DNA of 64,000 nt from positions 4,953 through 68,952 of IMG/VR virus record IMGVR_UViG_642973576_000001. One strand, written 5' to 3'. Each line of letters begins with the position of its first letter. The first letter of the stretch is position 1. Made by a program: the position numbers and the translations under genes. Below are positions 1 to 64,000 of the stretch, piece by piece. Below the pieces are notes generated by a model that saw only the letters and a list, made by a program, of their open reading frames with translations, had not been told where the DNA came from and ran no database searches. The stretch is from a virus. Its lineage: Duplodnaviria > Caudoviricetes.

Positions 1-1
1 C

Positions 2-1300
2 AGCGCGTTCTACAAGCGCGAAGGTGTCAAGCACAAGTTCTCGTCCAATAAGAAATGGGGACTTGTTCGCGCAGACGCGGTGTTCATGCTCGTCGGCGAT
101 CCGAACAAAAACCCGGGCGAACGGCTTTCGCTGCACGAGGTAGATCCGCGCCAGATTTTCGAAATCGATGATCCGGACCAGGTAGGCCGCATTCAGGGTT
201 ACTACATGGTCGAGCGCGTGCCGGATTGGCGCGAAGAGGACAAGAGTGGCAAAGAGGTCTGCCGTCGCACCAAGTGGTTACGTGAAAAGAACGAAGCCGG
301 TCAATACACCGGCAAGGTCATTCACGATGTCACGCACTGGGAAATCGGCAAGTGGGACGACCGCGTACTCAAAGCCGAAGACATGGAACAGGTTCCCGGT
401 GGAGAACGCGATTTGGAAGAGTCCTATCTTCCGGACCCGATTTCGCAGCCGCCGATCTACATTTGGAACACCGATGCTCCGCAGAACTCCACATGGGGCA
501 CAAGCCTTTTGAGCGGTCTCGAAACGCTAATCTTTGCGCTCAATCAGTCGATTACCGACGAAGATCTGTCGCTGATCATGCGCGGTTTGGGCATGTACGT
601 CACCAATGCCGCTCCCCCGGTCAATCCCGATTCCGGCGAAATCATGGATTGGAATGTCGGTCCTGGCCAGGTGATCGAGATTTCAGAGAACCAAGAGTTC
701 ACCAATGTGACTGGCGTGGATAGCGTTTCGCCATTCCAGGATCACATGAATTTCATGGACGACAAGGGTCTGCTCGAATCGTCGGGAACGCCTGCCGTGG
801 CCGTCGGCAAGGTGGATGTTGCCGTGGCCGAATCCGGCATTTCGCTGAAACTGCAATTGGACCCGCTTCTCGCCGCCAACGAGGATCGCGAGTTGCAGAT
901 GTACCTCACGATGGACCGGTTGCATCATGATCTGGTCAACATGTGGATTCCGGCCTATGAAGGCGTGCAGACCAACAACGCCGTCGTCTCAACGGTTTTC
1001 GGCGATCCCATGCCAGTCAACGAAAATCAGGTCATTCAGGACGTGGTGCTGCTGCGCACGTCGAATCTCATCCTGACCGAAATGGCCGTGGACAAGCTTT
1101 CGTCCATCGGCTGGAAATACCCGGCTGGCATGAGTGTGCAGGAAATCGTGGATGCGCTCGCACAGCAAGCCAGCGATGACGCGGCGGTGCTCAATTCCGG
1201 ATATGGCGTTGACGACGGCACTGGCGGGTTTAGCGAGGGCACCGACGAATTCGGCAATGAAGTCCCCGACACACAAACCGTCGATTTGGGAGTGACGTAA
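2..1300 (+). CDS. portal protein (5'-truncated by window edge)
   Basis: Frame is open from nt 2 through the listed 80..1300 ORF. Portal-like motifs (WGTSLLSGLETL, AESGISLKLQLDPLLA), acidic C-terminus, position before the head genes. Confidence 0.85.
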   Translation, partial: SAFYKREGVKHKFSSNKKWGLVRADAVFMLVGDPNKNPGERLSLHEVDPRQIFEIDDPDQVGRIQGYYMVERVPDWREEDKSGKEVCRRTKWLREKNEAGQYTGKVIHDVTHWEIGKWDDRVLKAEDMEQVPGGERDLEESYLPDPISQPPIYIWNTDAPQNSTWGTSLLSGLETLIFALNQSITDEDLSLIMRGLGMYVTNAAPPVNPDSGEIMDWNVGPGQVIEISENQEFTNVTGVDSVSPFQDHMNFMDDKGLLESSGTPAVAVGKVDVAVAESGISLKLQLDPLLAANEDRELQMYLTMDRLHHDLVNMWIPAYEGVQTNNAVVSTVFGDPMPVNENQVIQDVVLLRTSNLILTEMAVDKLSSIGWKYPAGMSVQEIVDALAQQASDDAAVLNSGYGVDDGTGGFSEGTDEFGNEVPDTQTVDLGVT

Positions 1301-1470
1301 TGGTGAGCTTCCGGCCTAAGCGGCGCAAGGTCTTTCGCGTACGCGCGCAGGCATTCGCAGGGAAACGGACCAGGATTGGGCTGGTCTCACCAGGGATTCG
1401 CAGGGCCAAGCGCCGTCGCGGCGAGAAGATTACGCCGACAACGACCGCACGCCCGACACCAGTGCTCTAG
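1300..1470 (+). CDS. small Arg/Lys-rich protein (56 aa, MVSFRPKRRKVFRVR...)
   Basis: ATG overlaps the portal stop (TAATG); too short for the ORF track; composition matches the neighbouring basic proteins. Confidence 0.65.
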   Translation: MVSFRPKRRKVFRVRAQAFAGKRTRIGLVSPGIRRAKRRRGEKITPTTTARPTPVL

Positions 1471-1501
1471 AGCGAAGGCAAAAGTATGATATGCTTTTGC
1501 G

Positions 1502-1963
1502 ATGGGGCATTATTCACGAAACTGTAAAGAGTGCGCAGATCCGTTTTCAACGGGAAATTTCTATCAACATTATTGCCCTGCTTGCAAGATTCCAGGGGCA
1601 AATGTTGCTTCTGTTAGAAAGTGTATTGCGTGCGAATCTGATTATGCACCAACCTCTTCGAGACAGAAAACGTGTTTTACCTGTACTCCCGATAAATCAT
1701 GGGTTGCTCGATACCGTAGATATGGGATTACCAAACCTGAATTTGATCGTCGTATGCAGGAACAGGGTGGGCTGTGCCCGCTGTGTCGAGTCCCCCTTGA
1801 ATTGGATCGCAACACGTGCGTGGACCATTGCCACGATTCCCTGCTAGTTCGGGGTATCCTATGCCGAGGATGCAACATGGTTGTCTCTCGGTTCGAAGAC
1901 CCCGACTACGTAGCGCGAGTGCGTGAGTATCTGGGAGAGAAGGTGATTTTGCACTGTGGCTAG
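1502..1963 (+). CDS. endonuclease VII-type (His-Me finger) nuclease, possibly a homing endonuclease
   Basis: YGIT..F....QGGLCPLC...VDHCH....VRGILCRGCN is the EndoVII signature; N-terminal CxxC repeats; AT-richer than flanks. Confidence 0.85.
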   Translation: MGHYSRNCKECADPFSTGNFYQHYCPACKIPGANVASVRKCIACESDYAPTSSRQKTCFTCTPDKSWVARYRRYGITKPEFDRRMQEQGGLCPLCRVPLELDRNTCVDHCHDSLLVRGILCRGCNMVVSRFEDPDYVARVREYLGEKVILHCG

Positions 1964-2163
1964 GAGAAAGAAACGCGGCACATATGCCGGTTACAAATCC
2001 AAGAAGCAGTGGCGATAGCTGGGCTTTCGCAAGCGGCCAGCCGTGGGCACGTGAAAAAGCGCACAAAACAAAGGGTGGGAAGAAAGTAAGATACCGCCGA
2101 CTTCCGGAAAGCAAGCATTCCGGCAAGAAAGGCGGCGGTCGCGTCAGAGCCAGATCGCGGTAG
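1956..2163 (+). pseudogene. small basic protein gene interrupted by a TAG and +1 frame change
   Basis: GTG GCT AGG...AAG CAG TGG CGA TAG stops at 2016-2018. The +1 frame from 2020 continues WAFASGQPWAREKAHKTKGGKKVRYRRLP to TAG 2161-2163. Confidence 0.6.
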
Positions 2164-2171
2164 GAGACAAA

Positions 2172-2357
2172 GTGATTGCAGCGCGGAAGCCGCGAAAGAA
2201 ACGGCGCAAAGCAGGCACCGGACAGTCCAAACCGCTGACTCCACGGCAGCAAGCTGCACTCAAAATCGCCATTCGGGCAGCGGCGAGAGCGAGAAAACTT
2301 CGAGCCGGAACAGGTTCGGTTACGAGGAAACGTCGTCGGCGTAGAAAGGCCCGGTAA
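2172..2357 (+). CDS. small Arg/Lys-rich protein
   Basis: GGAG upstream; stop overlaps the next start (TAATG); highly basic. Confidence 0.7.
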   Translation: MIAARKPRKKRRKAGTGQSKPLTPRQQAALKIAIRAAARARKLRAGTGSVTRKRRRRRKAR

Positions 2358-2689
2358 TGGCGTACAAATTCACTGCTCGTCGTCGCACTGCTTTGAAAAA
2401 GGCAGCGCTTGCTTCGGCCCGGAAACGTCGGAAGTCGAAGGCTTCACGCTCCCGTCGAACCGGCACGGTGACCCTCGGCACTCGAAAGCACGCAGTTTAT
2501 GACAGCCGACGAAATAAGCGCCGTCGTGTCGCAACACGGGCAGCCGGAGCGGCAATCGGGACGGCAGTGGGCGGTCCCGGCATCGGGACGGCAATTGGTC
2601 TGATTGCCGCTGAAGGCCGGATCAACAAAAAGGGCTACAACCGGAAGCTGAAGCCGGTCAAAAAGCGCGTTCGTGCAAAGGCCCGGTAA
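2357..2689 (+). CDS. Arg/Lys-rich protein with Gly/Ala zipper segment
   Basis: Translationally coupled at both ends; highly basic. Confidence 0.75.
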   Translation: MAYKFTARRRTALKKAALASARKRRKSKASRSRRTGTVTLGTRKHAVYDSRRNKRRRVATRAAGAAIGTAVGGPGIGTAIGLIAAEGRINKKGYNRKLKPVKKRVRAKAR

Positions 2690-2985
2690 TGGCGCGCGCA
2701 CGCTCTGCCGCACAAAAGGCCGCACAGCTCAAAGCGGCGAAAGCCAGTGCAGCCAAGCGCCGGAAGAACCGCAAGATTGATCGCAAAATCAGTCGGGTTA
2801 ATTCTCGCACGAAGCGCAAAGTGACGAAACAGGCTCGTAAGGTTCAGCGCAACACCTACACCCATGCCACGCGTGGTGGCGTTTACCTGAATGGCCGTGG
2901 CGTCAAGGCGTATCGAAAAGGCGTGAAAGCGCACAACAAGGGCCAGCGCAAGATTCAGAAGCTGAAAGCGAAGAAGCGGCGATGA
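2689..2985 (+). CDS. Arg/Lys-rich protein
   Basis: Coupled TAATG start and ATGA overlap with the next gene. Confidence 0.75.
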   Translation: MARARSAAQKAAQLKAAKASAAKRRKNRKIDRKISRVNSRTKRKVTKQARKVQRNTYTHATRGGVYLNGRGVKAYRKGVKAHNKGQRKIQKLKAKKRR

Positions 2986-3755
2986 GTTTCAATCCGCGAC
3001 AACCTCGCGACCGGTTTGGTCGATGGGCGCGAAAAGGCAGCGTTCGCACTATCGCCAAAGCCGCCGTTATCGGCGGTCTTTCCGGAGGCCCCGGAGGCGC
3101 AGCAGCAGCAGCCGGTACCGCAGCGGGCAAACTCGCCGTTCGCGGCGCGAAAACCGCTGCCGTCAAACAGGTCCGAGCGCGCAAGGTGACCCGCCACGCG
3201 CGAACGAAAATGCCAGGCGTGGACTACAAGCCGAATCCTGGCACTCCCATCGGCAATCGCAAAACACGCGGTGTCGGTGTGAGCGGACTGAAGAAAAACA
3301 CCGTTCCCTACGTTCGCGCCAATAAGCGGTCTCAGACGGTTGGCGTGAACGCGGGAACGATCATCCCCGGCACGAAGAAACGCATCGTGGTCGGTGGATA
3401 TGCGCGTATTGAATCCACCACAAAAGAGACTGCGGTGGATCGTGCGATCAACGCCAAAATCGGCGTTGTGGCACCGGGAGGGAGTCGTCGTGGCAAGGTG
3501 GCCGGGTACCTACGCAAAAACCTCGATGTTAAAAACCCCGCCGTTCGAGCGGCTGTCGGTGGCGCACAGGTTCGGCTTGGTACTTCTCGCGGAGCCGGTC
3601 CTACGGTTATTGTTCGACGCGGGAAACACCGTATCGCGCAATCGAAATCGAAAGCGGGCGTCCAGAAGTACGACTCGCGTATGAAGACGATTGCCGGTCA
3701 GCGTGCGAAAAAGCCTCGGCCACAACGGCGCAAGGCAGCTCGTAGGAGAAAGTAA
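2982..3755 (+). CDS. basic protein with N-terminal FNPRQPRDRFGRW motif
   Basis: 257-aa coupled ORF in the head region. Confidence 0.8.
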   Translation: MSFNPRQPRDRFGRWARKGSVRTIAKAAVIGGLSGGPGGAAAAAGTAAGKLAVRGAKTAAVKQVRARKVTRHARTKMPGVDYKPNPGTPIGNRKTRGVGVSGLKKNTVPYVRANKRSQTVGVNAGTIIPGTKKRIVVGGYARIESTTKETAVDRAINAKIGVVAPGGSRRGKVAGYLRKNLDVKNPAVRAAVGGAQVRLGTSRGAGPTVIVRRGKHRIAQSKSKAGVQKYDSRMKTIAGQRAKKPRPQRRKAARRRK

Positions 3756-3758
3756 GAA

Positions 3759-4217
3759 ATGAATATCCGGACAGTTTCACCCGAAAGCCCGTTTCACCCT
3801 GCACATCGCGACCACTCCATCTCGCTCGGAGGCCGCAGGGTGGAACGGGTGGACGATCCAAAATTACAGCTTTGTGATTTCGTACGCAAACAACTCCTTG
3901 CCATCGCGACTAAATCGAAAAATGAAGTCTGTGGGCTAATCTCAGTCGGTGACGATGCAACTAGTCAGCAAATCGATTTCGTCACAAACGTTCACGAGTT
4001 CCCAAGGGACAACTTCTATTTCGATCAGGACGAGTTCCGGCAGCTAATCGCAGACCTATGCCGGAACGACCGGCGCATCGTCGGCATGTTTCATAGCCAC
4101 CCTAACGGAGTGCCGTGGCCCTCCCCGCGTGATATCGTCGGTTGGCCCAATCCGGCCCTGAAGTGGCGTTATTGGGTGATTACCCCGACCGATGTCATCG
4201 AGTGGAGGCTAGTGTGA
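3759..4217 (+). CDS. JAB/MPN+ (JAMM) metalloprotease
   Basis: Complete JAMM motif: E(VCGLI)...HSHP-x5-PS-x2-D (NEVCGLI / FHSHPNGVPWPSPRD). Confidence 0.9.
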   Translation: MNIRTVSPESPFHPAHRDHSISLGGRRVERVDDPKLQLCDFVRKQLLAIATKSKNEVCGLISVGDDATSQQIDFVTNVHEFPRDNFYFDQDEFRQLIADLCRNDRRIVGMFHSHPNGVPWPSPRDIVGWPNPALKWRYWVITPTDVIEWRLV

Positions 4218-5134
4218 CTAGCCCCCGGCCTCTTAACACGGGCGAAAATATCGACGTTCTGCGCCGACGGTGGCTAGACCGGTATTTGGCGATTCAGGCG
4301 CGTTCGGATACGCGCGTTCGCACGGTTCTCTTGCAGGGCGCAGAAGACGCACGTAACAAACTCATTCGCCTCGAAGACAATTCGACGTTTTCGGCTGGTG
4401 TACGCGCAGCACAGATCAAGCTCACAATGGAGATCGTGCGCGAGGTACACGCACAGATCTTCAAGGAAATGATTCCCATCATTAAGGACGGATATGGAAG
4501 AGCAGCAAGCGCAGCCGTTGACGCATACACCGAAACCGACGTTCGCTATCTCCGGGCAGCATTTCGTTCTGTCGGAACAGACCGCAGCGTGGATTCGTTC
4601 GTTAGCGGACAGAGAAAGCAGGCACAGCTATCAGTCGCCCATGCCATCTCACGGGTCACCGGTAGTGACATCCCCCTATCTCGACGGGTCTACCGCTCTC
4701 GAAGTCTCGCAAACGGATGGGTTCAGAGACTTGTCACTTCTGCCATCATGCGAGGGGATAGCGCAAAAGATATTGCGGAGGCCGTTCGTAGACACATTTT
4801 ACCAAGCACGCCGGGTGGAACCGCTTACGCTGCAATGCGACTGGGACGGACAGAAATCAACAACGCCTTCCACGTCACGACCCTCGAACTTTCAAAAGAT
4901 CGTCCGTGGGTTGAAAGCAATCGCTGGAATTTGTCGAAAACGCACGAGCCGCAGAATTGCCGCTGCGAGAGGTACGCGCAAATAGGTCTGTTTCCGGTGG
5001 AAAATACTCCGGCCAAACCGCACCCGCAATGTCGGTGCTTTGTAACACCGGAGCTAGAACCGTATGAGAGCTTTGCAGCAAACCTTAAGGCAGGTTACTA
5101 TCGTGACTGGCAATCAAGACACGCCGCAGCATAA
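4214..5134 (+). CDS. MuF-like (SPP1 gp7-like) minor head protein
   Basis: RLGRTE..NAF and C-terminal PHPQCRC motifs; GTG start overlaps the previous stop. Confidence 0.8.
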   Translation: MTSPRPLNTGENIDVLRRRWLDRYLAIQARSDTRVRTVLLQGAEDARNKLIRLEDNSTFSAGVRAAQIKLTMEIVREVHAQIFKEMIPIIKDGYGRAASAAVDAYTETDVRYLRAAFRSVGTDRSVDSFVSGQRKQAQLSVAHAISRVTGSDIPLSRRVYRSRSLANGWVQRLVTSAIMRGDSAKDIAEAVRRHILPSTPGGTAYAAMRLGRTEINNAFHVTTLELSKDRPWVESNRWNLSKTHEPQNCRCERYAQIGLFPVENTPAKPHPQCRCFVTPELEPYESFAANLKAGYYRDWQSRHAAA

Positions 5135-5159
5135 TTCACGGACACCGGAAGGCACCGAA

Positions 5160-5924
5160 ATGAAGAGCGTTTTCTCCCCCGTTCTGGCCGGAATGGATAT
5201 GGCGCAGAAGCAGAACTACCTCAAGATCACGTCGGCGTGGCCGATCTTCGGCGGGGAAGACAACAAGCCCGACGATCAGGGCGACAACGGTACGCAGTCC
5301 GGAAACGCCTCTGGCGGGTCTTCCGGCGACGGCAAGGACGACAAAAAGGACGATCCGATTGTCAAGCTGCAATCCGATCCGAACGCGTTGGCGCAGTTGC
5401 TCTCCCAGACCGAGACTCTGGCGAATCAGGTTCAGCAGCTCACCACCGAGAATGCCGATTTCAAGCAGAGGCAGGAACAAGCCGAAGCTGCACAACGGTC
5501 CAAGGAAGAGAATCAGGAAATCGAGATCAACAACCTGAAGGCGCAGTTGGAGAATGTGACGAACATTCTCCAGCAGAAGGTGATCGAGAATGCGATTGCC
5601 AATCACGCCAAGCACCAGTGGAATTCGGTGCGTCAGGTCAAGGGCGAGCTGGACATGTCCAAGCTGAAAGTGAATTTGGATATCGACAAGGGAATCGCCG
5701 AAATCGACGGAATCGACGCAGAGTTGGATCGCATCGCAACGTCTTCGCCGTGGTTGGTCAAGGCGGCAGAACAGCAGCCGCCGAATCCGCAGCAGCCGCA
5801 GCAGCGCCAGCGGACCAGCGGAGGCGCGCCGCGTCCCCCGGCTCCCCCGGCTGACAAGGCCAGCAAGCGCGCCCTGGCGATGAAGAAGTTCCCGGTGCTG
5901 GCCACCGGTGTCCCGCCGCAGTAG
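5160..5924 (+). CDS. capsid scaffolding protein
   Basis: Acidic/Gly N-terminal region, coiled-coil middle, Pro-rich then helical C-terminus; upstream of capsid genes; ATG 5160 after GGAAGG. Confidence 0.8.
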   Translation: MKSVFSPVLAGMDMAQKQNYLKITSAWPIFGGEDNKPDDQGDNGTQSGNASGGSSGDGKDDKKDDPIVKLQSDPNALAQLLSQTETLANQVQQLTTENADFKQRQEQAEAAQRSKEENQEIEINNLKAQLENVTNILQQKVIENAIANHAKHQWNSVRQVKGELDMSKLKVNLDIDKGIAEIDGIDAELDRIATSSPWLVKAAEQQPPNPQQPQQRQRTSGGAPRPPAPPADKASKRALAMKKFPVLATGVPPQ

Positions 5925-6027
5925 ATCTGGACGAAACACGCTGCAAAACGCAGGCGTTTCGAGACAGGTATTCAATCCTCGCGGTGTTACGATTAGCCGC
6001 GAACCAAGCCCCTAATGGAGGACGGAA

Positions 6028-6534
6028 ATGGCACTCGCGACGAAGCCCCGTTTCGAAAAGAGCAATCCCTACGGCGGCACTTTCGTTGCGCCGCTGGCCG
6101 TTGATCTGGTCGAAGCCGACCACGGCAATCAGGTGGTCGGCGTCGGCCTGAATTCCTCGGGCCAGGTCGTGATTGGCGCGGGCCAGACTGGCGTGATCGG
6201 CGTCATTCTTCCCGTCGTCGGTTCGAACATTCTGACCGGTGCGCTTCTCGACGCCTACTCCGCAGGCGACGTGATCGACGTGATGGTCCAGGGCGAGATC
6301 ATCAACTACAAGTTCGCCAACGGGAACACTCCCACTGCGGGAACGCTGATCTACTCGAATTCGTCCGGCGTGCTTTCGGCGACCTACGCGGCAGGTTCGA
6401 CCCTGATCGGCTGGACCATCGAAGCGCCTTCGGCAGACGGCGCACGCCTGTTCGTCAACGTGATCCGCGATACCGGCGCTCTGGCCGCAATCGCCGCCCT
6501 CGACGCGCGCGTGGTCGCGCTCGAAGAGGCGTAG
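6028..6534 (+). CDS. capsid decoration / minor capsid protein
   Basis: Strong RBS GGAGG; small Gly/Val beta-rich protein between scaffold and major capsid; C-terminal coiled-coil. Confidence 0.6.
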   Translation: MALATKPRFEKSNPYGGTFVAPLAVDLVEADHGNQVVGVGLNSSGQVVIGAGQTGVIGVILPVVGSNILTGALLDAYSAGDVIDVMVQGEIINYKFANGNTPTAGTLIYSNSSGVLSATYAAGSTLIGWTIEAPSADGARLFVNVIRDTGALAAIAALDARVVALEEA

Positions 6535-6575
6535 TCCGGAACAACGACCCCGAAAAACTGAGAGAAACGAAGGGA

Positions 6576-7808
6576 ATGCCGAATATGTTGGCATATCAGG
6601 AATTCGCCGGAATGCCGATGATCGACGGCATCCCTGTCTTTCCGATTTTCGGCGGGACGCAGCCGGTTCACCAGGGCGGCTACGCGACATCCGGAGATCT
6701 GGTCACCCACACCGCCGACGGTGTGGACCTCAACGACCTCTGGGACATCGCTTCGCTCGCGCTGGAGATGTACGCGGAGCAGCAGCAGACGTTGATCGAC
6801 CTGCTCACGTTCCCCGTCGAAACCCCGGTGGAAGTCGTTCCGCAGATCGGCGAAATCAGCTTCGATGAGCTGACCGAATTCGGCATCCCGACCACTGCGC
6901 AGCAGCAGGTCGAGATGTGGTCGATGGGCTACGATTTGCGGCACTACGGCAAGCGTCTCGGCTACACGTGGATGTTCCTCGCGGACGCCGATTCTCGCCA
7001 GATCGAAGCGATGCACAACGGCATGCTTCTCGCAGATCGTCGGTTGGTCTTCCGCAAGATCATGGAAGCGCTGTTCGACAACCGAATCCGTCGAACCAAC
7101 ATCCGCAATCAGCCGTACAACGTGTTCCCGCTGTACAACGGCGTCGATGTCGGAATCGTCCCGCCGCCGTACAAGGGCAACACCTTCACCGCCGATCACA
7201 ACCACTATTTGACGACCGGCAACAGCGTTGTCGATTCGTCGGACGTGGAGGATCTGTACACTCTGATCGCCGAACACGGTTACGGCATCGAGACCGGGGC
7301 GACGTTCTACCTGCTCGCGAACAAGACCGAAACGGACAAGATCCGTGGCTGGCGTCGCGGCGCGGTTTCGGCGAACGGCATCAACGCGACGTACGACTTC
7401 ATCCCCGCTGCGAATCAGCCCGCAATGATCCTGCCGAACGCGGAGGGTCTGCTTGGCTCGCTTCCGCCGTCGTCGTATCGCGGCATGCGGGTGATCGGCT
7501 CGTACGGCGACATCCTCATCATCGAGGAATCGTTCATTCCTCCGGGCTACATGCTCATGGTCGCTTCCGGCGGCGCGGGCAATCTCGGCAACCCGGTTGG
7601 TTTCCGCCAGCACGCCAACCCCGCCATGCAGGGTCTGCGCATGCTTCCCGGAAATCAGCAGCGATTCCCGCTCGTGGATTCGTTCTACGCGCACTCGTTC
7701 GGCACCGGTATCCGTCAGCGGGGCGGCGCGGCCATCATGCAGGTCACGACCGAATCGACCTACGCCATCCCGAACGGGTACAAGAAGGGCACCGGCCTTC
7801 TCGCCTGA
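6576..7808 (+). CDS. major capsid protein
   Basis: 410 aa, strong codon bias, synteny, C-terminal FGTGIRQRGGAAIMQ segment typical of actinophage HK97-fold capsids. Confidence 0.85.
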   Translation: MPNMLAYQEFAGMPMIDGIPVFPIFGGTQPVHQGGYATSGDLVTHTADGVDLNDLWDIASLALEMYAEQQQTLIDLLTFPVETPVEVVPQIGEISFDELTEFGIPTTAQQQVEMWSMGYDLRHYGKRLGYTWMFLADADSRQIEAMHNGMLLADRRLVFRKIMEALFDNRIRRTNIRNQPYNVFPLYNGVDVGIVPPPYKGNTFTADHNHYLTTGNSVVDSSDVEDLYTLIAEHGYGIETGATFYLLANKTETDKIRGWRRGAVSANGINATYDFIPAANQPAMILPNAEGLLGSLPPSSYRGMRVIGSYGDILIIEESFIPPGYMLMVASGGAGNLGNPVGFRQHANPAMQGLRMLPGNQQRFPLVDSFYAHSFGTGIRQRGGAAIMQVTTESTYAIPNGYKKGTGLLA

Positions 7809-7877
7809 TAAGCTGACCGGAGGTTCGGGCGGCGCATGTGAACGCCCGAATCTCCGGACACAAGAAAGGATTTCAGA

Positions 7878-8489
7878 ATGGGCCGGTACATTGACCCGAA
7901 TCAGCCGTACACCGACGAGGACAAAAAGTATCTCCGTTCTCGCGGTCGCGGTGCCGAGATCATCGAGAACGAACGGCGTTTCGGCGAAGACGGTAAGAAA
8001 GAGCCGGATGAGCTTGAGCGCGCCGGATACGATCCGGAGTCCGCGAGTTTCGACGGCGACGACCGCGACGAGGCGACCTACGATGTCGGTGGCGCTCCGC
8101 TGCCCGGTACGGTGCTCGACACCGACACTGGCCGCGTGATTCCGCTGTCGGATCGCAGCGACACCGGAGTGTTCGAGTACGTCGATCCGAACACCGGCGA
8201 AGTGGTCGAAGATCCTGATGCGTTCGATGAGGATATCATCGAATTCGTGGAGGGTCTGCCGAACGTCGATTCGGTGAAGGCCAAGCTCAAGGAAGTTGAC
8301 CCGAACGCCGAGACGAGCGGTTTGTCGAAGCGGCGCGAGTGGGACGACGCTCTGATCATCGCTTTGCAGGATCAGCGCAACGAGCAGCGTCGGCAGGGAC
8401 ACGCCGTGCAGCCAACGGAGGACGATTTCATCGATCCGGCCAATGGCGACGAGTTCGACGGCGAGACCAGCGGCGACGACGAGAACTAG
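7878..8489 (+). CDS. acidic hypothetical protein of the head/neck module
   Basis: RBS AGAAAGGA; 203-aa ORF with strong codon bias. Confidence 0.75.
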   Translation: MGRYIDPNQPYTDEDKKYLRSRGRGAEIIENERRFGEDGKKEPDELERAGYDPESASFDGDDRDEATYDVGGAPLPGTVLDTDTGRVIPLSDRSDTGVFEYVDPNTGEVVEDPDAFDEDIIEFVEGLPNVDSVKAKLKEVDPNAETSGLSKRREWDDALIIALQDQRNEQRRQGHAVQPTEDDFIDPANGDEFDGETSGDDEN

Positions 8490-8495
8490 GGGGCG

Positions 8496-8873
8496 GTGGC
8501 CGTGGCCGACGACGCTGCGGTTGCCGCAGTTCTCAATCAACTCCCCGACGAAGCTGACGTTTTCGGCGTAGACGCCGATTACGTTGGAATCCTGCTAGAT
8601 TCCGGCTTGACCGAAACCAAGGTCATTCTGTCGGCGTGGCGTGCGATTGCCGCCAAATCGTCAACGATGACGAACGTCTCAGAATCGGGTTCAAGTCGGG
8701 ATCTTAGCAGCATTTTCGACAATGCGCGCCAGATGATTGACGTGTGGCAGGCGCGCGCCGACGCCGAAGACAAAGAGCTGATCACTGACAACGGCAAGGC
8801 GCGCGCCCGCGTCCATACTGCGCGTAGGGCAGAACAGCGAGGATTGGCATTCCCAGACTCTTTGAGGGGTTAG
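8496..8873 (+). CDS. head-to-tail adaptor (putative)
   Basis: Size, synteny, VSESGSSR..S motif. Confidence 0.6.
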   Translation: MAVADDAAVAAVLNQLPDEADVFGVDADYVGILLDSGLTETKVILSAWRAIAAKSSTMTNVSESGSSRDLSSIFDNARQMIDVWQARADAEDKELITDNGKARARVHTARRAEQRGLAFPDSLRG

Positions 8874-8874
8874 C

Positions 8875-9258
8875 ATGGGAGCGTCAGACTTCGAACTCCG
8901 AATCAATCGCAAGTTGACCGATTGGTTCATTTCGCGAGATCCGTCCGAGATCACGCTTCAAACGCGCATCAAGCAGAATCGCCCTGGCGGGTCTCACCGT
9001 TGGATGGCCGGTCCGTCGCGTTTGCCGCAATCGTTCAAAATCATTTACCCCGGTGGCGACGGAATCGTCATTACCGCCGAGGGCAAGACGCGACGATTTG
9101 ACTTTATCATCGTCGGCTCCTATGACGCCGATCTTGCGATTGACGATTTCTGGGTCGAAGGTGATCAGAAATACGTGATCGAATACCTCTTTCCGTACAA
9201 TGGCTACGAAGTCAAAGGCGGTGGGGTAACGCACGGATCGGAGCCGAATCATGGCTAG
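8875..9258 (+). CDS. head-to-tail stopper (putative)
   Basis: Size, synteny, beta-rich DLAIDD.W...KY.I segment. Confidence 0.6.
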   Translation: MGASDFELRINRKLTDWFISRDPSEITLQTRIKQNRPGGSHRWMAGPSRLPQSFKIIYPGGDGIVITAEGKTRRFDFIIVGSYDADLAIDDFWVEGDQKYVIEYLFPYNGYEVKGGGVTHGSEPNHG

Positions 9259-9613
9259 GGTCCGTATCGATTTTGACCATGCGCAGCTTCACCGGATGCA
9301 GAAGAAAATCCGGAATATGCCACAGCAGGTCAATCAGGATGTTTCGGCAGTTGTCGATTACAACGCGGCCTACGGCCAGGCGCATATGCGCACAAATGCG
9401 CCATGGACCGACCGCACCGGAGCCGCGAGAAGCGGCCTTTTTGCATTGCCCGGCCATTACGGAAAGATGCATGAAATCTTTCTGACATATTCCGTCTATT
9501 ATGGAATCTGGCTGGAAGTTGCGAACTCCGGCAAATACCAAATCCTGCAACCGACGTTGCTCATGCTCGGGCGTAAACTTATGCGTGACGTGGAAGGGAT
9601 TATGGACTCGTGA
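9251..9613 (+). CDS. HK97 gp10-like neck/tail completion protein
   Basis: APWTDRTG.AR and YG..LE motifs. Confidence 0.7.
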   Translation: MARVRIDFDHAQLHRMQKKIRNMPQQVNQDVSAVVDYNAAYGQAHMRTNAPWTDRTGAARSGLFALPGHYGKMHEIFLTYSVYYGIWLEVANSGKYQILQPTLLMLGRKLMRDVEGIMDS

Positions 9614-10077
9614 CTGCCTCAGTTCTGATGGAGCGGCTTAAGGCCGATTCGACTCTTTCCACGACTCTCGAAGTTGCCGGACATGTCTATGATCTGATGG
9701 ATTTGTCCATCAATAGCAAGGGTCGTCCTCGTCATGATGGGCCATTTGTCGTATTCAACTGGCAAGAGTCCACGATCTTTTCCCAGACGTACACCGGAAT
9801 GCGAAACGGAATTCCGAAAGCCCCACGGACGCTTCAGATTTGGGTACATTTTCCGTGGGACATCAGCACCGACTACGACGATCTGAATCGAATTCTGAAT
9901 CGAATCGATCAGATCTTCGCTGGCCTAGAACACCAGACCGGCACCGACGGCCAGAGGGTGACAATGGTACGCACCGCAGGCCGCTCGTCCAATTTGCTGG
10001 ACGAGGGGTACAAGACCATCGCACGACACGCGACATACGGTGTGCTATATGACGAGAATGCACCCGGAATCGGCTAG
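9610..10077 (+). CDS. tail terminator (putative)
   Basis: Size, synteny, PFVVF and LQIWVH strands. Confidence 0.6.
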   Translation: MTASVLMERLKADSTLSTTLEVAGHVYDLMDLSINSKGRPRHDGPFVVFNWQESTIFSQTYTGMRNGIPKAPRTLQIWVHFPWDISTDYDDLNRILNRIDQIFAGLEHQTGTDGQRVTMVRTAGRSSNLLDEGYKTIARHATYGVLYDENAPGIG

Positions 10078-10115
10078 TATTAGGGTCGGATTCCAGAGCG
10101 ATCTAGGAGTAGGAC

Positions 10116-10442
10116 ATGGCACAGCGACCGGCAGGTAGCCCTTCTACCGCAGAGCTGGTGGAGAACACCCCGGACGACCGCGATGTCGCGGAGCGCGCAC
10201 CCGCTCCCAACACCAGCGGCAAGCGAGTTCGGGCCATCCCCACCCACGGCGGGACCGCTGTCAAGGTTTCGCGCCGCGATTTCGAATCGCTCGGTGTCAA
10301 GGGCCAGAGCGACGTGGAGTGGAATTTCCGCAAGGACAAGTTCACCGTCGCCGTCGGCAGCGAAAAGGGCCAGATCTCGGAAGAGGCCGCAAAGGTTCTG
10401 ACCGCGCACGAGCCGACTCGCTTCGAATTCATCACGCAGTAG
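10116..10442 (+). CDS. hypothetical protein
   Basis: RBS AGGAG/AGGA; good codon bias. Confidence 0.7.
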   Translation: MAQRPAGSPSTAELVENTPDDRDVAERAPAPNTSGKRVRAIPTHGGTAVKVSRRDFESLGVKGQSDVEWNFRKDKFTVAVGSEKGQISEEAAKVLTAHEPTRFEFITQ

Positions 10443-10461
10443 CTCACTGGAGGTCGGCGAA

Positions 10462-10677
10462 ATGGCCGATATTCGGTGCAGCAACAAAAAGCATGGTGAA
10501 CTAACTGAACAGGGATCGGGGATTCTCGAAATCATTTGCAATTCGCGATTTTGCAAAGAGTCTCCGAACGAAGTTGTTCGTCACAGATGGAATCTCGGTA
10601 AAAAGAATCCTGACGGGACGATCAAGTTGATCGAAACACGACGGTTCAAAGATCCGACGAAAGGGAACCGAAAATGA
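10462..10677 (+). CDS. small putative Zn-binding protein
   Basis: RBS GGAGG; IRC...KH...LEIIC...FC pattern; ATGA overlap with the major tail gene. Confidence 0.6.
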   Translation: MADIRCSNKKHGELTEQGSGILEIICNSRFCKESPNEVVRHRWNLGKKNPDGTIKLIETRRFKDPTKGNRK

Positions 10678-11522
10678 CCGCTCCGGTCGCAGATGCACTC
10701 CCCTATGGTGTGCGAGACTGCAAGCTCACCGAGTACATCGACGCAGCCGGAAACGTTCTCGGCAACACCAGCGTCGATCTGCCCTACATGCAGACCCTCA
10801 GTTTCTCCGAATCGGAGGAATTCCAAGAGCTGCGAGGCGATGACAAGCTGATCACCACGCGCGGCCAGGGCGCACAGGTCGATTGGGATCTCGAAGCCGG
10901 TGGCATGTCCACGCCGGTTTGGGCGATCCTGACCGGTGGCGACGTGATCGAATCCGGCGTTTCTCCGAACCGCGTGATCGAACTGCGGAAGAAGGCCACG
11001 CAGAGCCGTCCGTTCTTCCGAATCGACGGAAAGATCATTTCTGACTCGGGTGGCGACATCCTCGTTCGCATCTACCGGTGCCGCTGCAACGACACCATCG
11101 ACGCCGATTTCAGCGACGGCGAGTTCATGACGACCGCCGTTTCCGGCGTCGGTCTGCCGCTGCTCGATGACACGAACGATCTGCTCTACTCGATCTTCCG
11201 TCGCGAGACTTCGACGGCGCTCACGCTAACGCCGGAACCGAATCCGGTCCAGTCGCCGCTGAATCTGACGGCGGGCACGGTTGCGACAACTTCGGTTGCG
11301 CTGACGTGGACGCCGGTCGCCGGGGCGACGAAGTACGGCGTCTACTACAAGCTGGACGAAGCAACTTCGTACACCAAGTTCGAGACCGAACCGACCGCCG
11401 CGAACGTGTCGCTGACCGGCCTCACCGCCGACAAGCTCTACAACGTTCACGTGACGGCGTTCGTCAACAGCGTCGAATCCGACCCTTGCCCCGACATCAA
11501 CGTTGAGACCCCGGCGTCGTAA
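10674..11522 (+). CDS. major tail protein with C-terminal fibronectin type III domain
   Basis: Synteny before chaperones and tape measure; FN3 motifs (P.NL...TTSV.LTW, LTGL....YNV.V.A). Confidence 0.85.
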   Translation: MTAPVADALPYGVRDCKLTEYIDAAGNVLGNTSVDLPYMQTLSFSESEEFQELRGDDKLITTRGQGAQVDWDLEAGGMSTPVWAILTGGDVIESGVSPNRVIELRKKATQSRPFFRIDGKIISDSGGDILVRIYRCRCNDTIDADFSDGEFMTTAVSGVGLPLLDDTNDLLYSIFRRETSTALTLTPEPNPVQSPLNLTAGTVATTSVALTWTPVAGATKYGVYYKLDEATSYTKFETEPTAANVSLTGLTADKLYNVHVTAFVNSVESDPCPDINVETPAS

Positions 11523-11529
11523 GTCGCCG

Positions 11530-11575
11530 GTTTCGCCGGATCTCGCATATCCCCCTATGCGGGATCCGGCGAAAC
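11530..11575 (+). terminator. 20-bp stem-loop after the major tail gene (terminator or processing/stability element)
   Basis: GTTTCGCCGGATCTCGCATA / TATGCGGGATCCGGCGAAAC inverted repeat; followed by an A-tract, not a U-tract. Confidence 0.55.
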
Positions 11576-11618
11576 TGTAAAAAAAACAAATCCATTAGGA
11601 CGCCATAGGGAGCGCAGG

Positions 11619-12164
11619 ATGACCGAAATCGATTACTCCAAGTACGAATCCGATGACTGGGGCAGGGACACCGGGCGCAAAGCCCCGTTCGAGTTCACCG
11701 TCCCCTCTGGGAAGACCGTTCTGGTCAAGCGGCTGGAAATGACTGACATCCTCAAGTTGGGGATGATCGATGATCTCGATTTCATGGCGAAAGCCCTCGT
11801 CGCCGGAGACCCGAAAATGGGCGAGGCGCAGAAAAAGTCGGACACCGAAGAGGACGACGAAGACGCCGGTCTGATGGGCGTTCTCAAGCGGATGGGTTCC
11901 GGCGAGAATTTCGACAAGTTGGAGCGCCTGGTCAACGGCGTCGTCTTGTCCGGTGTCGTGGCACCGAAACTCTACGCGATTCCTCGCGACGACAACGCGC
12001 GACAGAAGGGCTTGCGCTACATCGATTCCGTCGATTTCGTGGACCGGATGGCCCTGTTCGGCGTGATTTTCGATTCGGACGGTCTGTCCACGTTTCGCGA
12101 AGAATCGGAGCCTAGTGTGGCAGACCTACCAGATGGCGACGGCGTACCACAGCCTGCCGAGTGA
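11619..12164 (+). CDS. tail assembly chaperone (gpG-like)
   Basis: Between the major tail and tape measure genes. Confidence 0.8.
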   Translation: MTEIDYSKYESDDWGRDTGRKAPFEFTVPSGKTVLVKRLEMTDILKLGMIDDLDFMAKALVAGDPKMGEAQKKSDTEEDDEDAGLMGVLKRMGSGENFDKLERLVNGVVLSGVVAPKLYAIPRDDNARQKGLRYIDSVDFVDRMALFGVIFDSDGLSTFREESEPSVADLPDGDGVPQPAE

Positions 12165-12465
12165 CATTTGGGGCTTCGATGCGAACACACCAAAAGGCTA
12201 TTACCTCAATCGCGGTGTGTTTCTCTTTGGCCGCATGCTTGAGTCGAAAATGGCAGAGGCAGAAAAGCAGGCGCGCAAAAATCGCAAGGGAGTTGCAGCT
12301 GACCGTCTTGCCAACGGCGCTCGCATCGGAATACTTCAAAAATATCTCGGCGCAGAAATCCAGCGCTTCCGCGATCCTGCAAAGCAAAAGGGTGCGATAA
12401 AGGGCGACCCCCAAAAACCGGACACATCGAAAACTCAAGATGAAGTGATTCGTTGGAAGATATGA
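12094..12465 (+). CDS. tail assembly chaperone extension (gpT-like), +1 frame
   Basis: Overlapping +1 frame open from 12067; candidate slip site TTT CGC at 12093-12098; alternative GTG start at 12115. Confidence 0.7.
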   Translation, partial: FAKNRSLVWQTYQMATAYHSLPSDIWGFDANTPKGYYLNRGVFLFGRMLESKMAEAEKQARKNRKGVAADRLANGARIGILQKYLGAEIQRFRDPAKQKGAIKGDPQKPDTSKTQDEVIRWKI

Positions 12466-12483
12466 CCGGAAAGGGCATGAGCC

Positions 12484-15400
12484 GTGACTTCGCCTGGTTC
12501 GCCGAACTATGATCTCGGTACTGCCCACGGTCGTATCAAACTGGACGTGGATGATCGTGGCACAAAAGCCGCAGATCGCGCACTAACTCAGTTCACTCGC
12601 TCAATCAAAAGCCTCGAACGACAGTTCGTGGCGTTCAACGCCTCTTTGAACAAAATTGAGCGTGAAGTTAAGAATCTGGGCCGGGACTTCAACCGGACCG
12701 AACGTGACGCCAAGAGCTTCGAACGGGCGACCGACGACGTAGACGCGGCACAGGTCAACGCCAGTCGCAGCACGTCGGGCTGGCGTGCGCAGTTGCGCAG
12801 CTTGGCGTCCACCATGGGAACCGCGCACGATCTGATCCGGCGCGCGGCGAAGTCTACGACCGATTTCGGTCACGCGATGAACCTCTCCGGGGGCGAAGTT
12901 CACAAGGGCCGACGCGAAGTTGACGTTCTCAATGTTCGTCTGCGTGATCTGATTCGGCGATTGCACCAAGCGTCAAATGCGGCTAACGATTTCGGCGGCG
13001 TAATCGCCAACGCATTTGCACTTTGGTCGCGCTGGGGTAACAACAACGACGGATTCAACGGGTTTGTCCGTTCGTTCCGAAACCTGCCGGTTGCTGCCGG
13101 AGCGGTTGGCCTTCTGAGTTCTCGCTTTCTCGGTCTGAACAAGGCCATGAAAGATGTGCCGCGATGGCAGAAGTCGATTCTTAGCCTTGTCGGGGCGTTT
13201 CAGGGCGCAGCGCTGGCGTCTAAACTCTTCGATCTGTCGCTGAACAAGCTTTTCAAGCGGGATCTCAATTTTCTCAGAAGGGGCGCTTCGTGGGTTTCTG
13301 AGTTTGCGTTCCACGTAACCCGTGCGATTGCCCCCAGCAACAAGCTCGGAGAGCAAATCCGTCGGTTGAATTCGGGATTCCGTGGTCTTGGGGGCGGCGC
13401 TGCCGGGGCAATCGCTGGCCTGGCCCTTTTCCGGCAAGGCTTGAAGGGTCTCTCTGATCGATTTGGGTTCATCACCAAAATTCGACCAGCCATTCTTCTG
13501 GCCATTGGTGGCGCAGCGTCGGTTGCTGCCGCTTCGGTCGAATTGCTCGGCAAGGCTTTGGTCTGGACCTCGAACATTCTGTCCGGAATGTGGAATGGCA
13601 TCAAGCAGCTCTCTGGCGGGTTGCTCGCCCTGCCAGGTTTGATCGGAACCGTCGTTACCGGAGTTGGTGTGTTGGCAACGGCATTCTCCGGTTTGAAGTC
13701 CATGTTCGAAGACGTTTTCAAGAACCTGGATGATCCTGAGAAATTCGCCGAAGCACTCGCTAAGGTGCCACCCCAATTCCGCGGTTTGGCGTTGACCCTC
13801 GTAGATGTTACGAAGATGCTGAAGGGTCTTCGCGAGGAAATCACGGGGACGTTTGCGCAGGGTCTCGAAAAAGACGTCAAAACGCTTGCCCAGCAATTCG
13901 CCGGTCCGCTTCGTCACGGCACGCTGGTGGTTTCGCAGGCGTTCGTGGACACGCGCTCCAAGCTCATGGACCTGCTCACTTCGCAGGATTCCGTGCAGGA
14001 CTTCGGACGCGCATTCACCTACACGTCGGGCACGATCCGCAACCTGAACAAGGCGATTGTTCCGCTCGGAAGCGGACTTCGCGATATCGCTATCGTCGGC
14101 ATGGAGTTCATCCGCGACCTTAGCGCCGGAGCCGAGAGTGTCACAAAGCGGTTCGCCGAGTGGGCGAAGGTAAACCGCGAAAACGGCAATCTCATGCGGT
14201 GGATGAAAGACGCCGTAGAGGGCGTCAAAGATCTTACACGCGGACTGGTGGATCTCACCAAGGCGCTGTGGACGATCCTCACCGCATTCGCAGATCGCAG
14301 CGGAGACAATGCGCTGGATCGATTTGCGAAATCGATGGAGAAGTTCAACGCTGCCGTCGAGAAGAGCGCGGCAACGGGATGGCTTCGCGAATTCGCCGAC
14401 GGCGTGCGCGCTCTCGGAACCGACAAGATTGAACGCCTGACCGATATTCTCAAGGACGTTTGGGAAACGCTCAAGGTCATTATCCCGGTCGTTCAGCAGG
14501 TTTCGTCGGCGTTCTCTGACGTATTTGTTCCGGCGTTCAAGTTGGCGCTGGAAATCGTGGAGCAGTTCTTCAATTTCCTCGATGGTCTGGGTCTGACCAC
14601 CTACATCGGATGGATTCTCGGGCTGGCAGCCGGATTCAAACTTTTGGCCGCAGTTATCGGGCCGCTGCGAAACCTGATTCAGATCATTTCTGGTGTTGGT
14701 CTCGCATTCGCCAGTTTCAAAAAGCTTGCCGGTGGCGCGGTTGACATTCTGTACTACTTCGGAGCAGCCGGTCGCAAGACTCACGGCGTCATGTCCAAAC
14801 TTGGCAGCGCAATTGCCGGTGTAGCTGGACCGTTGGGCATTTTGGTCGGTTCTTTGGCGTTCATGGCGTCGGCATTTGCCGCGCGTCGGCAGGATATCGC
14901 CAAATTCAACGATACGCTCGCAGAGGCAAAGCAGCAGGCGCAAGACTTCAAGGGCGCTCTTAACGAGGCGTTTCGTGAAGATCTTGGAATCACCGGAAAA
15001 ACCGTTCTCGACACCATCGCTGGTCGAACCGGTGAGGCCATCGCGAATATTAAGTCGCAGGCCGAACAGGTTCCGGGAGTTATCGAAAACATCCGCGACC
15101 TGTGGTTCGGCGGCGGTGGACAGAACGAAGCGTTCGGCGCTGGTCGCGGACCGTTCTCTTGGGCGCAGTCCAACGAATTCAACGCGATGCAAAAGGCGGC
15201 GCAAGACGCCGAACACGCAAAAGTCGCGTTCGACCGGCTCGGATTGAGCAACGAAGACCTTGCCGGAATCGTTGCCGGGTCTAAGCAGCGGTTTGACGAG
15301 TTCAATCAAAGTCTGCGAAACAGCGGCGAAGGCGGAAACGAAGCCGCAGCCGTTTTGCAGCAGATCCGCGAAGAATACGCGCAGACGCAGGCTGAATTCG

Positions 15401-18400
15401 AAAAGGCCGGAACGGGCAGCATTCAGCTCGTGCAGGGCATTCAGGCGATTGCCGATGCAGCCGGAGACTCACGAACCAAACTCGACGGTCTGAAGCTTGC
15501 GCTGCAAGGTCTGGGTCTGTTGCAGACCTCGCAGCTTGACGCGGCCTTCGCCTACGCCAAGACCATCCGCGAAATCGGCAACAGTGCGGCAACTCTGGTC
15601 GATTCGACGCAACCGCTCAACGACATTCTCAACGAACAGACCGGCCTCTACAACACGAACTCCGTCAACGCGGAAAATCTGCGCAACGCCATCGCAAGCC
15701 TTGCCAGCGATTTCCTGAATGCCGCTGCCAACGGCGAAAGCGTTCAGCAGAAGTGGCAGGAAATGCAACCGGCGCTCGAATCGCTGGCGACGGCATTCCA
15801 GATTCCCATCGAAAAGGTCCGAGAGCTGGCCGCTCTCGAAGGCGCGGTACCTGATGTTGTGTCGATTCTGGTCAACGTCAAGGGCGGCGACAAGATCGGC
15901 GAACAGCTTGCTGCGATTGTCGCCAAACTCGAAACGACCGCGCAGGGGCAGGAAATCACTGTTCCCATCGTTCCCGGCGTGGATCAGGAAAAGCTTCGCC
16001 AGGCGATCACCGAGAAATTCGGAAACGTCATTGGCAGCATGTCCGAAGACACCATCACCATCAAGCCCGGTGTCGATCCGGCGGCTTTGGCCGAACTCAA
16101 AGCAACGTTGTCCCAGAACGGAATCGCGCTTCCGGGCAGCGGACCCGCCAAGCCGGTTGAGCTGCCCGTGGCTCCGGCCAAGCCGGGGCCGAAGCCTGCT
16201 TACGAACCTCCCCCTGAAATCGCTCCGAGCGCTGAGGATCAGGCGAAGGTGGACGAGGCGAAAAACAAAATCGCCGAACTCGAAGCGCAGGTTACACAGC
16301 TCAATGAGCAAAAGGTTCAGGTTCAGGTTGATACCGGAACGCTGGACGAGATCAAGTCGCGAATTGAAGAGGTTCGCAACGTTGTCGCTGACGGCAAGTT
16401 GGAATTCACCATCATTGCCAAGGGTTACGACGAGACGAATTACGTCCTCAACACGGTAATCGAGACAATCGGTCGCCTGATCAGCGAAGCCGAAAAGATC
16501 GCACCGGCCTTCCAGAGGGCTTTTTCCACAACGCCAATTGACGGCTTTTCGTCGCGCATGCAGCAGCTCGTTTCGGAGATGCGCGGATACGGCCAAAAGC
16601 TCGTTTCCGAACTCGCCCAAGGCATGCTGGATAGCAAGGGCGCAATTGACGAGGCCGGAAATACCATCGCGCAGGCGGTGCAGGACTACCTCCAACCGGG
16701 GTCGCCCACGAAGAAGGGTCCGCTGTCCGGATCGGGGTGGACCTATACCTCGGGTGGTCGCCTTATCAAGGACTTCGCCTCCGGTATGGAGGGCGAGGCA
16801 GGTACCGCAGGCGGCGCAGCAGGCGCGGTCGCGAGCGCGACGGGTCAAGCCCTACAGGGGCCTTATGACTTCGGCAAATTTTTGGGCCGTTTGCAACAAC
16901 TGGTCGCTTTTGGTGAACATTTGGTGGACGTTATCGGGCGAGCCGCCGATACCGTTTTTAACGCGATCAAATTTATCTCCGATCCACAGGGAAAGGGCAC
17001 CTTTTTCGGCAAATCTTCGGCGTCAGCCTTCGGATTCCGTCGAGATCCGAATGTCACCGACGACGATCTTCGCCGAAAGCGTGAGGACGAGCTGCAAAAC
17101 CGACTGTCCAGTGCTGCCGCGCAAGGAACGCGCGAAGGCGCAGAGGCCGGTCTGTCGGATCTGCCCGGACTCGAAGCGCTTGAGGGAGTCGCCAACCCGA
17201 ACGTTGACGAAATCACCGCAGCGGTCATTGGCGAAGGTTTGAGGCAGGGCGCAACGCGCGAAGCGATCATCAAGTCGCTTCCGGCAGAAGTTGCCAAGTT
17301 CGGCAAGGAGTTTGAGGGCAATGCCGGAGAAACGTTCGATGAGATCGTTTCGTCGCTGACGAGTCCGCGCAGCCGTGGCGGGTATGGCAGCGGCGGCTAC
17401 GTCAGCGACGCTGCACTACTCGCCAACGTTCCCGTTGGCCGATACTCGCAACAGGGAAACGCCGATCTGACAAAAGGTCTCGCCGATTGCTCTTCGGCGG
17501 TCGAAGACCTCGTGAACATCATGGACGGTCGCGGAACTGGGGGCCGTTCGCTCAACACCGGAAACGCTGCGCAGTGGCTGCTTGAACGCGGATTCGTGCG
17601 CGGCGAGGGTGGTCCGGGCGATTTCCGTGTGGCCTTCAACGTGAGCCACATGCAGGCCACGCTTCCCGGTGGCACACCGTTTAACTGGGGCAGTGACGCT
17701 GCCGCGCGCCGTCGCGGAATCGGCGGTACCGGCGCTGACGATCCGTCGCTGACGAGCCGGTGGTATCGACCGGTGACCTCGGCGCACGGATCGCAGGGCA
17801 ACGGTCTTGGCCCGGATCTGTCCGAACTCACTCCCGACGAACTTGATCTTCTGAACAGAACGCAGGGGCTTTCGCTCAAGACCGAAGAGGATATGCTCTT
17901 CGAACTGCGCCGGAACAACGCTGCGCTGGACGAAGCAATTACGGTCGGTCAAGACCCGAATTCCACTGACGCACAAGTGATTCAGTCGCTGGCTGAAATT
18001 CAGCGATCCATCGATTCGTCGGCGGCAATCGATACCCCGGCGATGCGCCAGCAGACGCAATCGCTGGAATCGATCAAGTCGGCCATCATGGGCGACCGGG
18101 GAATCACCGAAGGCGTGAACCCGATTGACGCAGCGTCGTCCATCGCGCAGGGTGCAACGTCGATTGCGAAAGACATTTTCGGCGTTATCAATTCTACGCT
18201 TGACGCTATCGGGGGAGCAAAGGCCATCGCCGACACGCTCGTTCGCGGCGTCGAAAACACCGAAGACATCTACAACATGGTGGATGAATTCCAGAAATTC
18301 ATCGATCTTGCTGCGCGCGTGGCCGGTGCGGTGTCGTCGGTGACCGGCACTATCGGTGGCATCGTCAGTGCCGCAGGCGGTGCAGACCCATCCGGTGGCG

Positions 18401-18807
18401 CAAGTGGCGCAGCCAGTGCGCTGCAAGGCATTTCGGCGATTTCGGGTATCATTTCCGGCGCGCTGGATACGGTCAACGGAATCATCGATCTTGCTCAAGA
18501 GGCATATCGGATCTGGGGAACGTACTTCGGCGAATTCCTCGGATTTTTGGCCGGTGCCGGATCGCAGCTTGAGGGGAACGTCAAATTCCTGCTTGACGAA
18601 AACGACAAGACGCTCAAGGCGTACAGTCAGGACAATCCGCTGGATAAGCGAGAGCACACGTTGCCCTTCCAGCAGCGGACCGAGCAGCAGCCCGCCATCG
18701 GCGAATTGAACGTCTTCCCCGAGCGTGGCGCAGACCCCGCAGAGCTGACTCGTACGATGATGTTTGCAGTGAAGACCGCCAGCATGGGAGCGAGTAATCA
18801 GCAATGA
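12484..18807 (+). CDS. tape measure protein
   Basis: 2107 aa, Ala/Gly-rich helical; N-terminal YDLGTAHGRI motif; PGSP.KKGPLS motif. Confidence 0.95.
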   Translation: MTSPGSPNYDLGTAHGRIKLDVDDRGTKAADRALTQFTRSIKSLERQFVAFNASLNKIEREVKNLGRDFNRTERDAKSFERATDDVDAAQVNASRSTSGWRAQLRSLASTMGTAHDLIRRAAKSTTDFGHAMNLSGGEVHKGRREVDVLNVRLRDLIRRLHQASNAANDFGGVIANAFALWSRWGNNNDGFNGFVRSFRNLPVAAGAVGLLSSRFLGLNKAMKDVPRWQKSILSLVGAFQGAALASKLFDLSLNKLFKRDLNFLRRGASWVSEFAFHVTRAIAPSNKLGEQIRRLNSGFRGLGGGAAGAIAGLALFRQGLKGLSDRFGFITKIRPAILLAIGGAASVAAASVELLGKALVWTSNILSGMWNGIKQLSGGLLALPGLIGTVVTGVGVLATAFSGLKSMFEDVFKNLDDPEKFAEALAKVPPQFRGLALTLVDVTKMLKGLREEITGTFAQGLEKDVKTLAQQFAGPLRHGTLVVSQAFVDTRSKLMDLLTSQDSVQDFGRAFTYTSGTIRNLNKAIVPLGSGLRDIAIVGMEFIRDLSAGAESVTKRFAEWAKVNRENGNLMRWMKDAVEGVKDLTRGLVDLTKALWTILTAFADRSGDNALDRFAKSMEKFNAAVEKSAATGWLREFADGVRALGTDKIERLTDILKDVWETLKVIIPVVQQVSSAFSDVFVPAFKLALEIVEQFFNFLDGLGLTTYIGWILGLAAGFKLLAAVIGPLRNLIQIISGVGLAFASFKKLAGGAVDILYYFGAAGRKTHGVMSKLGSAIAGVAGPLGILVGSLAFMASAFAARRQDIAKFNDTLAEAKQQAQDFKGALNEAFREDLGITGKTVLDTIAGRTGEAIANIKSQAEQVPGVIENIRDLWFGGGGQNEAFGAGRGPFSWAQSNEFNAMQKAAQDAEHAKVAFDRLGLSNEDLAGIVAGSKQRFDEFNQSLRNSGEGGNEAAAVLQQIREEYAQTQAEFEKAGTGSIQLVQGIQAIADAAGDSRTKLDGLKLALQGLGLLQTSQLDAAFAYAKTIREIGNSAATLVDSTQPLNDILNEQTGLYNTNSVNAENLRNAIASLASDFLNAAANGESVQQKWQEMQPALESLATAFQIPIEKVRELAALEGAVPDVVSILVNVKGGDKIGEQLAAIVAKLETTAQGQEITVPIVPGVDQEKLRQAITEKFGNVIGSMSEDTITIKPGVDPAALAELKATLSQNGIALPGSGPAKPVELPVAPAKPGPKPAYEPPPEIAPSAEDQAKVDEAKNKIAELEAQVTQLNEQKVQVQVDTGTLDEIKSRIEEVRNVVADGKLEFTIIAKGYDETNYVLNTVIETIGRLISEAEKIAPAFQRAFSTTPIDGFSSRMQQLVSEMRGYGQKLVSELAQGMLDSKGAIDEAGNTIAQAVQDYLQPGSPTKKGPLSGSGWTYTSGGRLIKDFASGMEGEAGTAGGAAGAVASATGQALQGPYDFGKFLGRLQQLVAFGEHLVDVIGRAADTVFNAIKFISDPQGKGTFFGKSSASAFGFRRDPNVTDDDLRRKREDELQNRLSSAAAQGTREGAEAGLSDLPGLEALEGVANPNVDEITAAVIGEGLRQGATREAIIKSLPAEVAKFGKEFEGNAGETFDEIVSSLTSPRSRGGYGSGGYVSDAALLANVPVGRYSQQGNADLTKGLADCSSAVEDLVNIMDGRGTGGRSLNTGNAAQWLLERGFVRGEGGPGDFRVAFNVSHMQATLPGGTPFNWGSDAAARRRGIGGTGADDPSLTSRWYRPVTSAHGSQGNGLGPDLSELTPDELDLLNRTQGLSLKTEEDMLFELRRNNAALDEAITVGQDPNSTDAQVIQSLAEIQRSIDSSAAIDTPAMRQQTQSLESIKSAIMGDRGITEGVNPIDAASSIAQGATSIAKDIFGVINSTLDAIGGAKAIADTLVRGVENTEDIYNMVDEFQKFIDLAARVAGAVSSVTGTIGGIVSAAGGADPSGGASGAASALQGISAISGIISGALDTVNGIIDLAQEAYRIWGTYFGEFLGFLAGAGSQLEGNVKFLLDENDKTLKAYSQDNPLDKREHTLPFQQRTEQQPAIGELNVFPERGADPAELTRTMMFAVKTASMGASNQQ

Positions 18808-20306
18808 TCATGAATCTGCTTCCCGGCCAATACCAGATCGGAAATTTGGTGTTGGGCAAGGGAACCAACGTACGGGTCACCGGCTTTGAAATCGACGCCG
18901 ACGAGGTTGCCAATCAGGACTACCAGCGCTCCCGTCAGAGCGAAAAGCAGTTCGGCGTAGACCAATTCGCTCCCGGAACCATCACAATCACGTTCAACGT
19001 GATGAAGAACTACATCCGAGACAACGCCAACAACCCGGCTGGCCTCACGGATGAGATCTTCAAAAACTACATCACCGTCGATCAGCTCAAAAAGCTCTGG
19101 CGTTTCGATGAGGGACGCCAGATCTGGGGCGAGATGATGACGATTTACGTCTGCGGTTCGGACGGAATCACCCGTGCGATCTACGGTCGTCCGGGTAAGT
19201 TTGCCTACGAGCGCCGTCCGCACGATTACGCCGGGTGGATCGAATGCACCGCCGAGTGGCGCAAGCACGATACGCTGGCCTACACCGCGCAAGAGTCGGT
19301 GGTCGAAATGACAATGGGCGAGGACGCATCGATGCTGACTCGTCAACTGGGAGATTGCGATTCGTGGTTCCGGATCGTCGCCGAAGGGCCGATGGACCAT
19401 CCGGTGTTCACCGTGGGCGAAGAGCAGATCGAACTCGACTACAACATCCCGGCTGGCGAAATCGTAGAGATTAGCTCGTACCCGCATTCGCGTCGGATCA
19501 TCACCAACAAGCGGGTCAACCTGATCAATAAGATGATCGGCAAGACGAATTATCTTGACCGGCTGATCATCCCCGCCGACAGGGAGATTCCGATCCGCTG
19601 GACCAGCAACGAGGTTAACACCTTCGTTCCGGCGCTGGGGAATTCCTCTTGGATCGAGGATATTTCGGACCTGAACGTCTTCAACCTGCCGTCCACATTC
19701 CGCAACATCGGTGGCCGGGTGGTCGTGCGGCTGGACATCTTCAACCCGCGCGGACCCCGAAAGTTCTTGGGCTCAGGCATGATTGGGACTACCTCGGCCT
19801 GCATCTACACCGAGAAGACCTTCGCGACGGTTCAGCAGTACGCGCAGGCGAAAATCGTAGAGCCGTGGGGAGGTCGAAGCGGCATCGTGATCATGTCCGA
19901 CGAGGACATGACGAATTACGTTGTGCTAGAAGTGGTTGCGGGTCCGTTCAACGACAAGCTGCGAATCCGGACGGGAACTGCGTACGACGAATACTCCGAA
20001 ATTCTGGACGAGTGGGACAAGCCGACGAGCTGGCGTGAAACCGATATCGTGGGAATCGGATACGACGAAGAGACCAACACCTTCAACGGCTACTTCAACG
20101 GCGATATCGTTGTGTCGTGGGAAGACGAAGACAACGTGGTGGATAAGGACAACCGCCATTCCGGCATGATCTTCGACATGAGCGGCGGATTGCTTTCTAT
20201 CGGAACGGGTTTCGCCGACTTCATGGGCTATGACAAGGCAACGGTTCCCGCTGAAACCGGCAAGGCGTACCTGCTTTGGCGCGATGCGTGGAGCACGATC
20301 CGATGA
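18804..20306 (+). CDS. minor tail protein (distal tail-like)
   Basis: Immediately follows tape measure with ATGA overlap; C-terminal WRDAW. Confidence 0.8.
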   Translation: MIMNLLPGQYQIGNLVLGKGTNVRVTGFEIDADEVANQDYQRSRQSEKQFGVDQFAPGTITITFNVMKNYIRDNANNPAGLTDEIFKNYITVDQLKKLWRFDEGRQIWGEMMTIYVCGSDGITRAIYGRPGKFAYERRPHDYAGWIECTAEWRKHDTLAYTAQESVVEMTMGEDASMLTRQLGDCDSWFRIVAEGPMDHPVFTVGEEQIELDYNIPAGEIVEISSYPHSRRIITNKRVNLINKMIGKTNYLDRLIIPADREIPIRWTSNEVNTFVPALGNSSWIEDISDLNVFNLPSTFRNIGGRVVVRLDIFNPRGPRKFLGSGMIGTTSACIYTEKTFATVQQYAQAKIVEPWGGRSGIVIMSDEDMTNYVVLEVVAGPFNDKLRIRTGTAYDEYSEILDEWDKPTSWRETDIVGIGYDEETNTFNGYFNGDIVVSWEDEDNVVDKDNRHSGMIFDMSGGLLSIGTGFADFMGYDKATVPAETGKAYLLWRDAWSTIR

Positions 20307-21931
20307 TCACCGACAAGCTGCGCTTCACCATCCTCGAAGCAAACACGAACGAAATCCTGTCACGCGATCTGGTCGTGAAAGAGCCGCAGGTCACCGCACA
20401 ACTCTCTGCGCCATCGATGATCAGCTTCCGCGTCCCGAAGGGCGAGCAGGCCACGAGTTCGGCTGGAATCGAGTGGAAGTCGTGGGGGCAGTGGGTCGTT
20501 GCCGAGATGGAGATCGATTACGAGCGCGAAATCGTGGCGTGTTGCATCACTCGTGACTGCAAGATAGACCCCGGCACCGGTGACATGGTGGTCGAAGCTG
20601 TCGGTTTCAGCGACTATCCTCGTGGCATTCCATGGCTGGAAAACTGGAACGACATCGCCGTCGATCCGTTCGAAATCGTCCAGCGGATCTGGAACCACTT
20701 GCAGTCCTACTCGAATGCCAATCTCGGCGTTGAGGTTTACCCGGCGAGCAGCGGAACGCAGATGCTCCCCGGCTATGGCTACGACGGGTCGATTCTGATC
20801 TTCGACTTCTTCGCACTGTTCGTCCGCGCCATCGATTTCCCGGACGCTGGAGACTACATCACCGGCCTGTCGCGAGATATTCCGTTCGACTACTTCGAAG
20901 AGGCGACGTGGAACGAAGACCGGACAGAGGTTATCAAAAAGATCCGGCTGGCCTATCCCTCCGGTGGCGTTCGACAAGAGCACCTGGCATTCAAGCTGGG
21001 CGACAACGTAATTGAGGCCGAACTCGCCGAAGAAAAAGACATCGAGTGGACTTCAGATGTCCTGATTCGTGGATGGTTCCCCGGAAAAGTCTACTCTTCC
21101 CGCTTGAGTAACGCGGAGCCTGATCGGTTGCGGCGCACCGTGATCGAAGAGGACGCTAAGATCGATTCGACCGAGCGCGCTGCCGCGTGGGCAAAGCGGA
21201 AGCTGACTCGTCGTCAGGTGCCGAAATACTGGCAGACGGTCATTGTCGATCCGAACCATTCTCACGCGCCGTTCGGGTCACACCAGCTTGGCGACTCCCT
21301 TTGGATCACCGGCGATTACCCGTGGATCGGCGAAGTTGCGTACTGGCACCGATTCCTTGGTTGGAGCTATGACGAGGCCAAGGGCATCATGCAGTACAAG
21401 ACGAAAGCTGAAGGTGCTTTTGACTACGATCCCATCGAATATAACCCGAATCCGGGAGAAATCGAAGACCACAATCTTCTGTCGAACGGCTACTTCGACC
21501 GCAACCTGGCGGGTTGGATCGCTCGGCGCGGCACGTGGATTCGCGTTGCTTCGATGGGATACGACACCGATGGTTGTGTGCGCGTTCAGCACAACGACAG
21601 CGGCGAATCTTTTGAGTCTCACAAGATTTCGTGCCAAGCCGGGGAAACCTTCAACTTCCGGGGAGCGGTTCGCTACGAGAACGTCACCACGTCAGAGGAC
21701 GGCATCGGCTTCTCGCTGAAGATCAATCACTACCAGGACGGCGGTCTGGTGAGTTCGCACATCGCCGCAGCAGTGAGCAATCCATCGGGCGACCGTACGT
21801 GGGTTCCTTTGTCCCAAAATGGGTGGGTCGTTCCCGAAGGTGTGAACGATATCTCTGTAGTCTTGACGGTGGACGCGAGAGTGACGGGTGGCTACTCGAT
21901 GTGGGACGACATTAAGGTGTTGAGGGTCTAA
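20303..21931 (+). CDS. minor tail protein (hub-like) with C-terminal carbohydrate-binding-like domain
   Basis: Synteny; NLLSNGYFD..L.GW ... WDDIKV pattern of galactose-binding-like folds. Confidence 0.8.
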   Translation: MITDKLRFTILEANTNEILSRDLVVKEPQVTAQLSAPSMISFRVPKGEQATSSAGIEWKSWGQWVVAEMEIDYEREIVACCITRDCKIDPGTGDMVVEAVGFSDYPRGIPWLENWNDIAVDPFEIVQRIWNHLQSYSNANLGVEVYPASSGTQMLPGYGYDGSILIFDFFALFVRAIDFPDAGDYITGLSRDIPFDYFEEATWNEDRTEVIKKIRLAYPSGGVRQEHLAFKLGDNVIEAELAEEKDIEWTSDVLIRGWFPGKVYSSRLSNAEPDRLRRTVIEEDAKIDSTERAAAWAKRKLTRRQVPKYWQTVIVDPNHSHAPFGSHQLGDSLWITGDYPWIGEVAYWHRFLGWSYDEAKGIMQYKTKAEGAFDYDPIEYNPNPGEIEDHNLLSNGYFDRNLAGWIARRGTWIRVASMGYDTDGCVRVQHNDSGESFESHKISCQAGETFNFRGAVRYENVTTSEDGIGFSLKINHYQDGGLVSSHIAAAVSNPSGDRTWVPLSQNGWVVPEGVNDISVVLTVDARVTGGYSMWDDIKVLRV

Positions 21932-24774
21932 TGGCTCAAAGTGGGTACGGCTCTTACCAATACGAGTCCCCGGAATCTAGGGCACTCGGTTCGATCACCG
22001 CTGAGAGCTATGACAAGGATCAGGCGAAAAACCTGATCAAGCTCAACAACGATGTTTCCTACATGGCCGCGTACATGCGGAAGATGCAAAAAGGCATCGA
22101 TGAGGCCAACCAGAACTTCATTCAGCAGATCCAATCGTTCATCAACGATATCGTGGTTCTGCTCGGGGGCGGCACTGCGCAGGGTTTCGATTTTGGAGAC
22201 CTGAAGTACATCCTTCAAATGATCGGCGCGCTATTCGGTTTGGGAGACGCAAATTTCCCGCTGAGCTCGTTTGAAGCCGTTTGGCACATGCTTTCGACCT
22301 ACATCTTCCCGACGGCGCAGTTCGCCGACGTGATCAACGCACTGATCGACAGTGTGATCGCCGGTGCTCTGGACCTGCTCGGCGAAGTGCCGATTGTCGG
22401 CGAAGCGGTCGAACAGTTCGCCATGTACATTTCGTTGATCCGGGATTGGATCGGCGGTCTGGACGAATCGTTCGGTGGCCTGATCGATCTTCTCGGCGGT
22501 ATCTTCGGCGGCGTTGACTTCAACGATTTGCCTTCGCCGCAGCAGGTTTGGCAGGGCGTTTTCAACACGTTTCTCAAGCCGCTCTTGAATTTCCTTGAGG
22601 GACTGATCAATCCGCTGACGGGGATGATCTTCCCGTGGAAGCTGCCGCCGATTTCGTTCGGACAGATCACATCGGACAAAACAAACTTTCTCCCCCTCGG
22701 CTCGTTTCCAGAGGGATCAATTCCGGACGATCCCGACTGGCTTCTCAACCTGCTCTATCCGCGCACACAGGACGGCACGGGAGCCGCAGAAGTTGTCTGC
22801 GACGGCACACGCAAGGCGTTGCGCTCCGGTGAGACTCCCGACGACATTGTGCCGGTCACCGGGGGCCAGCAGTTCACCGTCGAATGCTATGTGGCGTACG
22901 AGGATTTCGTCGGAACCGGAGACCCGATCCGGCTTGAAGTCGTACCGTTTATCGGCACCGAACGTCAAAACATCATTCTCATCGACAAGTACGAACCTGC
23001 GACACCCACGCTGGACTGGCCGGGACACCGGATGGGCGGCGAATACACTGTGCCGGAAGGCGTCACCGGCATTCAAACGAGAATTTACATTACTGAAGAT
23101 GCACTAGAGGGCACGCTTTGGTTCGATGACGTGACGTTCGGGTCGTCCGGAAAATTCCATATCGATTGGGTGGACGGACTGCCCGAAGAGTTGCAGGCGA
23201 TTTTTAGCCGATGGCAGCTCACCATCGATACTATCGTCAACTCGATTCGAAACACCAACATCTTCGGTTTCGAACTCAGCGACATCGCCGAAGCGCTTAA
23301 AAGCATTCCGGCACTGAACATTCTAGGCGTGCTCGGGCCGGGCAGCATCGCCGAAACCATCGAGCGGATGATCAATCAGATTGTCGGCGGTTTCGTCGGA
23401 ACACCCGGAACCGGCGCATCTCTGACTGATTTGTTCAACTTCGCAAAACAGATCAGTTCGTGGGCAAGCCAGGGACGGTTCGCGTGGGAACTGCTCGGCA
23501 AACGCGATAACACGCCTGTCGATACCGGCCTTTTGCCGTCGAGCACGTCGAACTACAAAATCAACTACATCAACACAACTCTACCTTGTACTCAATCGGA
23601 GTCGCGGATTGCGGCGTTCCGCATCGAAGAGTCCGCGCCACTGGGCGTTATCTCGTGGCTGGGCTATGGGTCTTCCGGAATCACGGCATTTTACGTCAAC
23701 ATCTGGAAGATCAACAAAAACACCGACGTTCGACATCTCGTCCACCACTCCGGAGACGTGAAGTCGATTCTGCATCCGGGCACAACTGACGCTGATATCG
23801 GCTGGAATTTCTATTTCCTGCCGGAGGGATTCCCGCGCTACGCCGAAGACGAGCTTTTCTACGAACTCGTCCCTGTCGGCGGCACCCACTACGTCCGAGG
23901 AATCGATACCGCAGACAAGATCCCGGACCACCCGTACGCCAGCACGAAAGGTCTTGGCGCAACACGGAACAACACCGACCCGGCAAACCCGCCAGAGACA
24001 ATCTCGCGGTCGGCGTGGACGACTTCGAGCAAAATCCCGTGGATCGAAACGGCCATCGATGTTGTCAACGGCAACAACCAATACGATCCGGTCATCGTCC
24101 CGTTCGATGACGACGGCAGCGTGCCGGTTCCGTCGTGGGCCAACTACGTGGATCTGATTGCAGTTGGACGGGGTGGTCGCGGTGCAAACGGTGCGACCCT
24201 AAACTTCAACGGTCGCCCCGGAACTCCCGGAAAGATCAGTGCGACAACGCTTATCCGTGAAACACACTTCACCGGGGACGCAACGCTGAACTTCGTCACG
24301 GATTCTGACGGCGCGAAGTTCACGCTTGGTGCAAACGAACTGATTGCGCAGAACGGCGAAAACGGAAGCGGCCAGGTCTTCAACGGCAGCATGACTGGTC
24401 GGGGGCCGACTCCGCGTCCGTTCGTGTACCGCGAAGAGATTTACGACATGGGTGAAGACCAAAAAGTCGCCGGAGGGCGCGGGGCCAACCCCGGTGGCGC
24501 TGGCGCAGGCGGTCGTGGCCTGATCCTGCCGGAGTCCGGAGGCGCTGGCGGGTCTGCCGCAGGTTGGGTGAAATTCCGGCAGAGTCCTGTTGAGGATGAA
24601 GGCGATATCTTTGATACCATTGCCCCGAGTGCCCCGGACATTACGGTGCTCAGCAGGAGTTACAGCTCCATCGAGATTGAGGTTGATTCGCCGGAGGCGG
24701 ATGTCGCCGGTTACGACTTCTATCTTGACGGGGTGAAGATCAACGACTTGCTGGTGCCGGAAGAGGATGAATAA
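21931..24774 (+). CDS. minor tail protein
   Basis: 947 aa; Gly-rich C-terminal region; ends in half of an FN3 domain. Confidence 0.85.
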   Translation: MAQSGYGSYQYESPESRALGSITAESYDKDQAKNLIKLNNDVSYMAAYMRKMQKGIDEANQNFIQQIQSFINDIVVLLGGGTAQGFDFGDLKYILQMIGALFGLGDANFPLSSFEAVWHMLSTYIFPTAQFADVINALIDSVIAGALDLLGEVPIVGEAVEQFAMYISLIRDWIGGLDESFGGLIDLLGGIFGGVDFNDLPSPQQVWQGVFNTFLKPLLNFLEGLINPLTGMIFPWKLPPISFGQITSDKTNFLPLGSFPEGSIPDDPDWLLNLLYPRTQDGTGAAEVVCDGTRKALRSGETPDDIVPVTGGQQFTVECYVAYEDFVGTGDPIRLEVVPFIGTERQNIILIDKYEPATPTLDWPGHRMGGEYTVPEGVTGIQTRIYITEDALEGTLWFDDVTFGSSGKFHIDWVDGLPEELQAIFSRWQLTIDTIVNSIRNTNIFGFELSDIAEALKSIPALNILGVLGPGSIAETIERMINQIVGGFVGTPGTGASLTDLFNFAKQISSWASQGRFAWELLGKRDNTPVDTGLLPSSTSNYKINYINTTLPCTQSESRIAAFRIEESAPLGVISWLGYGSSGITAFYVNIWKINKNTDVRHLVHHSGDVKSILHPGTTDADIGWNFYFLPEGFPRYAEDELFYELVPVGGTHYVRGIDTADKIPDHPYASTKGLGATRNNTDPANPPETISRSAWTTSSKIPWIETAIDVVNGNNQYDPVIVPFDDDGSVPVPSWANYVDLIAVGRGGRGANGATLNFNGRPGTPGKISATTLIRETHFTGDATLNFVTDSDGAKFTLGANELIAQNGENGSGQVFNGSMTGRGPTPRPFVYREEIYDMGEDQKVAGGRGANPGGAGAGGRGLILPESGGAGGSAAGWVKFRQSPVEDEGDIFDTIAPSAPDITVLSRSYSSIEIEVDSPEADVAGYDFYLDGVKINDLLVPEEDE

Positions 24775-25982
24775 TGCCAGCTCGCTTTAGATTTGACGGT
24801 TTGCCGTCAAACACGGAATTCACGATCACTTCGCGTGCAGTGGATCGCACTGGCAACACCAGCGAATTTTCCGAAGATGTTATCGAGTCCACGCTTGAGC
24901 ATACAGCCGGTGATCCGCTGATTCCGGAACACGAAGAGGGCGTGGACAATATCGTCTTCAACTCTATGTCGCAGTCGGGCCAACCCGGCGTAATTGTAGG
25001 AATCTCCGGGAACAAGGGGCGGCTGCTCAAAGCCTATGGAAAGCAGGCGTCCACAGGCCGTAATCTGACGATTGACGATCACTACCGCATCGCTTCGAGC
25101 ACAAAGCTTTTCGTCCAAATGGCGTTTTGGATGAAATGGGACGAGGGGTTGCTTGATCTCGATGACACGCTAGACACATACGTCTCCGGAGTCCCAAACG
25201 GGGGCACCATCACCTTGCGCGATATGATGCAGATGCGTTCCGGCATCGCAGATTACGCACAGAACGCTCTTGTGATGATCATCTTCACCCTGTTCCCGAC
25301 ATGGGGATGGACGGACACCGAAAAGGACGCAATCGGATTCATTCGCGGAACTCCGATGTTCGCTCCGCGTACGAAGTATCACTACACGAACGGCAATACC
25401 GTTCTGCTCGGCATGTGCATCCGAGCCGTTGACCCCGGAAATCGTCACATCAAGACGATCATCAAAGAGGACATCATTGATCCGCTGGGCTTGAGCGAAA
25501 CGTCCTGGCCGAAAGATGCGGTGATTCCACTTCCGCGCGCTGGCGACGCGAAGGTCAACCCGGAATTGTTCGGCGCGGGCGGGGCGATGGTGTCCACCGT
25601 AACCGACATGGTGAAATTCGGTGAAGAGCTGCGAGACCATACGCTGATTTCTAACGAAGCGTGGGAAACATGGATCGATCTCGAAAACTACTGGGGCTAC
25701 AACGGATCGATCCCAAACCCTCCCCCTCGTCAGTTTGGCTACGGCCTTTTCATGGAAGCCACTGGAACCTGGCGAGGACACAACGGCATCATCGATAACT
25801 GGGTTCATCAGGTCGGTTTCGACACCGTATCCGGTGGTGTGATTGTGGTTTCGGAAAACAAGCTCGCAAGCACTCCCGTTGTCGCCCCGGCATATACCGT
25901 GATTTTCCCGAATATCGCCAAGCTGCTTTGGCCCGGATCGATGGACGAACAGGTTATTCCGCAACCTCCGGAGGCACCATGA
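24774..25982 (+). CDS. minor tail protein, D-Ala-D-Ala carboxypeptidase / beta-lactamase-fold serine hydrolase
   Basis: SxxK (RIASSTK), YxN (YHYTN), GHNG motifs; IIDPLGLSET. Confidence 0.9.
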   Translation: MPARFRFDGLPSNTEFTITSRAVDRTGNTSEFSEDVIESTLEHTAGDPLIPEHEEGVDNIVFNSMSQSGQPGVIVGISGNKGRLLKAYGKQASTGRNLTIDDHYRIASSTKLFVQMAFWMKWDEGLLDLDDTLDTYVSGVPNGGTITLRDMMQMRSGIADYAQNALVMIIFTLFPTWGWTDTEKDAIGFIRGTPMFAPRTKYHYTNGNTVLLGMCIRAVDPGNRHIKTIIKEDIIDPLGLSETSWPKDAVIPLPRAGDAKVNPELFGAGGAMVSTVTDMVKFGEELRDHTLISNEAWETWIDLENYWGYNGSIPNPPPRQFGYGLFMEATGTWRGHNGIIDNWVHQVGFDTVSGGVIVVSENKLASTPVVAPAYTVIFPNIAKLLWPGSMDEQVIPQPPEAP

Positions 25983-26947
25983 CGACCGGCTGGTGGGCAG
26001 AGAGATTTGTTGAGCTGGAAGGAATTCCCAGCGCAGAAGCATTCGGCAACATGGGCCTCGGAGCTGGTGCAGTTGATTTGTCGCTCGCCGGTATTCCCAG
26101 CGCGGAAGCCTTTGGCAACATGAACGTTATCGGGCCTCCGCAAGACATTTCGATGGTCGGCATTCCCAGCGCAGAGGCGTTCGGCGGCAGCGAAGTTCGT
26201 CCCGGTGCAGCGAACGTCAGCCTTTTCGGCAAGGCCAGCGATCAGGCGTTCGGCAATCTTACGGTTACGCGCGGACCGGTGAGCGTCGGCCTTTCTAGTA
26301 TCCCCAGTCAGGAAGCGTTTGGCACCATGAGTGTCGGCTATCCTATTTCGTACGACAATTCAAGCGCGGTTGGAACAAGCCGTGTCGAATCTGGCGCTTT
26401 CACCATTGGTGCAGATGCAAAAATCCTTCTCTATTGGATTTCTTGCCAAACGGGAAGCTCGACAACGGATTTGGACACCACAACGGCGTCAATCGACGGA
26501 CAAACGATGGATCGACTTCCGATTCTCGTTCACAGTTCGAATACCAGCTTCAAGCTCGTATGCTTCTACAAACTCAACCCGCCAAGCGGGACGAACAAAA
26601 AGATCGTCATGACGAACTTCCCGGCAGCGGCGTGCTACTACGCAACTGGCGCTTCGACGTACAAGAACGTCACGGCAATTGGGACACCGGTGTCTGCGCA
26701 AGGGAATAGCATATCCCCAACCGTGATAGCCGCTTCAGCCCCGAACCGGATGGTTGCGAATGCGTTCATGTACTCCGGCGCTTATTCGGCGTACAACCAG
26801 ACACGACGCGGATTCAAAAATACCGCAGCATTTGTCAACCAAGGTCTAATCTGGGGTGACGCTCCCGGTGCAGCAAGCGTTAATTTCACGCACACAATGT
26901 CCTCTGCCGGTGATTGGATCGGCTACGCAATACCATTGATCGGCTGA
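25979..26947 (+). CDS. minor tail protein with GIPSAEAFG repeats
   Basis: MTTGWWAE start typical of mycobacteriophage minor tails; five ~20-aa repeats. Confidence 0.8.
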   Translation: MTTGWWAERFVELEGIPSAEAFGNMGLGAGAVDLSLAGIPSAEAFGNMNVIGPPQDISMVGIPSAEAFGGSEVRPGAANVSLFGKASDQAFGNLTVTRGPVSVGLSSIPSQEAFGTMSVGYPISYDNSSAVGTSRVESGAFTIGADAKILLYWISCQTGSSTTDLDTTTASIDGQTMDRLPILVHSSNTSFKLVCFYKLNPPSGTNKKIVMTNFPAAACYYATGASTYKNVTAIGTPVSAQGNSISPTVIAASAPNRMVANAFMYSGAYSAYNQTRRGFKNTAAFVNQGLIWGDAPGAASVNFTHTMSSAGDWIGYAIPLIG

Positions 26948-26960
26948 AAGGGAAACTCCA

Positions 26961-27368
26961 ATGGCAAATGCACTCTACGGCAAGGCTCGTCAGAGATTCG
27001 GCAACGGCGAAATCGATTGGGTGGACGACAACGTTCGCGCCGTATTGGTCGATGTCGCCGATTACACCGTCGCGATAGATAGTCACGAATTCCTGTCGGA
27101 CATTCCCTCCGCTGCACAGGTCGCGACAACCGGCAATCTCACCGGCAAAACGAACGTGCTCGGCGTGATGGATTTGGACGATTTCGTGTTCGCATCCGTA
27201 ACCGGCGATCCGTCCGAAGCCATCGTGTTTTTCAAGTGGACGGGTTCAGCGGCCACGTCACCGCTGATCAGCTACCACGACACGGCCACGGGCCTTCCCG
27301 TGACTCCGAACGGCGGCGATGTCAATATCGTGATCGATTCCGGTTCGAACAAGCTGTTCAAACTCTGA
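26961..27368 (+). CDS. small virion structural / minor tail protein
   Basis: RBS GAAAGGG; MANALY...GLPVTPNGGD.....KLFKL, a pattern seen in phage tail-associated proteins. Confidence 0.65.
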   Translation: MANALYGKARQRFGNGEIDWVDDNVRAVLVDVADYTVAIDSHEFLSDIPSAAQVATTGNLTGKTNVLGVMDLDDFVFASVTGDPSEAIVFFKWTGSAATSPLISYHDTATGLPVTPNGGDVNIVIDSGSNKLFKL

Positions 27369-27384
27369 AAAGGACGGACACACA

Positions 27385-27585
27385 ATGCCTTTGAGTGCAG
27401 AGCAAGTCAACGAAGAGCAGCGCAAAGAGGCTGGCCGACAGGCCGCGCGCGCTCACTTGAGCAAGACCGGAAACGTGGAGGCAAAGCCGGTCGGCAATAC
27501 GTCGGCCACCGAATACCCCTATACCTATTGGTATGTCGTGGGGTGGAATGAGGTCGTGGGGGAAAGACCTCGGCCACTGGGCTAG
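27385..27585 (+). CDS. hypothetical protein
   Basis: RBS AAAGGACGGAC; fills the gap before lysin A. Confidence 0.6.
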   Translation: MPLSAEQVNEEQRKEAGRQAARAHLSKTGNVEAKPVGNTSATEYPYTYWYVVGWNEVVGERPRPLG

Positions 27586-27654
27586 CCTCCCCGGATTCCA
27601 CGGGGATCTCCGTTAGACTGTGCCGGTACCTATCCGGATCGCAGGGGGATTCCC

Positions 27655-28620
27655 GTGGCTTTCATCCAGAAACAGGGATACTGGAAATCCGAAAACGGCT
27701 GGCGCATGTGCGATACCGCCGAATTGGACTATACACCAGTTCCCGAAACCAACTTCAAGCTCGGCGTACGCAAGGGCGCACCGAGTGTCATTCTCAAATC
27801 GTTGATCTGGCGTCTGAACCGCATCGAGCCCATGATCGTCAATCAGATCGGTTGCTACACAGACGAAAACTCGATGCGCAACTCGAACCACAATTCTGCG
27901 ACGGCCATCGACTACAACTGGAATTTGCACCAATACCAGAAATGGGGCACCTGGGGCAACAATCGCGCTGCCGTTGACAAGGTGATCGCCGACTTCCGGG
28001 GCATCGTGGAGTTTGGTGGAAACTGGACCTCCCCGCGCGACGAGATGCACTTCGAGCTACATTTCGCCGAAGGCCATCAGGGCACCGAACAGCTCGCGCA
28101 GGAGTTGCGCGACGGTCTGTGGGGAATCTGGAAGGCCGGAACTGCGCCTTCCGATGCACCGTCGAGCGGTGGCGGGTCTTCCGCTGGTGATATTCTGCGG
28201 ATCGGTTCGACCGGCCCAGAAGTGCTCAAGATGCAAAAGGGTATGAACGCCGTTTTCAAGAACTACAAGGCCATGCCCCTGGACGAAGACGGCATTTTCG
28301 GCCCGATGGTTCAAGCCGCCGTAATCGAATTCCAGCAACGGTCGCTGATTTCCGTGGACGGCGAAGTTGGTCCACAGACGAAAGCGAAACTGGCCGAATA
28401 CGGAATCGTCCTCACCGGCCAAACTACGCCAACTTCGCCTCCCGCTCCCGCTGCGTTTGTGTATCCGTCTCACGAAGAGATGGTTAAGCAGTTGTGGGAA
28501 CAGGCGTTCGGTCCGCAGGCGAAAGGCTGGGAATCACTCTTCGGCAAGTCCGTTGACGGAAGTCGCGGCAAATTCACCGTCGAAGCGATTGCCGACATTC
28601 GCAATGTCGCAACTCAGTAG
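27655..28620 (+). CDS. lysA: lysin A (M15-like Zn peptidase plus peptidoglycan-binding domain)
   Basis: SNH.SATAID and DEMHFE Zn-peptidase motifs; LRIGSTG.EV..MQ...DGIFGP PG-binding motif. Confidence 0.85.
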   Translation: MAFIQKQGYWKSENGWRMCDTAELDYTPVPETNFKLGVRKGAPSVILKSLIWRLNRIEPMIVNQIGCYTDENSMRNSNHNSATAIDYNWNLHQYQKWGTWGNNRAAVDKVIADFRGIVEFGGNWTSPRDEMHFELHFAEGHQGTEQLAQELRDGLWGIWKAGTAPSDAPSSGGGSSAGDILRIGSTGPEVLKMQKGMNAVFKNYKAMPLDEDGIFGPMVQAAVIEFQQRSLISVDGEVGPQTKAKLAEYGIVLTGQTTPTSPPAPAAFVYPSHEEMVKQLWEQAFGPQAKGWESLFGKSVDGSRGKFTVEAIADIRNVATQ

Positions 28621-28631
28621 GAGAATCTGAA

Positions 28632-29093
28632 ATGGCAAATGTATTGCAATTTCCGAAACCGAATCCGGTGACTGACACCGTTCCGGCACCGGGATTGACG
28701 CTGACGAATGGAACCGCGCCGGATCTGCGTCAGTTCGTTCACGGACTGGTCATGGTGTGGGTGCCGGTGCTCGCCGTGCTGGGCGTGGCGTCCGAAGAGA
28801 CCATCCTGTATTGGGTCGGCCTGGCGCTCGGTGCCTTCGACGCGCTGGTGTTGGCCTTCCCGAACACTGCGGACAAGCTCCGCGCCGTGACATACGCATT
28901 CGGCGCGCTCGTTCAGGCTGCTTTGATCGCATTCGGCGTTTTGACGGAAACACAAATCACAATCCTGATCGGCGCTGCCGTTTCCTCAGTCGTGAGTTTC
29001 ATCGCATTTCGCTACACACCTTCGGCGGTGATTGAGGCTCCAGCTCCGGAGGGTCGCTTTACGGCGCACACCTTGGGCAAAGACGCAACCTAG
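28632..29093 (+). CDS. holin (putative)
   Basis: Four hydrophobic segments; directly after lysin A. Confidence 0.7.
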   Translation: MANVLQFPKPNPVTDTVPAPGLTLTNGTAPDLRQFVHGLVMVWVPVLAVLGVASEETILYWVGLALGAFDALVLAFPNTADKLRAVTYAFGALVQAALIAFGVLTETQITILIGAAVSSVVSFIAFRYTPSAVIEAPAPEGRFTAHTLGKDAT

Positions 29094-29124
29094 TCCAAGT
29101 CGGAGGGAACGGCGAAGGGTAGTC

Positions 29125-29604
29125 ATGACTTGGCGAGTGGTCTCGCGACGATCAATCCGAAACATTCAGTTCGGATTGCTTTTCATCTCGACCATTTGGG
29201 GACTGGACTACCTTTTGCCGCCCACCGAATCGGGCAAAGTCCTCAATTTCGTAGAAACTCATTCATATTGCCCCCTTAACGTTTGGGGCGGGATCATGGT
29301 TCTCGCCGGAGTGGTTGGAATTATCTGCGAGATACTTCTCGGCAGAAGTGAAAACCGATACTGGCGATTCTGGTTAGGATCGTGGCTTTCTCATGTGTTG
29401 TTCGCCAGCATTTTTATCGCTCTAGCCTGCGGAGCGTTTATCTCCGCTCCCCTCGCAACGGAAGGTTGGGCCGGTTTTCGTACGCCATTCGCTTGGGCAT
29501 TTTTTGCTGTCATGCACACGGCTTACGCGCGTCGGCTTGATAAGCCAGTAGACGTTTCGAACGTCGAGTTTCCCCCGAAGGCCGACAATGTTCGCGGATC
29601 TTGA
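29125..29604 (+). CDS. membrane protein (lysis cassette)
   Basis: Four hydrophobic segments. Confidence 0.7.
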   Translation: MTWRVVSRRSIRNIQFGLLFISTIWGLDYLLPPTESGKVLNFVETHSYCPLNVWGGIMVLAGVVGIICEILLGRSENRYWRFWLGSWLSHVLFASIFIALACGAFISAPLATEGWAGFRTPFAWAFFAVMHTAYARRLDKPVDVSNVEFPPKADNVRGS

Positions 29605-30103
29605 CAAGGTAAATGAAGTTCTCGGGCAAAATGTCCTGGTCATTGTTTTCGTTGTTGCGGTGGTGTGGTTTATCGTGACCAAGCTCGCCGAAACCAAGGA
29701 CAGTTTCGCTAAGATTCTCGGGCCAATCGGACGACGGATTCTCCACGCTAAGGAAAAGCGCGAAGAGCGCCATCGTGAAGAGGTTCGCCTCGAAGCCAAA
29801 CGCGTACTCAAAGAGGCTGGTACTCTTGAGCCACCGGACTATCAGACCGTCAAGCGGCGATTGAGCAATGTCCTCGAAGAGGTATCCGCGCAAGCGGTTA
29901 CCATTCGCGAGGTTCAGCTCGAAAACCGTGGTCTGAGAACCTACATCATGCAAGACGAAGACTGGCACTGGGAAGACGAACGCAGTGCCATTCGGGAGAA
30001 CCGGACCGTTCGTCACCGTGTGTCGTTCGATGAATTCATGGACGACTTCATGCACCGAAATCTCCAGCGGGAGAGAGGGTTAGGCAATGGGACTCCCATA
30101 TAA
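29588..30103 (+). CDS. single-TM coiled-coil membrane protein (lysis cassette)
   Basis: N-terminal TM segment then charged helix. Confidence 0.7.
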   Translation: MFADLDKVNEVLGQNVLVIVFVVAVVWFIVTKLAETKDSFAKILGPIGRRILHAKEKREERHREEVRLEAKRVLKEAGTLEPPDYQTVKRRLSNVLEEVSAQAVTIREVQLENRGLRTYIMQDEDWHWEDERSAIRENRTVRHRVSFDEFMDDFMHRNLQRERGLGNGTPI

Positions 30104-31328
30104 AAAGGGTTCGAACGGACAGGAAATCCGAGACTGGCAAGACTGGGCGTATCGATACGCGCCGTCTTACGCGGACCTGATCGGCCCCAAAGACGCTTAC
30201 TACGGTCTCGGTGAAGAGGCGTTCACCAAGAGAATGCAGCAGAATCTCCACATTCCGGAGACCGGCATTTTCGATGAGTACACCGCTGGCCTGGTGAACT
30301 TCAAGTCGAAATCCGTTACCGCGCCGACGATCACGTACCGTCCCATTTGGTTCTACTCCAATCCCGGTTCTGGCGCAAACGAATTCGTCGGACCGTCGTT
30401 CGAGGTCGGCGAACTCTGCAAGAACATTCTCAAGATCAACCACCAGCCGGTGCATTCGGCCATCGGCGGATATCTCGGGCTGATGGGCGGCGACCCGAAA
30501 CTGTCCTATGACGATGTGATCTTCGACCAGTACAAGTCAATCGAGTGGCTGCTCGACCACAACCCAGATGTCCAGAGCGCCATCAAGATTCGCGAGCTGG
30601 ACCCGAAAGCCCATGTGCCGGTGGAGCTTTGGTTCTCCGGGTACTCGCAGAAGGCCGACGGCCTCGAAGACGCGCTCATCAAACTGTTCGGAAACGACGG
30701 GAAATACATCCTGATTCGGGACAGAATCAACGGAATCATCCAGTACGGCAATCCATCTAGGCAACCCGGCCCAACAAAGGTCGGGAACAACCCGCCAGGG
30801 TGGGGCATCGCGCGGAAAAAGCGTCCGGAGTGGATCAAGGCGTTGGTGTGGGATATCGTCACGCAGTCACCGGGCGCACCCGACTTCTATGCCTGTGCAG
30901 ACGATGACATTCGCCCGCTTTTCTACGAATGGTTCGTTAAGGCCGAGACCGAACTTCCGTTCGTGATCTATTCCGCGCAGATTATTATTCCAGCGCTTCT
31001 GAATCTCGTCGCACCGTTCCTGAGCCAGCTTGGCGGGTTAGCCAGCCCGCTCGCGACCGGAGTGCTCGCTGGCGCAACGGGATTGCCCACAGGACTGCTT
31101 TCGCAGTTGATCGGAGGCGTGGCGACCGCGAAGACTCCCCCGAACCCGGCGCTGATCGAATTCCTTTCTGTGCGAGGGGTTTTGACGAACCTCCCGGCGC
31201 TGATCGGATTGCTTGGTAAGATCTCCGGCGTGCAGACGCACGGTGAGTACCACCTACCCAAGCCCGAGTTCGGCGGTCGCACGGGTATTCAGGTGGGATA
31301 TGATATCGTGGCAGCATTCCGGAGATAG
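30087..31328 (+). CDS. lysB: lysin B (cutinase-like esterase with N-terminal PG-binding region)
   Basis: GYSQ nucleophile elbow, YGNPSR, GWGIA, DFYA, HGEY motifs. Confidence 0.85.
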   Translation: MGLPYKKGSNGQEIRDWQDWAYRYAPSYADLIGPKDAYYGLGEEAFTKRMQQNLHIPETGIFDEYTAGLVNFKSKSVTAPTITYRPIWFYSNPGSGANEFVGPSFEVGELCKNILKINHQPVHSAIGGYLGLMGGDPKLSYDDVIFDQYKSIEWLLDHNPDVQSAIKIRELDPKAHVPVELWFSGYSQKADGLEDALIKLFGNDGKYILIRDRINGIIQYGNPSRQPGPTKVGNNPPGWGIARKKRPEWIKALVWDIVTQSPGAPDFYACADDDIRPLFYEWFVKAETELPFVIYSAQIIIPALLNLVAPFLSQLGGLASPLATGVLAGATGLPTGLLSQLIGGVATAKTPPNPALIEFLSVRGVLTNLPALIGLLGKISGVQTHGEYHLPKPEFGGRTGIQVGYDIVAAFRR

Positions 31329-31337
31329 GACGGACAG

Positions 31338-31700
31338 ATGGAAAACGGCACAGTTCGCGTTTCGACACAGCTACGCAACCCGCTCGTCGGCATGCAGCAA
31401 GACGAACTTGCGGCGCGTTTTTCGGCGAAGCTGCTCGCCCGTCTGATCGTGCTTGAGCGTGAAAACATCGGCTTGCGAGTGCGATTGGAACTCGCAACTG
31501 GTGAGCCGTGGGATAGTCAAGACTTTCTGGACATGAGCGCAGATCAGATCCACGAAGAGGTCGCGGAGTCGCTTGTGCGCGGCCTCGGGATTTCCAAGAT
31601 GGACGCACTCAAGCGAGTCCGCGAAAACTACGAGTGCGCGAACCCGGCGCTCGCCAAATCTTCTGACGAAGATATCCTGCCCCTGCCACCGCAGGGCTGA
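31338..31700 (+). CDS. hypothetical protein
   Basis: RBS AGGACGGAC; last gene of the late block. Confidence 0.7.
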   Translation: MENGTVRVSTQLRNPLVGMQQDELAARFSAKLLARLIVLERENIGLRVRLELATGEPWDSQDFLDMSADQIHEEVAESLVRGLGISKMDALKRVRENYECANPALAKSSDEDILPLPPQG

Positions 31701-31702
31701 TC

Positions 31703-32595
31703 GCGCATAATGCGCCCGGGATTCGCGCGAAACGCTCGGGTTTCAGGGCTGCGCATAATGCGCGCGATCTCAGGGCTGAGCGTTAAAACCTTAATGTAGA
31801 TGCGCGCGTCTTGTCGGATCTGCGCGCGGAAGAATCGCGCGCGTGCGCGAATTCCACGCGCGCGCATTGTGCGCGCGTCTTTCGCGCGCGTCTTCCACGC
31901 GCGATCGATGCTACGTGCGTGCGCCCATAGACGCACGCGCGTAGCATGGATCGCGCGCGGCTCCACGCTTTCGCGCGGGCGTACATGGACGCACGCGCGC
32001 TGCAATGATCGCGCGCGGCATCCACGTTTCGCGCGGGCGCACATAGACGCACGCACGTAGCGTTGATCGCGCGCGTCTCCATGCTACGTGCGTGCGTGAT
32101 GTACGCACGCACGTAGCGACGAATCGCGCATGCGCGTTGCGCGATGCGTTGCTACGTGCGTGCGTGATGTACGCACGCACGTAGCGACGAATCGCGCGCA
32201 AGGCATCATGCGCACGCGCGTCCAATTCCGCGCACGCGGAAATGGACGCGCGCGAGCGCATCCGTGGGCATGCAGGTGCGCAACACACACCAGCGATACG
32301 GAATGCGCGTAATGCGCATAGCGCGTCATGCGCGAATCTGGGCGCGCGCGTGATCGCGAATCTGGGCGCGTATGCGCAGACGAGGATCGCCTGTATGCGC
32401 ATAGCGCCAGCGCGCGAATCTGGGCGCGTATGCGCAGAATATGCTCGCCCGCATGATGCGGCGGCGCGCGCAGAGTTCTCGCGGGCGTATGGATGTCCGC
32501 GCGCGCGATAATAACCCGCGCGCGATAAAGCGGCAAACTTGGAAAAAGCCTGGTCGGAAGCGGTTTTTGGCGATTTCTCGCATGCACCCGCATGA
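31703..32595. repeat. non-coding region of dense CGCG/GCGC and alternating purine-pyrimidine direct and inverted repeats
   Basis: GCGCATAATGCGC x2; GCTACGTGCGTGCGT-gatgt-ACGCACGCACGTAGC x2 (32083, 32151); GCGAATCTGGGCGCG x3; only low-complexity RARAR ORFs. Confidence 0.9.
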
Positions 32596-32650
32596 GGCAA
32601 AAAATTTTTTTTCGCTTCTACCAGCACTTTTGGAACGAATTTTCCCGATT

Positions 32651-32683
32651 TTGCCAAAGTTTGCTGGAGAGTGTGATTATACT
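32651..32683 (+). promoter_or_regulatory. putative promoter for the early region
   Basis: -10 TATACT at 32678-32683 after an AT-rich tract; -35 spacing imperfect (TTGCCA lies 21 nt upstream). Confidence 0.5.
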
Positions 32684-32750
32684 TGGGGCAGCGGCGAGGA
32701 ACGGACAGGCCAAGTCGGACCCCCGGGAGCCGCGCAGCAGGACCCGCAGG

Positions 32751-32822
32751 ACACACGGACACACACACACACACACTCGGAGGCACACACAAGCACACAC
32801 AACGCAACGCATCACACACCAC
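32751..32822 (+). repeat. (CA)n-rich tract
   Basis: ACACACGGACACACACACACACACAC...GCACACACAAGCACACAC read directly. Confidence 0.9.
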
Positions 32823-33156
32823 GTATCAGCGTCACAGGTGGGTAGCATGGGCTAGCCCACAGAACGCAGAAACGTCGCACCAAGTGAATCACGCTAAATC
32901 CCCGTAGGGGATTTTGAGGCCAGACGACTGTCCTCGTCGGAGTGCTCACGCAACGAACAGAAACGTTGCTTGCAACGGCTCCCGCAAAAGGTCGGCATAA
33001 CTACACAGAGGTTGGTGTTAGCTCGGAATTCCCTAGCGTGGGGAGTCGAGTCAGAGCCAGGGCAGATATCCATAGGATATCTCTGTCAAAAATAGGTCAA
33101 TGGTCCGTCCGACACACAGACTTTGGGACATAGCGATAGCTATGTCCGCAGTATCA

Positions 33157-33211
33157 GGATGGCGCTACGATGGCGTAGCGTGATCGGGTATCGATTCCCG
33201 GCCATCCACGA
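33157..33211 (+). ncRNA. tRNA-like element 1 (variant with extra hairpin)
   Basis: GGATGG/CCATCC outer stem, CGCTACG-ATGG-CGTAGCG arm, CGGG-TATCGATT-CCCG T-like arm, ACGA end. Confidence 0.65.
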
Positions 33212-33255
33212 GAACCGACAAAAGCTCGGTTCCTGGCTAGAAACGGACAAAAATC

Positions 33256-33888
33256 ATGAACGGACGCATCACCTACAAGCAAGAGCGCTACATCCGCCAC
33301 CTCGTTGAGGTCAAGGCGTGGAAATTCGACGCTCCGCAGTTCGTGGAGGCCGTGCAAAAGCACGTCGATACCGAATTCGCGAACTTGACCGGAGGTCGCG
33401 AGGGAACCGGATCCAAGCTGATCGCATACTTGATCAAGCTGCCGAACACGGCTGATCTGATCAAGGATCAGCACTGGACCAAAACCGTCGATCCGCAGTC
33501 GCCGTCCAAGGCGATTCGGACGCCGAAGGTCGCTGATGGTTGGGTCAAGGGACGGCCAACGGTCGGCGCGCGTCCCAAAGCGCCGACCGCACGTCCGGGA
33601 CTCTACGTCTCGAACGGTGAAGTGTTCAAAGTGACGGAATCCAAGCGCAATCCCGGACAGTACGTCGCCAAGCTCATCGGAACGATGGATCGTGGACACC
33701 GTAAGGCCGTCTACGTCAAGGGTATGGTCTTCAAGCTCACCGAAGATCAGCGGATGACTCCGGCGCAAGCGAAAGCCTACGGTGACAAATTCGGGCAGTG
33801 CGTCAATTGCGGGAAAGCGCTGAATGATCCGGCCAGCGTCAAGCTGGGAATGGGCCCGGTTTGCCACAAGCGCTTGACCGCAGCGTGA
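33256..33888 (+). CDS. hypothetical protein with C-terminal DUF6011-like Zn motif
   Basis: CVNCGKALNDPASVKLGMGPVC. Confidence 0.8.
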   Translation: MNGRITYKQERYIRHLVEVKAWKFDAPQFVEAVQKHVDTEFANLTGGREGTGSKLIAYLIKLPNTADLIKDQHWTKTVDPQSPSKAIRTPKVADGWVKGRPTVGARPKAPTARPGLYVSNGEVFKVTESKRNPGQYVAKLIGTMDRGHRKAVYVKGMVFKLTEDQRMTPAQAKAYGDKFGQCVNCGKALNDPASVKLGMGPVCHKRLTAA

Positions 33889-33900
33889 TCGATGCGCTAG

Positions 33901-33918
33901 CCTTGGGCTAGCCCAAGG
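33901..33918. promoter_or_regulatory. perfect 18-bp palindrome CCTTGGGCTAGCCCAAGG (GGCTAGCC operator family)
   Basis: Related copies at 32848, 35636, 38482, 40631, 41897, 47975, 55767, 60103, 27579. Confidence 0.65.
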
Positions 33919-33923
33919 GGGTA

Positions 33924-33967
33924 GGGTGACTGGCAGACATCCGGGTTCGAGTCCCGGACACCCACGA
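33924..33967 (+). ncRNA. tRNA-like element 2
   Basis: GGGTG-ACTGGCAGACA-TCCGGG-TTCGAGT-CCCGGA-CACCC-ACGA. Confidence 0.8.
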
Positions 33968-34008
33968 GAATCAGCACAAGACTGATTCCAGACAGAACGG
34001 ACAAAATC

Positions 34009-34368
34009 ATGGCCTCTAAGATCCAGAACGTTTTCGATCCGATGAATGTCGAATACTTGGAAGAAGCAGAACAAGAGCTGAATCGTCTGTTCCGGGGAAC
34101 CGGTCTTCGGCTCTATGGCACGGTCACGTGGGTGAACCGGGACGGAACGTCCCGCGCGGTCAAGCTGATGACCGTGGACAACGGTTTGGGCGAACTTCGG
34201 ATTCGTGAAGTGTCCTACGCGATCGCTCGCGTTCTCGGCTGCAAGATCGGTCACGGCGGCGTGATCGTGTACGGTTCGGGAATGTCCCCTCTGGACCAGA
34301 TCAAGCAACACTTGAATTACAAGTGCGGCTTTCACGTCGAAATCGAATCGATGTCCGAATCCATCTAG
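34009..34368 (+). CDS. hypothetical protein
   Basis: ORF starts right after the AGAACGGAC motif. Confidence 0.8.
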   Translation: MASKIQNVFDPMNVEYLEEAEQELNRLFRGTGLRLYGTVTWVNRDGTSRAVKLMTVDNGLGELRIREVSYAIARVLGCKIGHGGVIVYGSGMSPLDQIKQHLNYKCGFHVEIESMSESI

Positions 34369-34377
34369 ATTCGGGTA

Positions 34378-34421
34378 GGGTGACTGGCAGACATCCGGGT
34401 TCAAGTCCCGGACACCCACGA
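34378..34421 (+). ncRNA. tRNA-like element 3
   Basis: GGGTG-ACTGGCAGACA-TCCGGG-TTCAAGT-CCCGGA-CACCC-ACGA. Confidence 0.8.
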
Positions 34422-34464
34422 CGACAGACAGAAGATCTGTCGCAAAGTAGAAACGGACACAACC

Positions 34465-34851
34465 ATGAACGTTTTTCTTCCGACCGATGTCACCAAAATC
34501 TCCGTGGAGATCAAGCCGACCGGTCGCCGTCATAAGTTGGACATCTTCATGACGTTGAACGACAAGCGGTTTATGATCGCGTTCACAGGACCGGCGCGTC
34601 ACCCGGTCAACGGGCGAATCACCGGATTCCGACTGATCACGCTGGAGTCGGTTCTGACGGACCATATCAAAGATCCGATTGTGCGAGCGCACTTTCGGGC
34701 GCTGATCTCGACATTCGAGTATCTTTCCACCGAAGTGTGCGAGAATCAGTCCGGACTCACCCGCAAGGAAGTCGAACAGCGTGCGAACCTGATCGCCGGT
34801 ATCGTCATGGCGAGCACGGTGTTCGGCGAGCCGCTGGCGGGGGTTCTGTGA
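34465..34851 (+). CDS. hypothetical protein
   Basis: Start follows AGAAACGGAC. Confidence 0.75.
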   Translation: MNVFLPTDVTKISVEIKPTGRRHKLDIFMTLNDKRFMIAFTGPARHPVNGRITGFRLITLESVLTDHIKDPIVRAHFRALISTFEYLSTEVCENQSGLTRKEVEQRANLIAGIVMASTVFGEPLAGVL

Positions 34852-34853
34852 TC

Positions 34854-35126
34854 ATGGGATACTCGTCCGGACGATATGAGGTCCAGATCAGCTACGGATT
34901 CGCGCATCGCGGAGGAATCCGAATCAACGATTCGGACCCGTGGAAAAACGTGGCAGAATCCACGATGAACCGATATGTCCGGGATGTGCGAGCCTACGCG
35001 TCCGGACATGCCGATCACATCAACGATGTGACTAACGGCAGCACCGGTGAGCGACTGATCACCGCTTACCATTGGGTGAACGGGTTTGAGAACGTCCGAC
35101 AGTTGCGGATACGCAAGCTCTTCTAG
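34854..35126 (+). CDS. hypothetical protein
   Basis: ATG 2 nt after the previous stop; ends just before element 4. Confidence 0.65.
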   Translation: MGYSSGRYEVQISYGFAHRGGIRINDSDPWKNVAESTMNRYVRDVRAYASGHADHINDVTNGSTGERLITAYHWVNGFENVRQLRIRKLF

Positions 35127-35134
35127 ATCAGATC

Positions 35135-35179
35135 GGGCAGATGGTCGTAGGCAGGGTTCGACTCCCTGCCTGCCCACGA
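35135..35179 (+). ncRNA. tRNA-like element 4
   Basis: GGGCA-GATGGTCGTA-GGCAGGG-TTCGACT-CCCTGCC-TGCCC-ACGA. Confidence 0.8.
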
Positions 35180-35220
35180 GAATCGTCAAAAGAACGATTC
35201 CAGACAGAACGGACGGAAAA

Positions 35221-35616
35221 ATGGCAATGACGGCTCGCGACTTCGAGGCGATTGCGAAAATCCTGAAAAATGCTCAAGATGGCACACAGGATGTCGCCTA
35301 CATCGTGGCAGAAATCGCCAATCACGCGGAGTCTACCAACGATCGGTTTGACCGCGATCGCTTCTATCGGTCGTGCGGACTCACTCCGGAGGAACCGCAG
35401 GAACCTCCCGTGCTACGACGGGTCAAGCCTGCCGGAGAGCGCACAGAAGACAAGTACGTTTCTCCCATGCAGGCGCTTCAAGAGGTCGCGTTCTACTTGG
35501 ATGGACAAGGCGTACGGTACGAGATCACGTCTCGCGAGTATGTCGAGGACAACGAACGCGTCGTGACCATTCATGACACGGATATGAGAATCGAATATTT
35601 CTTCGATTCCGAGTAG
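35221..35616 (+). CDS. hypothetical protein
   Basis: MTARDFEAIA...NDRFDRDRFY..C pattern; start follows AGAACGGACGGA. Confidence 0.8.
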   Translation: MAMTARDFEAIAKILKNAQDGTQDVAYIVAEIANHAESTNDRFDRDRFYRSCGLTPEEPQEPPVLRRVKPAGERTEDKYVSPMQALQEVAFYLDGQGVRYEITSREYVEDNERVVTIHDTDMRIEYFFDSE

Positions 35617-35700
35617 GACTTGACTCCGGCGCAACGCTTGGGCTAGCCTAAGCACATCGAGCGGTTCACCCGGGACCGCCAGAGCCCGAAAGGGGAGATC

Positions 35701-35886
35701 ATGAAAGATCCGGAATTCACCCAAAAGCAGGTCGGCGATTTTGTCCAGCATCGCATGGACGACAACTTTGGTCGTGTGACCGAAGTGTCCCCTGGCGGCT
35801 GGCGAATCAGCGTTCGTTGGGACCACAACGACGAGGTTTGGACGCATCCGAATTCGGACCTCATTCTGATTAAGCGCGCTAGCTGA
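35701..35886 (+). CDS. small SH3-like hypothetical protein
   Basis: RBS GAAAGGGGAG; VGDFV.H....GRV.EV....VRWD. Confidence 0.7.
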   Translation: MKDPEFTQKQVGDFVQHRMDDNFGRVTEVSPGGWRISVRWDHNDEVWTHPNSDLILIKRAS

Positions 35887-35893
35887 TCAGATC

Positions 35894-35938
35894 GGGCAGA
35901 TGGTCGAAGGTGGGGTTCGACTCCCCACCTGCCCACGA
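35894..35938 (+). ncRNA. tRNA-like element 5
   Basis: GGGCA-GATGGTCGAA-GGTGGGG-TTCGACT-CCCCACC-TGCCC-ACGA; compensatory changes relative to element 4. Confidence 0.8.
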
Positions 35939-35979
35939 GAATCGTCAAAAGAACGATTCCAGATAGAATGGACGGAAAA

Positions 35980-36315
35980 ATGGACACTGCTCAAGAGGCA
36001 CTGTTCCGCGCGATGCTCCAGGACGGATGGTTAACCGATTCGACCGGCGACGCTGAAGCGCCAACGGGATACTTCGGCTACGTGTCGAACACAATTCACG
36101 AACTCGCGGAGATCCGCGAGGCGTTCGAGGACGTGATCAATTCCTACGGTGATCCGGAGGATTCCGAGATCGAAGGTCACTACGTGATCACGTTGACCTC
36201 TTCAGGAATCATTCACATCCACAAGCACAACACGTCTCGTGGAGCGTACGAGACGTACAAGACGCTGGAATCCGAGTACAACCAATGGACCAGCGCAACA
36301 GGGTCGGAGGTCTGA
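35980..36315 (+). CDS. hypothetical protein
   Basis: Start chosen by analogy with the element-4 leader. Confidence 0.75.
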   Translation: MDTAQEALFRAMLQDGWLTDSTGDAEAPTGYFGYVSNTIHELAEIREAFEDVINSYGDPEDSEIEGHYVITLTSSGIIHIHKHNTSRGAYETYKTLESEYNQWTSATGSEV

Positions 36316-36317
36316 GC

Positions 36318-36674
36318 ATGAGCGTCACAGTCGTCACAGGGCACCGCTGGTACGATCTGTACTCCTACAGCGAATTGCCCGCCAAGGCGCGTGAAGAGTT
36401 CGCGTCGGAGTACGAAATGGTCACCAACGGGGAGGACATGGATCAGCCGATGTACTTCAAGTACCGGCGCACGTGGTTCTCTCTGGAACAATTCGCCCGC
36501 ATTTCCACGAACGCCATCGGGTTCGAACACTCCGTTTCGGAGGACTCGCCCCTGGCGAATTGGTCCGGAATCTGCCATGGAACCTACGATTCCGGATGGG
36601 TGGTACGCTTGCCGCAGTCGCCGGAGGAATTCGACGACCACGACGGACAAGTGCAGGTCGGTCGGTTTTACTGA
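36318..36674 (+). CDS. hypothetical protein
   Basis: RBS GGAGG; aromatic-rich small phage protein. Confidence 0.75.
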   Translation: MSVTVVTGHRWYDLYSYSELPAKAREEFASEYEMVTNGEDMDQPMYFKYRRTWFSLEQFARISTNAIGFEHSVSEDSPLANWSGICHGTYDSGWVVRLPQSPEEFDDHDGQVQVGRFY

Positions 36675-36681
36675 TCGGGTG

Positions 36682-36725
36682 GCGCGACTGGCAGACATCC
36701 GGGTTCAAGTCCCGGACGCGCACGA
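36682..36725 (+). ncRNA. tRNA-like element 6
   Basis: GCGCG-ACTGGCAGACA-TCCGGG-TTCAAGT-CCCGGA-CGCGC-ACGA; outer stem covaries with elements 2/3. Confidence 0.8.
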
Positions 36726-36770
36726 CGAACCGTCAAAAGAACGGTTCGCACGAAAGAACGGAAACGGACA

Positions 36771-37157
36771 ATGGCAGCTTTCGAAGATCCGGAACTGTAC
36801 GGTGACGACCGAATCGTCATGGGCTCCGGAACGGACCAGCTCGTGATCACGATCAGCGATGGCGGGTTCTACGTCGTGGACAACGACACGGGCGAGTCGC
36901 GCAATTACTACAGCGTGCATTTCCTGAACGATTCGTTCGAGACGAGCGTTCACGATGTCATGGGTCCGGAGGACGAAGACCCGAACCTTCCGGAGGCACG
37001 CGTGAACGTGATCGCCATGATGGCGAACTGGGACTACATGGACGTGTCCGTAGATCCCATCGTGCCGAAGTACGATTTCGGGCCGGAGGTCGCGAATTGG
37101 TGCATGCGGAACGAGGACGAACTCAAGCACGTTTGGAATTCGCTCGTTCCGGCGTGA
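36771..37157 (+). CDS. acidic hypothetical protein
   Basis: Start follows GGAAACGGAC. Confidence 0.75.
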   Translation: MAAFEDPELYGDDRIVMGSGTDQLVITISDGGFYVVDNDTGESRNYYSVHFLNDSFETSVHDVMGPEDEDPNLPEARVNVIAMMANWDYMDVSVDPIVPKYDFGPEVANWCMRNEDELKHVWNSLVPA

Positions 37158-37209
37158 ATGTCACCGCGCCAGGGTAGGCTCTCACTACCGGCAAGCCGTT
37201 AACACGGCA

Positions 37210-37253
37210 CCGTGGATGGTCGAAATCCGGGTTCGACTCCCGGACACGGGCGA
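37210..37253 (+). ncRNA. tRNA-like element 7
   Basis: CCGTG-GATGGTCGAAA-TCCGGG-TTCGACT-CCCGGA-CACGG-GCGA. Confidence 0.78.
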
Positions 37254-37294
37254 CGGTTCTCGCCGAGAACCGCATGAAGTAAGGAAACGGACAC

Positions 37295-37621
37295 ATGGCG
37301 CAGAACACCAACGAACTGGTCTCGCTCACGAGCGAGTGGGTCGGGGACTCCTACCTGCGAGTTCGCACCCGGCGCGTGGGACGCTCCGGCACGCTCATGG
37401 TGGACGTGGCCGAGTACGCCGCGCGACCCTCGAAGAAGCGCGCGCTGGACATCGCCCGCAAGGCAGCGCGCCAGTCCAGCGCGGCCCCGCTGCGGGGCGC
37501 GACCGGCAGCGTGATCTTTGAGCACGAGACCGTCAAGGCGACGAACAAGCTGGACCCGGAGGGCAATGTTACGCCGATCCGGACTCGCGTCCGGAACACC
37601 ACGTTCGCATTCGGAATTTGA
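37295..37621 (+). CDS. hypothetical protein
   Basis: Start follows AAGGAAACGGAC; strong codon bias. Confidence 0.75.
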   Translation: MAQNTNELVSLTSEWVGDSYLRVRTRRVGRSGTLMVDVAEYAARPSKKRALDIARKAARQSSAAPLRGATGSVIFEHETVKATNKLDPEGNVTPIRTRVRNTTFAFGI

Positions 37622-37658
37622 TCAGAACCAACCAAAACCAACCAGAAAAGAGAACGAA

Positions 37659-37982
37659 ATGTTCCAGATCTCAGTCAAAGGCGAAACGCTCGGAAACGGG
37701 TCAACCGTGTGGGTGACTTCCGAAGGATTCGGGGAGAATCCCGGCGTGAATCGGTCGGTTTTCCTGAAGAGCGACGATCCGCTGATCACTGTTCTTCGGG
37801 AGATTGCCAACGCGGTTGTCGCTCGCGACGACCTCGCCGCCGAGAATCGCTCGAAAGACGCCGAAATCAGCGCCTACACCGCGAAGATATCCGATCTTCG
37901 TGCCGAACTCCGCAAGTTGCAGAGCGAGACGGGGAAGATCTCCGATCTTCGTGACGAACTCAACAGGTTGAAAGGAAAGTGA
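37659..37982 (+). CDS. hypothetical protein with C-terminal coiled-coil
   Basis: A-rich leader; KISDLR repeat x2. Confidence 0.7.
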   Translation: MFQISVKGETLGNGSTVWVTSEGFGENPGVNRSVFLKSDDPLITVLREIANAVVARDDLAAENRSKDAEISAYTAKISDLRAELRKLQSETGKISDLRDELNRLKGK

Positions 37983-38419
37983 TTATGGACGTGATCAAAG
38001 AGGCATTGCTCCACTACCGGTCGATGTGGGCGATGTGGCTGGAACTCAAGCACACGACCGAAGCCGAACGCGAACTCGCCCGCGTCAAGATTGCGCTGAT
38101 TGACGCCGAACTGACGCGGCGCAACGAGTCGGCGGTCGCCGAACCGAAAAAGCGGATGACACTGCGAAAGCTCGGCGAACTGCACCCGGCGTTCATGTCG
38201 CCGGAGGTTACTCAGAGCGCCGAACGTCTTCGGGAGGCGAACGCCGACCCGCGCAACTGGCACTGCGCAAACTGCGGTGAGCAAATCGTCCACATTGCGG
38301 AGAATCCAAACCTGGACGGTTCGCCGAAGCATTGGGCTCATCTGGACTCTGGCGAGCTGCGATGCGAGGTCGCGACGAATCACCCGGCGTTCGGTAAGAA
38401 CGCCGAACCGATCTACTGA
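37979..38419 (+). CDS. hypothetical protein (CxxC...H...C)
   Basis: RBS GAAAGGA; overlap with the previous stop. Confidence 0.7.
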   Translation: MIMDVIKEALLHYRSMWAMWLELKHTTEAERELARVKIALIDAELTRRNESAVAEPKKRMTLRKLGELHPAFMSPEVTQSAERLREANADPRNWHCANCGEQIVHIAENPNLDGSPKHWAHLDSGELRCEVATNHPAFGKNAEPIY

Positions 38420-38425
38420 TCGGCA

Positions 38426-38460
38426 GCCCTTGGCGGGTTCGACTCCCGTCAGCGGCGCGA
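38426..38460 (+). ncRNA. tRNA-like element 8 (degenerate, lacks D-like linker)
   Basis: TGGCGGG-TTCGACT-CCCGTCA then GCGGC-GCGA and a downstream hairpin. Confidence 0.55.
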
Positions 38461-38566
38461 GGGTTCTCTCAGAGAACTCTTATTTGGGCTAGCCGAATCT
38501 CTGTGCTAGTCTAAATCCGGGAGCAAACGAGAACGGTTCTCGTCTCGAATGAAAGGAAACGGACAA

Positions 38567-39778
38567 ATGAGCTACCATGACGATCTGTACCTGAACGCCG
38601 GTAACATTCTCGTGGGCGGCGTGCAGGGTCTCAAGGACCGCATCACCGGCGAACCGCTCGAAGGCGGCTGGCGTCGGCCCGCGTGGTGGTACAACCCGCG
38701 TCTGGAAGACATCCACAACCCGACGCACTACCCGAACTACCTGCCGATTTCGCTGGTCAAGGAGAAGCTGTTCGGGTGGACGGCGCTGGAATCGGCGAAG
38801 CTCGTCGCGCACGTCGAAATCGACGGACGTATGGTCGAAATCGACTGCGGGAACTTCAAGGCCATCGTTCGCGGTGATCGCGTCTGGGAAGACGTTCCCG
38901 CCGATTCCGACGGGAATCCCATCGGAAACATCGGCAATCCGGAATCGGTCCTTTCCATCATGAGCAAGGACTACGAGGCGTTGCAGCCGCAAGAGTCCTT
39001 CATTCAGACAACCGTGGACCTGTTGCAGGGTTCCGATAACGTCGGAATCACCGGAGCCGGTCTGCTCAAGTGGGGGCGCGTCTGCTACATGGAAGTGTCC
39101 ATCCCGCAGACGATGCACAATGATCGCGCCGGATTCGACTATCGTCCGAATTTGCTCATCTACACGAGCTTTGACGGCTCGCTCAAGTACACCATTGCCC
39201 GCACCATCACGGCGACGGTCTGCGACAACACGTTGGCGATTGCCGCGTCGGAGGCCAAGCGCGCGGGTACGGCTTTTCAGGTGGCTCACACGCGGCTCGC
39301 TCGCGAGAAAATGTCGAAAGCGCGTGAAGTTCTGGGAATTCTTGAGCAGGAAACCAACGAAATGGACGAACTGCTCAACACGTGGGCGGCGACGCCGGTC
39401 AATCCCAAGCAGTTCGAGGCGTGGCTGGACGAGGTTCTGCCGGTTCCGGAGGTCAAGGTGATCGACGGCAAGGCGAAGACCAATTCGCAGACCATCGTCC
39501 TGAACAAGCGCGAGGCCATCGGAGATCTGTACTACTCCGACGAACGCGCGGCAACGTGGGTCGGCACCAAGCTTGGTGTTCGCCAGGCGTGGAACACCGC
39601 ACATCACCACAAGTTCCGCGCCGGGAACGCCAAACAGTTCGGCGGAAACAAGATGCAGGCTCGTGTCGAGGCCAACATGATGCGGGCGATGCGTCTGGAC
39701 AAAAACGGCGACTCCGAGATCGCACGCTCCGACGCGTGGGCCATGGAGAAGCTGGATCTGGTCCTGTCCAACTCCTAG
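38567..39778 (+). CDS. DUF932-family (phage/plasmid LGT) protein
   Basis: TAGxL..G..C...NLL.YTSFDGSL.....T....VCDNTL-type motifs (GAGLLKWGR, TSFDGS, VCDNTL). Confidence 0.8.
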   Translation: MSYHDDLYLNAGNILVGGVQGLKDRITGEPLEGGWRRPAWWYNPRLEDIHNPTHYPNYLPISLVKEKLFGWTALESAKLVAHVEIDGRMVEIDCGNFKAIVRGDRVWEDVPADSDGNPIGNIGNPESVLSIMSKDYEALQPQESFIQTTVDLLQGSDNVGITGAGLLKWGRVCYMEVSIPQTMHNDRAGFDYRPNLLIYTSFDGSLKYTIARTITATVCDNTLAIAASEAKRAGTAFQVAHTRLAREKMSKAREVLGILEQETNEMDELLNTWAATPVNPKQFEAWLDEVLPVPEVKVIDGKAKTNSQTIVLNKREAIGDLYYSDERAATWVGTKLGVRQAWNTAHHHKFRAGNAKQFGGNKMQARVEANMMRAMRLDKNGDSEIARSDAWAMEKLDLVLSNS

Positions 39779-39784
39779 CACGGA

Positions 39785-39829
39785 TGCGTGACTGGCAGAC
39801 ACCGGGGTTCGAGTCCCCGGCACGCACGA
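39785..39829 (+). ncRNA. tRNA-like element 9
   Basis: TGCGTG-ACTGGCAGACA-CCGGGG-TTCGAGT-CCCCGG-CACGCA-CGA. Confidence 0.8.
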
Positions 39830-39878
39830 CGATTCCCCCGGAATCGCACAGAAAAATCAACAGAAACGGACAAGAGAA

Positions 39879-40055
39879 ATGAAAGAATGGGTGTACGTCC
39901 CTGCTGGAGAAGTGGTGATCGGCGACATCACGCGACGTGGGCGCGTTGCCGCTACCATCGCGGGGAGCTTTCCGCGAACGCGGACTCTCACGTTTGAGGG
40001 CAGTACCACAAAAATCACGGTTTCCGATCACGCTCCCGTGGAGACTCTGCGATGA
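39879..40055 (+). CDS. 58-aa hypothetical protein (MKEWVYVPAGEVVIGD...)
   Basis: Follows AGAAACGGAC; ATGA overlap with the next gene; below the ORF-track cutoff. Confidence 0.65.
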   Translation: MKEWVYVPAGEVVIGDITRRGRVAATIAGSFPRTRTLTFEGSTTKITVSDHAPVETLR

Positions 40056-40252
40056 AGCTCCGCACGCGCATCTGGACGTGGCTGGTCGAATGGCGGTACC
40101 TGTTCGCGTTCATCACATGCATCGTTCTCGCGCTGATCTGCGCTGGGGCAGCGATTGTCCAGATCTTCAACGAATCCGTGTACGGATTCCTGTGGAATCT
40201 TCTCAGCATGTTCCTGTGGGGGTTCATCGCAGACAGGATTCTTAACGGATGA
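40052..40252 (+). CDS. small membrane protein (2 TM)
   Basis: Hydrophobic segments; coupled at both ends. Confidence 0.7.
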   Translation: MKLRTRIWTWLVEWRYLFAFITCIVLALICAGAAIVQIFNESVYGFLWNLLSMFLWGFIADRILNG

Positions 40253-40479
40253 GCGCCTTGCAGTTCCCGTGTTCTCCGCGCCACAGACACTGCTCTATGG
40301 CACACGCCGAACTCGTTCGAGACTATCGGGCGGAACGGGAACGGCAGGAAACCGAACAGGAAATGATTCTGTCGTCACCCGGCGAGCGCAAGCGCTGGGA
40401 GGAAAACGGTGGCAGGCTCATCAACTTCCAAGATTGGATTCTTGCGCACAAAGGGAGAAACGAGAATCCCGAGTGCTAG
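40249..40479 (+). CDS. hypothetical protein
   Basis: Coupled ATGA start. Confidence 0.65.
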   Translation: MSALQFPCSPRHRHCSMAHAELVRDYRAERERQETEQEMILSSPGERKRWEENGGRLINFQDWILAHKGRNENPEC

Positions 40480-40559
40480 ATAAACTGCTCACAGTCGTGA
40501 GCTGGGCAGTATGCGCTTTGGTCACTTATGTGACCTACCGCATGGAACCGATGGATTGA
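40473..40559 (+). CDS. 28-aa single-TM peptide (putative)
   Basis: GTG start overlapping the previous gene; hydrophobic LLTVVSWAVCALVTYV. Confidence 0.35.
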   Translation: MLDKLLTVVSWAVCALVTYVTYRMEPMD

Positions 40560-40669
40560 TCCGGCGAGACCCGCCACGGCGCGGGTCCGTCCGTTCTCAC
40601 ACCCATGTAACTCTTAGACTTCCCTTAATAGGGCCAGCCTAAGCCTCTCGCGTAGAATTGAGTTGACGC

Positions 40670-40810
40670 ATGAGCAGAGTTCGAATCCGCGTTCTCTTGG
40701 GCGCGGTTGCCATTGGAGCTGGTATCGTCGCCAGCGTCATATATCCCGCAAGCGCAGACGCTTCGGTGGGATTCACAGACGGAAGGGGCCAGAAATGGCA
40801 GTTGGAGTAG
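40670..40810 (+). CDS. 46-aa signal-peptide-like protein (putative)
   Basis: MSRVRIR-VLLGAVAIGAGIVASVIY-PASA; TAGAAT -10-like hexamer at 40653. Confidence 0.45.
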   Translation: MSRVRIRVLLGAVAIGAGIVASVIYPASADASVGFTDGRGQKWQLE

Positions 40811-41025
40811 ACCGGGTAATCGGTTCAGTTCAGTTCTCGGAGCCGCGCGCCGTGCGCGTCCGAGAGCCGGAGACGCAAGACCAGCACAGCGCGGTTCACG
40901 GCACGCTGGCGATCTACACCGATTCCCTCACGGAATCGCATGCCGTCTTGCGAGCGTGGCCGGAGATCATGGCCGCAGTCGCCGAAAAGGCGCGTCAAGT
41001 CATCGACTCATCGAAGCAAGGATAG
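40795..41025 (+). CDS. hypothetical protein
   Basis: RBS GGAAGGGG. Confidence 0.6.
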   Translation: MAVGVDRVIGSVQFSEPRAVRVREPETQDQHSAVHGTLAIYTDSLTESHAVLRAWPEIMAAVAEKARQVIDSSKQG

Positions 41026-41029
41026 GCTC

Positions 41030-41341
41030 ATGGCCGGTCACATCGGACTCACCCCCGTCCCAGATGACGGAGAACTGTCGGAATTCATTCAGAAAATGAT
41101 TGACTCCGACCAAGAAACATGTGACCGGCACATGGGAGACCTCGCCGAAACCGTCGAATTCACGGTTCGCGATAGCGAGCCGGAAACGTTCGCCTACGCT
41201 CGAATGGTCAACTTTTTGACCGACAGTATGGAAGCTGGCGAACTCGTCCACCTGTGCGCCGCAGCGCTGTGGCGTCTTTACGGCGAAAGCCGGAACCAAG
41301 GAAATGTAGTTCCAATTCAACCAGAAACGGACAAAGGATGA
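41030..41341 (+). CDS. hypothetical protein
   Basis: RBS AAGGA; coupled to the next gene. Confidence 0.65.
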   Translation: MAGHIGLTPVPDDGELSEFIQKMIDSDQETCDRHMGDLAETVEFTVRDSEPETFAYARMVNFLTDSMEAGELVHLCAAALWRLYGESRNQGNVVPIQPETDKG

Positions 41342-41904
41342 CGGAGCATAAGTCTGAGCAAATGAAGCAAACCGCTCTGGCGAACGGATGGAAATCGGAA
41401 GTGATTCCGAATCTGGACAAGTTCAACCGGACGGGAAATCCAGACGATATCGTCTGGAATGTCTACGCACTGCGCGGCCTCGAAGCGATGCACGTCGTCT
41501 TCACTGGAGACCGGCAAACCAAGGCCACCTACACTTACGGCGAGAACTACAAGCTGACACCGGCTCGTCGTGCGCCGGTGATTGCCTTGTTGACTGGCAC
41601 ACCGGACCCGAAAAAGCTCAAGGGCAAGCAATCCGGCGAAGAGTTGATCCAGAATCACCGGAGCGTGCCGTGGGACGATGACGCACCGGCGCTGGACATT
41701 CTGATGTTCTGCCTTGGCAAGGACATCTCGTGGATTCGCCGGATCGACAGCGAGGTCATGACCGGCTTCATTCCGGAGGAATCCAACAAGAAATCTCGGA
41801 ACTACCGAGTCTACGAAAACAAAAACGGCGACCGGTTCCTCGAATGGACGAACGCCGAAGGTTTCCACACCGTTCGTATTGACTCGATCATTTCCGTAGG
41901 CTAG
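41338..41904 (+). CDS. hypothetical protein
   Basis: Start follows AGAAACGGAC. Confidence 0.75.
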   Translation: MTEHKSEQMKQTALANGWKSEVIPNLDKFNRTGNPDDIVWNVYALRGLEAMHVVFTGDRQTKATYTYGENYKLTPARRAPVIALLTGTPDPKKLKGKQSGEELIQNHRSVPWDDDAPALDILMFCLGKDISWIRRIDSEVMTGFIPEESNKKSRNYRVYENKNGDRFLEWTNAEGFHTVRIDSIISVG

Positions 41905-41931
41905 CCTGAAAACCGACGAAAGGAGATCCGC

Positions 41932-43989
41932 GTGAGCGAAGTCAAACCGCCCTGGCGGGTCGGACTGTGGACGGCGAAGAGTCGCGTATGGGTGGTGTTA
42001 CCGTTCAACCGGCGTCACATCGACACGCTCAAAGAGCGTGTCCCCGGAGCGCGATGGTCTCCGGAGGAAAAGTTCTGGCATTTCCCTTTGGATCTGGACG
42101 TGTGTCGCGACATTCGTTCTGTGGCATCGTCTTTCGGGCACGGTCTGTACATCGAGCCGGAGCTGGCGAAGTGGGCGCGCGCCGAGAAAACGCGCTATTC
42201 GCATGTCCTTGCGCCAGAAGCGAATACCGAGGACTGGCAGAAGTTGTTGCCGCACTTGCAATCTGAGCGTCCGCAGCTCTACGGAGCCATGCGCGACATC
42301 GCACGCAAGATGGACGGCACGCAGGGAACGCCGTGGCAGATTCTCGGCGCGGCGTTCATGGCCGCGCAGAAGCGCACTCTGCTTGCCGACCAGCCGGGTT
42401 TGGGCAAAACGATCCAGACGCTTTCAGCGGTCGCCGAACTCGACATTCGAGGTCCAATCCTCGTGGTAGCTCCGCGTTCGGCTGTGGCCGTGACATGGCC
42501 GGAGGAAATCGCCCAATGGCTGGGCGAAGACGAGAGGATCTTCGTGATTAACGCGTCGATCAAACCAGCCGAGCGCCGCAAGCTCGTTCAACAGGCGCGC
42601 GACTGGGGAGCACGGGGTCACCGCGCGTGGGTTCTGTGCGGGCCGAACTACCTCCGAATCCACGCAGATACCGACCCGAACACGGGAGATTATCTGCGAG
42701 ATCCGAAGGGGAACAAGATCATTCGGGCCGTGAACGAATGCGTGCCCGATCTGTTCGGCGTGAAGTGGTCTGCGGTGATCGTGGACGAGTCCCACCAGAC
42801 TCTCGCCGGGGCAACCGGCAACAAAAAGAAACAGTCCTCGCAGCGTCTCGGACTGGGCGCAATCGACACCGCGCCGGATGCACTGCGAATTGCTATCTCC
42901 GGCACGCCATTTCGCGGCAAGACCGAAAACCTCTGGGGGACTCTGAACTGGCTCTACCCGGAGAAATACACGTCCTACTGGAATTGGATCAAGCGCCACT
43001 ACGGAATTCAGGACTCCGGCTCATCGTTCGGCAGCGGCGTCGTCAAGGGCGACAAGATTCTTGACGAGAAGCGGTTTTTCAGCGAACTCAAGCCGGTTAT
43101 GGTGCGCCGCACCAAGCTTGAAGTTCGGGACTCGCTGCCGCCGAAGATGTACGGTGGGACGCATCTGGTCCCCGGCGACGAGACGACACCGGTTGCCGTG
43201 TGGCTGCCGATGTCTCCCAAGCAGGAAAAGCAGTACCGGGAGATCGAACGCGAAGCGCTGATCAACATCGGCAGCGAAGACGAAATCACCGTCAACGGTG
43301 TGCTCGCCGAAATGACGCGTTGCAAGCAGATCGCGAACTCCTGCTTGCAGGCCGATGGTTTCAACGCGATGGGCGATGTGAAGGTCAGGCCGATCTTCCC
43401 GTCCAACAAGGCCGACTGGATCTACGATTTCCTGTCGGAACGAATCAGCAATGGCACCAAAACCATTGTGGCATCACAGTTCACCGGATTCCTCAACGTA
43501 TTGAGTGAGGAGCTGAAAAAGAAAGGGGTTGGGCACTACCTCTACACCGGAGCGACCCAAGAGCCGGAACGCAAGCGAATCCGCAAGGAATTTCAGTCGG
43601 AATCCGGCGAAATGGTGGTGTTGCTCAACACCAAATCGGGTGGCGTCTCGCTCACCCTGGACCTGGCCGACGATGTGATTATCGTTGACCAGACCTGGAT
43701 TCCGGACGATCAGGAGCAGGTCGAAGACCGCGCACACCGTGTGAGCCGGAATCACAACGTGACGATCTGGAACCTCGCATCGCTTGGGACGATTGACGAG
43801 GATATCGCCGTTCTAAATAACGAGCGCGGCGAGGCCATTTCGTCTATCCTGGAAAAGCAGCGTGGGGTTACCTACGCAAAGAAGCTCTACGCCAAGGCGA
43901 AAGAGCGCAGAGAAGAAGAACTGGAAAAGACCGGAATGCCCAAGTGGCACAAGGCACAACAACAGAAAGAAACGGACAAGGCATCATGA
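41932..43989 (+). CDS. SNF2-family (SF2) DNA helicase
   Basis: LLADQPGLGKT, IVDESH, SGTP, QVEDRAHR motifs; RBS GAAAGGAG. Confidence 0.95.
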   Translation: MSEVKPPWRVGLWTAKSRVWVVLPFNRRHIDTLKERVPGARWSPEEKFWHFPLDLDVCRDIRSVASSFGHGLYIEPELAKWARAEKTRYSHVLAPEANTEDWQKLLPHLQSERPQLYGAMRDIARKMDGTQGTPWQILGAAFMAAQKRTLLADQPGLGKTIQTLSAVAELDIRGPILVVAPRSAVAVTWPEEIAQWLGEDERIFVINASIKPAERRKLVQQARDWGARGHRAWVLCGPNYLRIHADTDPNTGDYLRDPKGNKIIRAVNECVPDLFGVKWSAVIVDESHQTLAGATGNKKKQSSQRLGLGAIDTAPDALRIAISGTPFRGKTENLWGTLNWLYPEKYTSYWNWIKRHYGIQDSGSSFGSGVVKGDKILDEKRFFSELKPVMVRRTKLEVRDSLPPKMYGGTHLVPGDETTPVAVWLPMSPKQEKQYREIEREALINIGSEDEITVNGVLAEMTRCKQIANSCLQADGFNAMGDVKVRPIFPSNKADWIYDFLSERISNGTKTIVASQFTGFLNVLSEELKKKGVGHYLYTGATQEPERKRIRKEFQSESGEMVVLLNTKSGGVSLTLDLADDVIIVDQTWIPDDQEQVEDRAHRVSRNHNVTIWNLASLGTIDEDIAVLNNERGEAISSILEKQRGVTYAKKLYAKAKERREEELEKTGMPKWHKAQQQKETDKAS

Positions 43990-44255
43990 AGATCGATTGG
44001 CGCAAGCACGACCGGAACGCTCCCGATTCCACCTACGTTCGACTGGCGAGGCCGGGAGACATTCTCCGCTTCCCGAACGATTCTCGACTCTGGCAGGTGC
44101 AGAGCGTGACCGAAACCAAGAATCTCGTGGGGACTTGGAAGGTCAAGTTCTACGGACGTTCGACGCCGGTCACCTTCGGTCGCTTCGACCGGGCGAAGCT
44201 GTTCTTCCGCTTCACCAACCCAGACCGCGTGGAAGACCTGTCGGCGACGGCATGA
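43986..44255 (+). CDS. hypothetical protein
   Basis: AGAAACGGAC upstream; ATGA coupling. Confidence 0.7.
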   Translation: MKIDWRKHDRNAPDSTYVRLARPGDILRFPNDSRLWQVQSVTETKNLVGTWKVKFYGRSTPVTFGRFDRAKLFFRFTNPDRVEDLSATA

Positions 44256-44623
44256 GTAACACTGTCGGAGTCGTCGGCATTCTCGCTGCGTTCGTTCTGC
44301 TTTTTCTGTGGGTTTCGTCGGCGTGGAGAACTCACAACGCGATAGAGCGGAACCGACGTGAAACCGCCGAACTCAGAAAAGAAGCAGAATCGATCAGAAA
44401 TCTGGCCGAATCTGACCGGAAACGCATCCGGTCGCTTGAGACCCACATGTTACGGTTCACGGAGCCGGAGGCTATCGCCGATGACATGGAACGCACCGCC
44501 GACCTCATTGAGGCCCGCATGGCGGGTCGGCAGAGCATGCCGAGACCGGGTGCCGCGCCGAACGCTCGAATCTCCAAACTGAAGAACCGACAGGGCAAAT
44601 CAGGTTGGGACAAGAGCCGCTAG
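44252..44623 (+). CDS. single-TM membrane protein
   Basis: N-terminal TM then coiled-coil. Confidence 0.7.
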   Translation: MSNTVGVVGILAAFVLLFLWVSSAWRTHNAIERNRRETAELRKEAESIRNLAESDRKRIRSLETHMLRFTEPEAIADDMERTADLIEARMAGRQSMPRPGAAPNARISKLKNRQGKSGWDKSR

Positions 44624-44676
44624 TGTGCTAGGCGATCAAAGCCGAAAAATTCTTTCGACTTTGGATCGACAAAGAG

Positions 44677-44705
44677 TAGACAAGTCGCCGCAAAGCGACT
44701 AAGTT
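44677..44705 (+). promoter_or_regulatory. SigA-like promoter
   Basis: TAGACA-N17-TAAGTT in an intergenic gap. Confidence 0.6.
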
Positions 44706-44769
44706 AGAAATCACCAACGGACACCACACTCGTCCAACCGGCAATCCCCTCACAGAAAGAAGAAAGATC

Positions 44770-45315
44770 ATGACGGACACCATCGAAGCGACCGAAGAGA
44801 CCACCGTGGACGCCGACGGCAACGAGACCGGCGACAAGGCGCGCGATTTCACGCGGTTCCGCGAGAACCACAAGGAGCTGGCCGACTTCATCAACTCGCA
44901 CCCCGAATTCGTCGCGTCGGGTCTCGCCGCGCTGGAACCGGGACAGATCAAGGCCGTGCTCGCACTGCGCGCGGACTTCAACAAGCTTCCCGAGCAGGTC
45001 GCCAAGCGCGAAGAGCGCAAGCGCGAGATCGAGGCCGAGAAGGCCAAGTTCGCCGGTCTGTCGCCCGAGCAGATCAAGGCGATGAAAGCCGCCGACCGCG
45101 CCGAGAAGCAGGCGCAGAAGATGCGCGAGAAGGCCGAAGAGGCCATGCGCCGCGCGGAGGAGCTGAAGGCCGCTGCCAGCGGTTCCGCTGCCGACCTCGC
45201 CGCTGCCGTCGAAGCCAAGACCAACGGCAGTGCGCCGGAGGCCGAGGCAGAGCCGGAGGCCGTCGAGGAGGTCGCCGACGAGAAGCCGCGTCGGCTGGGT
45301 CGTCGCCGGTCCTGA
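44770..45315 (+). CDS. charged coiled-coil protein, likely highly expressed
   Basis: Extreme GC3 bias; Glu/Lys/Ala-rich; basic C-terminal tail. Confidence 0.85.
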   Translation: MTDTIEATEETTVDADGNETGDKARDFTRFRENHKELADFINSHPEFVASGLAALEPGQIKAVLALRADFNKLPEQVAKREERKREIEAEKAKFAGLSPEQIKAMKAADRAEKQAQKMREKAEEAMRRAEELKAAASGSAADLAAAVEAKTNGSAPEAEAEPEAVEEVADEKPRRLGRRRS

Positions 45316-45322
45316 TCCCGGC

Positions 45323-45420
45323 GTCGGAGCGTCCGGGTAGGATTGACTGGCATCTGTGCCTACCCGGCGTTCTGACCGTCGCAGCGTATTCCGTCCGTTT
45401 CCGCTGCGGCGCTCAGGGCG
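45323..45420 (+). ncRNA. putative structured sRNA whose loop is antisense to the GAAACGGAC start-associated motif
   Basis: Stem CGTCGCAGCG/CGCTGCGGCG with loop TATTCCGTCCGTTTC (reverse complement GAAACGGACGGAATA); upstream stem CCGGGTAGG/CCTACCCGG. Confidence 0.5.
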
Positions 45421-45492
45421 CAAGCTCTAAAATGCAGTAACCAGAACACAAATACCTAACGACAGTAATCACACCGGACAGATTGGACCCTC

Positions 45493-45621
45493 ATGGGCAA
45501 TCAACAGAATCCCGACGGGATTTACATTCCTCCCGGCGTTAATCGCCGGTTCCCCCTGAACCGACCGCAGGACCAGAAGCCCGACGACGCTCGTCCGGAT
45601 GAGTCCAAGAGGTCGAAGTGA
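45493..45621 (+). CDS. 42-aa hypothetical protein (putative)
   Basis: GGA upstream; GTGA overlap with the next gene. Confidence 0.4.
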   Translation: MGNQQNPDGIYIPPGVNRRFPLNRPQDQKPDDARPDESKRSK

Positions 45622-45965
45622 GCAGGGAAACCTCCGTTGTCACGACCTACACGTGTAACGCGTGCGCCGAAAAGCGTGTCGTGGGAGGCAGTTCCCCGAG
45701 CACCATCATGGACGAAGCCGGATGGTCTCTCGGCCTGGAAATCCTTGGAAATGAAGTGGATTTGTGCGAGAGCTGCACAGCCGAACTCAAGGATTTCATC
45801 AACTGGACAGACCCAGAAACCGGCGACTACGGCGATCCCTACGCTGCCCTGTTGGACAACGATACGGTGATATGCTGCTGTGCCGGAATTAATCCCGCTG
45901 ACGGCGAACAGGTCTGTGACCCGTGCTCCGTCGGCAATCACACAGAATGCGTGGGGCCACTGTGA
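45618..45965 (+). CDS. Cys-rich hypothetical protein
   Basis: YTCNAC, DLCESC, CDPC motifs. Confidence 0.7.
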   Translation: MSRETSVVTTYTCNACAEKRVVGGSSPSTIMDEAGWSLGLEILGNEVDLCESCTAELKDFINWTDPETGDYGDPYAALLDNDTVICCCAGINPADGEQVCDPCSVGNHTECVGPL

Positions 45966-47251
45966 CAACAGAATTCAAAACCGCCGATAACGACGTAAAT
46001 CCAAGTTTCTTCATTCGCAACTCAGAGCGGGCCAGCTTCAAAGCATGCCCGCAACAGTGGGAATGGGCATGGCGCATGGGTCTCGTACCCGCCATGCCGA
46101 AGCAGGACGCACGTTGGTTCGGGTCCGGTCTGCACTTGGCACTGGCCGAGTGGTATCAGCCCGAAGGCGCAAAGAGCGGTTTCGCTCGCGGGCGAGATCC
46201 ACGCGAAACCTTCGAGGAATACTGCGGGGAGATCTACACAACCGTTGCGGCGCAACCGTTCTTCGGCGAAGAGAACGAGCGCGAATATGTCGAAGCGAAG
46301 AAGCTTGGCGTGGACATGCTCACCGGCTACCTCGAACACTACGAGCTGACAGACCCGTCTATCGAAGTGATCTTTCCGGAGTACCGGTACCTCACCAAGA
46401 TCCCGTTCAATCGCAGGCAGATTGCCGCAGATCTGCCGTTCAAGGCGAACGCTCAGAATCCGCCGAAGTTCATCGCCAAGATGGTCGGAACGTTCGACAT
46501 GGTGTTTCGCGATCAGGTGGACGGGTTCGTCAAGCTCATGGACCACAAATCTGCCAAGCAGAAGACCTCCGGCGCGCATCTGGTCAAAGACGATCAGGCC
46601 GGAACGTACATCGCCGTTTCCACAGATTTCCTCCGGAAACGCGGAATCCTGAAACCCACGGAATCCGTTGTGGGAATGACCTACAACTATCTGCGCAAGG
46701 GACGCCGCGACGAGAACGCGACATTCGATGAGCAGGGGCGCAAGCGCAACCTGCCCACCAAGCGCGACTACGCAGAAGCTCTCGCCACGCGCAACGTCGG
46801 CGTTGCCGACGAGCTGGAAAAACTGTCGAAGGCAAAGCTGGAAGAGATCGCGGCGAAAATGCCGTCGGATTTCAAGGTGTACGGCGCAGTCTCGAAAGTT
46901 CAACCGGCACCGCTGTTTTGGCGCGAAGACGTGCGTCGTTCCCGAAAGAACCGGCTCAAGCAGATCGAGCGCATTGCCGACGACGCCGAGATGATCGCAC
47001 GTGCTCGCGCAGGCGAGCTGCCGATCATGAAGAATCCCGGTGACCACTGCGCGTGGTGCGACTTCCGCGATCTGTGCGACGTTCACGAAGACCAAGAGGA
47101 CGTAGAGGGGTTCATTCGGGACGTGTTCGTACAGCGCGACCCGTACGCCGATCACCGTGACGGCGCGGTCAACTCGAAAACGTCGGCGCAGGCCGACAAG
47201 CAGGTCAAGTCCAACGTTCGCAAGGTCGATTTCGGAGGGAATTTCGGATGA
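45962..47251 (+). CDS. Cas4/RecB-like PD-(D/E)XK exonuclease
   Basis: SER..FK.CP..W, G...H..L, GTFD....DHKS, C.WC.F..LC motifs. Confidence 0.9.
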   Translation: MTTEFKTADNDVNPSFFIRNSERASFKACPQQWEWAWRMGLVPAMPKQDARWFGSGLHLALAEWYQPEGAKSGFARGRDPRETFEEYCGEIYTTVAAQPFFGEENEREYVEAKKLGVDMLTGYLEHYELTDPSIEVIFPEYRYLTKIPFNRRQIAADLPFKANAQNPPKFIAKMVGTFDMVFRDQVDGFVKLMDHKSAKQKTSGAHLVKDDQAGTYIAVSTDFLRKRGILKPTESVVGMTYNYLRKGRRDENATFDEQGRKRNLPTKRDYAEALATRNVGVADELEKLSKAKLEEIAAKMPSDFKVYGAVSKVQPAPLFWREDVRRSRKNRLKQIERIADDAEMIARARAGELPIMKNPGDHCAWCDFRDLCDVHEDQEDVEGFIRDVFVQRDPYADHRDGAVNSKTSAQADKQVKSNVRKVDFGGNFG

Positions 47252-47562
47252 CACACCCACAAGGACCGAACATAGATTTCGATGCGTATCCTCCCGAAAC
47301 CCCCTGGCGTTTCTGGAAGTTCGAGGCCGAAGACGGAACAGCTTTCGACTACGCCGCGCCGTGGTGGGGATCCGAGCAGATGGAGCAGATTCCCGACCCA
47401 TTCCGTTCAGAGCTGGAAACCGCTCGCACCCAAGCACTTTGGGTCGGTTTCGAGGCACTGTTTCGGGGCGATCTTCCGGGCTACCCGAAGGCCGTGCGCG
47501 TGATCACCGAACATCGCGGCACTCGTGACTCGCTGCCGCCGTGGTGGGGGCATCTGTCATGA
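47248..47562 (+). CDS. hypothetical protein
   Basis: Coupled start; RBS GGAGG. Confidence 0.65.
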   Translation: MTHPQGPNIDFDAYPPETPWRFWKFEAEDGTAFDYAAPWWGSEQMEQIPDPFRSELETARTQALWVGFEALFRGDLPGYPKAVRVITEHRGTRDSLPPWWGHLS

Positions 47563-47720
47563 GCGGGTTCGGGTTTCACGACGCCGACGCAGAAATCTTG
47601 CGGCGCAAGGCGATTCGGGAAGACCTCGAACGCCAGTGGATCGAAGACAAGCAGGCCGCGTTCGATGAGTGGGCAGAAGAGCAGGCCAAGATTCCCGGAA
47701 GTGGGGTTTATCGATTGTGA
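47559..47720 (+). CDS. 53-aa hypothetical protein
   Basis: ATGA and GTGA couplings on both sides. Confidence 0.55.
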   Translation: MSGFGFHDADAEILRRKAIREDLERQWIEDKQAAFDEWAEEQAKIPGSGVYRL

Positions 47721-47980
47721 ACAGAATGAACCGCAAACAGGCCGCGAAATTCGCTGCCGCACTGGCGGGTTTCGCCATCATCGGCTACGGCGTGGGAATC
47801 GTCAGTGCGTCCGAAGCGCAAGGCGCACCGGAATGCACGTTCTCCCAGCCGTATCCGGACAACCCTGTTAGAATTTGCACGGACTACGGACAGTCGTGCA
47901 GTGCGCGGATCTGCGCCTACGAGCCGGGAACTCCCGGTAGGTGGGGGACAGACGGCCACTACACCCCAAAGATCGGCTAG
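47717..47980 (+). CDS. secreted Cys-containing small protein
   Basis: Signal peptide-like N-terminus; 4 Cys; PGTPGRWG..G.YTP. Confidence 0.7.
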   Translation: MNRMNRKQAAKFAAALAGFAIIGYGVGIVSASEAQGAPECTFSQPYPDNPVRICTDYGQSCSARICAYEPGTPGRWGTDGHYTPKIG

Positions 47981-48022
47981 CCCACCAACGGGCGAAAACC
48001 GGACACAACGAATAGGAGTGAA

Positions 48023-48412
48023 ATGAAGAAAATCATCGCTACGGCTGCCGTGGGAGCGGCTGTGGCTGGCGCACTCATCACCGCGCCAACGGCGAGCGCA
48101 GACTACGTGATGGGATGCGAGCGAATCCGTTGGGGTTTCTTGGGTTCCGGTTACCGCACCATCTGCGACGGCCCGCGCCAGCCCGACGGCTCATGGGAGC
48201 GCACACGGCGCGAGTGGACGCCGGATCACTGGGCAGGCGGCTACTGTTCCGGGTCGGCGTACTACGTCAGTTGCACGCCACGGTATTTCGTGCCGGAATC
48301 GACACAGCGGCTCGAAACCTACATCGTCACTGACGCCACGATTCCGCAGGGCGGTATCGGATTGGCCCCTGAACCGGGATGGATTCCTCCGGGAACCGTC
48401 CGGATTATCTGA
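48023..48412 (+). CDS. secreted CDGP-motif protein
   Basis: Signal peptide ending APTASA; TICDGP..PDGSW.R.R motif; RBS AGGAG. Confidence 0.8.
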   Translation: MKKIIATAAVGAAVAGALITAPTASADYVMGCERIRWGFLGSGYRTICDGPRQPDGSWERTRREWTPDHWAGGYCSGSAYYVSCTPRYFVPESTQRLETYIVTDATIPQGGIGLAPEPGWIPPGTVRII

Positions 48413-48443
48413 CCGGAACACCAACGAAAGGAATCGAATCCCA

Positions 48444-49523
48444 ATGGGACTGAAAGATAAAGTGAAAAAGCTGGCTGACGCCGACGAGTACCTGAACATG
48501 CTCGTCTACGCGGACTCCGGCACCGGCAAGACGGTTCTGGCAGGATCGGACGATTCCGTTCTGTTCGCCGCTCCCGAAGATGACGGCCTGCTCTCGGCGA
48601 AGCGAATGGGTTCGCGCGCCGAGAAGTACGACATCAACGGCTGGGAAGATCTGATGGAACTCCACAAGGATCTGATGGAGTTGGTCGAAGAGGGCGAGCC
48701 GATTCCGTACAAGTGGCTCGCTATCGACTCGATCACGGAGATGCAGGCCATGTGCATGCGCTACATTCTCGCCAAGGGCAAAGCCGAGAATCCGGACAAA
48801 GACCCGGATGTTCCGCAGATCCAGGACTGGCAGCGGTACTACATCCTCTTCGAGAAGATGGTTCGCGCGTTCAACGATCTTCCGGTTAACGTGATCTGGA
48901 CGGCGTTGGCGCGCAAGGTCGAAGACGCCGACGGCAACGAGTTCATGGTCCCGGAGATTCAGGGCAAGGACTACGGTATCGCCATGAAGACGGTTTCGTA
49001 CATGACCGTCTACGGCTACATGATGCGCGAAGTGGTCGAGAAGGAAAAAGTCGATCCGGAGACCGGCGAGACCAAAAAGGTCAAGGTTCGCTCTCGGGTG
49101 ATCTACTTCGAGGACAACGGCGTGTATCGCGGCAAGGACCGCACGCTGGCTCTCGGCGCGAAATTCGTTCTCCCGCCGAAGAATGGCCTGAAGGCGATCC
49201 GCGAGGCCATCGAGAACTACGGCCAGGACAAGCCCGCCAAGGCGGCGGCTCCGGCTAAAAAGGCACCGGCGAAGAAAGCGGCTAAGAAAGCCGCACCGGC
49301 TGAACCGGCCAAGGTGGCGAATCCGGCCAACACGCCGGATGACGCTGCGGACCTGAGTGATTCGGTTCCGCAGTATGATGGTGAACCGGCGATCTCCGAT
49401 CCCGGTGGGCCACACAAGACCAGCGAGGGGTTTTCGGACACCAGCGCCGACGACGAGGACATGTTGTCCGACGAGGCTTCCAGCGATGACGAATCGCTGG
49501 ATTTGGCAGGGGTGGAAGCGTAA
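48444..49523 (+). CDS. AAA ATPase (AAA_24/Sak4-like)
   Basis: YADSGTGKT Walker A, AIDSITE Walker B, GKDR; Ala/Lys/Pro and acidic tail. Confidence 0.85.
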   Translation: MGLKDKVKKLADADEYLNMLVYADSGTGKTVLAGSDDSVLFAAPEDDGLLSAKRMGSRAEKYDINGWEDLMELHKDLMELVEEGEPIPYKWLAIDSITEMQAMCMRYILAKGKAENPDKDPDVPQIQDWQRYYILFEKMVRAFNDLPVNVIWTALARKVEDADGNEFMVPEIQGKDYGIAMKTVSYMTVYGYMMREVVEKEKVDPETGETKKVKVRSRVIYFEDNGVYRGKDRTLALGAKFVLPPKNGLKAIREAIENYGQDKPAKAAAPAKKAPAKKAAKKAAPAEPAKVANPANTPDDAADLSDSVPQYDGEPAISDPGGPHKTSEGFSDTSADDEDMLSDEASSDDESLDLAGVEA

Positions 49524-49603
49524 GCTAAAGCCGCTGTCACACAACTGAATATCTCTGTCCAAAGCAGTAACCGCAGTAACCACACAGTAAGGAACAAATC
49601 CAA

Positions 49604-50224
49604 ATGCCAACTCTGAGCTTTGGTTTCAACGATGTCAGCGACGAAATCAGCGAGGGATTCAGCGACTACGACGGTCCGCTGCCCCCGAACGGTTCGTACA
49701 CCGGCACGCTGAAGGTCGCCAAGGTCGTCGCCATGAAGAAAGATCCGTCCAAGCGCCGGATCTCGCTTCTGGTCGTGATCGATCACCCGGACTACAAGGG
49801 CTATCCGGCGTGGGGAGGGGTGAACCTCACCGAGCAGGGAATCCCCTACGTCAACCAGTGGCTCCGTTCGCTGGTTTCGTCCGAAGAGGAATTCAAGAAG
49901 ATTCACAAGGTCTTCTTCGGCAAGGGTCCGGTCGTGGACGAGAAGAAGGAGAACATCCTCAAGATCGGAACCGTCAAGATCAACTCGCCGGAGGGCGAGC
50001 TGAAGGTGAAGGTCACGCTCAAGCAGCGCACGTGGGAGGGCAAGACCACGGCGGGTGTGCAGGCGTTCCTGTCCAACGACGACGACGGCGGCGCGTCCGA
50101 CGATGAGGTCGTGGAAGAGGAAACCGAAGATCCGGACCTCGACACCGAGGCCGATGACGACGAGGACGCCGAACCGGCAGACGAGTCGATCTTCGATGAG
50201 GACGAGGAAACCGAAGAGGACTGA
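49604..50224 (+). CDS. ssDNA-binding-like protein with acidic tail
   Basis: YDGPLPP.G.Y...L pattern, very acidic C-terminus, follows the ATPase. Confidence 0.65.
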   Translation: MPTLSFGFNDVSDEISEGFSDYDGPLPPNGSYTGTLKVAKVVAMKKDPSKRRISLLVVIDHPDYKGYPAWGGVNLTEQGIPYVNQWLRSLVSSEEEFKKIHKVFFGKGPVVDEKKENILKIGTVKINSPEGELKVKVTLKQRTWEGKTTAGVQAFLSNDDDGGASDDEVVEEETEDPDLDTEADDDEDAEPADESIFDEDEETEED

Positions 50225-50248
50225 TTCCCAACGGTTTCCGTTGAAAGT

Positions 50249-50287
50249 GGGGTTGGGCGATTCGGGCAGTCGCCCAACCCCTTTCTC
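50249..50287 (+). terminator. intrinsic terminator
   Basis: GGGGTTGGGCGATT / AGTCGCCCAACCCC stem followed by TTTCT. Confidence 0.75.
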
Positions 50288-50323
50288 AAATAAATTCATT
50301 TGCATTTTCAAGAAACGGACAAG

Positions 50324-50617
50324 ATGAAAATCGAAGACCAAGCGCGACCGGGCGTGGATTCCAGCGAAGTCGAAGAGGTTTTGCTTCGAGATGGGTACTG
50401 GTATCCGGTGCGTGACAACTCATTTCGCATTTACTCCCCCGTCGAATTGACGGGACGGACGATCACGGCACGAAACAACGGAGCCTATCTACGCTTTCGA
50501 AACGCCGAGGATAACCGGTGGATCGAAGCCCCTCTTGCCTCACTGGTCGCGGTAAACTACCGAGATACGCCGTCGTGCGAGGAAGTCTCCGAAACGGACG
50601 GAGCGAAGGGGAAATGA
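50324..50617 (+). CDS. hypothetical protein
   Basis: Start follows AGAAACGGAC. Confidence 0.7.
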   Translation: MKIEDQARPGVDSSEVEEVLLRDGYWYPVRDNSFRIYSPVELTGRTITARNNGAYLRFRNAEDNRWIEAPLASLVAVNYRDTPSCEEVSETDGAKGK

Positions 50618-51015
50618 ACGTGACCAATTTGGACGAAAAAGCGATTCGGCATTTGATCGACATGCACGAAGACGCCATCGCTCAGCTCAAGGCCCAAATC
50701 GCCACTCGACCAGTCGAACCGGCTTGGCGGGGCGAGTTTCCTCCCGCTGTCGGGTTCTTTCGGTGCTGCCGGGACTACCCCGGCGACAACGCGGTGGACC
50801 GTCCATTCGTGGCGATCAGGTACGCCACCGGCACGTGGTTCATCAACCGGGGTGGTGGCGCACCGTCTGGCCCGCTGACATGGGACCAGCTACTCGACTG
50901 GATCGAGCCCTCGCACTGGGACACGATTTGTCATCTCGCGAGGGCCGAAAAGCCAAGAGTTGGCGGCGACCCTGAGCGTGTCATCACCAACCCCGATAAG
51001 CGAGCCCTAGACTGA
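50614..51015 (+). CDS. hypothetical protein
   Basis: ATGA coupling; GAAACGGACGGA upstream. Confidence 0.7.
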   Translation: MNVTNLDEKAIRHLIDMHEDAIAQLKAQIATRPVEPAWRGEFPPAVGFFRCCRDYPGDNAVDRPFVAIRYATGTWFINRGGGAPSGPLTWDQLLDWIEPSHWDTICHLARAEKPRVGGDPERVITNPDKRALD

Positions 51016-51016
51016 C

Positions 51017-54000
51017 GTGGAAGACAATAAGGCAAAAGCGCGTATGGAATTTGTTTCGTTCCATACACATTCGACGTTCAGCTACGGGGACGGATTCGGT
51101 TCAGTTGAAGCACATGTGCAAAGGGTATCTTCGCTTGGTATGTCCGCGCTGGCCCTGTCCGAACATGGAAATGTGTCGTCCCACGTCCAGCTCGAACGTG
51201 AATGTAAAAAGGCAGGAATCAAGCCGATCTTCGGAATCGAAGCTTATTTCGCTCCCGTTTCCGAGGCTAAGAGGGGACAGCTCAAAACTCATCTGACGAT
51301 CTTCGCGATGGACGAAGAGGGTTATCACAACCTCAACAAGCTCGTCACGAAAAGCTACATCGACTCGTACTACAAACCCACGGTTTCGTGGGAGAATCTG
51401 GTGAAGCACAATGCGGGTTTGGCTGTATTATCGGGATGCGCAGATTCTCTCCTATCATGCACGCTGTTGGGTGGCAAGTTCCTTGGTCCCAGAAGAGACC
51501 ATCGTAACGAAAAATCTCGGCGGCCTATGGCTGGACGTAGGCTCGTACAGCGGTTCGCAGATGTATTTGGCGACCGATTCTTTCTGGAAACTCAGCGATT
51601 TCCTGGCCTTGGTCGTACATGTGCGGTCAATGAAGAACTCGCCGCAATTAGCCGCGACACCGGAATTCCGCTTATTGCGACGGCTGACGTTCATTATCCC
51701 TACCCTCACCAAAACGTCATGCAGACGGCGCTTCATGCTGCTCATCGCGGCGGTACTGCTGCGACCCAAGACGCGGACTGGGAATACGACATCCTGCTCA
51801 CCTACCCAGAATCCGACAAGGAGATAATCGATGACCTCGTTGCCACTGGAATCTCTGAAACTGAAGCTCGTTCTGCGGTTCGCGCAACAGCTCAACTTGC
51901 TCAACGTTGCACTGTCGAACTGCCGAAAGCAAAGCCGCTCCGATTCCCTGGCGTGGACCTCACCGCAGTCCACACCGAATCTGGGCGAATCGCCGTAACG
52001 CGAAAGTTCATGTGGGACAAGCTTCGCGAAGGCTGGAAGTATCGTTGCAAGCAGCGCCCCGAATTGAAGACGCGCGCAAAGGAATACAACGACCGGCTGA
52101 AGTACGAAATGGAGACGATTGTCTCCAAAGACTTTATGGATTACTTCCTGATCAACTCAGATTTGGTGTCCTACACTAAAGATCAGGGTAAGGGCGTCGG
52201 ACCGGCTCGTGGTTCGGCGGCTGGCTCGCTGGTCTGCTATCTGTTGCGGATCACCGAAATCGATCCGCTGTACCCGGTTTTCGACAAGATGATCTTCGAG
52301 CGTTTCATCGACAAGACGCGCGAGGACATGCCGGATATCGATCTGGACTTCGATCCCGAAGCACGACCGGTGATCGTCAAGCGCGCGATCTCGCTCTATG
52401 GCCCAGAGAACGTCGCCAACGTCGGCAACCACCAAGGCTACCGGGGTGTGTCTGCGCTCAACGCGATGGCGAAGGCACATGCGTTGCCGCGCAGCGTGTT
52501 TAAGCCGATCAAGGATCGCATCCAAGACCGCACCGAAACCGACGACCGGCGCGATGACACCATTCTCGACGTGCTCGAATCCTACGGAGAAAACCCCGAA
52601 GTCGCGAAAGTTATTGAGCAGCACTACTGGTGGACCAAAGACCGCAAGCAGGTTCCCGGCCCGCTGCAACTGGCGACGTGGCTCGAAGGCGACTGCTCTG
52701 GACTAGGCGTCCACGCGGCAGGGTTCGTGATCTCGTCGGAGCCGATCCCGGAGACGTGCGCGATCTATTCGCGAGAGTCCGGATCTGGCCGAAACCGTAA
52801 GCAAGTCACGGTGATTCCGTACGACAAGCGCGACGCGGAATATCTGAACCTGCTCAAAAACGACTTTCTCGGACTGCTCACCGTCGGCGTGATCCGGCGA
52901 GCTGCCGAGATGGTCGGCATGACGATGGAAGACATGTACACGCTTCTCCCGCCAGAGGGCGACCTCCGAGACAACCGTGAATCGCGTCCGATCATCGAAC
53001 GGTTCATGAATGACGATCTCGTGGGCATCTTCCAATTCGAGGGCGGCACAACGCGTTCGGTGCTTCGTGACGTGAAGCCCACAGAGTTCCGGCACCTGGC
53101 CGACATCAACGCGCTGTCACGTCCCGGCCCGAAGTACGGTGGGCAGACAGATCGTTACATCGCCGTGAAAATGGGCGACGAGGAACTTGAGAAGATCCAC
53201 CCACTTTTTGATCAGCACGTGGACTGGACCTATGGGCAAATCGTCTATCAGGAACAGATCATGTTCATTCTTCGCGACCTGGCGGGTTTCCCGATTGAAA
53301 AGGTTCTGAAGGTCCGCAAGATCATCGGCAAAAAGCTGGGCGAGCACCAGTTCGCCGCACTGTGGGAGGACTTCAAAAACGGCTGTGCGGCAAACGGAGT
53401 CGGCGAAGATGTGGCGCTTCGGGTGTGGGCCGGTATCACCAGTGCTGCCGGTTACGCGTTCAACACCAGCCACAGCTACAGCTACTCGTGGATTGCGTGG
53501 CAATCGATGTGGCTCAAGCATCATCACCCGGCAGCGTTTTTTGCCGCTAGCCTCGAATTCAACGGCGACGGCAAAGACGACAAGCCCCGTCGGACGGCGC
53601 TGATCAAAGACACCAAGGAACACGGTCGCGACATCGCCGTTCTTCCGTTGGATCCGAACGCATCCAAGACGAACTGGTCTGTCGAAAGCGGCGCAATCCG
53701 TCCGGGTTTCGTTCAGATTCCCAAGATTGGCGAAGCGACCGCCGCCGACATCATGGCGTGGCGTGACGATCTCAACCAACAGCACGACAAGGCGTACAGG
53801 CTGCTCACGTGGGAAGACCTCATCGCGGTCAAGGGTATCGGCAAGGCCACCGTGGAGAAGATGCGCGAGTTCGCCGAGAAGGCAGACCCCTTCGAAGTCA
53901 ACAGGGTTCAGGATCAGCTTGGTGCATTCCGCAAGCAGATGGTCAACGGAGAGTTTGAGAACTCACCGCTTCCCGGCGTGGACGAGTTCTACATGTCCGA

Positions 54001-54340
54001 CGAACTGCCCGACGACGATCACATAGCGTGGGTCGGGTTCGTGGCGAACAAGGTCTTCCGGGACGAAATCGAACAGATCCGCTCGAAGACCGGCAAGAAA
54101 ATCGAAGAGATACGCGAGGAAATCAGCGACCCAGAGTTGACCAAAAAGGTCGTCATGTTCGCCTATGATGAGAACGGCGAAGTGGCGCTTCGGATTAACC
54201 GCTGGCGTCTTCCCAAGCTCATCCCTATTGTGGAGGCCGCGATAGAGGACCACCACATAGTGGTGGCGTGGGGCAAGGTGTACGAAGGCAAGTCGCGTTC
54301 GCTGCAAGTGAAGGCGATGTGGTTGTTGAATCCGGATTAG
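51017..54340 (+). CDS. dnaE: DnaE-like DNA polymerase III alpha subunit
   Basis: PHP domain (HTHSTFS, SEHG, DVHY), GPARGSAAGSLVCY, PDIDLDF, HAAG, YAFN.SH motifs. Confidence 0.97.
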   Translation: MEDNKAKARMEFVSFHTHSTFSYGDGFGSVEAHVQRVSSLGMSALALSEHGNVSSHVQLERECKKAGIKPIFGIEAYFAPVSEAKRGQLKTHLTIFAMDEEGYHNLNKLVTKSYIDSYYKPTVSWENLVKHNAGLAVLSGCADSLLSCTLLGGKFLGPRRDHRNEKSRRPMAGRRLVQRFADVFGDRFFLETQRFPGLGRTCAVNEELAAISRDTGIPLIATADVHYPYPHQNVMQTALHAAHRGGTAATQDADWEYDILLTYPESDKEIIDDLVATGISETEARSAVRATAQLAQRCTVELPKAKPLRFPGVDLTAVHTESGRIAVTRKFMWDKLREGWKYRCKQRPELKTRAKEYNDRLKYEMETIVSKDFMDYFLINSDLVSYTKDQGKGVGPARGSAAGSLVCYLLRITEIDPLYPVFDKMIFERFIDKTREDMPDIDLDFDPEARPVIVKRAISLYGPENVANVGNHQGYRGVSALNAMAKAHALPRSVFKPIKDRIQDRTETDDRRDDTILDVLESYGENPEVAKVIEQHYWWTKDRKQVPGPLQLATWLEGDCSGLGVHAAGFVISSEPIPETCAIYSRESGSGRNRKQVTVIPYDKRDAEYLNLLKNDFLGLLTVGVIRRAAEMVGMTMEDMYTLLPPEGDLRDNRESRPIIERFMNDDLVGIFQFEGGTTRSVLRDVKPTEFRHLADINALSRPGPKYGGQTDRYIAVKMGDEELEKIHPLFDQHVDWTYGQIVYQEQIMFILRDLAGFPIEKVLKVRKIIGKKLGEHQFAALWEDFKNGCAANGVGEDVALRVWAGITSAAGYAFNTSHSYSYSWIAWQSMWLKHHHPAAFFAASLEFNGDGKDDKPRRTALIKDTKEHGRDIAVLPLDPNASKTNWSVESGAIRPGFVQIPKIGEATAADIMAWRDDLNQQHDKAYRLLTWEDLIAVKGIGKATVEKMREFAEKADPFEVNRVQDQLGAFRKQMVNGEFENSPLPGVDEFYMSDELPDDDHIAWVGFVANKVFRDEIEQIRSKTGKKIEEIREEISDPELTKKVVMFAYDENGEVALRINRWRLPKLIPIVEAAIEDHHIVVAWGKVYEGKSRSLQVKAMWLLNPD

Positions 54341-54351
54341 AAAGGAATCCC

Positions 54352-54972
54352 GTGGGAAAGAAAAACAAGAACGCAGCGAAAAAGCGAGCGGATCAGCGCA
54401 GAAGGGCGCGCACCGAGGCGCGCGAACACGTGCGAGCGCAAAACCCAAACCCGGCCCCAAACCCGGCCCCAACGCCGGACATAACAAAGTTTCTGCACAG
54501 TTTTGGGCAGAAAATGAAAGAAGCCAAAGAGGCTCGCGAACGCGAGGCGCGAGAGCAGCGCCCCGGCGATGCGACTGGACAGTTGCCCAAGCCCGACTAT
54601 CAGGGCCATGAAGACGAGTACATTCACTGGCGCTGGGACGTGTGCGAAGAGGCCAGTGTGAGCGCGCGATATTACACGTCCGATTCTGCCGATGGCCGCT
54701 TCGACAAGGGCGAGTATCAGGTCGGCGTGCAGATGGTCACTCCGAGTGAGACTTTCACCCCTGACGAAGCGCGCCGTTTCGGAGAATGCCTGATCTCGGC
54801 GCACATCTGGGAGAATCGCTGGCGAGGATTCACCGGCGAATATCTCGCTAACGGCGGCTGGTCGGACGAGGCGGTGGATCGGGCCGAAATGTACGACCGC
54901 TCAATGGAGCACGAACAGCAGGTCGTAGCCGAAATGGATAGCGAACCGTTCCCCGGAACAGAGGGACAATGA
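54352..54972 (+). CDS. hypothetical protein
   Basis: RBS AGAAAGGA before GTG; basic N-terminus, NPAP repeats. Confidence 0.7.
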   Translation: MGKKNKNAAKKRADQRRRARTEAREHVRAQNPNPAPNPAPTPDITKFLHSFGQKMKEAKEAREREAREQRPGDATGQLPKPDYQGHEDEYIHWRWDVCEEASVSARYYTSDSADGRFDKGEYQVGVQMVTPSETFTPDEARRFGECLISAHIWENRWRGFTGEYLANGGWSDEAVDRAEMYDRSMEHEQQVVAEMDSEPFPGTEGQ

Positions 54973-55721
54973 ATCTCGACGGAGAAGTCACTGTTCTCGC
55001 GTTCGATCCCGGAGGCCAAACCGGCTGGGCGGCGATCACCATCCCCAAGGTCGCGCTGATCGGTGCTGTCGCTGGCTATTATGGCAAACCGCCGCTGACG
55101 ACCGCTGACCCCGAAGGCTCGTTTCTCAAGGCCGGTCCCTTGCACCGAGAAATCATTGATTTCGATTGCGGCCAAATCGACTGCGGCGTAGGCGGCGTGG
55201 GGCATGAGCTGAGCGTCGGTCGTGGGCACGGCGATCTGAACATGACCGGCGAGGGCGACGGAGTGTTTAAAATGCTCGAACTCGCCAATCGCACCTATCC
55301 AGAATCTGCCGTGATTCTGGAAGAATTCACGCTCGAACGAAACAACAAGCACGTGGATCTGCTTTATCCCGTCCGCGTGATGAGCGAGTTTTCGTTCGGT
55401 TTGCAGATGATTTACCGGGACGAGGGAGAGCCGATTCACCGGGCCGTAGAACGGATCTTCATCAACCGTCGCGTGGACGCCAAGACCGTCGTCAAAGACG
55501 ACCGGCTGCGCGAGTGGGGGTTGTACCGTCGCGACAGTGGTCCGCATGCCAGAGACGCCACACGTCACGCCTATCACTTTCTCCGGCGTTGTCGCGGCAG
55601 CGACATCAAGGCGCGAGAATTGCGCTGGCGGGCTTGGCCGGATGTGTTCGAAGATCCGGCAATCACTCAAAAGCCAAAGCGGGCAAAAAAGCTGGGCGAA
55701 CGAATTGAATTTCTGAAGTAA
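54969..55721 (+). CDS. RuvC-like Holliday junction resolvase
   Basis: VLAFDPGGQTGWA, VILEEF, HARDATRH motifs. Confidence 0.8.
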   Translation: MNLDGEVTVLAFDPGGQTGWAAITIPKVALIGAVAGYYGKPPLTTADPEGSFLKAGPLHREIIDFDCGQIDCGVGGVGHELSVGRGHGDLNMTGEGDGVFKMLELANRTYPESAVILEEFTLERNNKHVDLLYPVRVMSEFSFGLQMIYRDEGEPIHRAVERIFINRRVDAKTVVKDDRLREWGLYRRDSGPHARDATRHAYHFLRRCRGSDIKARELRWRAWPDVFEDPAITQKPKRAKKLGERIEFLK

Positions 55722-55816
55722 TCGAGAAACCGAACTCGTGTCCGCGAGTTTCGGTATAGGTCTTGCGCTTAGGCTAGCCCATAGGCTAGGCTAGAGAAGT
55801 CGAAAGGAGCACCACA

Positions 55817-56068
55817 ATGGCTGACACGAAAGATTCGGCAGCGCACAAATTGCCGCTGCTGGATCTGGCCGAAAACGACGATCAGCACTTCAAGACGTAC
55901 ATGTCCCGCTCGATGAAAAAGGCGATTCAGCGATTCGCCCGTCGCGAAGGCATGACCGATTCTGAAGCCGGTCGCTACATGTTCAAGCTCGCGTTTGAGC
56001 ATCCATCCGTTTACGGCGGTTACGAGGAAATCAACAGTCTGCGTGCGCCGCTCAACGAACACCGGTGA
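55817..56068 (+). CDS. ribbon-helix-helix DNA-binding protein (putative)
   Basis: FKTYMSRSMKKAIQRFARREGMTDSEAGRYMF fits the beta-helix-G-x-T/S-helix RHH pattern; RBS GAAAGGAG. Confidence 0.65.
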   Translation: MADTKDSAAHKLPLLDLAENDDQHFKTYMSRSMKKAIQRFARREGMTDSEAGRYMFKLAFEHPSVYGGYEEINSLRAPLNEHR

Positions 56069-56373
56069 GTGCGTTGCAGGCGTGGGCCATCGTTCTGGTA
56101 GTGGTCTCGGTCGGCCCGTACCTCGCACGGCGCGCGTTAGGTCTCCCGGCAGGTCTACGGGTACGCCGAGAGCATGACACGGTACTCGAACAAATGCGAA
56201 AGCGAGAAGAACTTAGGATTCGAGAATATAATCTTCGGAAATTCGAGGCATGCCAAGAATGTCCGAAATGCAGACGGATGGATTTCCACTGGATTAAGCG
56301 CGGGTATGTTGGAAATCTGTACAGAGAATGTCGAAACGAGAAATGCGGACACGTGTGGAGACAGGTTAAGTGA
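56065..56373 (+). CDS. TM plus Zn-ribbon hypothetical protein
   Basis: N-terminal TM; CPKC...C....C..W.Q. Confidence 0.65.
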   Translation: MSALQAWAIVLVVVSVGPYLARRALGLPAGLRVRREHDTVLEQMRKREELRIREYNLRKFEACQECPKCRRMDFHWIKRGYVGNLYRECRNEKCGHVWRQVK

Positions 56374-56699
56374 GCAAGTACAGGATGATCGCAAGGGAGG
56401 ACTTCGAAATCAAAATGAAGTCCGTTGTCGCCGAGCTCGAAAAGGAACGAAACCGGATGTATCACGCGCTTGACGTGTTGCCGGTCAAGGATTTCGAGGC
56501 TCGTGATGCACTCAACCACGAGATCGCAGCCAGCATCGGCGAACAGCGCGCATGGCGCAAGATGTGGGAATGGGTTTCGGAGAACTACCCGGCTGAAAGC
56601 AGAACTCCGGCTGAAAGCAGAACTCCGGCTGAAAGCAGAACTCCCATGAGCGTAGAACAGCTCATGGATTTGCAGAATCGGATTGCTCAAGGGCGATGA
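56370..56699 (+). CDS. hypothetical protein with (PAESRT)3
   Basis: Coupled ORF. Confidence 0.7.
   Translation: MSKYRMIAREDFEIKMKSVVAELEKERNRMYHALDVLPVKDFEARDALNHEIAASIGEQRAWRKMWEWVSENYPAESRTPAESRTPAESRTPMSVEQLMDLQNRIAQGR
56589..56642 (+). repeat. 18-bp tandem repeat x3 (CCGGCTGAAAGCAGAACT)
   Basis: Three perfect in-frame copies. Confidence 0.95.
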
Positions 56700-56971
56700 C
56701 CGATTCGATGAAATTCACAAACGATTTCGTGGACAATCTGATCGAGATGATGGATCGGATGTGGTCGGTTTTCGAGGGTATGCCGACGCGAGGACAGGCG
56801 CTCTACGCGGTGATCAATAAGCCATGGGTGATCCAGAATTGGGTCATTTTGCCGGTGGCATGGCCGATCACCAAACGCAAGATCCGCAAAGGGCGCGAGA
56901 AACTGGACGATCTTCGCCTGATCCGCTGGGCATCAAAACTCAACGACGGAAAGGAATTTCGAGCGCAATGA
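56696..56971 (+). CDS. hypothetical protein
   Basis: Coupled ORF. Confidence 0.6.
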   Translation: MTDSMKFTNDFVDNLIEMMDRMWSVFEGMPTRGQALYAVINKPWVIQNWVILPVAWPITKRKIRKGREKLDDLRLIRWASKLNDGKEFRAQ

Positions 56972-57543
56972 ACGGATTTCGCTACGAAGACCTTTTGCAA
57001 TTCGATGAAGCATACAACCTGAAGGACGAGGACATGAACAACAAACCGACCAAAGACCAACTGCCGTATGAGGTTCCGGTAGGCGTGGAAACCGAAATCC
57101 GCAAAGGCATCGTCGCCGCTGTCGGCGTGGTTCCGCATCCAGACCAAGACACCTACCCCGGCGTGCTGGTGATGGCGAACAACCATGACATCACCGTCGT
57201 GTGGCACAACAAGGGCTGTGCTCGCCGGTCACCGAAGCCGGAGAACGTCAAGTTCGACCGCAACGGAGCACCTTGGTGCCCAACATGTTTCGCTGAGAAC
57301 CTGCATCGCGATCCGAACTGGAATTCCGAACCGTCACCGGCAGTGGAGATTCCGGAGCCGATCAACTCGCCCAAGACCGACGCGACCGCAGAACGCAAGG
57401 CCGAGCGCCTAGCGCGCGTCGAGAAAATCCGCGCCGCACGCGAGGCCGGGAAATTCCGCGAGCCGTTTCCGCAGAAGATCGTCGGCGACGATCACACGGT
57501 GACCGAACATAAGCTCAACCCGCCAGAGCGGTTCGAGGGCTGA
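56968..57543 (+). CDS. hypothetical protein (H..GC...CPTC)
   Basis: RBS GAAAGGA; coupled start. Confidence 0.7.
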   Translation: MNGFRYEDLLQFDEAYNLKDEDMNNKPTKDQLPYEVPVGVETEIRKGIVAAVGVVPHPDQDTYPGVLVMANNHDITVVWHNKGCARRSPKPENVKFDRNGAPWCPTCFAENLHRDPNWNSEPSPAVEIPEPINSPKTDATAERKAERLARVEKIRAAREAGKFREPFPQKIVGDDHTVTEHKLNPPERFEG

Positions 57544-57548
57544 AAACG

Positions 57549-57911
57549 ATGAAAATCTACCGATTTCCGTTGAAAATTGAGGACTACCAAGAGATCCGAA
57601 TGCCGCCGAGCTACCAGATCTTATCGGTGGCCCCGGCGCGCGAGCCCTACTTGCGTCCATCCGGGTATCTCGGAGGAAACGTCCGCGTGCAGGGAATCGA
57701 CATGTGGGCCAAGGTGGACAACATCGAGATTCCCGCGCAGTACCCGCTTGGTGTCTATCTCGTCGGCACCGGAAACCCATGGCCGACAAAGGGAAAGGGC
57801 GGCGCGTACATCCCCCTCAACTTCATCGGCACGTGCGTCATGGAAAACGGACTGGTCTGGCATGTTCACGTCGGACCTACCCAAACAGACTTGTTACGAA
57901 GGGAGAGCTGA
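57549..57911 (+). CDS. hypothetical phage protein
   Basis: KIYRFPL...ILSV...MWA.VD...VGTG.P...FIGT....LVWHV pattern common in phages. Confidence 0.75.
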   Translation: MKIYRFPLKIEDYQEIRMPPSYQILSVAPAREPYLRPSGYLGGNVRVQGIDMWAKVDNIEIPAQYPLGVYLVGTGNPWPTKGKGGAYIPLNFIGTCVMENGLVWHVHVGPTQTDLLRRES

Positions 57912-57912
57912 C

Positions 57913-58590
57913 ATGCCGGTTGAAAAGACCAGCACGGGATACACCGTGCAGCTGCGTCCGGACGTGCAGCAAAAGGTCGGAAAGCTCATGGCCGAAAACG
58001 GGTTCACCACGCCTGTTTGGGAACCCGAAGCCGTGACCGGCACCGACTCCGGTTGGCATTTGTACCTGAACGCGCTCATTCGCGCGGTTCGTCACGTAGA
58101 AGACAAGTGCCCCAAGCATTTTCCCAACCCGGCATACAAGATTCAGATTCGGTATCTGAATCCGTCCACGGGATGGGCGTTGCCGTGGCGCACCATCTCG
58201 CGAGATGGCGGTGCAATCACCGAGCCCGGATGGTACGCCATCACGCCAATCGGCAGCATAGACGGCAATGACCACAATTTCGCCGTCGCCCACGGGCCAT
58301 ACAGATACAGGAGGGCGAGCGGGATCGCCGTCGCTTGGATTCGGAACTTCTACGGCGAGAACGGAAATCGGTATCAGGCCGAATTCTGGCAAGGTCCGGC
58401 CACCGAAAAGGACATCGAGATCATCCGCAGCGCCGAACACACTGTCGGCGGGGGAATCCCCGTCCCCGGCACCGAGATTCACGAAGTCGCCATAGACCGG
58501 CGCGATGGCCGAACGTTGTGGGAACACAAATATCCGCACACGGGTCCGGTGACCGAAGGCGCAAAGCCGGTGCGATGGGAGGACCGGTGA
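57913..58590 (+). CDS. hypothetical protein
   Basis: RBS GGGAG. Confidence 0.7.
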   Translation: MPVEKTSTGYTVQLRPDVQQKVGKLMAENGFTTPVWEPEAVTGTDSGWHLYLNALIRAVRHVEDKCPKHFPNPAYKIQIRYLNPSTGWALPWRTISRDGGAITEPGWYAITPIGSIDGNDHNFAVAHGPYRYRRASGIAVAWIRNFYGENGNRYQAEFWQGPATEKDIEIIRSAEHTVGGGIPVPGTEIHEVAIDRRDGRTLWEHKYPHTGPVTEGAKPVRWEDR

Positions 58591-58880
58591 GCACATTCCT
58601 GTATTTGCAGTGCGACTCCCACGAGCCGTCGATTCGATCCGATGGCGAAGTCGGACAACATCTTTACGATCTGTCAGATGTTCGGAGGTACATCGCCAAC
58701 CGTGACCTGCTCGCTCAGATTGTCGATATGGACCTGGGTGTGAACTTCGACAGTCACTTCGCGAACAACGCAGCGTATTTTCTCCAAAAGCACAGAACCT
58801 GCAAAATTTCTATCCAAGACGAGTACGGCAAGCAGTACGACACCATTGGCGATTCTCACGAACCGATAGGGCGACAGTGA
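58587..58880 (+). CDS. hypothetical protein
   Basis: GTGA coupling; L.C..H ... FL.KH..C...DEYG. Confidence 0.7.
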   Translation: MSTFLYLQCDSHEPSIRSDGEVGQHLYDLSDVRRYIANRDLLAQIVDMDLGVNFDSHFANNAAYFLQKHRTCKISIQDEYGKQYDTIGDSHEPIGRQ

Positions 58881-59281
58881 AACTTGAAGACACACACGGC
58901 GGCTATCACGGAAAATCGTTGCAGGACAAGATCCGTGACGATTTGGACGAGGCGTACAAGATGCACCGGAACGAGGAAGAGGCGTTTGGTCAAGACACCG
59001 AACGTAACGACCGGTTCGCCGAAGGCATTGCGCACGCGCTGGGCGTATTGCGCGGCACCGACGCCGATGTTGAGTGGGAGGCCGCACAAGAGCGCTACGA
59101 CAACCCGGTGACACCGGAGCCAGTGGCCGACGAACCGCAGGTGTGCTGCCCGGATCACAATCGACCGATCATCAACATCACCAACTTCACCAACGTGACG
59201 AACATCGTGAATTCCGTTGATTCCGACGAGGAATGGGACGAGTTCGATGATGTCGAAGGTGACGACGATTTCGAGGACTAA
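58877..59281 (+). CDS. acidic hypothetical protein
   Basis: Coupled ORF. Confidence 0.7.
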   Translation: MKLEDTHGGYHGKSLQDKIRDDLDEAYKMHRNEEEAFGQDTERNDRFAEGIAHALGVLRGTDADVEWEAAQERYDNPVTPEPVADEPQVCCPDHNRPIINITNFTNVTNIVNSVDSDEEWDEFDDVEGDDDFED

Positions 59282-59298
59282 CACAGAAAGGAAAATCG

Positions 59299-59646
59299 AT
59301 GGGGATTGCGATGGATGAATACGAGGCGCGCGAGCGTGAGATGGGTGAGAATCCCTGTCTGACTCGTGCAGAAATCAAACCGGACCGAAAGGTGTTCGTG
59401 GACGAGAACACCACGATCACCGTTCCGAAGACCGTTAACGGTCGAATCAATGTGATGCTCTCGTGCCGCTGCGGCGCAACGGTTATCGTGCCGTTGCGAT
59501 CTGTCGAAGATCGTCGGGATGGAAATCATCTGGATTTCAAGGTTCCCGACGGTTGGTACGCGGACGGAGGTTTCCCGTACGCACGAAACCCCGACGAGGC
59601 GTACATCGTCCGCTGCCCGCAGCACCGGGCCGCGTTGCTGGGGTAG
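59299..59646 (+). CDS. hypothetical protein (CRCG...CPQH)
   Basis: RBS AGAAAGGA. Confidence 0.7.
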   Translation: MGIAMDEYEAREREMGENPCLTRAEIKPDRKVFVDENTTITVPKTVNGRINVMLSCRCGATVIVPLRSVEDRRDGNHLDFKVPDGWYADGGFPYARNPDEAYIVRCPQHRAALLG

Positions 59647-59892
59647 TTATCGACTCTCAGTCGAAAACCCGGGCCGACGCTCGCGCGGAGCTTAGGCCAG
59701 ATCTAAGGATCTAGTCCCGGTGGACCATAGGGACCAGATCTGGTGGCCGGTCTTCTGACCTGGCCGAACATGTTGTGTAGGCAAGGGCGTAGCACCGGTC
59801 GGTGCTACGGTAATGGGTCTGCGCCGGGATGTCTCGCTCCCGGCGTAGGCTCTCGCCGTGACATACGGCAGAAAACGGGCGAAAGAGGATTC

Positions 59893-60228
59893 GTGGGGCA
59901 AAAAGATTTTATCCAAAAGCTGGAAGCAGTTGAGTTAGCGGCGATTTCGGTACGAACTCAGCTAGAACACTTTCGCGATCAGACCGCAGCGAGGCTCGAA
60001 GAGCTGAAAGTGCAAGAGCAGTTCAGCATCCGCGCAGGAGGGTCGGTTCCCGATCCGGTCATTCTCGAGAAAATCGCCCAAGACTTTGCTGCACTGAAAC
60101 AAGGGCTAGCCCGAACTTTTGGTTTCGACGGAAGTCAAATCGATGGCAGTCAAATCGATGGCAGTGCAGCGCAGGACAACAGAATGCAAGATGACACGGA
60201 CAGGGGTAACGGTGAGCGTGGCGAATGA
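59893..60228 (+). CDS. hypothetical protein
   Basis: GTG after GAAAGAGGA; helical; DGSQI repeat. Confidence 0.55.
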   Translation: MGQKDFIQKLEAVELAAISVRTQLEHFRDQTAARLEELKVQEQFSIRAGGSVPDPVILEKIAQDFAALKQGLARTFGFDGSQIDGSQIDGSAAQDNRMQDDTDRGNGERGE

Positions 60229-63205
60229 CAACGTAGCCAGCTTCGCGGCAGCACGACCTTTCGCCAAGGCGGTGTCCAAGTACCGGCGTGCCGGTTGGGG
60301 CGGAACGTTGCCACTGCCAGCGGGCAAGAAAAACCCGCCACCGACCGGATTCACGGGGCACAAAGCGCCGTATCCGTCGAAAGAGAAACTGGTCTCGTGG
60401 CTCAACGATCCAAAACACAAGCGCGCCAACATCTGCATTCGTTTGGCCGGAACGCCAGCGATCAAGACCGACGAAGGTTGCACATGCGGAAAACTTGTCG
60501 GCGGGACGCACGCGCAGAACTGCGAAGCGAAAGAAGAGAAGTACGAGATTGTCGGAATTGACGTCGATCATTACGTCAAAGGCGACAAAGATAAACGCGG
60601 TGGAGATCAGCTGGAAGCGCTGGAAGCCCGTTTGGGAAAGCTCCCGGATACCTGGATCAGTTCTGCTCGCGTTGACGGGAAAAGTGGGATTCGGTATTAC
60701 CGTGTCCCTGTCGGACTCGCGTTTCGCGGTCAAGTTGATAAAGACATCGAGTGCATCTACAAAGGCTACCGATTCGCTGTAGTCTGGCCGTCGATTAACC
60801 CCGACACCGGAGGAACGCAATACTGGTGGTTCCCGCCCGGGGTCGTCCCCAACGAAGAGGGACGCAAGGCGTGGGACGGCGAAAACGGCGACGTGCCCAG
60901 AGTCGCAGACCTGCCGCTGCTGCCCTCGCCATGGCTTGATCATCTGACCCAAGGGCTGATGCGGGCCGACGACGATGCAGAAATCGACATGGACTCGTCG
61001 GTCGAAGAAATCTACCGATGGGCCGACGACACGTTCAACGCAAGTGGTGTGGTCGAACACGACGACGGCACAGCCGAAGTGGACGAAACGCAGATCTGCG
61101 CGCGCGTGAAGAAATCCATCGGACAGCACACTGACAAGATCACCAACGAGGCGACTTCCCACGACAAGATCACTAACGCGCATTGGGAGTTCTATCGGCT
61201 CGCCGCCGAGGGGCACATCGGCTGGAAAGCCGCCGTCGCACAAATCGAGAAGATTTGGACCGAAGAGGTTGTGGCGCGCGACAAGCGCGGGCGCGCAGAG
61301 CTGAGAAACGAAATTTTCCGTAGCCGTGTCAACGCGCTGCGCAAGATCAAGACCCGCGTGGACCGCAACATCGCCATCGGAGCGCGCGCAGTGCCCAGCG
61401 GTTGCACGTGCGTGCCGGTGGTCGCCGGGTCGTCGGCGGGCAGCGTGGGCGTAGCCGCGACCCTGCCACAGGGATTGCAGTGGGCGGCGAATATGGGCTT
61501 GTCGGCTCTCAACGGGTCGGCGGGACCGGGTACCGGACCCGGTTTTGGAAATGGTGGATCTGGCTCAGGTGGAGATGGGCTGGAATATGTGCAATTCGGT
61601 TCTCCCGATGCACCGGACAACTACAGGATGAATGACGATGGAAACGCACAACATTTTGTTGACCTCTTCACTAGCCCCGGTATCGGACCGGGAATTCGCT
61701 GGATTGATGGCTACGGTTGGATCGTTTGGTCTGCGGGTAGCACAGATCGATCTGTACAACCTCGGTGGATACTTTCCACAGATGGACTTATACGTCGAGC
61801 ATGGCAGCGTGTCCGAGACCGACAGGAAGCGTTTGTTGTCTTTCTTGAAGCCGATGTTCAAAACCAAATTCAGCAATTCACCCAACAGAACCCAAATGTG
61901 GGCGCATCAGCATTCCCGGCTGCGCTCAAGGCTCTCCAAGCCCGACTCCGCTCGTGGAAAGAGTTTGCCAAAGCGTCCGGAAACAACCGTAACGCAATGG
62001 CGGCGCTTGACGCTGCCAAAGCCCTACCAGGGGTCACCGTCGATATCAACGATCTGGACAACGACGGAAGGCTTATCGGCGTCGCAAACGGCGTAATCGA
62101 GTTGGGCGTGGATGGAGTCCGTTTGCGCGATGCAGAAGCGCAGGACTTCATCACGCTCAACACCAAAACGCCGTACCTCGAACCGGACCAGATGAGCGGA
62201 ACGCAGAAGATCGGCATGCAGAAGTGGGAGGAATATTTGGAGCGATTCCTCCCCGATGAAGATATTCGCCGAACCGCACAGGTGGCGCTGGGTCACTGCC
62301 TGATCGGCGGCAACCCGGAGAAAATCTTCATTGTGCTCAAAGGCGACAGCAACACCGGAAAGTCAACCATGGCGAACCTGTGTGCTGCCGCTCTTGGCGA
62401 TTACGCCATGACGGCGAGCCTGACGATCTACCAGAACCACAAGCTGAACCCGCTACTGGCGAAAGCACTTACCCGGCGCATGGTGGTGACTACGGAGCTG
62501 AGTGAAACCGACAAGATTTCGGCTTCGATGCTCAAGCGCATTACCGGTGGTTCGGACCTGATCAGCGCAGAGCTGAAAGGGTCGAACGTGTTAGTGGAGC
62601 GGGTGCCCCAGTTCGTCCCCATCGTCGCGACCAACAGCGTGCCGTCGATTGAGGGCGCAGACAAGGCACTACGCAACCGGCTGTACGTGATCCCGTTCAA
62701 CGTGGTCGTCAGCGAGCAAGAGGACGACAAAGAGGCAGCGACGGTCATGAAGGCGGTCGGGCTTCCGGCAGTGCTGCACTGGCTGGTCGAGGGCTACAAG
62801 ATCTATCGGCGAGAACGTGGCCTGCCGAAAGATCCGAGAATCGTCCAAGAGTCGGATGCGTTCGCTTCTGAGTTGGACACGGTTTCGACGTTCCTAAGCC
62901 AGTGCGTGAAAAAGCATCCTACGAACTTTGGCGATCCGAAGATTCCGTGGCAGGACCATCCCGGATGGGTGATCTTGCCCGATGATCTGTACGAGGCGTA
63001 CTGGAACTGGTGTAATCGAATGAAAGTGAGGGAACCGGACAGACTGTCACAACCAAAGTTTTCGCGACGTGTCGCTGCCATGGGACACAACAAAAAGCAG
63101 TTGCGAGGCCCGAAGAAACCAACGCAACACTGGTACGGAATTAAACTCGTCGGTTTGGCCGCTGGAAAGGTCACCGACATTACCGCAGGATGGGGCGGAA
63201 GATGA
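60212..63205 (+). CDS. bifunctional primase/polymerase fused to D5-like SF3 helicase
   Basis: N-terminal prim-pol (PLP.G.K.PP..GF, IDVD); D.GNA..F; GDSNTGKST Walker A; ELSE, ITGG..I.A, ATN, R..VIPF. Start codon uncertain (60191/60212/60218). Confidence 0.92.
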   Translation: MSVANDNVASFAAARPFAKAVSKYRRAGWGGTLPLPAGKKNPPPTGFTGHKAPYPSKEKLVSWLNDPKHKRANICIRLAGTPAIKTDEGCTCGKLVGGTHAQNCEAKEEKYEIVGIDVDHYVKGDKDKRGGDQLEALEARLGKLPDTWISSARVDGKSGIRYYRVPVGLAFRGQVDKDIECIYKGYRFAVVWPSINPDTGGTQYWWFPPGVVPNEEGRKAWDGENGDVPRVADLPLLPSPWLDHLTQGLMRADDDAEIDMDSSVEEIYRWADDTFNASGVVEHDDGTAEVDETQICARVKKSIGQHTDKITNEATSHDKITNAHWEFYRLAAEGHIGWKAAVAQIEKIWTEEVVARDKRGRAELRNEIFRSRVNALRKIKTRVDRNIAIGARAVPSGCTCVPVVAGSSAGSVGVAATLPQGLQWAANMGLSALNGSAGPGTGPGFGNGGSGSGGDGLEYVQFGSPDAPDNYRMNDDGNAQHFVDLFTSPGIGPGIRWIDGYGWIVWSAGSTDRSVQPRWILSTDGLIRRAWQRVRDRQEAFVVFLEADVQNQIQQFTQQNPNVGASAFPAALKALQARLRSWKEFAKASGNNRNAMAALDAAKALPGVTVDINDLDNDGRLIGVANGVIELGVDGVRLRDAEAQDFITLNTKTPYLEPDQMSGTQKIGMQKWEEYLERFLPDEDIRRTAQVALGHCLIGGNPEKIFIVLKGDSNTGKSTMANLCAAALGDYAMTASLTIYQNHKLNPLLAKALTRRMVVTTELSETDKISASMLKRITGGSDLISAELKGSNVLVERVPQFVPIVATNSVPSIEGADKALRNRLYVIPFNVVVSEQEDDKEAATVMKAVGLPAVLHWLVEGYKIYRRERGLPKDPRIVQESDAFASELDTVSTFLSQCVKKHPTNFGDPKIPWQDHPGWVILPDDLYEAYWNWCNRMKVREPDRLSQPKFSRRVAAMGHNKKQLRGPKKPTQHWYGIKLVGLAAGKVTDITAGWGGR

Positions 63206-63432
63206 AGAACTGTGACAACTGTGAAACGCAGTACAACGAAGAAACCACCGAGGACTCGATGAAAATCGTGGTGGAGTACATCTGCGATTTCACCGATACG
63301 GACAGACAGGGGCTTGCGCGAATTCGGACGCAAGTCTATCTGTGCCCGGAATGTGCGAAGTCAGACATTCATCCAAACGAGCTGGCCGATCTTTCTAGAG
63401 AATCCGGCGAGGTTTTGGGATGGGTACTGTGA
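63202..63432 (+). CDS. small Zn-binding hypothetical protein
   Basis: CDNC...LCPEC; ATGA coupling. Confidence 0.6.
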   Translation: MKNCDNCETQYNEETTEDSMKIVVEYICDFTDTDRQGLARIRTQVYLCPECAKSDIHPNELADLSRESGEVLGWVL

Positions 63433-63465
63433 ACACGGATTGACAATCTAGGTGTCCGTGTAAAG

Positions 63466-63507
63466 GGCCGACAGCGAGGCGAGAGACGACCGGCTGTCGG
63501 CCTTTTT
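63466..63507 (+). terminator. intrinsic terminator
   Basis: GGCCGACAGC / GCTGTCGGCC stem followed by TTTTT. Confidence 0.75.
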
Positions 63508-63589
63508 CACGCCAGCAAACAAGGAAGAGGAACTAAGAGAGTTATGGATCTGTTACCAAACGCTCGCCGGAGGGCCAAAACGGGTGGTT

Positions 63590-63885
63590 CGTTTACTAAA
63601 TCACTAAACACGTTTAGTGTTTGTTTAGCTTCTACCTGCATGTTTAGTTGTTTAGTGTTTTTTCAGTTGTTTCCCATAGAGCGATAGAGGGAGGGGTGTG
63701 GCAACAGTGGGTAGCAAAGGGTGTCTAGCAAAGAGTGCGTACACTCTGTTTATGGTTGTGTATATATACTTTTTATTTAATAAACAACTATAAACAGTAA
63801 ACAAAAGATAGTATGACCTGCATATATGCGTGTTTATGAATGTATTTTTCGTTTAGAGATTCGGTAAACATGCTGGTCAGAGGTT
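63590..63885. repeat. AT-rich non-coding region with GTTTA(G)/TAAACA repeats (candidate origin)
   Basis: Many TGTTTA and TAAACA copies around TATATATACTTTTTATTTAATAAAC, downstream of the primase-helicase. Confidence 0.6.
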
Positions 63886-64000
63886 TACGACGGGGAGTCG
63901 AAAACACCTGTATAGACAGGTGATGCGAGCAGTGCTCTCGTTTTCATCCCGGCTGGGCGTCGCGTGTGTGGGGACGCGCCACCTGGCGGGTTTGGCGCGT

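Follow-up and report, generated by a model that had tools for sequence, protein, structure and literature searches.

Start-associated sequences (SAS) were described in mycobacteriophages of Cluster K as a short asymmetric motif which occurs in 11-19 copies in the non-structural arm of the genome, a few nucleotides ahead of start codons that are mostly ATG (Pope et al., 2011; PMC3203893). According to the text of that paper, the motif, defined as GGGATAGGAGCCC with at most 2 departures, overlaps the ribosome site and is conserved beyond the needs of 16S pairing; it is found in one orientation, with a single reversed copy away from gene starts, and a subset of the sites has an upstream inverted repeat with 17-bp arms (ESAS). 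The reverse site is named there for four K1 phages only, not for TM4 or Pixie, and an antisense copy is thus not universal, as far as the text goes. The partner of the motif was left open as “either RNA or protein,” with no hairpin mentioned at the reversed copy in the text covered (PMC3203893), and the role of the SAS is still called unknown in the passages covered from papers of 2024 and 2025. A literature search for start-associated sequences together with hairpins or antisense RNA in the text of papers led only to Pope et al. (2011; PMC3203893), and the word “hairpin” is used there for the ESAS repeats. Here we describe a hairpin in a mycobacteriophage of a different cluster whose loop is the antisense of a comparable start-site motif.

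Among RNA regulators, the c4 antisense RNA of phages P1 and P7 is a processed hairpin whose loops pair at the ribosome-binding regions of its target and block translation. The hairpin proposed here would likewise be a phage-encoded RNA with a loop complementary to ribosome-binding regions, but c4 serves one downstream operon, from its own transcript and through two loop-target pairs, whereas the loop described here would have to serve, alone, a dozen tagged leaders scattered over the genome. DicF and the 3′UTR-derived CpxQ and SroC of enterobacteria are cut from, or end, coding transcripts and act with a short conserved seed at ribosome sites; they require Hfq and mostly terminate at a U-tract terminator, in contrast to the present hairpin, which has no U-tract and carries its putative seed in the loop. 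To our knowledge, mycobacteria have no Hfq. Among the C-rich-loop small RNAs of Gram-positive bacteria, the 6C/B11 RNA of mycobacteria and RsaE and RNAIII of staphylococci pair through pyrimidine-rich apical loops with purine-rich ribosome sites without any chaperone, but their loops match the ordinary host Shine-Dalgarno sequence, whereas the loop described here is complementary to a variant private to the phage, into which one base is inserted. Class-wide shut-off of early messages at ribosome-binding sites is also known from phage T4, where the effectors, the RegA repressor and the RegB nuclease, are proteins, whereas the effector proposed here is an RNA.

The window, i.e., the whole stretch of 64,000 nucleotides that was analysed, comprises bases 4953-68952 of a 68,952-bp record and derives, according to the taxonomy lines of the matched records, from a Konstantinevirus-type mycobacteriophage, a group which we take to be Cluster H. 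“Cluster H” is also the name used in the part of the Patience paper that was covered. Damien is 98.7% identical to the window phage and served as its annotated near-identical twin. Over positions 44600-46000, which surround the hairpins, the M. smegmatis phages Damien, Beckerton, Oaker, Megatron06, Thumb, Phreeze and Cborch11 match with 97.6-98.7% identity and Predator with ∼74%, and the match to Barnyard, DrLupo and Patience-type phages is confined to the coding part. All genes around the locus lie on the + strand.

More distant relatives were collected through the gene upstream of the hairpins (gene 64, named after gp64 of Damien). Searching IMG/VR with the single gp64 protein returned Predator only, while a five-protein gp64 alignment recovered Barnyard, DrLupo and an 11.9-kb contig (L010) in which hairpin 2 is absent, and, from metagenomes, a single 7.4-kb contig (L013). 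A search via the neighbouring exonuclease gene yielded 80 loci, 14 of which have a gp64 homologue in the fetched stretch. Eight of these 14, not previously known, were inspected (L141, L143, L144, L148, L150, L152, L165 and L182); L165 and L182 are weak gp64 matches only and were left out of the comparison. The uncultured contigs L141 and L143, recovered by exonuclease and gp64 homology with the loop not used as query, make up the six core lineages together with the window phage, Predator, Barnyard and DrLupo. A pattern scan of IMG/VR for the conserved hairpin letters gave at least 117 stretches, and none of the 14 most stable folds among them was a two-tier hairpin bearing the octamer in its apical loop.

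The motif GAAACGGAC is the most frequent 9-mer in the window. In the 68,952-bp record it has 12 forward copies and one reversed copy, the latter being the loop of hairpin 2, and its backwards-read control has no copy in either direction. Ten of the 12 forward copies precede an ATG, by 7, 6, 1, 2, 2, 7, 5, 8, 3, and 14 nt (nine of them within 8 nt), and span 33.2-50.6 kb (Table 1); the copies at 1362 and 7329 are located away from starts. The sequence-only reading had counted about 13 genes with this motif, and we arrive at the same figure with ten leaders containing the full 9-mer, two further leaders containing CAGAACGGAC (starts 34009 and 35221) and one variant that keeps a G-U pair (35967-35977). 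Of the 62 annotated right-arm starts of Damien, 14 have AACGGA no further than 24 nt away, where 1.15 would be expected, and of the 61 starts of Predator, 9 do (0.65 expected). The gene starting at 41338 also has tagged counterparts in Predator, Barnyard and L143, and the tag is absent from the DrLupo copy. As far as SAS are described in the text of Pope et al. (2011), the tags share four descriptive features with them, including copy number (12), proximity to ATG and a 12:1 orientation; they differ in that GAAACGGAC is unrelated to the SAS motif and that the phage cluster is another one. Several tagged leaders also have a small inverted repeat 10-20 nt upstream (e.g., GAGAATCAG...CTGATTC), which was found by inspection and is far shorter than the 17-bp arms of ESAS, and no obvious self-folding over the tag was seen in tagged leaders. 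The tag resembles the AGAAAGGA site common in mycobacteria into which one C has been added. At 50591-50602, an ordinary AAGGGG ribosome site is found between the loop complement and the ATG at 50614. The loop, in turn, resembles what we assume to be the 3′ tail of 16S rRNA with a matching extra G (UCC-G-UUUC vs. UCCUUUC).

Table 1. Coordinates of gene 64, its hairpins and the tagged leaders in the window.
Feature	Position	Strand	Remarks
Putative SigA-like promoter of gene 64	44677..44705	+	TAGACA, 17 nt, TAAGTT; read from the sequence
Gene 64 homologue	44770..45315	+	ORF, 181 aa, charged; gp64 in Damien; hairpins in its 3′ untranslated region
Hairpin 1	45333..45367	+	CCGGGTAGG (45333-45341) pairs with CCTACCCGG (45359-45367); 17-nt loop; no U-tract
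Hairpin 2	45367..45421	+	Lower stem 45367-45375/45413-45421; 1x1 internal loop; upper stem 45377-45386/45402-45411
Apical loop of hairpin 2, TATTCCGTCCGTTTC	45387..45401	+	15 nt; octamer TCCGTTTC at 45394-45401
Tag GAAACGGAC	33240..33248	+	7 nt before ATG 33256
Tag variant AACGGAC (cagAACGGAC)	33996..34002	+	6 nt before ATG 34009
Tag GAAACGGAC	34450..34458	+	6 nt before ATG 34465
Tag AACGGACGGAA	35208..35218	+	11-nt loop complement; 2 nt before ATG 35221; predicted duplex -20.1 kcal/mol
Tag variant AATGGACGGAA	35967..35977	+	One change relative to the 35208 site, G-U pair possible; 2 nt before ATG 35980
Tag GAAACGGAC	36761..36769	+	1 nt before ATG 36771
Tag GAAACGGAC	37284..37292	+	2 nt before ATG 37295
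Tag GAAACGGAC	38556..38564	+	2 nt before ATG 38567 of DUF932 gene; leader covarying with the loop in Barnyard and DrLupo
Tag GAAACGGAC	39863..39871	+	7 nt before ATG 39879
Tag GAAACGGAC	41324..41332	+	5 nt before ATG 41338 (188-aa protein, MTEHKSE start)
Tag GAAACGGAC	43969..43977	+	8 nt before ATG 43986
Tag GAAACGGAC	50312..50320	+	3 nt before ATG 50324
Tag GAAACGGACGGA	50591..50602	+	12-nt loop complement, ends 11 nt before ATG 50614; predicted duplex -21.7 kcal/mol

The spacer behind gene 64 is predicted to fold into two hairpins. The 10-pair upper stem with its 15-nt loop and a second stem further upstream, formed by CCGGGTAGG and CCTACCCGG, had both been proposed from the letters of this DNA and were recovered as described, and so were the lengths over which the reverse complement of the loop recurs (12 forward sites share 9 nt with it, the site at 35208-35218 shares 11 nt and the one at 50591-50602 shares 12 nt). 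Hairpin 2 begins 52 nt past the stop of gene 64, on the coding strand, and consists of two tiers of 9 and 10 pairs, 19 in all, with one G-U in the upper stem. Folded alone it reaches -33.5 kcal/mol (z -4.3), a stability matched by none of 200 shuffles, and its loop is unpaired in both the minimum-energy and the centroid fold. The segment 45368-45376 has two possible partners, as the earlier reading had noted, pairing with 45413-45421 in hairpin 2 alone and with 45323-45331 instead in the minimum-energy fold of 131 nt. We considered this alternative pairing as a switch and rejected it; it has no equivalent in Predator or Barnyard and is therefore probably lineage-specific.

Neither hairpin is followed by a U-run; the tail CUCAGGGCG lies inside the lower stem of hairpin 2 and is followed by AAGCUCUAAAA. 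With its 15-nt loop and no U-tract directly after the stem, hairpin 2 does not have the form of an intrinsic terminator. A permissive covariance-model search of positions 30000-52000 with Rfam 15 gave no match at 45.3-45.4 kb, and ARAGORN found no tRNA within the window. A coding function of the spacer, as implied by the annotated gp73 of DrLupo which spans the hairpins of that phage, was also considered and was rejected because the loop of Barnyard and that of DrLupo are unequal in length by 4 nt and the spacers have no ORF in common.

Predator, Barnyard and DrLupo likewise have two hairpins in the spacer that follows their gene 64 homologue. The two-tier hairpin recurs with an unchanged loop core in L141 and L143 and with different loops in L144, L148 and L152, and L150 has one hairpin similar to that of Patience. 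The layout of a 19-pair stem with a 1x1 internal loop is common to eight lineages, and in the three lineages with z values of -4.3, -6.7, and -4.4 hairpin 2 is far more stable than its shuffles. In the alignment of the six core lineages, 16 of the 19 stem pairs show changes on both sides, with 93.9% of the cells paired, and on four of five measures none of 500 shuffles comes up to the real alignment. In controls in which the partner was shifted by 1-3 columns, the pairing falls to 34-48%, and four lineages alone already give both-sided changes in 10 of the 19 pairs. Judged by this comparative evidence, hairpin 2 is a conserved structured RNA element of the coding strand.

The loop is conserved in its own way. 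Its octamer TCCGTTTC, with the core UCCGUUUC, is invariant in all six lineages, and the upper stems differ in all six. Among eight near-identical phages, 48 columns are variable in ∼1,401-1,402 aligned ones and none of them falls into the 177-nt spacer (P ∼0.0015), indicating that the spacer is under stronger constraint than the flanking genes. The alignments thus support the view that the loop is under selection independently of the stem. Loss of the loop in relatives that keep the motif had been named beforehand as an observation that would speak against an antisense function; instead, all motif-keeping relatives retain the loop, and those without the motif do not have it. Patience has one hairpin with a U-run after its gp79, ordinary AGAAAGGA-type leaders and no TCCGTTTC in 42.5 kb, and L013 has one U-tract hairpin and ordinary ribosome sites. 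In two genomes that have hairpin 2 with another loop (G003 and G004), we found no excess of GAAACGGA over the backwards control, and these loops do not match their own crude leaders better than shuffles do (4 of 62 leaders in G003, with 999 of 5,000 shuffles as good, and 6 of 52 in G004, with 1,113 of 5,000); the same holds for the loop of G002 (1 of 30; 3,853 of 5,000). G005 appeared to be a counter-example, having three forward copies of GAAACGGA and no antisense loop, and was dismissed as none of the three is located at a gene start.

In Damien, a loop complement of at least 7 nt is present in 16 of the 62 annotated leaders, compared to a mean of 2.2 for shuffled loops, and this number is reached by 42 of 20,000 shuffled loops and by 45 random genomic oligomers in 20,000. 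Because pyrimidine-rich shuffles often match purine-rich leaders, such values (∼0.002) are no more than moderate. The longest forward-strand complement of the Barnyard loop has 12 nt (120 of 5,000 shuffles as good) and that of the DrLupo loop 14 nt (7 of 5,000), and both are found just before the ATG in the leader of the same gene, which is orthologous to the window gene 38567-39778 (38% identity, E 4e-93; Pfam DUF932). Although the annotated starts of this gene lie upstream of the tagged ATG in Barnyard and DrLupo, the stretch between annotated start and ATG measures 60 vs. 62 nt, and the tagged ATG is therefore probably the true start. In L143, the only long loop complement (11 nt, GAGAAACGGAC) is located 2 nt before the ATG of the 41338 orthologue.

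The DUF932 leader also shows where loop and tag change together. The base after GAAACGGA is A in Barnyard, T in DrLupo and C in the window phage and Predator, in the loop complement and in the leader alike, and the cognate matches of 12 and 14 nt in Barnyard and DrLupo are reduced to 10 and 10 nt when loops and leaders are crossed; this covariation is limited to one or two positions and a small number of lineages, and some of the leaders had been picked as best matches. The co-variation of loop and motif in relatives, which the sequence-only reading had suggested as a check, holds, for one base, between Barnyard and DrLupo and fails between the window phage and Predator, where no cognate preference exists and the leaders of the window phage pair even better with the Predator loop than with the window phage's own loop (mean -16.1 vs. 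-14.9 kcal/mol). The tag consensus continues with CAA, where the complement of the window phage's own loop has CGG. Its claim that a whole gene class would be silenced at once likewise fits some of the phages only, namely the window phage and Predator with ∼9-14 tagged leaders, and not Barnyard, DrLupo and an uncultured relative with 1-3. As Barnyard and DrLupo have only 2-3 tagged leaders, a class switch would not be the conserved core of the system.

Predicted duplexes between loop and tags contain 9-12 contiguous pairs and range from -14 to -22 kcal/mol, while the leader of gene 64 itself reaches only -2.3 kcal/mol with the loop. With the 16S tail, as we presume it to read, the tags reach -6 to -10 kcal/mol, and only by bulging their extra C. 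A ranking of all annotated leaders by duplex energy was set aside in favour of exact complements since it was noisy, worst in Barnyard and DrLupo, where the loops are rich in CCCC and find a partner in every GGGG or GGAGG site; it also missed the DUF932 leader because of the annotated starts upstream. It is plausible from these comparisons that a partnership with the loop explains the odd ribosome site of the tagged genes.

The product of gene 64 belongs to PHROG 12020 (unknown function; E 3.7e-95) and has homologues in Predator, Barnyard, DrLupo and Patience; a Pfam search with it gave a sub-threshold match only, and no known fold or family. The layout of the putative promoter (TAGACA-17-TAAGTT) is kept in Predator. 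A consensus scan of 44500-45700 returned neither a promoter nor a terminator-like site on the + strand, but as it also misses this plausible promoter, the scan is weak evidence either way. In the outgroups Patience and L013, the position of hairpin 1 is taken by the U-tract terminator hairpin of the gene. Since hairpin 1, which has no U-run, replaces this old terminator, transcription probably continues into hairpin 2. Hairpin 2 shares with 3′UTR-derived small RNAs the position past a stop codon and a conserved seed, and it does not end in an intrinsic terminator of the parent message.

The balance of this evidence tips slightly towards a reading in which hairpin 2 would be a 3′UTR or intercistronic RNA whose loop pairs with a private ribosome-site tag. 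It might instead serve as a purely structural element, either as an RNase III-type processing site or as a 3′-end stabiliser of the gene 64 message, with the loop kept by the binding of a phage or host protein and the complementarity to the tags arising only because loop and tags both resemble ribosome sites. A stem of two tiers and 19-20 pairs, with the 1x1 internal loop, is indeed kept in L144, L148 and L152 despite quite different loops and must therefore have a separate function; hairpin 1 occupies the terminator position of the outgroups, and the fine covariation is missing between the window phage and Predator. A structural role would leave unexplained, however, that the octamer in the loop is exactly complementary to the genome's commonest 9-mer, that the best complements in Barnyard, DrLupo and L143 stand right before orthologous starts, and that loop and leader have the A/T difference in common. 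No candidate for the protein was found either, gp64 having no known fold or family, and we therefore consider this explanation unlikely.

The loop could also act in cis, on a leader of its own long transcript, or hold a factor by mimicking the 16S 3′ tail, which it resembles if the tail is as we presume (UCC-G-UUUC vs. UCCUUUC), and the promoter-proximal leaders of genes 64 and 65 do contain AACGGAC or CCGGAC. But the ribosome sites of these two genes are poor partners (-2.3 and -9.4 kcal/mol), the AACGGAC with which the gene 64 leader begins is replaced in Barnyard by ACCGGAC, and more than 1.3 kb separate the hairpin from the closest tagged start, so that such a role seems very improbable. 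Nor is much to be said for an element acting as DNA, in which the reversed motif would bind the protein that also binds the tags or would belong to an origin or cruciform: a double-stranded site can be read in either orientation, and the Cluster K authors, in the text covered, favoured DNA-binding proteins for the ESAS repeats (PMC3203893), yet tags that lie 1-8 nt from an ATG on one strand only have the signature of translation, the 16 compensatory pairs among 19 point to a folded single strand, and the conservation is limited to the loop, with no duplex-sized site. We regard it as most improbable. That an ordinary hairpin contains the 9-mer by chance is hardly credible at all; ∼0.25 reverse 9-mers per 64 kb are expected from base composition by our estimate, but the invariant octamer in six lineages with different stems, the lack of variable columns in the spacer, the shuffled-loop permutations and the co-occurrence of loop and tag across relatives all speak against it.

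In the antisense reading that we prefer, hairpin 2 would be transcribed with gene 64 as part of its 3′UTR or as an intercistronic RNA, and the RNA would be stable, its stem of 19-20 pairs being suited to RNase III processing or 3′-end protection. The loop core UCCGUUUC would then pair in trans with the GAAACGGA(C) tag of ∼13 early and replication-region genes. Since a pairing of 9-12 nt covers the 30S binding site, class-wide repression of translation would be the most likely effect, and it may set in once the RNA accumulates. This direction of the effect is suggested by the tagged leaders, which are not obviously self-folded and would thus be blocked rather than opened by pairing. The extra C of the tag and the matching extra G of the loop would constitute a private code that spares ordinary messages.

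In the literature searched, no paper was found to link start-site tags to an antisense hairpin, and the covered part of the Patience paper likewise mentions no such hairpin RNA. The searches brought up no transcriptome of a Cluster H phage, and a text search for the letters of the motif gave only primer lists with no relation to it. In the K1 phage Anaya, we found the reversed SAS between gp96 and gp97 on the coding strand, where it forms, apart from 1 mismatch, part of the 10-nt loop of a GC hairpin with two tiers; the fold of this hairpin alone is not significant (z -1.4). It is tempting, if somewhat short of probable, to regard such hairpins as the missing partner of start-associated sequences, with unrelated actinobacteriophage clusters (H here, K1 in Anaya) each pairing a private tag set with one antisense-loop hairpin RNA. 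They would thereby possess an orthogonal Shine-Dalgarno/anti-Shine-Dalgarno code, built here by a matched one-base insertion, through which one RNA could switch a dozen genes and leave host and other phage messages untouched.

The conserved antisense hairpin offers a concrete candidate partner and a testable mechanism for start-associated sequences. The case sits in cultured phages of M. smegmatis mc2 155, a harmless laboratory host for which phage engineering is routine, and natural variants are at hand for comparison: Barnyard and DrLupo, in which loop and leader covary, Predator with another loop flank, and Patience with neither loop nor tag. If the proposal is true, these phages would have a class-wide, RNA-based translational switch and a natural private ribosome-site code.

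In the Cluster K phage Anaya, the layout of hairpin 2, the two-tier hairpin that presents the complement of the 9-nt start tag in its loop, is found again: the sole reversed copy of the Cluster K start-associated sequence (GGCCTCCTATCCC, one mismatch) lies between gp96 and gp97 in a coding-strand, two-tier GC hairpin, within its 10-nt loop, and the fold has a z-score of only -1.4. Homologous two-tier hairpins with different, pyrimidine-rich loops were identified in two uncultured relatives, L148 and L144, one loop being UUAUUUCCUUUCUUGG and the other CCCUCUCCCCAUCCCCUU. The UUAUUUCCUUUCUUGG loop closely resembles the 3' tail of 16S rRNA. For the L148 orthologue of the window gene starting at 41338, the leader holds a 9-nt complement (AAAGGAAAT), overlapping the ATG, to that phage's own differing loop; enrichment of loop complements across the leaders of such relatives was not significant overall.

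The comparison also bears on annotation. In both Barnyard (gp56) and DrLupo (gp57), the DUF932 gene probably has its annotated start too far upstream: codon-like conservation between the two begins only at the ATG that follows the tag, and the stretch 5' of this ATG measures 60 versus 62 nt. DrLupo gp73, an annotated ORF spanning both hairpins, has no counterpart in Barnyard or the Konstantine-type phages and is probably not a real gene. The small gene 3' of the hairpins (MGNQQ...) has an unannotated Barnyard counterpart with a GTG start.

A long non-coding stretch separates the lysis genes from the early genes, and may serve as an origin of replication or as an array of protein-binding sites. 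It contains about ten tandem copies of GCGATTCC(C/A)CGCG, spaced roughly 22 bp apart, in Barnyard and DrLupo, and is GC-rich with alternating CGTG/ACGT in the window, where it gave spurious matches to microRNA models. The palindrome TTGGGCTAGCC is repeated in intergenic regions, about 17 nt 5' of TAG-rich hexamers, and may mark a second, phage-specific promoter class.

Coordinates of the elements and genes discussed
Feature	Genome	Position
tRNA-like element, copies 1-4	Window	33920-33968, 34374-34422, 35131-35179, 35890-35938
tRNA-like element, copies 5-8	Window	36678-36726, 37206-37254, 38412-38460, 39782-39830
Hairpin 1, 5' arm and loop	Window	45340-45357
Small gene 3' of hairpins	Window	45493-45621
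Its counterpart	Barnyard L003	near 1978
Lysis/early non-coding stretch	Window	about 31400-32500
Same	Barnyard L006	11243-11460
Same	DrLupo L007	11608-11850
TTGGGCTAGCC palindrome	Damien L020	gaps at start codons 7765, 9823, 12671, 30275
Same	Barnyard L006	about 15385-15415
DUF932-gene start, gp56	Barnyard L006	15406-15466
DUF932-gene start, gp57	DrLupo L007	15797-15905
gp73	DrLupo L005	1655-1915
Reversed start-associated sequence	Anaya L022	39850-39900
Two-tier hairpin, other loop	L148	2211-2270
Two-tier hairpin, other loop	L144	2886-2949

The window further carries eight intergenic copies of an element of ~45 nt that resembles one half of a tRNA, acceptor plus T-arm, and is called by neither ARAGORN nor Rfam. 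The T-loop GGTTCRANTCC is invariant among the eight copies and the T-stem covaries, while the acceptor-like stem of 5-6 pairs differs in sequence from copy to copy (GGGTG/CACCC, GGGCAG/CTGCCC and GCGCG/CGCGC, among others); the element ends in ACGA. In seven of the eight it is followed by a small inverted repeat, the start tag and the ATG, copy 7 being the exception with other sequence 3' of it. Predator also has eight copies, and none were found at intergenic sites in Barnyard, DrLupo or Patience.

Hairpin 1, the upstream hairpin in the spacer 3' of gene 64, reads GGGTAGGATTGACTGGCA in its 5' arm and loop, which have GGGTAGG-TGACTGGCA in common with the tRNA-like elements in their 5' part, a likeness not kept in Predator, Barnyard or DrLupo; the window contains the 8-mer GACTGGCA 11 times, versus about 1 expected from length. 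The tRNA-like elements themselves may mark sites where RNase P/Z-type cutting separates the early messages, or they may belong to a mobile gene cassette as its repeat.
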